64,000 bases of DNA, taken from Eledone cirrhosa (Eukaryota). Below the pieces are notes generated by a model. The model was not told where the DNA came from, searched no databases, and worked only from the letters and a program-made list of their open reading frames with translations. Both the position numbers and the translations under genes were made by a program. How positions within the stretch are numbered: the stretch's first letter is position 1; every line of letters starts with the position of its first letter. Below, one piece after another: positions 1-64,000 of this stretch. Location: contig OZ024745.1 of NCBI GenBank assembly GCA_964016885.1, positions 17,174,001 to 17,238,000 on the forward strand, read 5' to 3'.

Positions 1-2762
1 CAAGAATCTCCGAAGCACGGGCCTTCGCACCGATCTTCGGCGGCTACGATGTGTACTCATCTCCTAGCCGTCCTGGATCGGGAGAGGAGTTGCTGTGCTT
101 TTTCGGAGAGATTTGGATCTCGCTATACGGGCCATCTTCCTGGACCCAGAAGGTAAGTTGGTTGTGCTGGACGTGATCAGCGGAGACGGGCAAGCTTTCA
201 GGCTAGTGTCCGTCTATGCCCCGACAGGAGCAGGGCGGCCTGATTTCTTCCGGCGTCTGGATACCTTTCTTGGGACGTCCCGGTCGTTAGTGTTAGTGGG
301 CGACTGGAACGGGATCTTAGATGCACGCTGGGACTGTGTGGGATTAGCGGATAGGGGAGGAGGGTCCAAAAGCCTCACCAACCTGCTCAGGCGTTTTGAA
401 CTGTCTGACAGGTACCGATTGGATTTCCCGAATGTGCCAATGTGGACACGGACTAACTGTATTGGGTCATCCAGATCATTTCTAGATAGAGTATTTTGTA
501 GTGAAATAGATAGGTCTAGCATAGGCTGTCCACAATTCAAGATAGTCAACTACAGGGACCACAAATTCGTGATCTGTGTAGTTGACTTAGGCTTCATATA
601 CAAGGACCCGTCTACTAGAAGCTAAACGCGTCGTTACCAGGGCGCAAGACCTACAGAGGCCGGATTAGCGAACTAGTTAAGCGGGCGTTGACGGGCGCCA
701 TCGTCAACAACAAGTGGTGGTTTGCTCGGAAAAGAGCGATTAGAATATAATCCATTAGGTTTAGTAAGGCTTTAGCAATAGAGAAAAATAGAGCAGAGGA
801 GAACTAGTTAGAAAATTAGACGAGGCGCTTAGCAAAGGCATCGCGACCGACGTACTTGCGGCGAAATTGGCCCTTGACCAATTCTTCAATGCAAAGCACG
901 AAGGCTGCGTTGCCCGAGTGGCGGAGGCGCGTCATGGCAACAAAGCCACGATCCGGTCTTTGGTGGAGAACAACGGGAGCATACTACACGATCCCGGGCA
1001 AATGTGTGAAGCTTTTCAGCGACACTGCGCTGTTCGAGGCAGCGGCGGGCCGGATCGAGGGATGGACTTTAGTGTCTACCTCAACGGACTGCTGCGGCTG
1101 TCAGCCACTGAGGCAGAGTATTGCGAAAAGCCGATAATAGCAGCTGAAGTACGGGAGGAAATGATTGGCTGCACAAGGGGTAGATCGCCTTGTTTGGATG
1201 GTCTGCCCTATGAATTTTACGTACAGATGCCAGACTTATTCGGAGGCCTCTTGGCGGACGTCTACTGCAACTGGCAACAGAACGGGAGAATTCCCAGCTC
1301 TCTGTGAGCCGAGGAGCGCTGCGCTGCTGAGAAAGGATCCGAACAAAGGGGATAAAATGGATAATTTCAGTCCCATAACTCTGCTAAACACAGAGCTCAA
1401 GGTTTTGGCCACGGTGCTAGCAAAGAGGTTGGCGCTTGTCGTTGGTGGTCTGGAGGGAGAGGCGCAGACATGGGTAATTTCTGACAGATCCATCCACGAC
1501 AATCTCCACCTCATGTGATACATCGAGGAGAGGGTAGCTAGGGAACCTGGCACGGGTGGGTCCTTGAGAAAATTAGATCAGCCGAAAGCTTTCGATAGGG
1601 TCGACCATCGTTATCTGGCGGCAGCCCTGAGGGCGGCTGGCTTTGGGCCCGTCTTCAGAGGGTGGATCGCTGTCATGTACGGCAAAATCTGCTCTGTGGT
1701 GAGAGTGAACGGTCACCTTTCGGAACCGTTCAACAAATGCGCTCGGTCCGCCAAGGATGTCCCCTCTTGTACGTATTGACTCTCGAGCCATTACTACACA
1801 AACTGGAGCCGTTGAGGGGAGGGGGCCGTGAACAGGAGTACGGAAGATCCATGTCAGCATATGCGGACTATATCACCGTAGTGGTGTCGGACGCCAAACA
1901 CATCGAGGCGATAGGCAATACACTATGAGAATACGAATCGGTGACAGGAGCAATGATCAACCAGGAAAAGTCGGTGGGCCTGCAGCTCGGCACCTGGAGA
2001 GGCAGGTCCATGCCGTCCAACAGCGTCGTTGGGCGCTGGACGGACGGACCGGTTAATTTTGTAGGGTTCTGGTTCGGTCAGGACCTCCAGACGGACAAAA
2101 TCTGGGACGAGGTGACGAGCGGGGTGGCTTCTCTGACCCAGAAATGGGCAGAGAGGAAGCTATCCCTGAAAGGTCGAACGGAGGTGGCAAATGCGTAGAT
2201 CGCGTCATCATCTTCTACCGCCTGACCATCGTGCCTTTTCCTAAGGCTTGTCTGACTGCGCTGGAGCGTTTGCTCTTTCGCTTTTTGTGGAAGGGACATG
2301 CTCCGATGGTCTGGCGGTCCATCTGCTGTCAACACCCGCTACGTGGAGGGCTGGGCATGCTGTGGCTAATGATACGCAGAGGGTGATCAGGTGTGGTCGC
2401 CGTTTGCTAGACGCGTCTTTCCTCAGCTTATCTCCGTGACGGAGTTGCCGTCCTGGGTCAAGCGAAGACCGAGGGGGAGCGCTTGGAGACTGTAATGTCT
2501 TCAGGTGCTCACAGCCCTCGACCAGGCGGGCAATGTGATCGCTGGAAACTCCACCTTAACGTTCTATTAAGGATTACTGGAGGGGAAGAGCGACGACGTA
2601 CTTGGGAAAACTCTAGGCGTCGACGAAAATCAACTAGCCAATCTCTTCGGAAGAACTTTCGGGCCGGAGCCTATGAACAACTTCCAGAAATCCCTGGTAT
2701 TGTCCTGTACTGTCCTTAATGTCTATTTTATGTAAACTCTTGTGGTTAATAAAGAAAGCATT
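1..2762 (+). mobile_element. Tx1/L1-clade non-LTR retrotransposon, degenerate ORF2 (APE endonuclease + RT), 5' end outside the window, 3' UTR ending AATAAA + (ATT)n
   Basis: APE motifs in ORF 95-625 (VSVYAP, LVGDWN, WT..SRSFLDRVF, DHKFV). RT motifs across frames: SPCLDGLPYEFY, PITLLNTELKVLATVLAKRL, DQPKAFDRVDH, RQGCPL, AYADYITV, W..RKLSLKGR. Many frameshifts and stops. Confidence 0.92.
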
Positions 2763-2859
2763 ATTATTATATTCCTTATTATTATTATTATAATAATTAT
2801 TTCATTGTTCTTTTTCTTGTTACATCCTCCGTTGTTTTTTTTTTTTTTACACGCAGAAA

Positions 2860-2950
2860 TGCCCATTTGTACCGCCCTGTATTATCCTGTACTGTCTTTA
2901 ATGTCTACTTTGTGTAAACCCTTGTGATTAATAAAGAAATCATTATTAAT
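2860..2950 (+). mobile_element. Second, 5'-truncated copy of the same LINE 3' UTR
   Basis: 2879-2947 repeats 2697-2765 (gtatt.tcctgtactgtc.ttaatgtcta...ttaataaagaaa.cattatt), and both sit in (ATT)n. Confidence 0.8.
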
Positions 2951-2960
2951 ATTATCATTA

Positions 2961-3252
2961 GGTGGTGGATTGGCAGTATCGGTAGAGGGTCGGACGCCAT
3001 GCTTTCCAGCATAGTTACGTCCCTTTACGATCTGAGTTCAAATCCTGCCGAGGTTGACTTTGCCTTTCATCCTTACGGGGTCGATAAAATAAAGTACCAG
3101 TAATGTAGTGGGTGATTGCTGGCCTTGTGCCTAAAGTAGAAACAATTATTCATATTATTATTAGTATTATTTTCTATTCTGTGTTCAAATCCCGCCGAAG
3201 TCAACTTTGCCTTTCATCCTTACGGGGTCGATAAAATAAAGTACCAGTAATG
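2961..3252 (+). mobile_element. tRNA-derived SINE (Meta-domain-like), one full and one partial copy
   Basis: A-box-like tggcagtatcggtag, B-box-like gagttcaaatcc, central gcctttcatccttacggggtcgataaaataaagtaccag, tail aacaattatt. About 17 copies in the window. Confidence 0.88.
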
Positions 3253-3710
3253 AACTTTTCTGTTTCTTCTATACGCGGGTTTCCTGGGATTTGCTATAAG
3301 TAATCATTAGAACCCTTAGGTATCATACTAGAGCGTCCACAACCACTGGTATTGCTTTAGTTCTCAACTTCCACTTTTTTCCAATTTCTATATCCAGGTC
3401 TTTATACTTGCTAAATGTTTCAAATGTTTTTATACACACATACTTGTCTATAGGAACGGACATGTCAATTAGCAGGGATACCCTCTTTTTAAAGTCCTTC
3501 AGTATTACATCAGGTCTATTTGCATCTATTTTCTGGTCTGTTTGGATGTTAAATTGTAATTAAGAGGTGATATTTTTGAAGTACGTGCGGTGGTTGATGC
3601 TCCTACGAATTCTTTTGATGGTTAAAATGCTTACATATAACCCAATGTATGTATTGTGCAGCTCTGTCGGGCCTGTTTAGCTATTTGGATGGAGCTATAG
3701 GACTGGACTA
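3253..3710 (-). mobile_element. 3' fragment of an R4/Dong-like retrotransposon (restriction-like endonuclease domain)
   Basis: Minus-strand translation gives NRPDVILKDFKKRVSLLIDMSVP and SKYKDLDIEIGKKWKLRTKAIPVVV, a PD-D..K RLE signature. Confidence 0.75.
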
Positions 3711-3720
3711 TCATTATTAT

Positions 3721-4099
3721 GGTGGATTGGCAGTATCGGTAGAGGGTCCAACGCCACGTCTTGACACATTGAGTTACGGCCCTTGCCATTCAGAGTTCAA
3801 ATCCCGCCGAGGTTAACTTTGTCTTTCATCCTTACGGGGTCGATAAAATAAAGTACCAGTAATGTACTGGATAATTGCTGGCCTTGTGCCTAAAGCAGAA
3901 ACAATTATTATGGTTGATTGTCAGTATCGGTAGAGGGTCGGACGCCATGCTTTGCCGCATAGAGTTACGGCCCTTGCCATTAAGAGTTCAAATCCCGCCG
4001 AGGTTAACTTTGCCTTTCATCCTTACGGGGTCGATAAAATAAAGTACCAGTAATGCACTGGGTAATTGCTGGCTTTGTGCAAAAAGTAGGAACAATTAT

Positions 4100-4100
<1 letters not shown>
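3721..4100 (+). mobile_element. Two head-to-tail copies of the Meta-domain-like SINE
   Basis: Two ~190-bp units (3721-3908, 3912-4100) with the same A/B boxes, core and tail. Confidence 0.88.
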
Positions 4101-4143
<43 letters not shown>

Positions 4144-4144
4144 C

Positions 4145-4227
<83 letters not shown>

Positions 4228-5180
4228 AGAGAGAGAGAGGGAAAGACAGATAGTGAGGGGGAATTAAATGAAAATATATATAATTTATAATCCATTTCTA
4301 TTAAATATATACTGTCATAATATAAAGGATCAGTCGGAATACTATCAGCATAATAAGTCAATAGAAGGTGCAAAAGAAAAGATAATAGTAATAAATCACA
4401 TAGCAATTTACGTTTACCAAAGAACGCGTAACGCAAACATCAAAAATACCTAGAACCAATCATGTAACTATTCCCCCAATTCTCCTCCCATAATTGGTAT
4501 TTTTTGTAACCAATTATTAAATAATGAGTTCATTTCCTGTATTCATTTCCTAACCAGTATATAAGAATTACGAAAGGCAACACAATTAATTAAGAAGTGT
4601 GTTTGCCAATTATTTTTGTGATTAAGTTTACAATTATTGGATAGGCTGTTGATCATATATACAACGTGAATATATATAGTATGGTTTTGGAAAATATAAT
4701 GGCTGATACAGCTACGTGCAGAAGAACGTTGGGACTATTGTACAGCTTTTTATATTGACGCTGAAAGGAATACAATCGAAACGGAGTGGGACATGTCACA
4801 ATATGTACGGGAAGGAAAACGAATCCCCACATTTAATTATTTCCCAAACACTACATAATATCGGGAAATAAGATGCTTTGTATATATTATGAATATATTT
4901 CACAAGTTGGATATAGTATTCTATGGATTCCATAATCCAATTTACAACATTTTATCAAACAGTAAACCTGTTACATGTATTCCAGACTTATCTTTAGTTT
5001 CGATCACGATATTTAGGTTCTGAGTGTGGCATGAATGTACAGATGGACAGGTGGTAAAGCAGTTATATAACGACTCAAATATGCGTTGAATACACACAAA
5101 CACAGAACCCCCACACACACACGCACGCACACTCACACACACAAGCATACAAACATACATTCATACATATATATATATAT

Positions 5181-5239
<59 letters not shown>

Positions 5240-5243
<4 letters not shown>

Positions 5244-5545
5244 TTTGGGAGGGTCATGCAGCAAATAAGCACACACGCACCTGTTGGATTTCAATTCAAT
5301 TTATTATAAGTTTCCGGTTGGGTGGTTGTGTTGGTTCGATAACCGGAAGGTCAAAATACTTTCGTCACACATTATATGACCTCCTCAATGTCTAGGTTTT
5401 CATTTTGTGTATCTCCTTTGTTCTGTCCTAGACCATCTTATGTTTGTGTGTTTTTATTTGCAGCATGTCCCTCCATAAGTATAATAATATATGTTTCAAC
5501 ACACGTGTTCAGATAAGAAATCTCGCAAAAAAAATTCAAAATTAT
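5240..5545. mobile_element. Short PLE pLTR-type insert with inverted arms and a degenerate HHR (5350-5392, minus); same family as 54190-54740
   Basis: Arms 5240-5276 and 5444-5481 are inverted. Minus strand reads gaca TTGAGGA g gtca..tgac GAAA gtat TT tgac. The 3' tail matches 54660-54735. Flanked by microsatellites. Confidence 0.65.
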
Positions 5546-5599
5546 ACATATATATATATATATATATATAAAGAGAGAGGGCGAGATAGAGAGAGATAG

Positions 5600-5671
<72 letters not shown>

Positions 5672-5869
5672 AGAGAGAGTGTTTGGTGTTGAGTTCTGGG
5701 ATAATTAAGGTACTAGAAGATTCAGAGTGGGTGTATAGAAATGTATAAGCTCGACCACGATGCCATACAATATGAGTCTCGTTTCAGCAAGAGCTTTTTT
5801 AAGGGTGTACAGCCATGGAAAGGGTTGCTGAACACAAGCTGAAACCTCTTGGAATTTTGGTCCGGTTTC

Positions 5870-5971
<102 letters not shown>

Positions 5972-5974
5972 TAT

Positions 5975-6440
5975 AAGGGATTACAAAATATCGTTATAGG
6001 TAATCCAGTTAGAGGTTTTGAATACTTCGTATTATGGATAGTTTTAGCGTACGTCTTGTTTGACTCAACAAGAGGTTTTCGCAGGTGGCGAGTTTATGAG
6101 TTCTCTTGCATTCCTGTGTAAGTTTATCTTGGAGTAATAATATTGAAAGGGTGAAGAATAACATGGTCAACAGTACAAAAAGGGTTTTATTTACAGTCTA
6201 ACAATTGTTTCACTGATGAAGTTGTCTATTAATGATGTTATAATTTGAATTCGTGAAAACTGAACATATTTTAACAGTTTCTCTGATGATCTGGTTAAGT
6301 TAACAACGTATTTAAAATTGAGTGGCACAACGTCACGTGTTCAGCAATTTTTAAACAACTTAATTAGTGAAACAATTGTTAGACTGTAAATGAAACCATT
6401 TTTTGTACTGTTGACCATCTTAGTCTTCACTCTTTCAATA
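5975..6440. mobile_element. pLTR-type insert in (TA)n with ~85-bp inverted arms (6141-6222 / 6354-6439)
   Basis: Arms are reverse complements, there is (TA)n on both sides, and it contains an HHR. Confidence 0.7.
6275..6386 (+). ncRNA. Minimal type-I hammerhead ribozyme with long stem II
   Basis: cagtttct CTGATGA t ctggttaagtt...aacttaattag t GAAA caattg TT agactg. Stem II is 11 bp with G-U pairs; stem III is the palindrome ACAATTGT. Confidence 0.7.
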
Positions 6441-6454
6441 TATATATATATATG

Positions 6455-6573
<119 letters not shown>

Positions 6574-8516
6574 AAATTTATATGTATATATGTGTGTATG
6601 TATTGTTGTTAAGGACGTCAAAATATGTTTAGATATTTCAGAGTTTCATTTTACGAGGTACATGCGTTAAGGTATTTCTTTTGCACACCATCGGTTATAT
6701 TTATTCAAACAAGTTTTGTGAATAAAGCTGGATAAAATAGCGTGTAGAAATGTGTTTAAAGAAATTTCTTTTTCAGTAGAAGAACTTTATATTCTTTGCT
6801 TTGAGAAGCCATTCCGAACCTATTTATCATCACATCAGCAAACTAATCGTATTTACGGTCGATTTCTGAAGTGTAATATTAATGTGAATCCCGTTCTTAT
6901 TTTGATACGGGCAACGCTTTCACCTTTTATTGATCGGCATTTAAAATACCATTACTGTATTAGCTGGATCTCACTTTCTAATGCAGGTGTTGAAGAGTGT
7001 GAATATGTTTACCTAAATACATCATACATTTTCCACTTACGTTTTCCTATTTTCATTTTCAGGTGCACAAAAACGTTCGTTGTAGTATATTTTTTCTCTT
7101 TCGGAAAGATTATTTCATCTACTTAAAAGATGCACAATAAACAAATATTAAATATAGGGAGAAATGCATCAGCTAGCTTTATATAGGAATCAATATTTGT
7201 GGAATAAGTATTATGTACAATTATATCAATTTAGATGGAAATTATATGCATTACTGACTTCAAGTAAAAGTAAAATTCATAAAATATAAAATCCTTTCGT
7301 CGAAGAAGTGTGCCGTAGGGAATAGCCTTTAAAGTATATCAACAACCTAAATATATAATATAATTCACTTATGTCAGAAGTTAAATTGGTACTATATATT
7401 GACTGCAATTTTCTTGGTGTATGAAACAAAATATCAGTAATAATTTAAAATACATTCTAATAATAAAGAATCAAGTTTATAATCAATCCTGTTCTGTAAA
7501 AAACATGTTATTGAGATATTTTAGTTTCTTGTGAAGTGATACATATTTACATTTATACATTTGTTTCATCACATATATTCAGTTATACACCCTACGAGAT
7601 TTTACTTTTTACTATCGCTTGGATAGAACTGTGAATTAATCATGTATATTATCATATATTTGAAAACACTATTATACATCTACTTGATACACTGTGTCAT
7701 TTAAAATTTACTGATGCAATTCAGCTTACCTTACGTTTATTACATAGCATTTGTGTTACTTTTATCGTTACATTTTATTGATTCATCTATATTCTAGTGA
7801 TGGAAAGCATGAAGCTGAATTAAGTGCAAAATTGCAGGAGTTGGTGCAGGAGTGCATCAGCTCCTGCATCCGATAATCAGAAGTAGTGGGTAGGCATAAA
7901 ATCCAAACTCACTACCTTGACTTCAGTATAAAGTATAATTAGAAATGGTGCGGAAAAGGGGCCACACAGAGCCTGCCAAAACAAAAACGGAATCAAACAT
8001 GGGTGATATGGGTTTGGTGGGGTTGTGGTTATGCGATATTTCTACAATCCGCTATGTGGTAGAATATTTAAACTCTTATTGACTTTTAGATTTGCATCTT
8101 GTGGTTGATAAAATCACAGGAAACGAATGGAAGCCCTAATAGTTAATATTTCATAAAAATAACGATTATCAAACGAGGTATATATCAATTCGTGCTTATA
8201 GAAGCTAATTTGGGAAGCCATAAAATGCTGTTTCCTTTGTTTACTAATCACTAAACGTTCGCTCAGCCTGAAATAGCGTATTTTGCTTTGGACAAAAGTA
8301 AACAACACAAAATATAACTACTCCATTACCAAAGGTTTCTGGATCGGTCATCAGACAGAGATGTTATGGATAAAATATATGAAATGAGATTTAAAATCAG
8401 TTAAAAATTGGAAGTGAGGCTGGAAAAATAACGGGAAATATACATAACAAAAGAAGGGTGAGAAAAATATGAAGGTATATAGCTGTAAATAAAGGTAATA
8501 TATATATATATAAAGG

Positions 8517-8566
<50 letters not shown>

Positions 8567-8745
8567 CTATAAAAGTAAACAAATATATATATATGATAAT
8601 AATATTTGTTCAGTTGAATAGGAGGTGAATTATATGTGCAAACATTGATAATGCTCCGATGATGCCAAACGAGAGTTTGGAAGAAACGATTGTCAGCTAT
8701 TAAATGATTTGAACACAACTTTGATAATTGCATAATTTATTGATA

Positions 8746-8809
<64 letters not shown>

Positions 8810-8813
<4 letters not shown>

Positions 8814-9776
8814 AAAGAATAGACGTGTAACACACAAGTTATTATATATTGGTAAACGGAATAGAAAATGCTGACAAATTGTTCACAGTGAAAGATAGTT
8901 TAATTAGGAATAAATGAGAATTAGTAAATTGTATTGGTTAGTAATCAGTTTTGGTTTAAAGTTCTACCGGTTGCGCATTTCTAAATGCTTTTCAAAAATA
9001 ATTTTGAGATAGAGCGTCCGTGATGTTTGCTCTGAACTGATTAGTTTTGAGAATTCTATCTGTTTTTATGTTAAAAAAGTGGCTCCAGCGCTACTGAAAT
9101 TGTTTTTTTGCGCCAATTCGTGTTGCAAAAATTCTTGTGGTCAAAACAATTTTGATTGGTCGGTAGAGGTCATGTGAATGTAAAAAATTGATTTTGCGCC
9201 AAGACTGAGAAATGACTCTTTCACAAGAAATATGTGTGAGTGTGTGTGTGTAGTAGTAGTAAAGTGTTCGTTGTTGTGATAATGGTTATCAGGGATGTGT
9301 GTGCGAACAGCAGCCTGTTGACAGTTCAAATGCCTATTAAGACAAGTGTGTGTGTGTGTGTGTGTAGCAGAGTAATTCGTGGTAGAGGGATGGTCAGTAG
9401 GAATGTGTCTGTTAGTGAGTGGGGGATATTTTAACATGTTAAAAGATATTTTTCAGCTCTTGTCTTATACGGAGAAGTGTGTGTGTGTGTGTTTGTGTGT
9501 GTGTATGTGTGTGTGTGTGGGGGGGGGGGGTATGTGTGTGTGTATAAGTCTCTTTGTATGTTAATGTACGCGTGTGTATGTGTGTGTGTATGTGTGTGTG
9601 TGTGTGTGTGTGAGAATGTATGTGTGTGTGTGTGGGTGGAACAGTATTTTTTTCCCTGGTAAAATGGTGTACATTATTCGATATTTTCAGTAAAATCGAT
9701 TCTCTCAATAGAACATTAAAAATCTTAACAATAAAAGGTGTGAAATGATATTCACTATATATATACATACATATAT

Positions 9777-9866
<90 letters not shown>

Positions 9867-11599
9867 TATTTCGTCTTAGGGAGAAGTGTTTGGACGGGGT
9901 CCGTATTTGTTAATAAAGTAAGATTCCTTGCTGATGCGCTGGGTGTGGGTGGCATTATCTTTAAATTTGTAGGGGGGAAAGATTCTGAAGTTGGGATGAT
10001 TTTGGGTGGCACAGGTATCAATGTGTTCACTCAGTGGTATTTTCCTGTATTCCCATATTTTAATTTGGGATCTATGGACAGTCATGCGTTGGCGGAGGCT
10101 GTATTTGGTCTGGCCTATGTATTGTTCTCGACAACCTGAGCAAGTTAATACATATATTAGATTTTCCGATGCACATGTGAAATTGTGTTTTACTATAAAA
10201 CGTTGTCCTTCTTTGAAATAGAATTCCGAACCCTCTATTAGGTTGATGCAAATGCCACAGTTGGGTCTATCGTATTTTTTACTGTGGGTTTTGTTGTTGT
10301 GGTTGGTGGTACTTTGGCATGTGTAAGGACGTTTTTCATTGACTTAGATTGTCTTTTGCTCTTTATGATATCGTGTGTGCGTAGGATTTGGTTCATTCTA
10401 TGGTCCTTTTTCAACACAGGGATGTTCTGGAGGATGGTGTCAAAGGCCTCATTGTTGAGGGGGTTGTGTGTGGAGATGTATGGAATAGCTTTTAGTTTCG
10501 GTTGATTTACTTTAGGGTGTCTAACGTCCTGGGTACTGAGTTTTAGGGCACGTTGGATTCCATTGTCAATTAGTGATGCAGGGTAGTCTCTGCCTATGAG
10601 TGTGTCCTTTAGTTCTTGTAGCCGTAAGTAGCAGGTGTTTTTATTGGAGGCTATAGTACAGATTCTCTTGGCTAAGTTGTAGGGAATATTAATTTTAACG
10701 TGTCTAGGGTGGCAAGAGTTGAAAGGAAGATATTGCTTGGAGTCTGTGGGCTTGTAGTATATGTCTGTTTCTATTTTTTGTTATGGATCTTAATGAGGAT
10801 GTCGAGGAAGGGGAGTTGTTGATGGCTGTATTCCATCGTGAAGTTAATATTCGTGTTGAGCCCAATTATAAGGGTGTGAAATTCTTTAAGTTTTTCCATG
10901 TGTTCCTGCCAAAGGATGAAGCAGTCATCTAGATATCGCTTCCAGTTCCTTCCTATGTGTAAGTGGAGAGTGTTTCCAAATTTGTTTAGGACTTTAGTGT
11001 AGAGGGTGATTTCCAGGTATCCCATGACTAGGTTGGCATAAGTGGGAGCTGTTTTCGTTCCCATAGCGGTCCCAGATTTCTGCCTGTAGGGTTTGTTATT
11101 GAAAACGAAGTAATTGTTCTCCAAGATAAATTTAAGTCCCTCTATCACGAATTCTTTTTTGATGCGTTGTGGGAGTTCATTGTGGTAATTATCCAGCCAG
11201 AATTGGATAGCTTCTATTCCTAGTTTGTGGGGGATGTTGGAGTATAGGTTGACTACATCGAACGTCACTAGTAGGGTTTGTTCAGAAAGTGGCATATTAG
11301 GGAGGTGATTGAGCATATCAATTTTTGCAAGACGAATTGGCGCAAAAAACCAATTTCAATAGCGCTGGAACCACTTTTTTAACATAAAAACAGGTAGAAT
11401 TCCCAAAACTAATCAGATCATAGCAAACATCACGGACGCTCTATCTCAAAATTATTTTTGAAAAGCATTTAGAAATGCGCAACCGGTAAAACTTAAAACC
11501 AAACCTGATTAATAACCAATACAATTACTAATTCTCATTTATTCCTAATTAAACTATCTTTCACTGTGAACAATTTGTCAGCATTTTCTATTCCGTTTA

Positions 11600-11607
<8 letters not shown>
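8810..11607 (-). mobile_element. 5'-truncated Penelope-like element (Neptune-like) with inverted 5' pLTR
   Basis: RT in 10771-11316 (TFDVVNLYSNI, GTAMGT..APTYANL, RYLDDCF). It continues frameshifted to a Cys-rich linker (RPNCGIC) and GIY-YIG (LIYVLTCSGCREQYIGQT..LRQRMTVH) ending at 9876. 11321-11607 is an inverted copy of 8845-9131. (TA)n at both ends. Confidence 0.92.
11455..11491 (+). ncRNA. Variant HHR-like motif in the pLTR (second copy 8961-8997, minus)
   Basis: ttt TTGAAAA gcattt ag aaatgc GCAA ccgg TA aaa. HHR topology with palindrome ACCGGT, but a non-canonical core. Confidence 0.5.
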
Positions 11608-11639
<32 letters not shown>

Positions 11640-11728
11640 AAAATACGGAGGTACTCATATACACACACATATATATATATATACACACACACATACACAC
11701 ATAAATCCATATACATATACACACACAT

Positions 11729-11831
<103 letters not shown>

Positions 11832-11919
11832 ATATACATATATATACTCATAGCATAGACACAGGCGTATTAACATACTAGTCTGTAGATATGTACATAG
11901 GCAAATACAAGGGAAAAAT

Positions 11920-12017
11920 GAAATAAAATAAAATAAAAATAAAATAAAATAAAATAAAATAAAATAAAATAAAATAAAATAAAATAAAATAAAATAAAAT
12001 AAAATAAAAAATAAAAA
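11920..12017 (+). repeat. (AAAAT)n pentanucleotide repeat
   Basis: Directly visible. Confidence 0.95.
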
Positions 12018-12422
12018 TATAGATAAGGGGTCGGAGGAAATGATACAAAAACGTCATACACATAAACGTAAACTGATACATAAATGCAATCACATACGCA
12101 AAACTACATATAGATACATGCGTGTATGTGTCTAGTGAAAGTATAAACATATGGAAGCATGGAAAAATACACAAGTATGCAAACGAACACACACAGATAC
12201 CCACCCACATTATAAAAATATATACATTATATTTATATATATACATTATATACATTATATACAATATATAAATTTCGTTTGCTTTCAAGAAACCACTGGT
12301 AAATGAAATAATTATCTTATGTTGTTTATTACATAATGATTAAGCTCTGTAACCTGCATAGAACACTTTTTCCTGGACCTTTCCGACGGAATTACTTCAT
12401 TTACACACATATATATATATAT

Positions 12423-12845
12423 GTAGTAGGTGAGTAAAATTGTAGAACAATAAAACTATGCATATATCAGATAAGAAGCACTCAACATTTGGTAGAACTG
12501 GAGTGTATATTATAGAAGAAATTAGAAGATGGTTAAAAAAGTTCCATATATTTTATTATGCGCATTTCGAAAACAACATCATCATGGGACAAAAATTGTG
12601 TTCCCATCAGATAAAATAAGGTAACATGATATGAGGCCTAAAAACACTTGTGAACAGGAAACTGTCCAGTCTACATATGTAGTTGGACACTTTCTGCATA
12701 TGTAGACTGGACAATTAAGCCTCATATCATGTTACCTTATTTTATCTGATGAGAACACAATTTTTGTCCCAGGATGATGTTGTTTTCAAAATGCGCATAA
12801 TAAAATATATGGAACTTTTTTAACCATCTTTTAATTTCTTCTTTT
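12423..12845. mobile_element. pLTR-only hairpin insert in (TA)n with ~125-bp inverted arms, each carrying an HHR
   Basis: 12514-12637 is the reverse complement of 12717-12841, with an inner inverted repeat tgtccagtctacatatg / catatgtagactggaca. Confidence 0.8.
12739..12806 (+). ncRNA. Minimal hammerhead ribozyme (inverted twin at 12550-12617, minus)
   Basis: attttat CTGATGA gaacac..gttttc (A/G)AAA tgcgca TA ataaaat. Stem I is 7 bp, palindrome ATGCGCAT. Each copy has one different core mutation; the consensus is canonical. Confidence 0.75.
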
Positions 12846-12846
12846 A

Positions 12847-12906
<60 letters not shown>

Positions 12907-12908
<2 letters not shown>

Positions 12909-14202
12909 GGGAAGCAGAAAATTGCTTATTGTGATCCAGTTCGTGGTTAAGAAAGCCAGTCTCATGGATGGTTTCAACGTACGGTTAGGGGTAACTCCAC
13001 AAGTTTGTAAGAATTCCGTTCAATCTTGGAGTATAAAGTATAAAAGTGAAAACACGGGTAAGCATTAAGAGAAGGATTTTATCCAGGTATTTACGACCGT
13101 TTCATTGGTAAGTGCAACCTTATATTGCTATACTGCAAATAGCAGCCACTCAATTATAATTGTTGTTCACGTCCAAATTTTCAAAATAGTGAGTAAGTTA
13201 CTCTTGAAATAGTTCTTAATATATAGAAAAAAACATTTTTTTGGAATTGTATTTACTAGTATAGAATGAGAGGAAGAGGAATTAGAAGGTGAGGGGATAA
13301 ACGGAATAGTATAGAGAGAGAGGAAGGGGGAGAAGAGTTAGGAATTAGCGTGACAAACTGAGATGGAGGGAGGGGTAGAGGTGGAAGGCTTCCTTGATCA
13401 GTTTTGATATGTAGACTTCATGTCGTGGAATGTAGTGAGTTAAAGAGAATTAAATTGATCATAGTGGGAGGGATGGATAGAGGGGGGGGGGGTATACAGA
13501 GATAAATATATATATAAAAAATAAAGATAAAGATAATAATGACAAAAATAAAAGCAAAGAAGGACAGAGCGAATTGGAAGGAGAAAGTAAACAAACAACA
13601 TGGTAGTAATGCAACGTAAAGAGAGGAAAAGAGAAACAAGTCAATGGATCTTGTGGACTTAAGTCAGAACAAATCAGCCATTTTTTCATTCACATATAAT
13701 TTTTTCCCCTCGCTGTGGTTCGTATTTTTTCTATCACCTTACATCTATCCTCTTTCTCGCTCCCCCTTCTCTCTCCTTGTACCTCTTGCTTTCTTTCACC
13801 CCCTCTGCTGGTCAAACACACTCGGCTGGCCTCTTCCTCACACTTTCACTCACTCACTCTCTGCTACTCACCCTCTCTCACTTCCTCCCGTCTGACCTGT
13901 GTGAAATCCTTTTCTCTCTCACTTTTCGCGTAGCTCGGACGTGTTTGCCTCTTCTCGTCGATTGATTTGTTCGGACTTAAGTCCACAACAATTCATTGAC
14001 TTGTCTCTCTTTTCCACTCTTTACGTTTCATTACTACTATGTTGTTTGTTTACTTTCCCCTTCCAATTCGCTCTGCCCCGCTAACTCATTTTAGTTATCG
14101 CCCGCACTGAATTTGAGGTATCTAGTCTTTAATGCGAAGAAATACCAATGATAATCAGCAGACTACTGATGACGGACAGTCCCATTTCTCGGTCTATTTT
14201 CA

Positions 14203-14205
<3 letters not shown>
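12907..14205. mobile_element. Non-coding PLE-like remnant between (TA)n runs with an internal ~110-bp inverted repeat
   Basis: 13560-13677 is the reverse complement of 13962-14075. A weak HHR-like motif on minus (TTGAAAA ttgg..ccaa t GAAA cgg TC) lies at about 13091-13188. Confidence 0.5.
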
Positions 14206-14283
<78 letters not shown>

Positions 14284-14285
<2 letters not shown>

Positions 14286-14423
14286 CGAAGGAAATGTGGT
14301 AAGGAACCAGGTGGAACATAACGCACCAAAGTACTCAATACTTAGGGTAATTCCAGAATTACGGCTAATTCCAGAATTAGCCGTCAAAACGGCTTGAGCT
14401 CAGCCGTCGGGGCCCTACTCGTT

Positions 14424-14424
<1 letters not shown>
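14284..14424. mobile_element. Family-A short (TA)n insert (other copies 25349-25523, 25581-25756, 42305-42370)
   Basis: Shares acgaaggaaatgtggtaaggaaccaggtgg..gtactcaatacttagggta and agccgtc.aaacggcttgagctcagccg.cgggg with the other copies. Confidence 0.8.
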
Positions 14425-14472
<48 letters not shown>

Positions 14473-14879
14473 AGAGAGAGAGTGAGTAAGAGAGAGTGGG
14501 AAAGTGAGAGAGAAAGTATTGCATTTCTGTGAGATTAGTAATATATATATTTTATTTGTGTCTAGTGGTTAAATGCACTTGAAATAAAATAAGATTTATT
14601 GATGAGAAATGTTAACGGAATATGTGTACACATTGCAGAATTTTATTAATTACTCCAGAGATATCAAAATTTGCTATTCTGAATATTGTTATGCATAGCA
14701 CCTATCTTCAAATTTGGCAATATATACTGACATAGAGACACCACGCAGGCGCACATACAGACGTATACACACACCCAAACATATATATAGATACAAACGA
14801 ACACTTACAAATATATATATATGTACAATGATCTATACACATTCAAATAGAGACAAATAATATACAGAGGTGCACGCAA

Positions 14880-15010
14880 TGATTTGCGGTTAAGAAGTTT
14901 GTTTCAAAAACATGTCGTTTTCCGTTCGGTTTCTTTGACCCACACCTTGGGCAAGTGTTTCTACTATATCAACAGATTGACTTACGCTATAAGATTGGAC
15001 TTTGGTGGAC
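14880..15010 (+). mobile_element. Degenerate CORE-type SINE
   Basis: caccttgggcaagtgtttctacta resembles the CORE domain, preceded by a decayed tRNA-like head. Confidence 0.4.
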
Positions 15011-15043
15011 AAATATCCGTAACCTAGTCCTAAAAATAATGTT

Positions 15044-15114
<71 letters not shown>

Positions 15115-15129
15115 ATAATAAAGGCATTG

Positions 15130-15243
15130 TTGCTGGGAACAGCAAGATCCCTCCGATATGTCCTGAATATCTGAGGTTGCAGGTAGCGGCTTGATATTTA
15201 TTTCAACAAACTTTCCAGTTAAATAACATCAATGACTAAGACT
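15130..15243 (+). mobile_element. Short 3'-end copy of the adjacent Dong-like element
   Basis: Near-identical to 17479-17590. Confidence 0.85.
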
Positions 15244-15246
15244 ATA

Positions 15247-15277
<31 letters not shown>

Positions 15278-15289
15278 CAAAAATAAAAA

Positions 15290-17590
15290 AAAACGTTACT
15301 AACTGATATAGAAATTGATCACTTCGAATCCCAGGGTTGTGGCGGAATCACTGACAGTAGAACAAATTAAAGAAAGGATCGAACAAGTAGAGGGAGTGAA
15401 TGCTCAAGCTGAAAATCAAAATGAAAACAATGAGATAGTAAATGATAAAGAATTGAATGAGAATGAACTTGCCAACTTGAAGGATGAAATTATGATCAAA
15501 TGGCCCAAATGAAAGAATCTGACATGGGGGAACGAGACACTTTCCCTAAGATCCAGAACTCCAAACAGAACCAAAAGATAATATACAAGACTAACATAAT
15601 TCCAAAAACATTATCATCATAAACAAACTAAACATTACTGATCTAAATCATCTCTATTATGCATCGGCTAAAGTAACCACTCACTTATGTGGAGTGAAAA
15701 TGAAACAAGAAAGGATTTCCCACAAGAAACCTTCTTGGCAAGAGAACATCAATCGCCAAATAAACCTTCTCCGATCTGACAGAAATTTTAACAACCTACA
15801 AAGTAGGTGAACATGTTTAACAAACTTAACTTAGAAAATTGAAAAGAAAATACAGTATAAAATCAACAAGTGACATAGACATACTGATAGAAATAATCAA
15901 GCAAAAAGTGTCGGCCAAAGCTGCTCGTATAAGGCGCTTTGAAAAACGATCTAGTTTCTATAAGGACAATAATATGTTAAAAAACAACCAAAGAAACTTC
16001 TACAGAAAAATTGACAAGTCAACAATAACTGCTAAATCAATACCACCCAAGGAGGAAGTTCAAGAATTCTGGGAAAAGATCTGGGCCGAAGAAAAAGTTC
16101 ATAATATACATGCCCCAAAAGTTCATAAGATACAGCTCACCTTGAGGTCCAAAGATGGGAACATATAACAGTTGAACAGTTGGGTTTGGCTCTTAGAAAA
16201 ACTAGCAAATGGAAAAGACAAAATGCCAAATGTTTGGATAAATGACTTCACAGAGTCTCATGAGCTGTTAGCCCAACTTTAAAATGAAATAGTTAAGGAG
16301 CCAGAAAAGATACCAGCATGGCTAGTTAACGGCATTACATTCCTACTTCCGAAGAATGATGAGACAAACAATCCCAAATAAGTACAGACCGATAACTTGC
16401 TTGACCGCAATGTATAAAATGTTAAAGTCAGTCCTAACTGAGTACACATATGACCACCTGATAACAAATTATCTATTTCCCAATGAGCAGAAAGGGTGTA
16501 AACGAGGCTCATATGGCTGTAAAGATCAGCTTTTGGTTAACAAAAATCTATCAATTGCTTATAAAAAAGCATTCGATAAAAAAGCATTCGATAGTTTGCC
16601 ACACAGTTGGATTGAAAAATGTTTAGAGATTTTCAAAATATCTCCCGTTGTCAGGAGATTCCTGTCATTCATTATGAAGACATGGAAAATGACACTCCTT
16701 TTGAATAGTGAGAAAAAATCAGTGGAAGCTGGAGAAGTTAATATTAATTGTGGAAATTTTCAGGGTGACTCTTTATCACAGCTTTTATTCTGCATCGCAC
16801 TTATACCATTAAGTAAGATGCTCAATGAAACAAAACATGGATATAAAGTCTATGACAAAATCATTAATCACTTGTTCTACATGGATGACCTGAAACTATT
16901 TGCAAAAAAGGATGAACAATTGCAAGGCTAATATCCACTGTGAAACAGTTCAGTGATGACATTAAAATGGAGTTTGGACTAGATAAATGCGCCAAAGCAA
17001 CGTTCACCCGAGGAAAGCTGCTGAAAAGTTCAGACATTAATCTTGATCGGGGGAATGTGATACGAGAACTTGATCAAGAGGAAACTTACAAATGTCTAGG
17101 TGTTTGTGAAGGAGACGGATTCAAGCACTCAACAATCAGGGAAAGGATAAGGAAGGAATGTTACCGCAGAGTAAGAGCAATCTGAAGAACGGATTTGAAT
17201 GCAATAGGATCGATGCCATAAACACGCTTGCTATACCAGTAGTAACCTACAGCTACAATGTCATCATTGGTCAAGCACAGAGTGCAAGAAAAGGAGAGGG
17301 ATAAAATTAACCGATACCAAGACTTAAAGTGGGGGGTAAAAAGGATTTGGAACTGCCATGAAGTCAGACTGGTCCCGATTGTCATAGGCGCACTAGGTAC
17401 TATCTCAAAGAGTTTCCAAGGATGGTTAAAGAAAATTAGTGCAGCCCCGCTTTTTGGAAAACTTCAAAAACCATGCTTGCCGGGAACAGCAAGTACCCTC
17501 CGATACGTCCTGAATATCTGAGGTTGCCGGTAGCGGCTTGATATTCATTTCAGCAAACTTTGCAGTTAAATAACATCAATGACTAAGACT
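15290..17590 (+). mobile_element. R4/Dong-clade (RLE-type) non-LTR retrotransposon, degenerate, internally deleted
   Basis: KYRPITCL, EQKGCKRGSYGCKDQLL, KKAFDS, QGDSLS, HLFYMDDLKLF, MEFGLDKC, and C-terminal KINRYQDL..IW..VPIVIGALG. Preceded and followed by (TAA)n-like runs. Confidence 0.9.
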
Positions 17591-17627
17591 CAAAGAACAA
17601 TAATAGTAATAACAATAAATAATAATA

Positions 17628-17736
17628 AATGTGAAGACTAAAACCCAAAGACGGCTCGATAAGGATAGTTACAGAAGATCCCGTTAAGGGTGAAAGCAGC
17701 GATTCTTTGCTTAAACTTTAATCTGTTATTTTAATA
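17628..17736. mobile_element. Family-D short insert (other copies 24688-24886, 49261-49700) with a degenerate HHR-like motif
   Basis: Shared aaatgtgaagactaaaa.ccaaagacggctcgataagg and cNgaaga t ccc gttaa ggg t GAAA gcagcgatt. Confidence 0.7.
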
Positions 17737-17756
17737 AATATATATATATATATATA

Positions 17757-18229
17757 TCATGATAGATTAACGGAGCCATAGACTCTCGCTATTCCATGTC
17801 AATAATGTAATCAAAGGAGAAGGAATCCTGAGCTCTTTAAAATACAATATATTGAAAAGTTAACACACCAGAGAGAGGTAGTGTGCCATCAATAAAACAG
17901 AGAAAAACCACCAGTGGAATCTATAACCTATGAAAGGCAGGGTAGACACACGATAATTAAAAATATCAATTAAAGTGTATATACAACCCTCTATAACTAT
18001 ATAACACACGCGTACAAATCCAAAGAGGTCTGATATCGCCAATAAGTTCTTGACAGAAATAAATAGCCCATGGTGTTTAAGGCTATACATTTTAGACAAC
18101 TCGAAGAGTATTTAAAGCGACTGTCCAGCTACACGTGGGAGAGAGACGTCACAGCGTGTTTAGAGCAGGGAACCAGTGTTTTCCCCTGTTTTATTGATGG
18201 CGCACTCTAGTGTGTTACCTTTTCAACAT

Positions 18230-18235
<6 letters not shown>
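17757..18235. mobile_element. (TA)n insert with ~60-bp inverted arms (17843-17910 / 18178-18235), probable pLTR remnant
   Basis: Arms are reverse complementary and the architecture matches the other inserts. No clear HHR. Confidence 0.55.
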
Positions 18236-18282
<47 letters not shown>

Positions 18283-18559
18283 ATTATTATTATTTGCCTT
18301 TCATCCTTACCGGATCGATAACATAAAGTACCAGTAATGTCCTGGTTAATTGCTGGCCTTAACAAAAGTAGAAACAATTATTATTACTATAAGTCTAAAT
18401 AGTGGGTCTTGTTAATCTGGAGCTGCGCTTGTTTATCACAGAGGCAACAGGCATGTGTTAGCCAGGCAAAAGTTCAGACTACAGTACTCGCTCTTAAAAT
18501 GAATATTAAAACTCTACTTCGGAATTGAGTAGCCTTTTCTCTCAGCCGTCAACCACATA

Positions 18560-18600
<41 letters not shown>

Positions 18601-19426
18601 CAGCATGGCCCCAGCCGGATGGCTGGTGCAGGTAAAAGAGTAAAAGAGTTTATATATATATATATCAGGTGTGCGTGTGTATGTATTTATTTCCATTAAT
18701 GTGAAAATCATAACCAACAACTAAAACTATATGTTCTAAATGCTATGCAAATTCAGCAAAAATTTGATACAATAAACGGTAATTTTAGAAACTCTTCTAT
18801 CATAACTCTGGATAAAATACAATTTATAGCAGCTTTAAAGTGGTTTGAGGCGAGGTCGCTATCGATTAATGTACGTTCATGAAATATATACCTAACACTT
18901 CATATACGTGTTAAAATATTGTATTTAACAAGATAAATATATTTAATTTTCAACATTGCAATATGCAATAATACATTATTGTTTATGTAGAAAACGTAGT
19001 GTATTTCAATCCAGCTGCTGAATATCTACAAATACAAGTTTCTTACATGCACACATTTCGTGCGTTCCGTGTTTATTGGAGTAGTATATTATTGTTAGAA
19101 TCTTACGCACATCCTCGTGAGCAGATCGTGAGCATTGAAACTTATCTTGGCCAAAATTATTTATTATATGACACATTACTGGATCACATTTCAAAGTTTA
19201 TTGTTTAGTTATGTAAATGAAGCACAAATTAACACGTGGGTATTAATTTAATTTTAATTTGATGCTCGCCTGGTTTTATATTTCCGTCGATATATTTTGG
19301 ACGTTTTATGCATATTTTTCGTTATTATATGCAAATGTGAACGGGATAACTGAACATAATAAATGTCTGGTCTAAATATATTTAATTTGCTTCGTCTGTG
19401 TTTCCAGTTTAGTAGCATCACTTAAA

Positions 19427-20618
19427 ATAATTGTTTCTACTTTAGGCACAAGGCCAGCAATTACTCAGTGCATTACTGGTACTTTATTTTATCGAGCCGT
19501 AAGGATGAAAGGCAAAGTCAACCTCGGCGGGATTTGAACTCAGATCGTAAAGGGACGTAACTATGCTGGAAAACATGGCGTCCGACCCTCTACTGATACT
19601 GCCAATACACCGCCCTTAACCACATCACATCACTTAAAATAATGGTTTCTTATATAGGCACAAAGCCAGTAATTTAGGAGGAGGGGAAAGTCGAGTAAAT
19701 CGACACAGTACGTTACTGGTGCATTATTCTATCGACCCCGTAAGTTAACCTCGGCGGGATTTGAACTCAGACCGTAAAGGACCGTAACTCTATGCTGCAA
19801 AGCATTGTGTCCGACTCTCTACCGATACTGCTAATCCACCGCCCTAACATCACTTAAATAATAGCATTATAAACTAATGCGGTGGATTGGCAGTATCGGT
19901 AGAGTGTCGGACGCCATGCTTTGACGCATAGAGTTACGGCCCTTTTCATTCTGAGTTCAAATCCCGCCGAGATTAACTTTGCCTAGCATCCTTATGGGGT
20001 CGATGAAATAAAGAACATTGATAATACACTGGGGATTGCTGGCCTTGTGCCAAAAGTAGAAACAATTATAAACTAATGCATGGATCAAAGACACACGCAC
20101 ACACAAACACACATACGGACCCCATACACACACGCGATCACAAACACACACACACTTGCATTTTCTTTAACAAAAAATGTAATTACTTTCCATTTTATAT
20201 AGCCCCTTAAGAATGCGGCATTTTATTGGCAGAATGGGTAGAGCGTCAGACAATATGCTTTGCGGCATATAGTTACGTCTTTTTGCGTTCACTGTTCAAA
20301 TCCCGCCGAGGTTAGCGTTTCCTTTCGGGGTCGATAATAGAAAGTACCAGTAATATACTGCGGCCGAATACTCGACTCTCCCATCCACCAAAAATGTGTT
20401 GGCTGTGTGCCTAAATAAGAAAACATTATTGGTGAATTGGCAGTATCGGTAGAGGGTCGGACGCCATGCTTTGACGCATAGAGTTACGGTCCTTGCCATT
20501 CTGAGTTCAAATCCCGCCAATGTTGACTTTGCCTTTCATCCTTACGGGGTCGTTAAAATAAAGTACCAGTAATACACTGGGTAATTGCTGGCCTTGTGCC
20601 AAAAGTAGAAACAATTAT
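19427..20618. mobile_element. Cluster of five Meta-domain-like SINEs (19427-19614 -, 19640-19843 -, 19879-20070 +, 20215-20430 +, 20431-20618 +)
   Basis: The same A/B boxes and core in each copy. Confidence 0.88.
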
Positions 20619-21038
20619 TTTATAGTATATGCCTGGTTCTAGAATACGAGGAACATGGTAATTAGTAGACTGCTTCTGAATATGTTATTACAATATGGTA
20701 TAGTAGGTGGGATGTATGCAGTCGTTTTCCTAATATATTAATTGTCTGTTTTAATTAATTTTCTGGTATTTACAGTTAGTTGTTCGATACGATTGTGTTT
20801 CTGTTCGTTTATTTACGTATTTTTCTCGGGGGGGGGGGTATACGAATGGAGGACGTTCTATTTGTACGTCTAACCTGTATTGTGGGAGTCCTTGGGCTTT
20901 TCACTTTTGTTGAATATTTATTGAAATTCACCAAAGGTTTTCAATTGGATATTGTTTGGACTGAATATAGAAAGGAAGGAGAAGTATTTATTTCAGCTTT
21001 GTTATCTTAGTAGGTGTTGGTTGTAAATGTTTAAGATA

Positions 21039-21210
21039 CGGTGGATTGGCAGTATCGGTAGAGGGTCAGATACTATGCTTTAATGCATAGAGTTACGCCC
21101 CCCTTGCCATTCTTAGTTCAAATCGCTTTCATCCTTACGGGGTCGATAAAATAAAGTACCAGTAATGTACTGGATAATTGCTGGCCTTGTGCAAAATGTA
21201 GAAACAATTA
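21039..21210 (+). mobile_element. Meta-domain-like SINE
   Basis: Same family, with an internal deletion after the B box. Confidence 0.85.
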
Positions 21211-21504
21211 ATTACAGACTATCCTTAATCTTTGTTTTTATTGTTTTGTTTTTTTAAATCAAGAGGATTGGTATCTGAAGCAGGCAAATTTCCTTCTTCG
21301 ACGTCAGGATCAACATCTTTATGGACTTCACGTGTTGAGTTACGCATGGCGAACTATAATGTTTAATAATTCGCGACTAGTATAACAGCTCTGTATGGTT
21401 CCCATTGCATTGAGATAAAAAGTTTGTAAATGAGTATACTTGCTCCTGTTAATAATATATTAGTATGTCATACACACATATATATATATATACATTAGTA
21501 TACT

Positions 21505-21611
<107 letters not shown>

Positions 21612-21699
21612 TATATTTGTGTGGGTAGCAACACGTGTTAGTGTGTGTTGCTGCTGACTCTAAGAGAGCCCCATGCAGGCTGTTGTTACAATATGTTTT

Positions 21700-22700
21700 T
21701 AACATAATGTAACATTTGAAAGTGGTTCAATTATTTTATTCAACCAGAATATTCTGATTTTAGGTAGATGGAAAGGATAATTAGCTAAAATTGCAATTAG
21801 TGAGTTAAACAACAACATCCAAAAGAACCAAATATATAAAATCCCTATATCAAGAGTAAATTAAACAGTGAGTAGGTACATTGTAAAATTCGAAACTTCA
21901 AAGACACTGCCATCTTTTATTTGAAAGATAAATATTCCACGGAATTCCTAAACAAAATGTCACGTTGATGACACGTTTGTGTTTTAAAAAGATGTTTTAA
22001 AAAGACACAACTATGTTCTTACTAACTCTCGTATATCTCGAGATTTCAATAAATTTGTAAACTATATTCCAAAACAACATTATTGCCATATTTCACAAAC
22101 ACATGATAATTCCAACATGTAATATACCTTGCACAATCTAAGTCTGGAAAATGTTAAACTCCATTACATACTCCCTATGTATACAGAGAATATTAACCAG
22201 ATTCTTAGTCATGATGAACATTTGAACTTATTTCAATATGCCAAAGCATAGACCCATTAAAACATCATCACTTTTATGGCATACCTCTGCTTTCCAAACC
22301 AAAGAAATCTTACACATCCACATATGTCGATGATGTTATTCAAATAAATTCCATTCGATATAAAAGAAAACCAACAGCGACATAGGTTAATGATATCATA
22401 CCAAGTTACTTAAATTAATTCTATTCGATACAAAAAACCACCAATGACATACGTTAATGATATCTTGCCGATGTTGTGTAGCGTATAACTAAACAATTTC
22501 ATATCATCCATCCAGATAAGTGTGCGACACCAAATACAACGAGTGTAGCAGCTTCAAACACTACAACCCCATTTACTATCTAAAACATAAAAAAATGATA
22601 AATAAAAACAACAAAATATTGAACAACATAAATAAAACATGGAGGCCTTCTCGAAATGTCACACCTCTTTTCTATTCAAAGGCAATATTGAATACATACT
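21700..22700 (+). mobile_element. Very old PLE-like RT remnant
   Basis: Scattered motifs only: cacgttgatgacacgtttgtg = HVDDTFV, and YKRKPTAT resembling the PLE YRKPT motif. Confidence 0.3.
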
Positions 22701-24150
22701 AAAGTAAAGGAAATCACTCTCAGCACATGCTTAGGGTTTCTTAAAAGGTAAATATATATATTATGGGTGTGTACAGAATAATGTATTTCAGTAGCGCTCC
22801 TTGATTGTAGAATGACCGGAGAGATATATGTGACTCTCAAAATACCCGCAATTCAATTTGTGTCATCTTGCCTCAACACTAGAGGTATCATACGTTTTTA
22901 AATAGTAGTTTTTGAGTATTTAATGTCGTCCCAACATAATGCCAAGGGAGAAATATTACACTCTAGAGTAAGAAATATATAAAAATATAGCTGAATATTA
23001 AAAGTCACAACTGATCGGTAATAGACTTAGGAATCTGAGGAACATACATAGACATATAGAAGCACATGGACATTTTACAAGCTTATATCAGAGATGAGCC
23101 TACATCAAGCAAGAAACAAATAACTGTAGCTCAATACTGCCAGATCCACGCACAATTCCCCATACATATTCTAAAAATTCATGCGGAGTTCAATAGTGAT
23201 CTCACTACTTTTTCCCTGTTATATTGCTTGGATCATGCTGGATATCTTACGCGATATATTTGGACATAGCTACTATATTTAAGTTTACTTGATGTAAAAA
23301 CGGTAATGCTGAATTCTATGGCAAACAAAAAAAATATATGATGTGAATATAATGGTGTTGATCAGATTCATATATAATGTTGTTTTAGTGGTAACAGAAA
23401 AATATATTCCGTGTTTATTTTGAAAAATTCATTCTGCAGTTTTACGAGAGTCTATTGTGATTTTCCGTTAACACTATCGCAATAATTAGTGAATCTGGTA
23501 TAGAAATAAATAATAGATTTGATTGGTTGTAAAAGCAAATTCTAAAACGTGGTTATTATCTTGTTTGCGTTTCCCCATGTGGATCTCAATTTGTCATTCG
23601 ATACTGATAAATCAATTAGCTACAATCCGATAATAGATTCTTCACATGAAATTTTTTATGAATACCAACGTCATTTCTTTTTACGATAGTCCATATATAT
23701 GTTATTGTTGTTCGATCAATGTTGTATAATAAGTGGGATTTGGGTGTTCAGATCACAATGAACGATAATTAGGATATATATGTAAAGAAGATTGTGAATA
23801 GAAGAGCAAATTTGACCCTAATATTGAAATGTTGCCGATAACAAAGTAAAACGTTCTAGTAAAGTATTCTAGCTCGTATCGTTTGTTAAAGTTTGGTTGT
23901 ATTTTACAAATATTTCTCCTATTGTTCCATTTGTAAAGAGATAAATGATTTAACAATTTTGAATGATTGTAATTTCATTTGAAAACATTTAAATGAAACA
24001 AAATATATCACAGTGTGAAAAGCGCCTGACTAAAATACAAAGTAAAGATGTAAATATAACAGTATTAATCCTTCACACACACACACATATACAGACACAC
24101 AGACACACAGACACACACACAGATACAGACACACAGACACACACACACAC

Positions 24151-24334
<184 letters not shown>

Positions 24335-24650
24335 AGGTGTATGGCTTAATGGTTCGAACATTGGGCTTGCAATCGAACGGTTGTGAGTTCAATGCGTTGT
24401 GTCCTCGAGCAAGACACTTTATTACACGTTGCTCAAGTTTACTCAGCTGTAGAAATGAATTGCGACTTCACTGGTGCCGAGCTGTATCGGTCATAACCTT
24501 TCCCTTGGACGTCAACGGTGGCGTGAGAGGGGGAGGCATGTAGCATGGGTGACTGCTGGTTTTTCTCAGACAACTTTGCCCGGATTTGTGACTCTGACGG
24601 AAACATTCTAGGTGCAAATCACGTGTTCAGTCGTAACTGAAGGGTGTTTT
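24335..24650 (+). mobile_element. tRNA-derived CORE-type SINE
   Basis: A box tggcttaatggtt, B box gagttcaat, then ttgtgtcctcgagcaagacacttta...ctcagctgtagaaatg (CORE-like). Confidence 0.75.
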
Positions 24651-24687
24651 CGATATATAAAGATATATATATGTATAGTAATAATAA

Positions 24688-24982
<295 letters not shown>

Positions 24983-25294
24983 ATATATCATCCTAACTTT
25001 TTGTTATTGTTGTCTTCTGTATATTCTGTATAGCCCGACATGTGTTATACGATGTGTACTCGCAGCCTTTCTGTTCTCAATAGAGACAAACAATACATCT
25101 GTGAAACACAGAAAGCCGTTAACGTATCAGTGAGTTAGAAAGGGAACATCCCAAATAATACGAGTCATATTGGCTTCCTGCAAGGGTGAATTCGATAAAT
25201 TCTTTTAAACTTATATACACTAATTATTATAGATTTAACATCGAGTGCTCATCCGAGTTAACCTACAGTAACTCCAAGTTACACTCCCTGGATA

Positions 25295-25348
<54 letters not shown>

Positions 25349-25351
<3 letters not shown>

Positions 25352-25520
25352 CGAAGGAAATGTGGTAAGGAACCAGGTGGACCATAACGCACCAAAGTAC
25401 TCAATACTTAGGGTAGTAGAGTGGGTAATAGGAACAAGTAAGACCCCGTCGGCTGAGCTCAAGCCGTTTCGACGGCTAATTCTGGACGGAATGAGCTCAG
25501 CCGTCGGGGTCTTACTTGTT

Positions 25521-25584
<64 letters not shown>

Positions 25585-25753
25585 AACAAGTAAGACCCCG
25601 ACGGCTGAGCTCATTCCGTCCAGAATTAGCCGTCGAAACGGCTTGAGCTCAGCCGACGGGGTCTTACTTGTTCCTATTACCCACTCTACTACCCTAAGTA
25701 TTGAGTACTTTGGTGCGTTATGGTCCAACCGGCTCCTTACCACATTTCCTTCG

Positions 25754-25756
<3 letters not shown>
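25349..25756. repeat. ~400-bp palindrome: two family-A hairpin elements in inverted orientation around a (TA)n centre
   Basis: 25349-25523 is the reverse complement of 25581-25756 with a few mismatches. Each unit has its own ~33-bp hairpin. Confidence 0.92.
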
Positions 25757-25814
<58 letters not shown>

Positions 25815-25817
<3 letters not shown>

Positions 25818-27891
25818 TGGTTGTCCATCGTAAACGATGATGACATCTTCTTCATTGTTGTTCCCGTCTGCCGTGGGTGCGAAGGTGTCTGTGGGGGCTG
25901 ATCCTTGACTTGCAGATACGGGGACAGTGGGGGAAGGGGAAGAGACTGGAGTCGCTTGGGGCAGCTGCTGATGCCTTTCTCCTCCTTTCAGGAGCCTCAG
26001 TGACTTCTGCCCGTCTGTTCTCTTCAAAATAGTCTTTGGCGCGTCTGGTAAGGGATCGCCACTCAGTCTTGTCCTGAGCATGGGACTCGAGTTGTTTTGG
26101 AGCGATTGCAGTGTTGTTGATGCTGGGTTCACACAGTCTGTTAACCTCTTAAGAGACGTGCCCTGCTTTCGTTTCCTCGAACAGTGTTCCCCATACATCA
26201 GTTGCTTCGGAAGCCTGTGATCGTCCATCCGGATGACATGTCTCACCCATCGAAGTTGGCTCTTCAGTATCATAGCTTCGACACCGGTTGTCTCAGCTAT
26301 GTCAAGAACTTCGAGGTTGGAGACCTTGTCCTACCATTTGATGTTCATGACTGACTGCAGGCTGCGCATGTGGAACCGTTCCAGGTGCTTCAGGTGCCTT
26401 CTGTACAGGGTCCATGTCTCACATCCGTAGAGGAGGCTGGTGAGAACAACGACACCTGTACAATTTGAGCTTCGTGGACTGCCTGATGTTGTGCTGGTTG
26501 AGGACATGTGTCCTCAGGCGGCCGAAGGCTTGACTCGCCTTGCAGATCCTAGGATGGAATGAGGGTCGGTGACGGAGGCAGGTGCAGGCTGGAACAGGAA
26601 CTCAGTCTTGCCAATGCTAAGTGTGAGACCGAAGAGGCAGCAGGCCTCCGCGAACTTGTTGACGATGACTTGGAGGTCAGACTCCCTGTGGGCCATGAGG
26701 GCACAGTCGTCAGCAAAATGTGCATCCAGGACGATCCTCTACACGGTCCTTATCTTGATCGTCAGGCGCAGCAGGTCAAACAGGGAGCCGTCCAGCCTGT
26801 ATCGCAGATACACTCCATGCTCGTGGTCCCTGACGGCATGATTGAGCACGCAAGTGAAGAACAGGTTGAAGAGGACGGCCGCCAGCACGCATCCTTGCTT
26901 GACGTCGTTGGTGATTCCGAACGGCTCCGATGCCTCTCCGCCCGAGCCTACCTGCCCGATCATGTCTTCATGGAATTGCCGTATCAGGTTCACGAACTTG
27001 GTCGGGATCCAAACTTCGACAGGATCGACCAGAGGGCTTCCATTTTGACAGTGTCGAAGGCTTTTGTCAAGTCTATGAAGACGGCAAAGAGGTCTATTTC
27101 TGCTCGACACACTTTTCTTGCACCTGGCGTACAGAGAGGATCATGTCGATCGTGCTGCGGTTTGGGCGGAACCACACTGGGCCTCAGCAGGTTGTCGTCC
27201 GAGATGTTGGCGATGAGGCATTTGAGTATGATCAGAACCAGGACCTTCCCAGCGATGGACAGGAGAGAGATGCCCCGATAGTTGCCACAGTCCGATTTGC
27301 TGCCTTTGTTCTCAAAAATCGAGACAACTGTGGCATCCCTGAAGTCTTTGAGCACATCTTCTTCCATATACTGGCGAGGCGGGTGTGGAAGGCTCCCCAG
27401 GGAAGCTGGACCGGCCGACTTGAAGATCTCGGCAGGAAGCTGGTCTGGTTGATTGCCTTCGTGACTTCATCCAACGTTGGTGGGGGGGGGGTCGAGGCTG
27501 CCGACTACGGGTTTCTGTGGTATATGGTCGAGGGCAGCAGGGTCGACAGTGGAGGGCCTATTGAGCAGGTTGTTGAAGGGCTCTCTCCACCTCGAGTTGA
27601 TGCTGCTCTTCTCCTTCAGCAGGGGCGAGCCGTCAGCAGACAGGAGTGGTTTGGTGACAGGCTTGAGGAGAGGGGGGGGGTCTGTAAACGTACCCAATGG
27701 CGCTGCAGAACATCTTGGAGTTCTTTGTGTCAGCGTATCTCTCGATTTCTTCGGCCTTCTTCTCCTACCACTCGTCCTGCATTCTGCGTAGCGCTGCTTG
27801 GGTCTGCCTCTGGATGTGGTTGAAGTGGTCGCGCTTCGAGGTGGAGGAGCTGTCATGTTGCCACTCCTCTTCTCGTCCGGGAGAGGAGGGC

Positions 27892-27895
<4 letters not shown>
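25815..27895 (-). mobile_element. RTE-clade (BovB-like) LINE, 5'-truncated, frameshifted
   Basis: CGNYRGISLLSIAGKVL, FIDLTKAFDTV, VKQGCVLA, YRLDGSLFDL, QLRWVRHVIRMDDHRLPKQLMYGE. (TA)n on both sides. Confidence 0.92.
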
Positions 27896-27935
<40 letters not shown>

Positions 27936-28425
27936 ATATAAAACACACACATGCACACACACACACGCACATGCGCACACACTCACAAACATATATATAT
28001 GTTGCTGGAAATAACACGTGACAACTAAATATACGATACGCCGCAGCTAAGCCTCAATATTTAGCTTCTCGCCCCGTTCTTTGGTAGAACGAAAACCTGT
28101 TGATGAACTGAATCATCTGTGTTCGATCATGAATACTACGAGCTTGCCAGTTACGTAAGTCTGATATTTGATTTCGGATTCATAGAAACACTTTAAACGC
28201 ATAATTTTGATTTGTCCAGGTGTATTTTTTTCAACCTGTTAGTTCTTTCGTTACTTTGGTATATTGTGTGTTAAATTTTGCCTACCACAATATTTAATTT
28301 GTCAAGCTATTTAAAAGTATGTTATTACTCTAAGGACCTACCTTGTCGAGTGCTTTGCTAACTCATTCATATAGTAGGCCCAATTTGCTTGCACACCGCC
28401 AGAGATTCGATTTTACTAAGTATCC

Positions 28426-28514
<89 letters not shown>

Positions 28515-29013
28515 GAGATTTAGACATATGTGGCACGACTGAGTGAAGAGGTGTAGAGTGCATAAGACGTAGAGATAGAAATATAAGTGGAAATAGAGAT
28601 AGTCGTTTAAAATGGAGTATCATACTTTTATCAAAACTATAATTACTAAATTCCATATTTTCTTGAATGATAATTACTTTGTTCTTACGAGAGGATCTTC
28701 TTGTCAATAGCAGAATAATTGATATCGTATTATACAAAGGAAAACAAAATAGTAAAATGCCCCTCCATTCCTATAATGTAAACATATTATTTACACAAGC
28801 TTAATCCTTCTTTATAATTGGAATATAAACAACAAACCGAATATCAATACGCTATAGGAGAGAGATATGCTTAGTGTTTACCGTAACGTCGTCATGCATC
28901 TTCAAACGAACAGGGTTCACTTTATTTCGGCTGTAAGCGATACTAAAGCAATAACACTTCCACTCCAAAACATTATGCAATACTTTGAAGATCAATGTAT
29001 TCCGTTTCTAAGG

Positions 29014-29061
<48 letters not shown>

Positions 29062-29065
<4 letters not shown>

Positions 29066-29485
29066 GGAATAGAATGAAACGAAATTTCATTTCTCACTCT
29101 TAGTACGGCAATTACCTAAATGTAAGTATGTATGTATGTATACGTACATACATATATGTATACAGACGTATAGTAGTATGTATATATATACATACATGCA
29201 CACATATATATATGCACATATCGGTTTACCGAACATTTATTATAATGCTCGGTTTGTTTGTTTGTAAACAGCCCGAATTACGCCGTACAGTGTTTATGCA
29301 ACCACGTCACCTTTTTGTTCAAAACTGACACAGGAACGATGTACTAGTTTCAAGCTTATTAGCTATCGTCAGTATCGTATACCTTCCTGTCAGATGGTTG
29401 AACGTCTGAAAGTATATACTTTCCTTATGCACATTAACGGCTGAGCAGCCTAATTTGCTTATCGAGTGATTTTAGTCGGCCGTGC
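29062..29485 (-). mobile_element. ORF-less HHR-bearing ~430-bp repeat (retrozyme-like), copy 1
   Basis: Homologous to 53095-53580 in permuted order; HHR at 29337-29377. Confidence 0.75.
29337..29377 (-). ncRNA. Minimal hammerhead ribozyme
   Basis: cgata CTGACGA tagct aata agctt GAAA ctag TA catcg. Confidence 0.75.
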
Positions 29486-29526
29486 TATATAGAAGTGGTT
29501 ATATATATAGTGGCTAAATATATATA

Positions 29527-32113
29527 TAGAAGTGGTTACACAACAGTTAGTTCACCATACCGAGAACAATTGTTTCACCTTAGCGGATCCTCAGCTCGTA
29601 ATGGGCATCCTTATAGGAACAGGAAGGACAACCCTACGAAACCGCATGCGCAGAAATCCGGTCACTTCACACAGGCAATACTAGAATGCGTGCGAGAGGT
29701 GTAAGGGAGATAACTGCGAAAGTCCGGAAAGTTTTTAGTTGAAAATAAAATTATAAGGAATCAGTCCAGAGCCTTGTAGTTATGCAATAGGTGTTTAGCG
29801 ACGTGTGGACAACGTGTAAAAAATTCATTTCCCGAGTTTAGGCAATCGCTATTGCGTAATCTCTTTAGAATAGTTATTCGTTCGTCAATACATAAGCCAC
29901 ACGTCGGATTTTCCCTTGTGTATTGCTTGGACTTAGTGATGTCTTTCCATTGAATGGAGTAGTCTATACTTGAGTCCTTGAGGGACCATACGTGGCTCGC
30001 GAGTTTCGTGGATGAACGTATGTCCGGGTACCTGAAGGTAGACTGGTGGTTCAGGAAATGTTCCTTAAATCGGGCCTCCGTCATGCCCACATAGGATTTG
30101 ACCTCCTGTGGTTCGTTTGGTCGGTTGGAAGTAACCACAGCTTCATAAATTACAGCTGATGTGCTGCATTGCTGTTGAAGGGGGCAAGCTTCGGGCTTAC
30201 AACAAGAGCACCCTGGTGGGTTGGTGCTCCTAGGGCTGCTGGTGATGTGGGCCTTCATGTTCTTAGCGCAGGAGTATCCTAGTTTAACTTTGTGTCGTTT
30301 AAAGATGGAGCGGTATTTATGACCTATAGGAAAGTGTCTATTTAAGAGGGCTAGACATTTTTTTCCTACATTGGTTTTAACGTTGAGTGAAAAGGGAGGA
30401 GAGAACCAGATAGTTTGTCTATTGTTGCGCTTACTTTTATTAATTGTTGCTAGTGGGAGAGTAAGGGATAGGTTGTGAGAAGCCGCTGTTAGCGAACGCC
30501 GTGTTATAGTAGGGTGCCGCCCTGTCAAAGATAGCCTCATTAGAGGAGAGGTTTGAGATTCTAGTACTGATATTCTTATCGAAGTTTCTAAAAACGGTGG
30601 GAGGGTGGCATGAGTCCTTGTGAATGTAATTTAGTTTCTCGTTTAGCTTATGGAAGGGTCTGTGGGTGTGTGTGCGAAGGTCTAAATTAATGTTTAAGAA
30701 ATCTACGCTAGAGAGGTTGGTGGCTACTGTTATCCTAAGTCGTAACTCATTGAAGGTAGAAGCTAAGTCTTTTTTAAAACAGTCGAGGTCGTGGCCACTA
30801 TTATGGCTTGATAAAGTCATTCCATCGTCGCGGTATATTCCCGTGTGGAAGTCCGGGAATCTACCACGTAATATGTCTAAGATAAATAGGCCAACCAAAT
30901 CACATACGTCAGCACTGTCAAACGATCCCATGGAGACATCGAATAGGTCTGAAGTTGTAGAGTTCTTTGCCCAGGCTACTCCGTCGTTGAAGAGGAGGGT
31001 TTTCCGGCAGTGAGCGATGATTTCGCTCTCTAAACCGTCGACGGTGGTATAAGTGGTAGCGAAGTCCAACGCTTTGTTTAACAGGGTCTCTGAGATCGAC
31101 GGGTAAAAATCGACAATATCAAACTGTGTAAACTTCGCTTTTTTGGAGTTTAAGGAGTTAAACCACTTAATTACAGAGTCGCTGTTCTCCCACTGGGGCA
31201 CGTTGGACTTCGTCCTAATGGTCTTAACTATGTTTCTAAGCATGGCCTTACTGACTAGTCCCATATCTGTGCGTGCCGGGTTTAATAGTCTACATGTGGG
31301 GTTAGAAGTAAAGTCTACCTTGTGATCTTTCAGGGTGAGGAACGCCTCCCGCTTAGCTAGAGATTGTAGCTCCTTTAAGGTCGGCGGCAAGTTCCTTAGC
31401 TTCTGTATTAATGTCGTGGTAGGCCATAGGGTTAGCTTTCTTATATTTAGAAGTAAAGCGTTATAGGCCAGGTGGCGGAAAGTGGTGTTGTCGACTTCGT
31501 AAATATTATTAGTTTTGTCGGATAGAACGAAGGTGTTATTAGTAGACCTAAATTTCTTAATATCATTTCTGAGTTTCGTTTGAAAGGTGTTAGTGTGTTT
31601 GCGAAAGGAAATGTTAGCGACTAAGTCAAGAAGGTCCGTCTCGAAAGGAGCAAGTTCAGTTACCTTAGGAGGGTAGGCTCTCGATTTCAGGTTGAAGGTG
31701 GTGTTGGTGCCTGTAATGTTGCCGTCAAAAGCTAGCGCTTGCCATCTTAAGCGTCTGACGACATCTTCAGCTTTTTGTAGGAGGAGCTTTTGGTTAATAT
31801 GGTTGGAGGGAGTTGGAATGTTCTTCAGGGAGTAATCCAGTTCTTATAAATTCGTACTGACGTTGATGAGACGCAAAATTGTGTAGGACACGAGGATATA
31901 GAGAGCGCTCTCAGGGTAGTAAGCAAAACTCGCACGTGGTGAAGAATCTGCTAAAAGACAAACTTCTATCTAGTGAAGAGAATCTGCTAACCGGTGCTGG
32001 AGACGTATATAGTGGTGGAACACTGGAAGGTAATATCCGTAGTGGTAGAGCACTCAGTCCATAGGACGAGTTAGGTAGAAGAGGTTACACAACAGTTAGT
32101 TCACCATACCGAG

Positions 32114-32117
<4 letters not shown>
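29527..32117 (-). mobile_element. Near full-length Penelope-like element (RT + C-terminal GIY-YIG; probably Hydra-type), frameshifted, with a ~40-bp terminal direct repeat
   Basis: N-terminus YSLKNIP..RRLRWQA, SDKT; LKDHK..NPTCRLLNP, FDIVDFYPSI, MGSFDSADVCDLVG, GIYRDDG; CSC..CPL..C, VIYEA..YVGMT..FKE. 29528-29568 is repeated at 32077-32117. Confidence 0.92.
29561..29598 (-). ncRNA. Minimal hammerhead ribozyme in the 3' pLTR
   Basis: cgag CTGAGGA t cc gctaa gg t GAAA caattg TT ctcg. Perfect 4-bp stem I and a 10-nt palindrome AACAATTGTT. Confidence 0.8.
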
Positions 32118-32163
<46 letters not shown>

Positions 32164-32554
32164 AAGAGAGAGCAATTGGTAGATAACATTGTACACTAGT
32201 AAGAACATGTTCAGGGAAGATCTCCAAACTTCGGAAAGTAAAGTGCCTGTAGTGCAAATACCAAGGACTCGATGGCTGAGTTCACGTCGATTTGACGGCG
32301 AATGAATAACACCCCTTTGATTCCTATAGAAAAGCAATCGCTGCGAACTATATACATACACACACACACACAAACACACACACACACCCATATATATATA
32401 TATAGTTATATATATGTATATAGTTCTCAGAGATTGCTTTAGTGTAGGAACCTAAGGGGTTTTATCCATGCGAACTACACACGCACCCCCCCCCCCCCCA
32501 CCCACACACACAAACACACACAAACACACACACACACACATACACACACACACA

Positions 32555-32608
<54 letters not shown>

Positions 32609-32728
32609 AAGGACAGATATTCTTCCTAATCAAATACACTTTTCAGCAAACACAGGCTCACCCTCAGGTTTACTGTGCTGAACGGTATCAACCGTCGGGC
32701 AATAACCCTTATTTAAAATATATATATA

Positions 32729-33120
32729 CTAGCAGTCTCCCGGGCTTCACCTCTGTCTGTTCTGTGCTCAAATCCATTCATAAGGCACATATTGTCAACT
32801 GTTGTGCTGTCCATTTTCCTTAGAATAAAAAATGTTAAATATATTTAAATATGGCATAACATAATTTTCAAAATTTACCCGTTCAAATATCTAAGGAAGG
32901 CGGAATGCCCCGTCTTGAATAATAACGAAAATAACAGAAAAATGTATTCTTCGAGTGTTATAAACATTTACAGCACTTCAGTATATTAAATGTTTTAAAC
33001 ATTTTTTTAAAAGCATTTATGATGTCTTCTTAGTCTAGTATAACCTACATAAAAAGTTCCATGAGAGAAACTACCCTCTTCTAGATGTATATCAGCAACC
33101 AACACTATTTTAACTTTGGG
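32729..33120 (-). mobile_element. Probable non-autonomous Helitron 3' end (right boundary uncertain)
   Basis: Minus strand ends ...gaagcccgggagactgCTAG/t, similar to the end at 37983. Confidence 0.45.
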
Positions 33121-34023
33121 ACTTGTTAATAGTCATTACGTAACTGACTCTCACTGAGAATTGCAATCATTTGGAATGAAAGGGGACATATTTTGGTATT
33201 AGTGGCATTCTAGGTAAAAACAAGATGTCTCCCTTACGACATCCATTGGCAACGCTGGCTGTGACAATGTGATGTATTTAGTTCAATCACAACCATATAG
33301 TAAACATTTAACAACATTGCTTAAATAAAAATATATGGAGTTGTTTCAGATTAAAGTATATCAGCATCGGTGGAGAGAATCTGGCTTTTGACAACATGCA
33401 TTGTGGTATTTAATTAACGCCCTTCACGTTATGATTAAAAAACGTACCGAGTTCGATTTTAACTTTCATACTTCTAGGGGATGGAGGTGAAATCCAGCCA
33501 GTCACAGGGCCAACATAATCGACTGTCTTCCATTCAAAATAAGGGCTAACAAGTCCTTAGAAAACCGCATTATTTGCATTATTCGTTACGGCACGTGCAG
33601 ATAAACAGAGTACCAATCTAGTACTGGGCCCTATCTTCTTCTCTCCCTTTTAAGTTGTTTGCATATACAAACAACACTATGTCTGTCATTTTATCTATAC
33701 CATTCTATCTATCCATCTATATATGTATTCCTTTGTTTCTGGAAAAAAATGCTGTAGTCGAACTTACAGGGAAATATTCTGTGGAACGTTTATGCACAAA
33801 TCAGGCCGTATATTGAGCTTGCACTTTACTTCTGGAGAGTGGTGTGCTGATGATGGGAAGAAATATAACTGTAATCAAGTATAGCAAAGTGACATTGATG
33901 CATTCATTGAATTGCTTTACTCTTAAATAAAATCAAGCCATCAAATGTTTCATATAATTGAATTGTTTAATCACCTGATAGGTACATTTAAGGATGCGTT
34001 AACAATTGTTACATATTTTTTCT

Positions 34024-34206
34024 AATAATTGTTTCTTCATTTGGCACAAGGCCAGCAATTAACCAGTGTATTACTGGTACTTTATTTTATCGACCCCGAA
34101 AGGATGAAAGGCAAAGTTAACCTCGGCGGAATTTGAACTCAGAATGACAAGGACCGTAACTCTATGCGTCAAATATGGCGTCCAACCCTCTACCGATACT
34201 GCCAAT
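34024..34206 (-). mobile_element. Meta-domain-like SINE
   Basis: Reverse complement of the family consensus. Confidence 0.88.
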
Positions 34207-36192
34207 GCAATCTATCCAGAGAGTATAACTTTCGAGATTCCATTGTGCAAAAATATTAAATGTGTTTATTAAAATACTCCTTCCTGTTAGTTCACAACTT
34301 TATAAAATATGATTATTGACATAACTAAGTAATTTACTTCGTGTCATCAAAATGGCGTTGATCTAAAACCATCTGACAATTCGTTGATTTTAGAATATGT
34401 ATCAAGTCAATGTGAAATGTAATTTACAATGGATAATCAATTTTATATTCTGACTTTAATGATGTATTGAATTCTTATATAAAAATCTGCAAGAATGCTA
34501 TTTCTTAGGTGACGACAATATGAGACCAAAACGTCTCCTTGTTTAAATGAGTCTCCCTGTTTGTAATAACATCTCTTAAATAATGTTAAATTATGTTCCT
34601 AGTTAATGAATGTACCATGTGTAATTTAAAAGAAAATGATTAAATATATTAGAGTTTTAGAGTGTGACAGAAGAAAGATACACTATCTTGACAAAGGGCA
34701 ATAACCCAGAAACAATATTATTGTCGATTGTTTCTCTCTGTCACTGCTACGACAAAAGGATTGCTATGGTTATTTAAAACCATGCCTAATGAGGCTGTTC
34801 ATATGCAAAGAAATCGAATATTATTATTATTCGATATAAAACTTACAAATGCGATTATATGTCCAATGTTCGTATCATGACAATAATAATATTAATACGA
34901 TGATAATAATATTAAATGGCCTTCATTTAGCAATAATGGTTGGGGCATAGAGTTGCGTCCCTTAACGTCCGAAGTCCAAATCCCGCCGATAAAATAAAGT
35001 ACCAGCAATTGTTGGTAAGACATTCCCAATTCCCGTTCAATCATCAACATAATATTTGTTATATTGATGAACATTATGATTCAACACATGAACAGCCAAG
35101 AAAGTTCCAATACTAATCAGATCTAATCACATTAATTAACTTTATGTGTGTCTTTTGAAGATTCAAGAGAAATTCAATATGGTAAACTGCCTTTGTTCTT
35201 ATCCCTACAGTAAAAAAGGAAAACGAATCCACTCAGATAAGACAGAATTAAGTATTCTACCCTCATGTCTAGTAATATACTTACTGAATATATATTTTTC
35301 TCCGCATAATTCGTATTTGCGAGTTAATGTCAGTTAACTAATATTTTATCTTTATGGCATATATTAAAGTTAATATATTTTAAAAACAATTATTATTTAT
35401 GATCTTCAAATCAGTAAAATTCTTTGGTTTTAGTATGCTACTTACCTATTTTTAAAGTTCTGTTAAACTTTTCTCGAATAATTTAGTATTCACCAATAAA
35501 AAAATATATTCTAAGCTATGCATTTGCTAACGTGATAATAATACTCTTGGGTAAACTATGTGCATTTTTATAACGATAACGATTTAAATGTCACCGATCT
35601 TTGCCTAAAATTCCATTGCAATTATTTCATGGATAACTAGAGAAAATTTACATTATAACCGCCTATTATTTCTCCATTGATAATAGTGTAATGTTATGTG
35701 CAGTTGTACAGTAAAGCGGTTATATCCCACATGGAGAATGTTTTAATTGATTTTATTGCTTCTTCTTTCTGTACCACACGATAAGAGTATACTCTAGTCA
35801 TTTTATCTTTTCCACCCTCTACCTTCTCTCCCCCTCTCTCTCTACATCTATTTCTATACAGATACACATCGTGCATTTGCATATGTGTGTGTTTGTGTGC
35901 GTGTGTGTGTGTATGTGCGTGTGTGTGTGTGTGTGTTGTTTCCTTTCTTTCAACTAAACACTGTTTAGCCTCGATCTTAATCGACCGGTTACAAGGACCA
36001 CATATGTATGCATGCGTAAGTATGTACGTATAAATGTATGTATATATATTATGTGTGCGCATGTATCTAGCCATGTTCCTACCTACCTATCAATCTAGCT
36101 ATATATATATCCTTATATCTCTATCACTCCCCCCTCTCTCTCTCCCTCTCTCTCTCTCTTTGTATGTATATATATATATATGTATAAATATA

Positions 36193-36257
<65 letters not shown>

Positions 36258-37982
36258 GTGTGTGTGTGTGAGTGTGAGTGTGTGTTTGTGTGTCTGTGTG
36301 TGTAGTGATAGTGTGTGCGCATTATTATCATTTTTTTATTATGATCACGCACATTCTTTCATCTCGGATTCTGTCTTGTGGTTTTTATCTGATGCGGCTG
36401 TTCTAAGAACAAAAAAATCTTTTATCTTTTCCTTAAGCTCAACCAGGAAGTGATTTATGTCCCCTAATATCATGCAATGCCTCATTGTAGAAAATAAACG
36501 TAATTATTTCCATAGGAAAATGTCCACTAAAGCAAATAAAATGTCTAGAATTTTATACATTGTTCTTAGTAGAATGTAATTTATGGATTCGTCTAGGAAT
36601 ATCGATTGAATTCCAGTAATTATATTTTTTTTTAAATGTCTTAAATGAAAATATAATGTACTCTATACAAGAGAATAAAAGAGCCAATGCACTATGAATT
36701 TTAAGATATAAAACACGCTATTGTATTTGATTAACGAACGTGGAGCATAATATAAAACTTATGTTACAGTTCATAAAACGTGTAATGATTGATATTGTTA
36801 TCGGTGTTGAATTGCAGGACTAAGCCTGAATATGTTGAAGTCCTAATGAGATTATCTGTATGTAAATGATGTTACGAGATAACATAGCTTACTAATATTT
36901 TGTTAATGAAAATACATATTTGTTGCTATAATATATTCATATTGGAAAACTATAATAAAAGTATAAATGGTTTGATGGATTTAACATATAGGTCAAATCT
37001 ATCTCGTAAGAATTTATTTATATGCAAATGAGCGACTGTAGTGTAAATAATCGGGATCATAGGCTATGAAAAGTAATTACTGAAAACGAAAAAGAAAAAA
37101 ATACCAAGAAAAAAACCCCCAAAAACCCCAAAACAAGCAATTGATTTATTAGAAACTTTAAAATATAACCATGAAATATAAACATAATCAACTGACTCTA
37201 TCACATAATACTACGATAAAGTCAAAGCTTTATAGATATTAGATGAATTGATTGCCCTTATTTTAATTAGTTATGTATTTCTGGACTTCTTCAAATCTGG
37301 AAAACTAAATAGCATACATGAAAAGGAAAATATTGTGACATTAACGAAATATATGTGAGCTTAGTCAATTTCGTTCTCCCTTATTTGATGTGATCTTCCT
37401 ATCACAAAATGACACAATCCATGATATTTCATGGTATATAAGTATTGTTCGGTTATTTGAAACCCAGAATATTTCTGAAATATTATAACTGGAGCCGACG
37501 TTGTACCAATTCTAACATGACCTTTATTTACTCAGGACTTTATAAATAACAATATCAATATTAAGAGGAAAGCGAGCAGTTTATATTTTACAGTATCTAC
37601 AATAGAGCTAGTATTTGTTTTATGTATCATAGAAGGATGCAAACATCGATTGGAGATTAATTCTTGTAAAATTTAGTAGGTGGAAATAACCAGGCATTTG
37701 CCGCTTTGAAATGTTCTTTCTGTTGTTGCACGCAGACAATCTAGGTTTCTGATGTAACTATATACTTTCCACTTACTCTTCTTCGAGTCTTGAACGTCTT
37801 TCACAATGATGTGATGCCCTGTTGCTCTTTTCTAACTAAGACATACCAAGATATTTCAGTTTAATCATCACAAATTTCAAGTACAACATAAATACAGTAT
37901 TCAATATTCAGACAATGATGTTAATGAAAAACCATAGCATATATTTCCATTTCTGATTAAGTTTGCTTATTTTTATTCTGTA

Positions 37983-38509
37983 CTAGCAGTAAAGCCCGGC
38001 GTTGCTCGGGGTCGCTCAGTAGCTGTGTTAAAGTTACAATGTTAAGTTTCTTTTTTGGCTTAAAAACTGTAGTGTCTACTGTGCAGACTTGCATGTGGTG
38101 TTTTTGATTAATATTCCCTCAACCAACAATATGCCTTATGAAGTTAAGAAAACATAACGATAACCCGAATGTTATAACAAAATAGGATGCTGGGGATAAA
38201 AACTGCACTGGTTATTTATTAACAAAGATCGAACATGTAAACACTGCAACGCAGAGAAAAACAACGTAAGACGCTCAATGTAAACAGAACAAAGGGAAAT
38301 AACTCGTCACTTACGCTCAAAAATCGATACTTTAGATTCAATTTCGTCACATAGGGTGGGTCAATTTGAAATATTTTTTTTCCGATGTCTTCGCTAGGGC
38401 TCAATGTACAAGTATAGCAATTTCGGTGCAATTCCGTCAGAGATTCTAAGAGAAGATGTGTGCCAAAAATCGATAGACAGACAGACAACCACAGCTTTAT
38501 ATATATAGA
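37983..38509 (-). mobile_element. Complete non-autonomous Helitron
   Basis: 5' a/TCtatatatataaagc..(gtct)n, subterminal hairpin cccgagcaacgccggg, 3' CTAG/t. A^T insertion with no TSD. Confidence 0.85.
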
Positions 38510-38677
38510 TTAATATATCATTGTATTTATATTTCGAATATTCATTATCTAAAATATTGCATATTTCAAATCATGGGATTTATTTTAAATGTTGGATTGC
38601 TTAATGACATTCAAAATATCATTGCTGGAGAAAGAAAACGTATAACTGACAAAGTTTAATTTCAATGCATTTTGTAT

Positions 38678-38991
38678 ATCTATCTATTTACTACTAAAAC
38701 TATTGTGATCGTCTGTTTGTCTATAATGTTATACAGTCAAAACGGTGCATAATGGAAAAATACTTTGAAAACATGTTGCCCCTGAAATGGGAATGCAAAT
38801 AGAATAACAAAAGTTGTGCGTAAATCGAAATACGTGTTCCGAAGATACTGCGTTTATCCTTGTACCTTCATAAATAAAGAGATAGGAAGGTAGACAGAAA
38901 GAGATAATGGTTGTGAGAGAGTAAATTGAAAGAGAGACATTGAGAGAGACACAGGGACAGAGAAGGAAAGTGGAAGAGAGGGAGAGGGAGA

Positions 38992-39082
<91 letters not shown>

Positions 39083-39280
39083 TAATGTTGTGGCTCCAAA
39101 GAACCGAATCCAGCATTACTGTATCTAACTCGAAATTAGTGACTGAATATTACGTCATATGAATCATGTATCATATAACTCGTGTTTAGAGAGGATGTGT
39201 AGAGAATATTTCCTGGTAAATTGGAAGGGTTTCTAATATATTTAACTGAGCGCGATACAACGGGTCACTGGTGGTCCTGT
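38678..39280 (+). mobile_element. Helitron-like repeat containing (GA)n; second copy about 41960-42473
   Basis: Starts TCtatctatttactactaaaac. 39100-39236 matches 42056-42189. The 3' end caacgggtcac.ggtggtc(c/t) ends CTAGt in the second copy. Confidence 0.6.
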
Positions 39281-39376
39281 ATATATATATATATATTCGG
39301 TAAAGGTAACCATAGTGAGTAAAGTTAATTTTTTTTTTATTTATTTTGAAACTTTTTCTTATTAGCTAAACCTGAT

Positions 39377-39530
<154 letters not shown>

Positions 39531-39899
39531 CAGGAGTAATGTAAAAACAAGGAGTGCAAATCAACAGGTTAAAATTAACTTTGTTTATTCATATTCGCTG
39601 TCATATATATTTCAGTGATAGCCATTATTCAACAGTTATAACCTCATCAGGCAGTTAGATCTTGAACAAAAAAAAAACAGAAAAACATAATGTTGGAATA
39701 GATTTTACCTCCTTCATACATTGATATGTTCAAATCCAGAGTGTGGTGTTAATCCTCTAAGGAACTGAAAGCCTATGATTTAGAATGAACGAATTCTAGC
39801 GTCCAAAGGACATACCTTCACCTAATTGGTAAGATACCATATCAACACCCCAGCCGTAAATATATGGAAATTCTTCGGTCAGTTATCCCAGAAACAGGT

Positions 39900-40990
39900 C
39901 AGCCTGTTAGACTTGCTTTTAACTGTCTGTTACCTTGGGTTCGAGCTAAGTAAGTGAGAGACAACGGTGGACCACAGGGATGTGAGCCAAGGGTCAAGCT
40001 GCTAGGTAAGTGTGGTTCTATGGAGTTTTAAATGCTATTCGAGACGAGAAGAGAGTGGGGGAGAGGTAGGTATAGGGGGTGGAGTTGGTGTCTCAGGGAT
40101 TCAGTGTGACCCGGTTGCTATCCATATAGCTTGAGAAAGTTCCCATCCTAAGGTGTCTACATGTACCAAAGAAATCGGTCCTAAGACTGATTAGATTAAT
40201 CCCAACACCTACCGCTATCTTTCTACCCCTCTCTTCTCGTCTCAAATAGCCTTTAAAACAGCACAGGGCCACAATTACCTAGCAGCGAGATCATTGGCTT
40301 ACATCGCTGTGGTCCACCCTTCTCTCTCACTTCCTTAGCTCCAACCCAAGGTAATAGAAACTAGCTAATTGGGAGATATAAGTCGGCAGAGTCCTACCCT
40401 GTGTGCAACCAAGCACCCCACGACCACCGGGCTCACCACCCACTACTGGTCTGTTATCCAGTTCTCCAAAGGATATCCTACCTCCAACCTTATCCCTTTC
40501 GCACGCAAATGTCACTACTAACTGTTACAAGGAAATAAAACACACCTACTGCATCTCTCCCCACCCCACAGAGGGGACATATGCGTCTGTGTCTGTGTCT
40601 ACGGATGCACGTATGTGTGTGTACGTGTATATATGTGAACGCAGTTACGTTTAGCTACGGATGTATCATAGATGTAGTATGTGTGTACACTTATGTTTAT
40701 AGGTGTCCGCACGTATGAGTGTACGTCGATGGATGTTTGCGGCTGTGTACTAAATGTTTAATGTATAGAGATGTGAACATGAATGGACCTATTATTTTTA
40801 TCTAAAGACATTTTCTCCAATTCCATACCGCCCGTCCCCTTAATCTATTTTATTTCTCATTCTTTCTTCTGATGAAGGACTAGCGTCCGAAACGTTAAGA
40901 CCCCCTCCCTGCGATATCAAGCGTTAACCTAATATATACCTTCCATATACTCTACCGATTGTGTTGTTATTTCTGTTTACTTTTTACATA
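39900..40990 (+). mobile_element. PLE 3' remnant with an inverted 5' segment (39925-40070 / 40205-40360) and a pLTR HHR
   Basis: Diverged inverted repeat, HHR at 40865, ends in (TA)n. Confidence 0.6.
40865..40900 (+). ncRNA. Minimal hammerhead ribozyme
   Basis: tctt CTGATGA a ggac tagc gtcc GAAA cg TT aaga. Stems I and II are perfect; palindrome AACGTT. Confidence 0.85.
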
Positions 40991-40994
40991 GATA

Positions 40995-41037
<43 letters not shown>

Positions 41038-41199
41038 AGGTGCATTATTGGTTGTGTAAAATGGTCCAATAAATTTATGTTACCAATATTAAGTTCTCCA
41101 CGCTTTTGTATATCTCCAATTCCATTCAAGGGAACAGCTAGATGATGTAAAACGGAGTATAAGTATCAAAATGAAAATCCGAAGGCAAGGTAAAATTCC

Positions 41200-41291
41200 A
41201 ATCATTTAATCACGACATATGTTTCGATAAGAGATAGATCGATTGTGAAGCCATGATCGATTATCACTGATCTCATCAGGTGAAAATGATT
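41200..41291 (-). ncRNA. Hammerhead ribozyme with intact core and GUC cleavage triplet, inside a (TA)n-anchored insert starting about 41035
   Basis: aatcattt tcac CTGATGA gat...atc GAAA catatg TC gtga tt aaatgatt. Extended stem I; palindrome ACATATGT. Confidence 0.85.
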
Positions 41292-41959
41292 TGTCTTCAA
41301 ATTCTTGATATGAGGGAGAAAAATAACGATGTTTTCTCACAGAATTCATTCCCTCATATGAAGACACACCAGTCAGAGACACGGCAACTGCTGTTAACTT
41401 CAGTTGAGGTCATAAAAGTTGTCATATTTCTATCGCTGCAAATGACGCTGGACATCAATCAAATCTGTAGGGATATAGTTAGTGTGAGTGGGTACACACA
41501 CACTCCACACCCACATACACCGGCTCAAGGTCAAAGGAAAAAATATATACATATATACACACGCATCAACACAGTATCAAACCTGTAGAATTATAAAAGG
41601 CCACTGTTTGTGTGGGTGGGTACACACACACTCTCACACACAACGAAGCGATGTCGGAGAAAAAAACAAATATAAGAATGTATCAACACAGCATTCACTG
41701 AAAGTTAGTTCACAAAACAACAGATGCTACATTGGTCAAATCTCATTTTGACGATATAAATTGGAAATATTGCGTTAACCAACGCCCCCCCCCCCCCCCC
41801 CCCCCCCCACACACACAAGCAAGTAAGTTCAGTTCAGTGTTCTGCTATACGTGTACAGATTGAATTGTAACATCCATATCTTCAAGTATATGTTTTCGTA
41901 TATACACATTCGAAACGTCCCAAAAAGCGTATGTCTGGGTATATCCACACATATATATA

Positions 41960-42473
41960 TATATAGGGAGAGAGCGAGAGAGAGAAGTTGACCGAAACAA
42001 TGGAAGAGTGAGAGATGGTGGTGTTGTTCAATGAAATTGTAACAGGTCACTTCAAAGAATCGAATACAGCATTACTCTATCTAGCTAAAATTTGGCGACT
42101 GAATATTATGTCATATGTATCATATAACTTGTGTTAGGACAGGATGTGTGTGTAGCGAATATTTCCTGCTAAATTGGAATGGTTTCTAAGTTTTGTGTAT
42201 ATGCGTGTGTGTGTGTATATATGTGTGTGTGTGTGTTTGTGACCTGTGTATATAGGTCACAGACACCCATACACACACACACACACAAATATATATATAT
42301 ATATAGGAAAATATTCAAGACCCCGACGGCAGAGCTCAAGCCGTTTCGACGGCTATTTCTGGAATTACGTACATGTTTGTGTATATTTTCATTATTTAAA
42401 AACTATTTTTAAGTGAACAAGATTTTTTTAAATGTTAAAGTGAACGTTACCCAACGGGTCACGGGTGGTCTAG
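41960..42473 (+). mobile_element. Helitron-like repeat copy with a nested family-A fragment (42305-42370)
   Basis: Homologous to 39080-39280; ends acccaacgggtcacgggtggtCTAGt. Confidence 0.6.
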
Positions 42474-43174
42474 TATTACATACGTTCCTCAGGGCTCTAT
42501 ACAAATGATACTTTAACACACTTGTTATCCTTACTGTACCTTCGGATAGATGATACGCAACAGAAAGTGACAATTTGTCCAATAATATTGGCTACATGTA
42601 ATTATAAATATAATCAATAATGTTTCTTAATGAAACTTCAGGGAAAATAATATTATAGAGAATAAATCAAAGTTTGAGTATCAGCTTTTAAAGAAGCTTT
42701 CTATTGCACATAATTTACACCTTATTTTATTCAACGAAACGTCACTTTCACTTAAGCCTTTTGTCAAATTTTATATGAAGACGTCGAAAAAACATTAGCA
42801 ATAAAAGACGTATTATAAATTATACTAAATTTTCCATTAGATAGGAAATAATTACTGGCATATTCTTAGATGAATCATTTAATTTTACATGATAGTATAA
42901 TTGGAATATCTGCATTTATGTGTTTCGTTCACTTGTGCCAATATATAGTTTTAAAACATAAATTTAATTAAGAAATTTGTAACAAATAATATGGGAATAT
43001 TAAAATTTAATAATACCATTTCATTATTTTGTCGTCTTATGAAATATGCAGAAATACAGAGCTTATCAACTATTTATGGCTGGAAATATGAACTGCCACT
43101 GAATTGCATTAGTAGACGATAAATTTGCATTCTGACATTATTGCTTATTATACTTAATTTCGTAAGGCAGAAGA

Positions 43175-43400
43175 TTGAAAGTAATCGGTAGAGCGTCGAA
43201 CAACACGCTTTGCGTTATTGGGTTACGACACTTTACGTTCTGAGTCAGATCCTGCCGAGGTTAGCTTTGCCTTTCATCCTTACGGGGTTGATAAAATAAA
43301 GTACCAGTAATGGACTGGAGTCGATTTAAACGACATCTCGCCCGAAAAAAAAATTTATAATAATTGTCATACTTTTGCCTGAATCGGAAACGATTATATT
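43175..43400 (+). mobile_element. Meta-domain-like SINE (diverged)
   Basis: Core gcctttcatccttacggggttgataaaataaagtaccag. Confidence 0.8.
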
Positions 43401-43743
43401 TCATTCACTACTTTAAACATTTCAACTAATAGAGAACATATTTATTGCTGCCGCCTTGTTAGATATAATAGCAGCTTCTTGTAAATACACACTCTACTAC
43501 AAACAAAAATAATTATTCTTTTACATAATAATACCCTACCAATATGTGTTTTGGTTAAAACTCGATACCTAACGATAGAACAATATTAGCATAATCATGT
43601 ATTCAAATACAACCACGTCAACATTTTCATTAAATCAGTTACTTGGTGATAACAGGCGTAAAAGAGATTTAGATTCCAGCATTCATATAAAAAGAAGACA
43701 ATGTGGGTAAGCGTCACCACACGCAGATATAGACACACACGCA

Positions 43744-43877
<134 letters not shown>

Positions 43878-44539
43878 GTTAACGCTACATTAGTACATTT
43901 AAAACGTGTGTATGAATCTAGTATTTTCTTCTGCAATCAATATTTCTACAGCAACAACATTTATTATAAATTGGTCGTCAATCGTAATATATTTCACCAC
44001 ACATTATATTATACAACTAACCTCCGTCACTATATATTATAAAACATTTTAGATTTAGAAATAATATTTGCTGCTATCATTAGTTATTCTAAATTATTTG
44101 TCATTGAGGTTATTGATGAGAATTTGCCAAAATGATCCGGGCAAGATACGAGAACGAGCAAATAATAAGTCCTATATTACAGCAGCTCGCACAAATTATT
44201 TATGTACAAAAACAACTAAATCAATACTGTTATATTCCAGCTATCATTTTATTTTAAATGCCAGAATATAGGGGTGAAAAACTCAATAAACGTTATATAA
44301 GTTTTATCCATCAATTAATTAGTTTCATGATCGGTTCAAAATTTAGATAAAGGGGAGTGACATAACTTAAAGAGTCATATCGATCCTATTTCTATATATA
44401 TTCTATCATAAACGAGACACATATCTGTTTATATAGACGATAGATATTTTAACGGATTCCACCATCAGTTTTTTTTTATAGAAGCCCGTCATTTGCTGTT
44501 TGAATACTTCACTAATCTGGTCTTTGAAATCTGTTGACA

Positions 44540-45200
44540 GCTGGAAGGACGCATTCAGTTTACAGTAACCAGGACCCTGCCTCAGAGTCTGTTTTATGTT
44601 GACTGTTTAGTTCTGTATATTTCAGTACCTACACTAATCCTAATGAAAATACTATTTAAATATGACCCGGGTGACTACTACGATTTAGCCAAGTACATAT
44701 TGGATCATTCGGATAATTGAGACGAAACCTATCTGAGAGTTGCAAGACCCACCGATCTGTCGGCTACTACTGGATAATCTCTATGTGCATCTAAAATGCT
44801 ATGCCAATCACCCACTAATATTACTGAACGAGATGTTCTCGGTATCATCTCTGGACGTCTAATGAAGTCCGGAATTTCAGCTTCTGTCCGGGCATAATCT
44901 GCCACTAATCTCAAAGAAGCTCATTTACTTCACTTTTCCAGGTAATCCGATTTTAACTCTGAATGAAGGCCTTTCCGAAAGTGCACATCTACACGACCCG
45001 AACAGACTTCGGCGAGATACATAGGCTTTGTAGACTTTCAGGAACAGAACTGGTGAGTGCATCTTGGAAATCCTTGTCTCGCTGATAACTACCACTTCTA
45101 ACCGAAATGTCCTAGGATCATTGTTTAGCTCGACATGGGACCACGAATATTTATGCAAATTCTTCTGATTTGGCAATTTAAAAAGGAAGAGAACAAACGA
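44540..45200 (-). mobile_element. Old Tx1-like APE endonuclease fragment related to the element at 1-625
   Basis: RLVADYA..PDFIRR..TSRSVILVGDWHSILDAHRD aligns with RLVSVYA..PDFFRR..TSRSLVLVGDWNGILDARWD; also VVISETR. Confidence 0.75.
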
Positions 45201-46759
45201 AAGAAAATAGTAGTGAGTCACTTAACCTCATTTCGTTTCCAAGGGTTCTTGCGGCTCTTTCCAAAGTCTTTTCTCTGCCAAATTTTGGAAAAGTTAAAAT
45301 AACCACTTCGAATTTCGAGGAAAATGATAGACAGCTGTCTGTCATGCGTCCTATACAAGGTAGTAGCAGCAAAGCAAACCAGCAGGCTGAAAGCTATAAA
45401 CCCCTTTTCTATTCTTACAGAAAGTAGCTAAGACAAAATCAACAAACTATCATAGTAAAACAAGAGTGTCCCTGGAGTTCTAAGAGTCAATTGCTCCCGA
45501 AACTCTAGATTTGCTGGGTATTCTAAAAAGTTGAATAACAGCAGTTATGAGAAGTCTGCAAAATATTGATTAATCTTTATCATCGTAATATTATTACCCA
45601 CATTATTAAACTTTAAATATAGTTTAAAAATTGTCCAACGTTCAAATTGTTTTAGAAAATCATCTACGATTAAAAATTAAATGGTTGTAAAATAGACTCT
45701 AGTTCTTAATACAATTATATTGGCATATGTGTTAACAATTTGAGCTGGAGAAAAATACAGCTTCTATATTAATAGCAAGTCGAATGGTTTCAATTGGATT
45801 TAACGTCGGATGGGGTGACACAGTAAAACTATAATATCATTTAAGTTCGTGTTAACATATTTATTGCTGGGACTTTAACATTTTCTGGAAATGAATTACT
45901 AAAATAATAATGTTTTATTATTTATTTTAGCCAATGATTCCACTGAGCAAATTATCTTATACCTTTCCAAAATGCGTATAGTGTGCAATTTATTATATTC
46001 TTTTGAAAAGAGGGTGTTAAATTTCGATGGAAAACTATAAAACAAGTGATAATATTTTGTGTTGTAGAAAGCTTTTAATATTGTTCAAATTTCATTATTG
46101 TTTAAATAATTTACTGATCAACCAAACTCCAATACGCTGAGCTATAACGAATCGGATATTATCAGTAACATTTCTTTATGATTTCATATGCTGTGTCATC
46201 TCTCATTACACCCATATATCCAGCAGAGTGGTGTTAACGAAGGAGTGATGAGCAATTCACACGACTCCGCCACAAATACTCAAGAGGTACACTCACTTAT
46301 GATCAGAACCGTAAAAGGTTGTTCTCTCATTAATACATCACAATGTGTTAGTAGATCTAATAATTTGTATAATAATATCTGGCTTTACGGTAATTAAATT
46401 TCATCCTCCCGATCGATAAATAACGGGGAACATAGAATCATGATGAAGGAAATATTGTAGAAATACATTCTATCATGTTTAATAGCTATCTTTTTAGCAT
46501 TACTGATATTATTATAAAATATCATGTCAAGTAAATGGGATTTGGATTAACGAAATCGTTGGAGCGTCTGGCAAACTTCCCTAAGGTAATTGTTCCAGAC
46601 CTTTACGCTGTGAGTTCTAATACAACCGAGGTCAAATCACTCTTTCATCATTTCTTGGTCGAAAGAATAATGCGATGTGGTCAATTTAATCGACTACCCA
46701 TGCTTTGCAAATATTTGGCCTTGTTGCTAGTCTGGAATTCATTATAATATATTATTAAT

Positions 46760-46935
46760 CGGTGGATTGGCAGTATCGGTAGAGGGTCAGACGCCATGAT
46801 TTCAAGCATAGAGCTACCTCCGTTTATGATCTGAGTTCAAATCCCGCCGAGGTTAACTTTGCCTTCCATCCTTACGGGGTCGATAAAATAAAGTACCAGT
46901 ATTTGCTGGCCTTGTGCCAAAAGTAGAAACAATTA
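46760..46935 (+). mobile_element. Meta-domain-like SINE (a more decayed copy precedes it at about 46545-46745)
   Basis: Matches the family consensus. Confidence 0.85.
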
Positions 46936-48254
46936 TAATATAATATTAGTAATCTTCAACATTTCGGCTCCATATTCGTAATGAAATATATTGCCCATAA
47001 TTTTGAAAATATACATTTAGAGAGATATAGAAATATCACAAACATTCTCGTTATAAAGATGGTGTTTGGTACAAACGTCAAAAACTTTTCTTTCATAGAG
47101 TTATGATGAAAAGTTCTTAGATAAATATAAAGACATATAAGCAGCGTTGTGTCGTAGAATATGATGCGGTTTTACCAAATTTGGCTATCACGTTTTTTTA
47201 AAAATATACACGTAACTTTATTTACTGGAAAATTTAAACAATGTATACTACTTTGTATTTCACCTTTCCAATCAAATTTATCAACTCTGTTGATTAAGAA
47301 CTATGCTTTACATTACATGTCATTTGAAATTAACCAATGCATGCTGTGACCTGCACTATGGGTTGTAGACTTTTACTTTTCACGGTGAGGCTAAAACCTA
47401 TATCTTCCTGAAAGGACATTCCCTACAATACATTTTAAATTAGAAACAATTAATGATAAACCTCACTATGTTGTGTACTATGGATTGGAATTGCATTTTA
47501 TAATATATTCCCGATTACCTAGATGATGGAAATAGATTACCTTTACATATATAAGCGTACACTTGAGACATTCACGAAGACAATCTCCCATAATGATGTA
47601 GCTGTCGTTGTTATTTGTCTCTTATGAGACATATTAGATGAGACCTATGACAAGAAGCTATCTAGCTGTGAATATATAAGCTACAATGTATGGTCTAAAA
47701 CAATATTATCCAATACGACCTCTCGTTTATCACATTGGTAGCGGTGATGTGAGCGGAATTTAGTTGCTATTTTTAGGTCACGCTGCCCGCTTATTTGCGT
47801 ACACACTGAATTGCAATGATTCTACAAAGTCCTGCGTTTCTATAATTCACCAATGGTGTACATATATTTTTTTACAGATATTTGGAAAGTAAAATATTAT
47901 TTAGCCTAGAAAAGAAAGTTTTTTCAAGTGTACATACGTCAATTATATTTCAGGGTAGCAATAATATGGAAATTGAGTAGACACATATTTCCAGGTTTGA
48001 TGACATAATCTGCAATAATGTAGTGTCATTTCTAAAAAGCCCTAGAGGTGGCAGGTGTAATGGAAATGCCATAGAATCAGTTATCCCTCAGTTAAATGGA
48101 ATAATGACAGGAATAAATTATATATTACAATTGCAATATATTACCAAAATAGATTTACTGATATTCATATTTGAGGAGACTGCAACTTACATTTGGTTTT
48201 CATTTTATAATATATTTAATAAGAATAAGTCTAATAATAGTATCAATGTTTTCA

Positions 48255-48460
48255 GATTTAGGCACAAGCCTAACAATTTTAGAGGGGGGGGGGGATTAAA
48301 TCGACCCCAGTGCATTACTGGTGCTTTATTTTATCGATACCGTAAGTATAAAAGGCAAATATAACCTCGGCGGGATTTGAAATCAGGCCGTAAAGGAGCC
48401 GTAACTCTATGCTGCAAAGCATGTTGTCCGATGCTCTACGCTATTGCCACCCTCACCGCC
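48255..48460 (-). mobile_element. Meta-domain-like SINE
   Basis: Reverse complement of the family consensus. Confidence 0.8.
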
Positions 48461-48855
48461 ACCCTCACCGCCCTACTAATGAGAGTAATAACAACGTCAT
48501 TTTTCATCCGGCAAGATTATGTTTTTCTTTATATCTAAAAATATGAGATGAATAATCTATAATATATATGTCTTGTCAATTTATAAAAGATACCATATGG
48601 CTACACTAACTTATCACCCAGTGGCATAATCAGACGAATCGATGTTCTGAAATTGGATATCGAAAATCATTCAATGACAAAATTTAAAATGCAAGTTATT
48701 ATGGATATATTATAAGAGCAAGATAAGGATCACTGTTGAAACTATTATTGACATGTGGGCACTTGCGTTATATTAAACCCCAAGTAACTGTAAGAAAATG
48801 TCTAAATCACTTAATATATCAATTATATAATTTGCGATAAGCATAATTGAAACAG

Positions 48856-49232
<377 letters not shown>

Positions 49233-49260
49233 ATATATATATAATATATAGTAATAATAA

Positions 49261-49700
49261 TAAATTTGAAGACTAAAATCCAAAGAGGGCACGATAAGGA
49301 TAAATATATATCAAATATATAAGAACCCTTGAGTAAATATTTATTAAAATATAAAGATTAAATTTTAAGCAATTAATCGCTGCTTTCACCCTTAACGGGA
49401 CCCTCCGAAACTCAAAAAATCAATCTGTGAACGCAGAAGTAAATATTTCGAAAAACGTTATAACCGAAGGAAAACAGGAAGACGATACTTTGGTTCGTGA
49501 AGATGTTCCCTGGCAATGAACGGAAAAAAGCGAAGATAAAACGTCGTTATGTGGAGCGTGGAGAACAAATACACGCAAAGACAAAACCACGTTTATGGTA
49601 TAAACGAAGTCGTACACTAATATTCTATTTAGGAAAGCGAATGATTCTCGGCTTCAGAGTTAAGGATAATGTAAATAAATTAGTAGGACGACAATGACAG
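49261..49700 (-). mobile_element. Family-D element, longer copy
   Basis: 49261-49402 matches 24688-24819; right boundary uncertain. Confidence 0.65.
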
Positions 49701-51061
49701 AGGTTATTAAAATCAAATAATTAAATATATACATACACGGCATAGACAAAACACACGCCATGCATGCATATACATGCACGTACACATACACCCGCACACA
49801 TACATAAATCCGCGCGACACCTGTACCCGCACACATACGAACGTATACACCAAATGCACATAAAAAACTTCATATATATGTGAGTGTATACATATAATTA
49901 TATAAACGGAGGTATGTGTGCGCGTGTGTTATATGCGTAATTATGTGTGTATATTTATATACGTTTATATAAGTATATATATACACACACACATTATATA
50001 TATATATCACCGTAATACTATATCAGATAAAATAAAATTGAAAATCGCCGGTGAATGTAAGAAAGTTGCTTACTTGGGATAAGGGAAATCAATAACATAA
50101 ATGCGTTTTTAAAACACATTAGATTATTAAAGCTTTAACAATGCTGGCTCCATTATCGTAGCTTCCAGCTGCATTTCCTGACAGAAGGAACGACTTGGAA
50201 AAAAAAACATATATATATACAACGTGTCTTCAATATATTAACTTAAATTTGAGGCAGTTAGAGAACTATTTTCAATATTTACGCAGGAAATCAGAAGTTA
50301 TAGTTATGCAAACTAAAATATATGAAAATATATTCATTACCTGCCATTTTAATCGATTCTCAAGCACCGTTACATTTTAACCATCGACTGATTGGAAACG
50401 TTTATTTTGCAATACATGTGACTTCCAACTAGTAAGCCATAAAACAAAAATATAAAAATCACCTATGAATTTACATTTTGTGTTAGGTTTGGGAAATATA
50501 AACTAATTTAAACATAAATATATGTTTGGTTCTACATGGTATATAGCGTAGGGTAATAGATAAATATTTTGTAACATATAGTTGGCAATCTCTTAAGATA
50601 ATAGATGTTATTAATCTATAAAATTATATTTATACCCTCAAGTAAACGGAAGAGTCTTAAGTGACGTACAAATGTCAAATGTTACATATATGTCAATATT
50701 TATTATAAAATATTAACGATGAATAAAATGCATGAATTTAGTTTTACTAATTTGAAAGAGTGTATGAGTGTCAGAAGACATTTAAGAAATTATCTTCTAA
50801 TTTATATTTCTATATTTTATAACTGAATTGTGATGCACCAAACAAATTTCACGGTCACTTTATTTCTACACATAGATATGAAATATAGTTAGAGAAGATA
50901 TTTATATCTGTAGAAAACATAGGTCGATGTAATTCATTTATAGATAAACTCAAGGTTAAGTTTATTTAATAGCTGGAGATAATATTTGTTGATATGAAAT
51001 AAAAAGCCACAATGAAATAAGAAAATAAGAACAAACATAAAGAAATATTGTTATTGTTTTA

Positions 51062-51180
51062 GTTGTTGTTTTTGTTGTTGTTTTTGTTGTTGTTATTGTT
51101 ATTATTGTTGTTGTTCTTCTTCTTCTCTTCTTCATGTTCTTCTTCTTCTTCTTCTTCTTCTTCTTCTTCTTCTTCTTCTT

Positions 51181-51211
<31 letters not shown>

Positions 51212-51226
51212 TACTACTACTACTAT

Positions 51227-51311
<85 letters not shown>

Positions 51312-51330
51312 ACTACTACTACTACTACTT
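51062..51330 (+). repeat. Compound trinucleotide microsatellite (TTG)(TTA)(TTC)(TAC)(TGC)(TAC)
   Basis: Directly visible. Confidence 0.95.
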
Positions 51331-51670
51331 ATTTTTCTTTTCCAACAACTTATTTCTCAGAGTTCTTAAGAGTCAGCGGCCCCAAACACTACTTACAGCA
51401 GGTGCTGTCAGAAGCAAACGTTTCCAACTGATCCGACTGGACCCCCCCCCCCCCAAGACAAACGTGAAAGCCAAGCTTATGAATAGTATCCAAATATTTT
51501 GCTCGGAGCCTCACGCCGAATCTCCTGACGGTTGGTTTTGCCCTTAAACCCTATCCAGTGATTCTTTCCTAGGGCACACTAACAACATGCGCAAAGTATC
51601 GGGATGTCATCTCTTAATTCGGAGAAGTGGTATATCTACCTGAAGTGACATTCTGATCACTGAGCTGTGT

Positions 51671-51780
<110 letters not shown>

Positions 51781-52434
51781 GTGTGCGTGTGTGCGTTTGT
51801 GTGTTCCTATGGGAGTATTAATTCATATGGGTGTGTTTGTCAAGTTTTTGTATATGTATATAACAGTGTGTTTATACAAATATACATGTATATAACTATA
51901 CATGCGCAGAAAATGAAGAGTGTGACTAGGATTTGTAATGCAAATTTGAATATTTATAAGATGCTATATACAAAAATGAAATAATGCAAACAGGCCTCCG
52001 GGTAGCAGATGTAAACATTATACAGTATTTCTTATTTGATTTGACTAGTTAAGGGGAAATAAACATATCCAATATATGTAGAAATACATTCTAGACCTTT
52101 TTAATATAACTTGATATCTATACGTTCAAAATATATTGAGAAACCCGTAACCATAATGTACAGTATCATTTCTTATATGGGAAATTTGAAACGTATTCAC
52201 TATTGATTTTGCTGGTAATCTATATTTTGAAACGATATGAACAATTTTAATTACTCAAGTTTTGAAATGATTTGATCGAATTAAATCTAAAATGAAAGTC
52301 CATGGAAAAGTGTATGCATGTTACCGAAAGCTTCCATCAATGGTGAAAGTATTGAGGTTTTTATTTCAGATTTGTGTACATATGTTGTTTATATATAAGA
52401 TTGAGTGTTTAACATTTGCCATGACATCACTACT

Positions 52435-52836
52435 AATAATTGTTTCTACTATTGGCACAAGGCCAGCAATTATTCCAGTACATTACTGGTACTTTATTTT
52501 ATCGACCCCGTCAGGATGAAAATCAAAGTTAACCTCAGACCATAAAGTGCCGTAACTCTATGCGTCAAAACATGGCGTCCGACCCTCTACCGATACTGCC
52601 AATCCAATCACTACTAATAATGGTTTCTGATTCAGGCACATGGCCAACAATTTTGTGGGGAGGAGAAAGTCGATTAAATCAACACAAGTACATTATTGGT
52701 GTTTGTTTTTTCGACCACGTAAGAATGAAAGGCAAAGCTAATCATGGCGGGATTTTAACTGAGTGGATAAAAGGCCGTAACGCTATGCAGCAAAGCATGT
52801 CGTCCGATGCTCCACCGATAGTGCTAATCCACTGCC
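52435..52836 (-). mobile_element. Two tandem Meta-domain-like SINEs
   Basis: 52435-52606 and 52616-52836. Confidence 0.85.
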
Positions 52837-53060
52837 CAACAATTACTACTAATAATAAATATATTTAATAATTAAAAAAACATTTATATATATGCAACAA
52901 TGGTTGCATTTTAATAGGGTACGTCAAAGCTTATTTGTAAAACTGTTATATATTGTATTTTGTCTGATGAAGGCATAACATAATTTAATTTGGTATCCCT
53001 GAAATATGTATAATGAAATAAATATGGTTTTATAAATATAGTTTCCATTTATTAATATCG

Positions 53061-53094
<34 letters not shown>

Positions 53095-53096
<2 letters not shown>

Positions 53097-53625
53097 AATA
53101 TAAGTATATATACGTACATACATATATGTATACAGACGTACAGTAGTATGTATATATATATACATACATGCACACATATATATATATATGTACGTATGGA
53201 TTCACCAAACATTTATTATAATGTTCGGTGTGTTAGAAAACAAACATCCCATATTAAGCCGTTATGTCTAGCAACCATCTTTGCTCGTTTGCTCAACACT
53301 GACAAAGGAACGCTATACTAGTTTCTAGCTTGTTAGCTATCGTCAGCAACGTATACCTTCCTGCCAGCTTGTTGAACGTCCGAAAGTATATACTTTCCTG
53401 ATGCATATTAACGGCTGAGTAGCCCAATTTGCATATCGAGTGGGTTAATCGGCCGGGTGCACCGAAAACGATAAACGGAAAAAATGAAACCAAATTTCAC
53501 ATCCCTCTCTTAGTACGGCTGTTACTTAAATATAAGTATGTATACGTACATACATATATGTATACAGACGTGTACATATATGTATTTTTACTCCAAATAT
53601 TTGTTGAGTGCTTTATATCGGTTAT
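53095..53625 (-). mobile_element. ORF-less HHR-bearing repeat (retrozyme-like), copy 2 with terminal redundancy
   Basis: taagtat..tacgtacatacatatatgtatacagacgt occurs at 53101 and again at 53533, giving a ~432-bp period. Confidence 0.75.
53311..53351 (-). ncRNA. Minimal hammerhead ribozyme, intact core
   Basis: cgttg CTGACGA tagct aaca agcta GAAA ctag TA tagcg. Palindrome ACTAGT, GUA triplet. Confidence 0.82.
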
Positions 53626-53669
53626 AAAAAAATTTGCTTGTTGTATCCCAACAATTTAAATACTACTTT

Positions 53670-53734
<65 letters not shown>

Positions 53735-53735
<1 letters not shown>

Positions 53736-54162
53736 GGGCGAGTAAAATTCCCGAGATCCATGGACGAGTTCTCTCCAGCGGGCTCTGTCTCTCATTATCG
53801 CTGCCATGTCCTGCGTCTCTAACAGACCAGTGTTTGTCCTTGGGGCATCAACATACGTTAACCTTGGTTTTCCTCTTCCAGTGTGTCCGGGTAGGGGCTC
53901 CCACAGGACCACTGAGTGCAATGTCAACTCTGGATGTCGGTGAGCATGTCCAGCTAACCTCAGTCTCCTCTGTGTCACTTTTGGGCTGACATTTGGGAGG
54001 CTCCCATACAGCTCTGAGATTTTCATCTTCAGTGTATACTGATAAATGTTCAGAATCATCCTCAGCATTCTTGTGTAGCACCCATCCACCATCTGAGTGA
54101 GTTTCTTGGTCAGTGTCCAAGTCTCAGACCCGTACAGCATCACAGATTCCACTGCAGCAATG
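53735..54162 (-). mobile_element. RTE-type LINE 3' fragment in (TA)n
   Basis: AAVESVMLYGSETWTLT..RMLR..RRLRLAGH.HRHPE..VVLWEP..RGKPRLTYVD. Confidence 0.88.
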
Positions 54163-54189
54163 TATATATATATATATAGATGCAATGTT

Positions 54190-54740
54190 TAGGCAAATTA
54201 CAGAGGCAGTAAGCATAAAAGAATTACAACCAAAATTAAATAGAAAATATGAGTGGAACAGCAACATCACAACTTACAATTAAGGACAAAATGAAAACAC
54301 ACACACACATAGAACAAACAACTAACCAACAATAAATAAATAAATAAATAAACAAATAGATAAATGAACACAAACACACACAGACACCCGGATGTGGCGC
54401 ATGCGCAAACTGAGCACACAACACACACACAGAAACAAAATGGCGTAGGACAGAAGAAAGGAAATGCACAGAAACAAAGAAAGGAATCCCCGGTCACTGA
54501 AGAGGTCACAGAGTGTGTGACCAAAGGACTATGACTATATATAAACAACTATCTGGTTGTGGAACCAACCAACCAACCAGAAATTTATAAGTTTGTAGAT
54601 TTGTAAATTTATAAATTTATAAATATATAATAAATTGAAGTGAAACAACTGGTGCGTGTGTTTCTTATTGGCAACATGACCCTCCCAAAGTATAACAATA
54701 TCGGTTTCAACACACGATTTCAGATAAAGATTCTTGCTAA
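54190..54740 (+). mobile_element. pLTR-type insert with an HHR at 54493-54535
   Basis: gtca CTGAAGA g gtcaca..tgtgac CAAA ggac TA tgac (one core change); same family as 5240-5545. Confidence 0.65.
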
Positions 54741-54760
54741 ACAAATTCAGAAACGAAATA

Positions 54761-54854
<94 letters not shown>

Positions 54855-55123
54855 AAATGATATAAGAAATGATACTGTACATTATGGTTACGGGTTTCTC
54901 GATATATATTGAACGTATAGATATCAAGTTATATTACAACTTTCAAGAATTTATTTCTACATATATTGGATATTTTTACTTCCCCTTAACTAGTCAAATC
55001 AAAGAAGAAATACTGTATAATGTTTACATCAGCATGGCTACCCGTAGGCTTGTTTACATTATGTCATTTTTGTATATAGCATCTTATAATATTGAAATTT
55101 GCATTACACATCCTACACACACG

Positions 55124-55233
<110 letters not shown>

Positions 55234-55375
55234 TTTACATATATATATATACATACATACATATACGTGTTTTGCAACGGGTCACTTTGTGGCTCAATGA
55301 AAATTTAATAAATTAAATAATCAGAGCTATATATCATAAAACATGTCTATCTTGTGATTCTATAGACATGTTTTA

Positions 55376-55466
<91 letters not shown>

Positions 55467-55488
55467 TATATATACATATACATATACG

Positions 55489-56245
55489 TGCGGATGACGG
55501 TTTAACCATCGTCTCAGTGTTTTGGCCTTTAACGTATGTTTTAGCTCTGGTTCGTCAGAATTATTGAGCGCTTGCCACGTATCTCGGAAGTTGTTTTTCG
55601 CTAATTTCCAATAGCCGAAATACGATTCTCGCTAATTTATATTTGTAATAATCTCCAGAGTCTAGCTATTGACCAGTTAATTTTCTTGATTTTTTTAGTT
55701 GATTCTATTGACTGATTAATACCTTTTTTTAACTTATAACCAATTTGTTGAGAGCTTAATTCGTTTTGTGATATTTTGCATTTTTGCAATACTATACACA
55801 TACTGAATTTCATCCGCCTAAAATAAGGGTTGCCTCCCTTGTCGAGCCCCACGTGGGTATCGGTAACCGTCATTCCTTCGCCTTGCACTTGAACTAAAAC
55901 CTACTGAGAAAGTGACTTCCTTGTTCAATCATCTTACCAGAAGCCTAACATTATTTGTCTAAGCGGACAGTACTTGATTTAGGAGTCGCAGAAATCCAAA
56001 TACTGGATTTTACCAACCTTCCAGGGTTCCGGGTAAATTTTTTAATCACATATTTTTTTATTTGTTTGACCCGAATTACTTGGTTGTTTCTATGGCTTTG
56101 CTGATGACGGTTTAACCATCGTCTCAGTGTTTTTGGCCTTTAACGTATGTTGTAGCTCTGGTTCGTCAGCATTATTGAGCGCTTGCCACACATCTTGGAA
56201 ATTGTTTTTCGCTAATTCCAAAGCCGAAATACGATTCTCGGTAAT
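55489..56245 (+). mobile_element. ORF-less element with ~145-bp terminal direct repeats (55489-55636 / 56099-56245) between (TA)n runs
   Basis: Direct repeats visible with a period of ~610 bp. Each repeat spans C(T/G)GATGA c ggttt ... agcc GAAA. Confidence 0.75.
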
Positions 56246-56870
56246 ATATATTTGTATATATATATATATATATATGGGAGGAGGTTATAGTTCACTTGAA
56301 GCATTGTGTAATGAGGTATAAACGTTTGAATATGTGTTATAAGGCCAAGACAATGCAGGTATGGACACAGAAAAAAGAATGCAATAGTGAAAGATATTGA
56401 TGTGAATTCGTCTTTCACCTTGAATTTATTTAAATGTCCTTAATTTTCGAGATAATATCTCTTCTTCGGAGGGAAGTAAAGGTCTCAAACCAGCGTCTTT
56501 AAATCTCTAGTCAAGCCATGCTGACCGGAAATAGTATAGAGTATCTGTTCTAACTCTAATATCAAAGAATTAAAATTAGGTGGATAAAGAGTAGTCTCCC
56601 TTTAAGAGGGGTTTGTTTAGGTTTTTTTTTATTTATTTATTTTTTTTTATTTTATATACGTGCCTGTATATGTGTGTGGGAGAATGCATGAAGGTGTAGG
56701 TATGTGGGTGTGTGTGTGTGAGTGTGGGAAGATAGGTCTAATCGTAAAAGTGGGGGGTAGGTGTTATCTGGTGTTAGAACTGGTTTTGTGTGTGTATGTG
56801 TGAGAGAGAATAAGTGGAGGTGTGTGCGTGCGTGTGTGTGGGGTGTGTAAAAATGGGGCTAGAGGCCTTA

Positions 56871-57737
56871 TCAGGTTATAAATTGGGTGTTGAGCTCTAG
56901 TCTATTATTGATTGGTGGATGTGTTCTATCTATAATAAGTGCCTCCTTAATTCTAAGATTGCCGAGGTTTCTTTCCTTAGTTTCTATCCTAACTGTTATG
57001 TTTTTATCGGTGTTTTTGCATTTAACTAGGTGTTTCTTAAATGAGGAAGCGTTAGTATTGAGGTGTTCTTTTATTCTTATGTGGAGTGGTCTGGTGGTGC
57101 TACCTACGTAGAAGTTGTTGCATTTGTCACACTCTAGTCTGTATACTACGTAAGCCTGGTGGCATAGGTCTGTGTCGTTGATGGGGCAGTTGGCTAGTCT
57201 GCAGCAGTTGTCATGTCTGGTGGAGTGTCTCTTAGCCAGCCGTCCGCGCAAAGAAGGACCCGAGTGGGCCAGTTGGATATCCAGTCCCTCTCGTCTGATG
57301 GCTCTGCGGATGGCTGTTGTTGTTTCTTCACTGAAGTGTGGGAGCTTCAGGAAGCAAGTGTTAGTGCCTCGGGTGTGGTGTCCTCTGTTATTTCTGGCAC
57401 GGTTTGTGGTGGATGTCGTGTATCCGTTCAGTTTGAGTACTTCCAGGAAATGTGTGGTGTGTGTGTCTCGGTCTCTGGCGTCGGTGCATTTGTTCCTGAT
57501 ACGTGCCAGTTCGTTCTTTATGTATCCGAACTTGGCACCGAGTGGGAGGGCCGATCTGAAATGTACGAACAGGTCCCTGCTGGCGGATTTTTTATAGAAG
57601 CAGGTGTGGATGTTGCCTTCTTCTGTTACCCTGAGTTGGAAGTCCAGTAGGGATAGGGATCCGCGGTCATCGGGGTGTTCCATGCTGAACTTTATACTGG
57701 CGTCCATGCTGGAGAATGTTGTGTATATTTCCTCTGC
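56871..57737 (-). pseudogene. Inverted duplicate of the RT thumb + complete GIY-YIG domain
   Basis: The 278-aa ORF matches the C-terminus of the 819-aa ORF almost exactly and continues ..LRIKEALII..PPINNRLE. Confidence 0.93.
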
Positions 57738-57756
57738 TGGTTTGAGACCTTTACTT

Positions 57757-57793
57757 CCCTCCGAAGAAGAGATATTATCTCGAAAATTAAGGA
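57757..57793 (+). ncRNA. Variant minimal HHR in the pLTR (identical copies 60906-60942 +, 56437-56473 -)
   Basis: cct CCGAAGA a gagat att atctc GAAA at TA agg; palindrome AATT. Confidence 0.65.
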
Positions 57794-57925
57794 CATTTAA
57801 ATAAATTCAAGGTTAAAGACGAATTCACATCAATATCTTTCACTATTGCATTCTTTTTTCTATGTCCATACCTGCATTGTCTTGGCCTTATTACACATAT
57901 TCAAACGTTTATACCTCATTACACA

Positions 57926-60385
57926 ATGCTTCAAGTGAACTATAACCTCCTCCTTTCATTACGCCTGAGCCAGGCCCAGTTCACAACTGTAAAGAAACTC
58001 TTCCAGCTATCTGAAAAGCGTGCCAAAGCCGGCTGCCAAATAAACTTCCTAAAACGAGGACTGAATAACAACATCATCCCCAAAACCATCAAAAATTTAC
58101 ACCTACCAACATGCTTCAAATCACCAGGCCTCAAACGATCACTCAGTTACATACAAAAATTCTGCCTAAGAAAACTCATACAACACCTACACCGCACGCT
58201 ACAACATCACATACGGACTATCTCCAGCCTTGTACCACAACTCGCTGAAACCCCAGAACGTCTGTCCAGGGTCATCTCCGCCACTATAGACAGGTCATAC
58301 CACCACCGCCGAGACTACGAGAAAATACGCCTAACACAAAAATTTCTCAAACTCAGGACGGCCAACTGTCTTAACAACATCCCAACGCTAAACACCAACA
58401 GAGGCGAACAATACGTTACCAACACCGAACCTAGCGGCACCCCGACCAACAACACACCTGACGCAAAACATCTCGTCACAGACTTGACAGGATCCCTCTC
58501 CCGAGAGGAATTAGACCTCCTCAGCCTGGGTCCCAAGTTCATATTGAAACAGAGATTGGACGACAGACTATGGCTCGACATAGAAACGAATTTCTGTCAG
58601 ACTGCCTACCAACTGAAATGGATATCGACTCTCGACAACAACACCACGGAATCCACCACACCCAGATTCCCGATATACCAATTAGATCGCCCACTCTATC
58701 CACCGCCCGCCAACCGCGAGCTGGAAGAAAAACTCTCGAGACTAAAACATTCCGTATTTAACATCTTACGGAAACAGAAGAAGATGGCCCCTAACCACTC
58801 CAGGACACAACAACTCGCCCTGAAGAACCTACGGAATAAGGAACTTATTTACTTACCATCCGACAAAGGTAAAGAGTTCTGCGTCATCTCTCAAGCCACA
58901 TACAATAACCTAGCCTTCGAACACCTAAGCGACAGTGAATTGTACACAGTGATCCCAGACATGACCGCAGCCCAAATCGAAAAACAGACCAACTCCATTT
59001 GGTTCGATATCTGTAGGAGAAGACAACTCCCGAATAAAATTAAACTCAACTACACCACTAGAAATAGCAGACTGCCCACTTTCTACCACCTCATCAAGAC
59101 CCACAAGAATAGCACTAAGACGCAAATAAGACCCATCGTCTCTAGCATAGAAGGACCCCTATACAACATTTCCTGGCTTCTCTCCCAGGTCCTCAAGCCT
59201 CTACTCTCCACCTTCCCCGGACATGTCAGTAGCTCCGACGAAGTTATACGTAGATTACGCCAACTCCAGCCAGAACAACTTAAACTAAATAAATACGCTT
59301 TTAGCCTCGACGTTGTCTCCCTCTACACTACAGTCCCCGCTCACCCAGCTGTCGATTTATTGACGGACTGCGTGGTCGCAGAGAACATCCACTGCTACGG
59401 CCTCCACCCGACGGACAAAAACCAGATTTTGTCCTTCACAGTAGACAACACGTACTTCACCTTCCACCACCACACATACAGACAGACAACAGGATTACCC
59501 ATGGGATCCAGCCTTTCGGGCCTGCTGGCCATCACTTACATGAACCAGCTAGAATGCCGAGCTCTCAACACCTGCCATTCCCATGCCTTCTTCACCCGAT
59601 ATGTAGATGACATACTCATCCTTACATCATCCCGTGAGGAGGCAGAGAAAATATACACAACATTCTCCAGCATGGACGCCAGTATAAAGTTCAGCATGGA
59701 ACACCCCGATGACCGTGGATCCCTATCCCTACTGGACTTCCAACTCAGGGTAACAGAAGAAGGCAACATCCACACCTGCTTCTATAAAAAATCCGCCAGC
59801 AGGGACCTGTTCGTACATTTCAGATCGGCCCTCCCACTCGGTGCCAAGTTCGGATACATAAAGAACGAATTGGCACGTATCAGGAACAAATGCATCGACG
59901 CCAGAGACCGAGACACACACACCACACATTTCCTGGAAGTACTCAAACTGAACGGATACACGACATCCACCACAAACCGTGCCAGAAATAACAGAGGACA
60001 CCACACCCGAGGCACTAACACTTGCTTCCTGAAGCTCCCACACTTCAGTGAAGAAACAACAACAGCCATCCGCAGAGCCATCAGACGAGAGGGACTGGAT
60101 ATCCAACTGGCCCACTCGGGTCCTTCTTTGCGCGGACGGTTGGCTAAGAGACACTCCACCAGACATGACAACTGCTGCAGACTAGCCAACTGCCCCATCA
60201 ACGACACAGACCTATGCCACCAGGCTTACGTAGTATACAGACTAGAGTGTGACAAATGCAACAACTTCTACGTAGGTAGCACCACCAGACCACTCCACAT
60301 AAGAATAAAAGAACACCTCAATACTAACGCTTCCTCATTTAAGAAACATCTAGTTAAATGCAAAAACACCGATAATAAAACATAA
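57926..60385 (+). CDS. PLE polyprotein: reverse transcriptase + C-terminal GIY-YIG endonuclease (819 aa; last ~40 aa lost to a 2-nt insertion, natural stop about 60510)
   Basis: PSDKG, LIKTHK, RPIVS, SLDVVSLYT, GLPMGSSLS, RYVDD, LLDF, Cys linker, VVYRLECDKCNNFYVGST.RPLHIRIKEH. Confidence 0.95.
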   Translation: MLQVNYNLLLSLRLSQAQFTTVKKLFQLSEKRAKAGCQINFLKRGLNNNIIPKTIKNLHLPTCFKSPGLKRSLSYIQKFCLRKLIQHLHRTLQHHIRTISSLVPQLAETPERLSRVISATIDRSYHHRRDYEKIRLTQKFLKLRTANCLNNIPTLNTNRGEQYVTNTEPSGTPTNNTPDAKHLVTDLTGSLSREELDLLSLGPKFILKQRLDDRLWLDIETNFCQTAYQLKWISTLDNNTTESTTPRFPIYQLDRPLYPPPANRELEEKLSRLKHSVFNILRKQKKMAPNHSRTQQLALKNLRNKELIYLPSDKGKEFCVISQATYNNLAFEHLSDSELYTVIPDMTAAQIEKQTNSIWFDICRRRQLPNKIKLNYTTRNSRLPTFYHLIKTHKNSTKTQIRPIVSSIEGPLYNISWLLSQVLKPLLSTFPGHVSSSDEVIRRLRQLQPEQLKLNKYAFSLDVVSLYTTVPAHPAVDLLTDCVVAENIHCYGLHPTDKNQILSFTVDNTYFTFHHHTYRQTTGLPMGSSLSGLLAITYMNQLECRALNTCHSHAFFTRYVDDILILTSSREEAEKIYTTFSSMDASIKFSMEHPDDRGSLSLLDFQLRVTEEGNIHTCFYKKSASRDLFVHFRSALPLGAKFGYIKNELARIRNKCIDARDRDTHTTHFLEVLKLNGYTTSTTNRARNNRGHHTRGTNTCFLKLPHFSEETTTAIRRAIRREGLDIQLAHSGPSLRGRLAKRHSTRHDNCCRLANCPINDTDLCHQAYVVYRLECDKCNNFYVGSTTRPLHIRIKEHLNTNASSFKKHLVKCKNTDNKT

Positions 60386-61052
60386 CAGTTAGGATAGAAA
60401 CTAAGGAAAGAAACCTCGGCAATCTTAGAATTAAGGAAGCACTTATTATAGATAGAACACATCCACCAATCAATAATAGACTAGAGCTCAACACCCAATT
60501 TATAACCTGATAGGGCCTCTAGCCCCATTTTTACACACCCCACACACACGCACGCACACACATCCACTTATTCTCTCTCACACATACACACACAAAACCA
60601 GTTCTAACACCAGATAACACCTACCCCCCACTTTTACGATTAGACCTATCTTCCCACACTCACACACACACACCCACATACCTACACCTTCATGCATTCT
60701 CCCACACACATATACAGGCACGTATATAAAATAAAATAAAAATAAAAAAAATAAAAACCTAAACAAACCCCTCTTAAAGGGAGACTACTCTTTATCCACC
60801 TAATTTTAATTCTTTGATATTAGAGTTAGAACAGATACTCTATACTATTTCCGGTCAGCATGGCTTGACTAGAGATTTAAAGACGCTGGTTTGAGACCTT
60901 TTCTTCCCTCCGAAGAAGAGATATTATCTCGAAAATTAAGGACATTTAAATAAATTCAAGGTGAAAGACGAATTCACATCAATATCTTTCACTATTGCAT
61001 TCTTTTTTCTATGTCCATACCTGCATTGTCTTGGCCTTATTACACATATTCA

Positions 61053-61093
<41 letters not shown>

Positions 61094-61113
61094 GCAGACA
61101 CACGAATGTATAT

Positions 61114-61553
61114 ACTAGACCTGAAAAATGCCCAAGCTCAAAAGAGCCACAGAATGTTATACTAAACCTTCAAAAGTGTGGGACTAGAGTTGTTGCTCAA
61201 AAATATTGTAATCATTATCTATCGTACACTCTGTGGCATCCTTTGATAAAAAAGAGACTCATAACGAACTCAGACGACACCATAATTATTTAAGCTAATG
61301 TTCAATATCTCATATTAGATGTTTAGTAATGATTAATACGAAATGCACTTAAACCGAATTCTATATTATAAATTCACTTAAATAATTATCGTCTTGAGAT
61401 CGTTATGAGTCTCTTTTTTATAAATGGATGCCATAGAATGTACGATGAATAATGATTACAATATTTTTGAGCAACAAATCTAGTCCCACACTTTTGAAGG
61501 TTTATTATAACATTCTGTGGCTCTTTTGAGCTTGCGTATTTTTCAGGTCTAGT
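61114..61553. mobile_element. MITE-like foldback element with ~180-bp terminal inverted repeats
   Basis: 61114-61294 is the reverse complement of 61377-61553 (actagacctgaaaaat ... atttttcaggtctagt). Confidence 0.85.
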
Positions 61554-62139
61554 TTAATATTTTTTTAAGGCAACGCTTGTGATAACTCTAGTTAAACATG
61601 ATATATATTATTAATAAATTATCGTTCTAATGTAATTAGATTATATAATTGTTTTTTTATAAATGATCTTATAAATATTATTGTAAGATGTATACAAATA
61701 TTTTCAGACTTTCAATAGTTTTCAGACTTTCAATATAAATTTAAAAAATCATATATAATTTAACAATTAATAGCGTCCCTATGTAATGGATTGCTAGAAT
61801 TTTTACAGTTTCGGTCTAGATTATCATTGCATTTATTTTCACTCTCTCGCTCTGAGTTGGTACTACTTCTTATTCTCATTGCCTCGTTCGGGCTCTATTC
61901 TTTTGCAAATATTTTCACGACGTTTCTCTCTCTCTCGTTCAATCTACAATGGACGCCGTGAAAGGAGTCATGGGTTTTTTCCAATCCCACATGAATTATA
62001 TAATTATAAAAAGTGTGTCAATAATAGTCCTACCTCTCACGTGAATCTTGTTTTTATCAGTTAAAACGATCCTTTCATTATATTCATCCATACTTCTTAT
62101 TATAAAGTTGATTTCTCCTCTGATATACATCAACATGAT

Positions 62140-62425
62140 CATCATGCTCCCGGAACTGGTGCAGCCGTTGGTCTCTATTCTCCATCATGTGTAGAAACGT
62201 ATCTATGTTGTGACTAGTTAAGTCTTTGATGTTGTCCGATCATGATCTACTTTGTCTCCCTTTTCTTCGCCCTCCCTCGACTGTGCCCTGAAGGATGGTT
62301 TTGGAGAAGAAGTTGTGACGTGATATATGACCATACCAGGCAGTGTTTCGTCTTTTCGCTGTTCCAAGACTTGTTTCCTCTATGTCAGCATATTTGATAA
62401 CTTGCCTCACAAAGCTGTTTGTTAT
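62140..62425 (-). mobile_element. RTE LINE 3' fragment
   Basis: KRRNTAWYGHISRHN..SKTILQGTVEGGRRKGRQ. Confidence 0.8.
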
Positions 62426-63299
62426 GTACAATCATTAGATTTACGATGAACAGTCCAGTACAGTCTGAAAAACTAATTTGGAATATAGACTTTCAAATAT
62501 TGTACATACATTTTATTGAATATTTATATACAGGTATTACTTTAATGATCACCGACTTGAAAATATTACTTAACGTCATGCATGCGGAGACATGCATAAT
62601 TTCCATAATGAAAAAAGAAAAAATGTATTCCTCAATCATGCATTAATGTTATGATAATTTTATAGGTGAATGGATTTTCAGATATATTTTCCCCGCGCAA
62701 TTTTATCAAGAACGAATAGAGATAATTGTAATATGTGTACTAGGTTAGAAACATACAATAACTCTATCGAACGCACATAAATAAAGGGTAAGAAAAAAAA
62801 AGTCTATATTATTTCCCATGTTGAATTTTAAAAAATCCAATTGAAGGGTTATTCTTCTGTGTCAAATATTTCTGTTTCGATGCAAATTCAATTACTACTA
62901 ATAACTTAGCTTATACTTAAATGGTTATACTTAAATGAATTATCAAGCGAAAGTACTTCAGTGTCAAAGAAGAAAGTCTCTACACTTTCTCGAAATTTGC
63001 TGGAATTAGTAACCAAATCTTTCAAAAATCGCGCCAAACTGTCGGAAATAATGGATCACTAAATATATTTAATTAGAACTGACCTGAAATCTGAAGAAAT
63101 TCTGACCTGACAGACCAGCTGTTACATGGTCGGCCAAAATGATGTCGCTTGCTCTGATCGATCAACAAGATCTTAGTTTTCAATCGCTTGCCAATTGGGA
63201 TGGACCTCGTTAAATCGGACCAAGGAAACAATATTTCCATTGGTCTCTCCATTCCATTGTTGATACTATCTACTGGTCGCAAATCCTTCTGCCAGGATT

Positions 63300-63405
63300 T
63301 GTGACCGGTAAATTGTCTTGCTCAAGGACACAGCTCATCAACCCCTCCGAGAATTGAACTCGCCACGTCAGCATTGTGAATTCAACATTCTAACCCCTAA
63401 GCCTT
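63300..63405 (-). mobile_element. CORE-type SINE fragment
   Basis: Minus strand: ggcttaggggttagaatg..gagttcaattct..ctgtgtccttgagcaagaca. Confidence 0.65.
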
Positions 63406-64000
63406 CACAATATGATGTAAATAATGAAATATCTCCCTAAAACAATTCCATCGTGAATATTGAATTGACTGTGGACAGTGCAGTTTTACATACATCTAAA
63501 TAAACGAGTTGCTCAAATGTGGAACTCATTCGACTGAAACTATTTACCAAGTGGACGTATGTTCATGTGGATAAGGCGTTTGATTAGTATTCATGAAGAT
63601 TCGTATGCTATAACAATGTAATATATCTTTGAGACAGTTCATTTCATAATACCATATCATAACATAAATATTATAAGTGATATTGAGTAGAAGGAAACAC
63701 TGTCAAAGCTAGCTGTTTGATTCGTATCTATAATTTAAAGCACTCGGCTATACCACATGTTGTTTCGGTGATCAATTTGAGATTTATAATTTGATCACAC
63801 GTGTCTTTAAAATAAGCAACTGATTAGGGATTAATTTCTCGAGCGGGAATTTAAGGGAATCAAACAACAGAATGCGCCTTGTCGAAACAGATAGCCAATT
63901 CGTATGTTATACGATCCCATACGATTTAGGGCTAAATAAAAGCTTCATGATTTTATTCGTGCTCAGAGATTTAGACTGGCTTAAAATGTTTTAATTTTGC

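What the first reader, a model, noticed from the sequence alone, without database searches (positions are those of the whole stretch)
53095..53625. ORF-less ~430-nt permuted unit with a hammerhead: candidate cephalopod retrozyme / circular RNA
Seen: two copies (29062-29485 and 53095-53625) start at different points of the same ~432-bp unit, and the second is terminally redundant. Both keep CTGACGA-stem-GAAA-CTAG-TA while stem I varies mostly within pairing (cgttg/tagcg vs cgata/catcg). No ORF; (TA)-rich flanks. Known: metazoan non-LTR retrozymes are small HHR-bearing units that produce circRNAs. Inference: a non-autonomous element copied from a circular or tandem RNA by a PLE RT.
Basis: partly seen in the sequence, partly recalled or inferred. 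Interest (0 to 1): 0.8.

Follow-up and report, generated by a model that had tools for sequence, protein, structure and literature searches.

The report
Hammerhead retrozyme with Penelope insertion footprints
This is a protein-free, roughly 430-base repeat with a hammerhead-ribozyme motif and tens of thousands of genomic copies, whose ends show the footprints of Penelope-like retrotransposons, so it likely borrows their enzyme and may be copied from a circular RNA that was not observed here.

Summary
The two copies are real (82.6% alike over 362 nt) and carry a type I hammerhead on the minus strand. The family is large: 12,963 exact core matches in the 3.0-Gb genome, about 37,000 insertions, four subfamilies. 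Its RNA fold is conserved between subfamilies (8 compensatory, 8 one-sided, 1 broken pair). No ORF.

The unit is not freely permuted. In ribozyme sense the 3' ends are fixed at two sites 56 nt apart (A, B), usually joined to (AT)n; only the 5' ends vary. Head-to-head inverted pairs are common, and 49 of 51 typed pairs join one A end with one B end. This is the 'tail at one end' signature of Penelope-like elements (PLEs), shown in vitro to come from two internal RT start sites; ORF-bearing PLEs here obey the same rule. Copy 2 ends near 53581, not 53625.

Verdict: a new member of the non-LTR retrozymes, with direct insertion-site evidence for PLE mobilisation. Cleavage, transcription and circles are untested; long arrays look locally amplified and do not prove a circle. 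The partner PLE was not found; 'cephalopod' was not tested.

The parts
53095..53571 (-). Copy 2: one 432-nt unit plus 45 nt of redundancy; 3' end at site B (53095), 5' end truncated in the TA-rich arm
53291..53377 (-). Type I hammerhead of copy 2 with extended stem I; core starts at 53346; predicted cut after GUA between 53316 and 53315
   Evidence: cut site inferred from the canonical core
53471..53526 (-). 56-nt tail between sites B and A, here internal (read through); site A corresponds to 53471
53064..53094 (.). (AT)n run at the 3' junction of copy 2
53572..53581 (.). 10-nt TA-rich junction at the 5' end of copy 2; a 4-bp duplication (53060-53063 and 53582-53585) is possible
   Evidence: read from sequence; uncertain in AT-rich context
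52900..53063 (+). Host repeat, left part: another hammerhead-like motif (52964) ending at its own short end; not part of the unit
53582..53669 (+).
29060..29485 (-). Copy 1 (second subfamily): 426 nt, 3' end at site A (29060) followed by (AT)n, 5' truncated
29317..29403 (-). Hammerhead of copy 1; core starts at 29372; A.C mismatch at the innermost stem I pair
29060..29121 (-). Terminal tail of copy 1 (B to A)

Best explanation
It is an ORF-less, high-copy hammerhead repeat with two fixed 3' ends and variable 5' ends, likely a non-autonomous Penelope-like element (non-LTR retrozyme) whose RNA is likely reverse-transcribed into (AT)n DNA by a borrowed PLE protein. Steps: (1) inferred: tandem copies are transcribed in ribozyme sense. 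(2) predicted: two successive hammerheads cut out a 425-445-nt monomer whose ends are held together by the ~22-bp stem I and are ligated to a circle; palindromic stem III suggests dimeric activation. (3) inferred from ends: a PLE RT/GIY-YIG protein nicks AT-rich DNA and starts cDNA internally at site A or site B, about 270 and 212 nt after the cut site. (4) shown: copies usually run through the cut site and often exceed one unit, so the template is a circle or an uncut multimer; synthesis stops at variable points. (5) inferred: when both target strands are used, one is primed at A and the other at B, and the two cDNAs are joined head to head by short overlaps. (6) shown for some loci: later DNA-level duplication builds long arrays. 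Odds: PLE-mobilised non-autonomous element 0.85; self-cleavage active 0.75; circle as main template 0.55; twin priming 0.65.
For: Copy number: 12,963 exact core matches, 23,929 exact matches across the cut site, 5 of 40 evenly placed 10-kb stretches, estimate 37,000 insertions, 95% range 12,000-87,000. Fixed 3' ends: in 60 position-ordered loci 84 of 112 arms end at A (45) or B (39); one variant of site A is followed by (AT)n 3,096 times and reads on 3,320 times. Variable 5' ends over the whole unit (243 arms). Pairs: 88 head-to-head pairs, 51 typed at both ends: 49 A+B, 2 A+A, 0 B+B (p about 1e-12 against 0.5; ordered set alone 22 of 22 after removing a duplicate). Same rule in five other PLE-type repeats of this genome: 17 tail/no-tail among 23 listed pairs, and at the outer ends of the ORF-bearing PLE pair in this window. 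[quoted passage not shown] RNA structure under selection: 97.6% of cells paired, stem I pair UG/AU/GU; 8 compensatory, 8 one-sided, 1 broken among 77 pairs over four subfamilies; 14 natural monomers fold as circles with z -4 to -13, GC 0.36-0.38. No ORF. Recent activity: copies at different loci down to 0.3% apart.
Against: No RNA data: cleavage, transcription and circles are unobserved. No autonomous PLE with this unit as pLTR in 50 GIY-YIG loci or 1.47 Mb of held sequence. Rfam hammerhead models do not hit. Stem II opens with U.U or C.A and not the canonical G-C, and 8 of 9 predicted Xenopus retrozymes did not cleave in vitro (bioRxiv 2026). In the anole PLE, hammerhead mutants did not impair insertion and uncut RNA was the main substrate. 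Long arrays show dimer and tetramer higher-order periods typical of local duplication, so they are no evidence for rolling-circle copying. 37 of 88 pairs could not be typed at both ends; 37 of 49 A+B pairs are also compatible with fold-back of one cDNA. Catalytic columns show no fewer private changes than the rest (1.7% vs 1.9%), as expected of dead copies but giving no extra support. The tail (56 nt) is longer than the 30-40 bp quoted for PLEs.
Confidence: 0.85

Rival explanations
1. Same element and same PLE enzyme, but the template is a linear, uncut read-through transcript of tandem copies; circles are absent or a side product.
For: Arrays of 10 and 43 units exist as possible sources. In the anole PLE uncut RNA is the main substrate in vitro. 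No DNA feature examined needs a circle; the ABAB array L202 is explained by local duplication and has no close copy elsewhere; the private variants of the 7-unit array L183 occur only there.
Against: Pairing of stem I across the cut site is kept through subfamily changes. Most insertions hold 0-1 hammerhead (96 of 110 arms), so linear copying alone would shorten the family each round. Related mussel, coral and axolotl units make abundant circles (PMC7229834).
Confidence: 0.35
2. Inverted pairs arise from one cDNA that folds back and copies itself, the copy being joined to the target at the other site; no second priming on RNA.
For: Arms are closer to each other than to most other loci (50 pairs). 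Several junctions sit on self-complementary hairpins with 16-17-nt overlap. 37 of 49 pairs fit by length.
Against: In 12 of 49 pairs neither arm can be a copy of the other. B ends also occur alone (10 of 34 solo arms in the ordered set). In vitro a PLE extends both target strands from two RNA start sites.
Confidence: 0.25
3. The unit is only the pseudo-LTR of a longer ORF-bearing PLE, and the copies are its 5'-truncated ends.
For: All end features are those of PLE pLTRs. Copy 1 lies directly 3' of a PLE ORF in the same orientation, as does the copy in L102.
Against: Those PLEs have their own, different hammerheads and ends. Upstream of the hammerhead the sequence returns to the same unit, not to an ORF. 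Among 81 solo arms none has a same-strand PLE ORF match in the upstream 1.2 kb, and the 6 shared upstream matches are scattered pairs, not one fixed junction.
Confidence: 0.06
4. A dispersed minisatellite or MITE-like repeat spread at DNA level, with a vestigial ribozyme motif.
For: Some arrays grew by local duplication; inverted pairs mimic terminal inverted repeats.
Against: Fixed 3' and ragged 5' ends, unequal arm ends, and G.U-tolerant compensatory changes on one strand point to an RNA intermediate.
Confidence: 0.03

Closest known systems
Metazoan non-LTR retrozymes (Cervera and de la Pena 2020, PMC7229834; mussel, coral, axolotl)
   Same: Small low-GC repeat, type I hammerhead with short stem III, dimers to multimers, no ORF, highly self-paired; U.U at the base of stem II as in axolotl HHR_Amex2.
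   Different: Unit slightly longer (424-446, one subfamily 456-538 nt) than the 170-400 nt quoted; mostly dispersed 1-1.5-unit insertions; two fixed 3' ends and inverted pairs are not mentioned in the passages read ('inverted' 0 occurrences); cleavage and circles not shown here.
EN+ Penelope-like elements, pLTR/tail architecture (Craig 2021 PMC8557442; Frangieh 2024 PMC11167929)
   Same: Partial tandem, inverted 5'-truncated partner, tail at one end only, (TA)n targets, hammerhead upstream of the ends.
   Different: No RT/GIY-YIG ORF; tail 56 nt; no homologous autonomous pLTR found.
Vertebrate retrozymes as PLE pLTR derivatives (Li, Clavereau, Pollet, bioRxiv 10.64898/2026.07.22.740005)
   Same: Same conclusion: retrozymes are non-autonomous PLE sequences.
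   Different: Their evidence is co-occurrence and pLTR homology in vertebrates; here it is insertion-end anatomy in an invertebrate-type genome, without pLTR homology.
Non-autonomous Chlamys elements such as MRC1 (PMC8557442)
   Same: ORF-less PLE dependants with pLTR-like redundancy and head-to-tail copies.
   Different: Most Chlamys lack canonical hammerheads, and their non-autonomous forms resemble a known partner at the 3' end.

Membership tests
Non-LTR retrozyme | Type I hammerhead in each unit | tested here: met
   Core and stems in both copies; covariation; no Rfam hit
Non-LTR retrozyme | Small unit in dimers to multimers, many genomic copies | tested here: met
   424-446 nt monomers, arrays to 43 units, 12,963 core matches
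Non-LTR retrozyme | Low GC, highly self-paired RNA | tested here: met
   GC 0.36-0.38, 63-70% paired, z -4 to -13; window unit z -5.1
Non-LTR retrozyme | No protein-coding capacity | tested here: met
   Longest ATG frame 76 aa in three natural arrays
Non-LTR retrozyme | Self-cleavage of the transcript | not testable with these tools
   Needs in vitro transcription
Non-LTR retrozyme | Accumulates as linear and circular RNA | not testable with these tools
   No RNA run was available to lay
Non-LTR retrozyme | Target duplications, when present, longer than 4 bp | tested here: inconclusive
   One site with an empty counterpart: possible 4 bp; (AT)n hides the rest
EN+ PLE insertion class (non-autonomous member) | Tail between two fixed 3' ends, present at one end of an insertion | tested here: met
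   49 of 51 typed pairs A+B
EN+ PLE insertion class (non-autonomous member) | 5' truncation, partial tandems, inverted 5' partner | tested here: met
EN+ PLE insertion class (non-autonomous member) | AT-rich or (TA)n targets, including own-type pLTRs | tested here: met
   copy 2 sits at the short end of another such repeat
EN+ PLE insertion class (non-autonomous member) | Sequence homology to the pLTR of an autonomous partner | tested here: inconclusive
   None found in 50 GIY-YIG loci and 1.47 Mb; this is 0.05% of the genome
Autonomous PLE | RT plus GIY-YIG ORF | tested here: not met
Plant LTR retrozyme | Type III hammerhead in LTRs around an internal region | tested here: not met
   Type I topology, unit repeats without internal region; PBS/PPT not searched
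Viroid-like replicon | Ribozymes in both polarities, rod-like fold | tested here: not met
   Hammerhead on one strand only, branched fold, no Rfam ribozyme on either strand

The most novel reading that the evidence does not exclude
A dimeric Penelope-like protein loads on one circular retrozyme RNA and primes the two cut target strands once each, at two fixed sites 56 nt apart, so that every inverted PLE insertion is a twin-TPRT product of a rolling circle; this 37,000-copy family, still active, would be the natural substrate to show it, and the first retrozyme with a PLE insertion footprint in its (probably cephalopod) genome.
Probability: 0.35. Interest if true: 0.75.

Novelty: new member of a known kind. 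Interest (0 to 1): 0.52.

Why it matters
Which enzyme moves animal retrozymes was left as a hypothesis in 2020 (PLEs 'a strong candidate') and argued from homology in a 2026 preprint. Here the insertions themselves carry the PLE tail signature, which no other retroelement is known to leave. The strict A+B pairing also constrains the unresolved later steps of PLE integration: both RT start sites are used once per inverted insertion. A short, abundant, recently active, structured substrate makes the circle-versus-multimer question directly testable. A specialist would find it satisfying more than surprising.

Tried and rejected
RNA evidence: no RNA holder listed; the three listed runs are contigs of one sample that also cover the flanks and give nothing on expression. 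Rfam: no ribozyme match; the miRNA hits are microsatellite artefacts. Partner PLE: GIY-YIG search and 50 loci, upstream flanks of 81 solo arms, profile scan of 264 held sequences and the 3' end of one more PLE family gave none; a weak pyrimidine-rich likeness to the short end of one Neptune-like family was rejected as low complexity. A 64-nt query at site A gave no candidates, and the tool skips very common words, so it shows nothing. Dimeric-circle reading of L202 rejected as local duplication; L183 as rolling-circle product not supported. Run-off at the cut site: none overall (13 of 243 arms within 12 nt, about 14 expected, but most arms were picked for holding the core); 6 of 33 core-less arms stop within -10..+5 (p 0.017, window chosen after looking), a weak hint only. 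Taxon: atlas and homolog search of the window's PLE protein named no organism. Metagenome scan: 0 matches. Earlier findings: none in three look-ups. Literature searches without a cephalopod retrozyme or an A+B pairing count; Repbase, Dfam and paper supplements were not seen and may hold this family.

Full report
Observation. The two stretches are homologous: 82.6% over 362 nt (E 3.6e-99), with a second 124-nt match that shows the shifted start. Both carry a type I hammerhead on the minus strand, core at 53346 and 29372: five-pair inner stem I, CUGACGA, a four-pair stem II opened by a mismatch, GAAA, a two-pair palindromic stem III and a GUA triplet. Stem I extends to about 22 pairs. Copy 2 has a 432-nt period and 45 nt of redundancy. 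It ends at about 53581; what follows is the tail of another hammerhead-bearing repeat, whose uninterrupted form is in L023, L182 and L228 and which resumes at 53582 in public contigs. Copy 1 spans 29060-29485. Rfam finds no hammerhead here.

Family. The window lies in a 3.0-Gb genome. A 31-place core pattern matches 12,963 times, a pattern across the cut site 23,929 times, controls 0. Five of 40 evenly placed 10-kb stretches hold the element, giving about 37,000 insertions (12,000-87,000); short copies made only of the TA-rich part escape this count (one seen). Searches with three queries and a later pattern gave four subfamilies, about 80-85% alike for the three compared by blastn. Copies depart 2-3% from their cluster, and the closest copies at different loci differ by 0.3%. 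Fourteen natural monomers are 424-446 nt, GC 0.36-0.38, and fold as circles with z -4 to -13 (15 shuffles each). Three arrays have no ATG frame over 76 aa.

RNA structure. On 51 hammerheads from loci not picked by the core pattern, 97.6% of cells pair; the middle stem I pair switches among UG, AU and GU. Over 31 copies of four subfamilies, 17 of 77 predicted pairs differ between subfamilies: 8 compensatory, 8 one-sided and kept, 1 broken (the structure was predicted from the same alignment, which favours such counts). They include a long-range helix between the tail and the region just after the ribozyme, and a helix that spans site A. Subfamily changes at the core fall on the tolerant positions N7 and H17. 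Private changes are as frequent in the core as elsewhere (1.7% vs 1.9%), as expected of copies that decay after insertion.

Ends. In ribozyme sense the 3' ends fall at two sites, B about 212 and A about 270 nt after the predicted cut, mostly followed by (AT)n. To avoid best-hit bias I took the first 60 clusters of core matches along contig C1: 84 of 112 arms end at A or B. One length variant of site A is followed by (AT)n 3,096 times and reads on into the next unit 3,320 times. The 5' ends spread over the whole unit (243 arms).

Inverted pairs. Many insertions are two arms joined head to head with 3' ends outward: 37 pairs in the 60 ordered loci, 88 in all 205 loci scanned. Of 51 typed at both ends, 49 are A+B, 2 are A+A, none B+B; 37 pairs had an arm that could not be typed. 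Junctions mostly have a few bases of overlap or gap, and several sit on a self-complementary hairpin. Arms are closer to each other than to most other loci, with two clear exceptions. In 12 of 49 pairs neither arm can be a fold-back copy of the other. Five other PLE-type repeats in the genome show the same rule: 17 tail/no-tail, 5 no-tail/no-tail and 1 tail/tail, the last being an internal pLTR. The ORF-bearing PLE pair in this window (56340-61040) has the tail on one outer end only.

Meaning. Craig et al. describe exactly this for PLEs: partial tandems, an inverted 5'-truncated copy and a 30-40-bp tail often at one end only (PMC8557442, passages). Frangieh et al. showed with purified anole PLE protein that both strands of AT-rich DNA are cut and extended, that RT starts at two internal RNA sites, and that the tail is the stretch between them (PMC11167929, parts 1-2 of 4). 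I therefore read A and B as RT start sites and the element as a passenger of a PLE protein. The near-absence of A+A and B+B pairs implies that an inverted insertion uses each site once, most simply by twin priming; this is inference. Since tens of thousands of copies run intact through the cut site, the usual template is a circle or an uncut multimer.

Circle or multimer. DNA cannot settle this. Arrays of 10 and 43 units show dimer and tetramer periods, and L202 is a local duplication; the variants shared along the 7-unit array L183 occur nowhere else. For a circle: the conserved helix that clamps the two ends of a cut monomer, the known circles of mussel, coral and axolotl retrozymes (PMC7229834, section 14 and passages), and the model of Cervera and de la Pena 2014 (PMC4209133, passages). 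Against: hammerhead cleavage was dispensable for the anole PLE in vitro, and 8 of 9 Xenopus candidates did not cleave (bioRxiv 10.64898/2026.07.22.740005, parts 1-3 of 5). Six of 33 core-less arms stop near the cut site, a weak post hoc hint of cut templates. I put the circle at 0.55.

Partner. The genome is rich in RT/GIY-YIG PLEs (150 of 10,596 candidates scored; intact ORFs of 938 and 1096 aa). None of 50 loci has this unit as pLTR; where a copy follows a PLE ORF, as copy 1 does, the PLE has its own hammerhead and end. None of 81 solo arms has a same-strand PLE ORF match upstream. A profile scan found two more distant ORF-less sibling repeats (best E 4.7e-24 and 6e-4) but no coding relative. 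Only 0.05% of the genome was examined for this.

Verdict. A new member of the non-LTR retrozymes and, mechanistically, a non-autonomous PLE. Seven literature searches showed no cephalopod retrozyme and no count of A+B pairing, but supplements, Repbase and Dfam were not seen. The added value is the insertion-site proof of the PLE link and the pairing rule. Interest 0.52.

Noticed in passing
window 56340-61040: ORF-bearing PLE as a head-to-head pair: + arm with an 864-aa frame (57791-60385; 817 aa from ATG, frameshift near the C-terminus) and a truncated - arm; tail on one outer end only; the start codon lies inside the tail.
   Followed up: partly
window 29527-32117: A second PLE (two frames, 29761-31843, minus strand) with its own hammerhead-like motif at 29594, directly 5' of copy 1; clade not determined.
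   Followed up: partly
window 9876-11355: Broken RT/GIY-YIG PLE fragments on the minus strand with a CxxC linker.
   Followed up: no
window 52900-53669: Host of copy 2: another abundant hammerhead-like repeat with two ends about 85 nt apart and tail/no-tail inverted pairs; whether it has an ORF-bearing form is unknown.
   Followed up: partly
L141:7535-7869, L119:2163-2495, L133, L220: A distant sibling family homologous along the whole unit (E 4.7e-24) with its own hammerhead; by eye it also forms head-to-head pairs with a tail on one arm. Not counted.
   Followed up: partly
L171:471-724, L032:18-199, L100, L103, window 34663-34827: A still more distant hammerhead repeat with weak similarity upstream of the ribozyme (E 2e-4 to 7e-4); no ORF seen beside it.
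   Followed up: partly
L244-L246 (C1, 49.58 and 51.77-51.79 Mb): Satellite-like arrays of the unit: 10 units with a dimer period and 43 units with a partial tetramer period, i.e. a retrozyme turning into a higher-order satellite.
   Followed up: partly
L252, L253, L255, L256: Youngest-looking subfamily, 456-538 nt through a longer TA-rich arm; three successive units in L253 are identical.
   Followed up: partly
L044: One array switches subfamily in mid-unit, suggesting a template switch or recombination.
   Followed up: no
window 25428-25677: Near-perfect palindrome around (TA)n, with related pieces at 42289-42367 and in several loci; MITE-like or another head-to-head family.
   Followed up: no
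window 40869 (+) and 8354 (-): Two further hammerhead-core matches from the relaxed scan.
   Followed up: no
window 53740-54160: 3' end of a LINE-type RT frame next to copy 2, with a near copy at 48856-49067; the RTE-like label is recalled, not tested.
   Followed up: no
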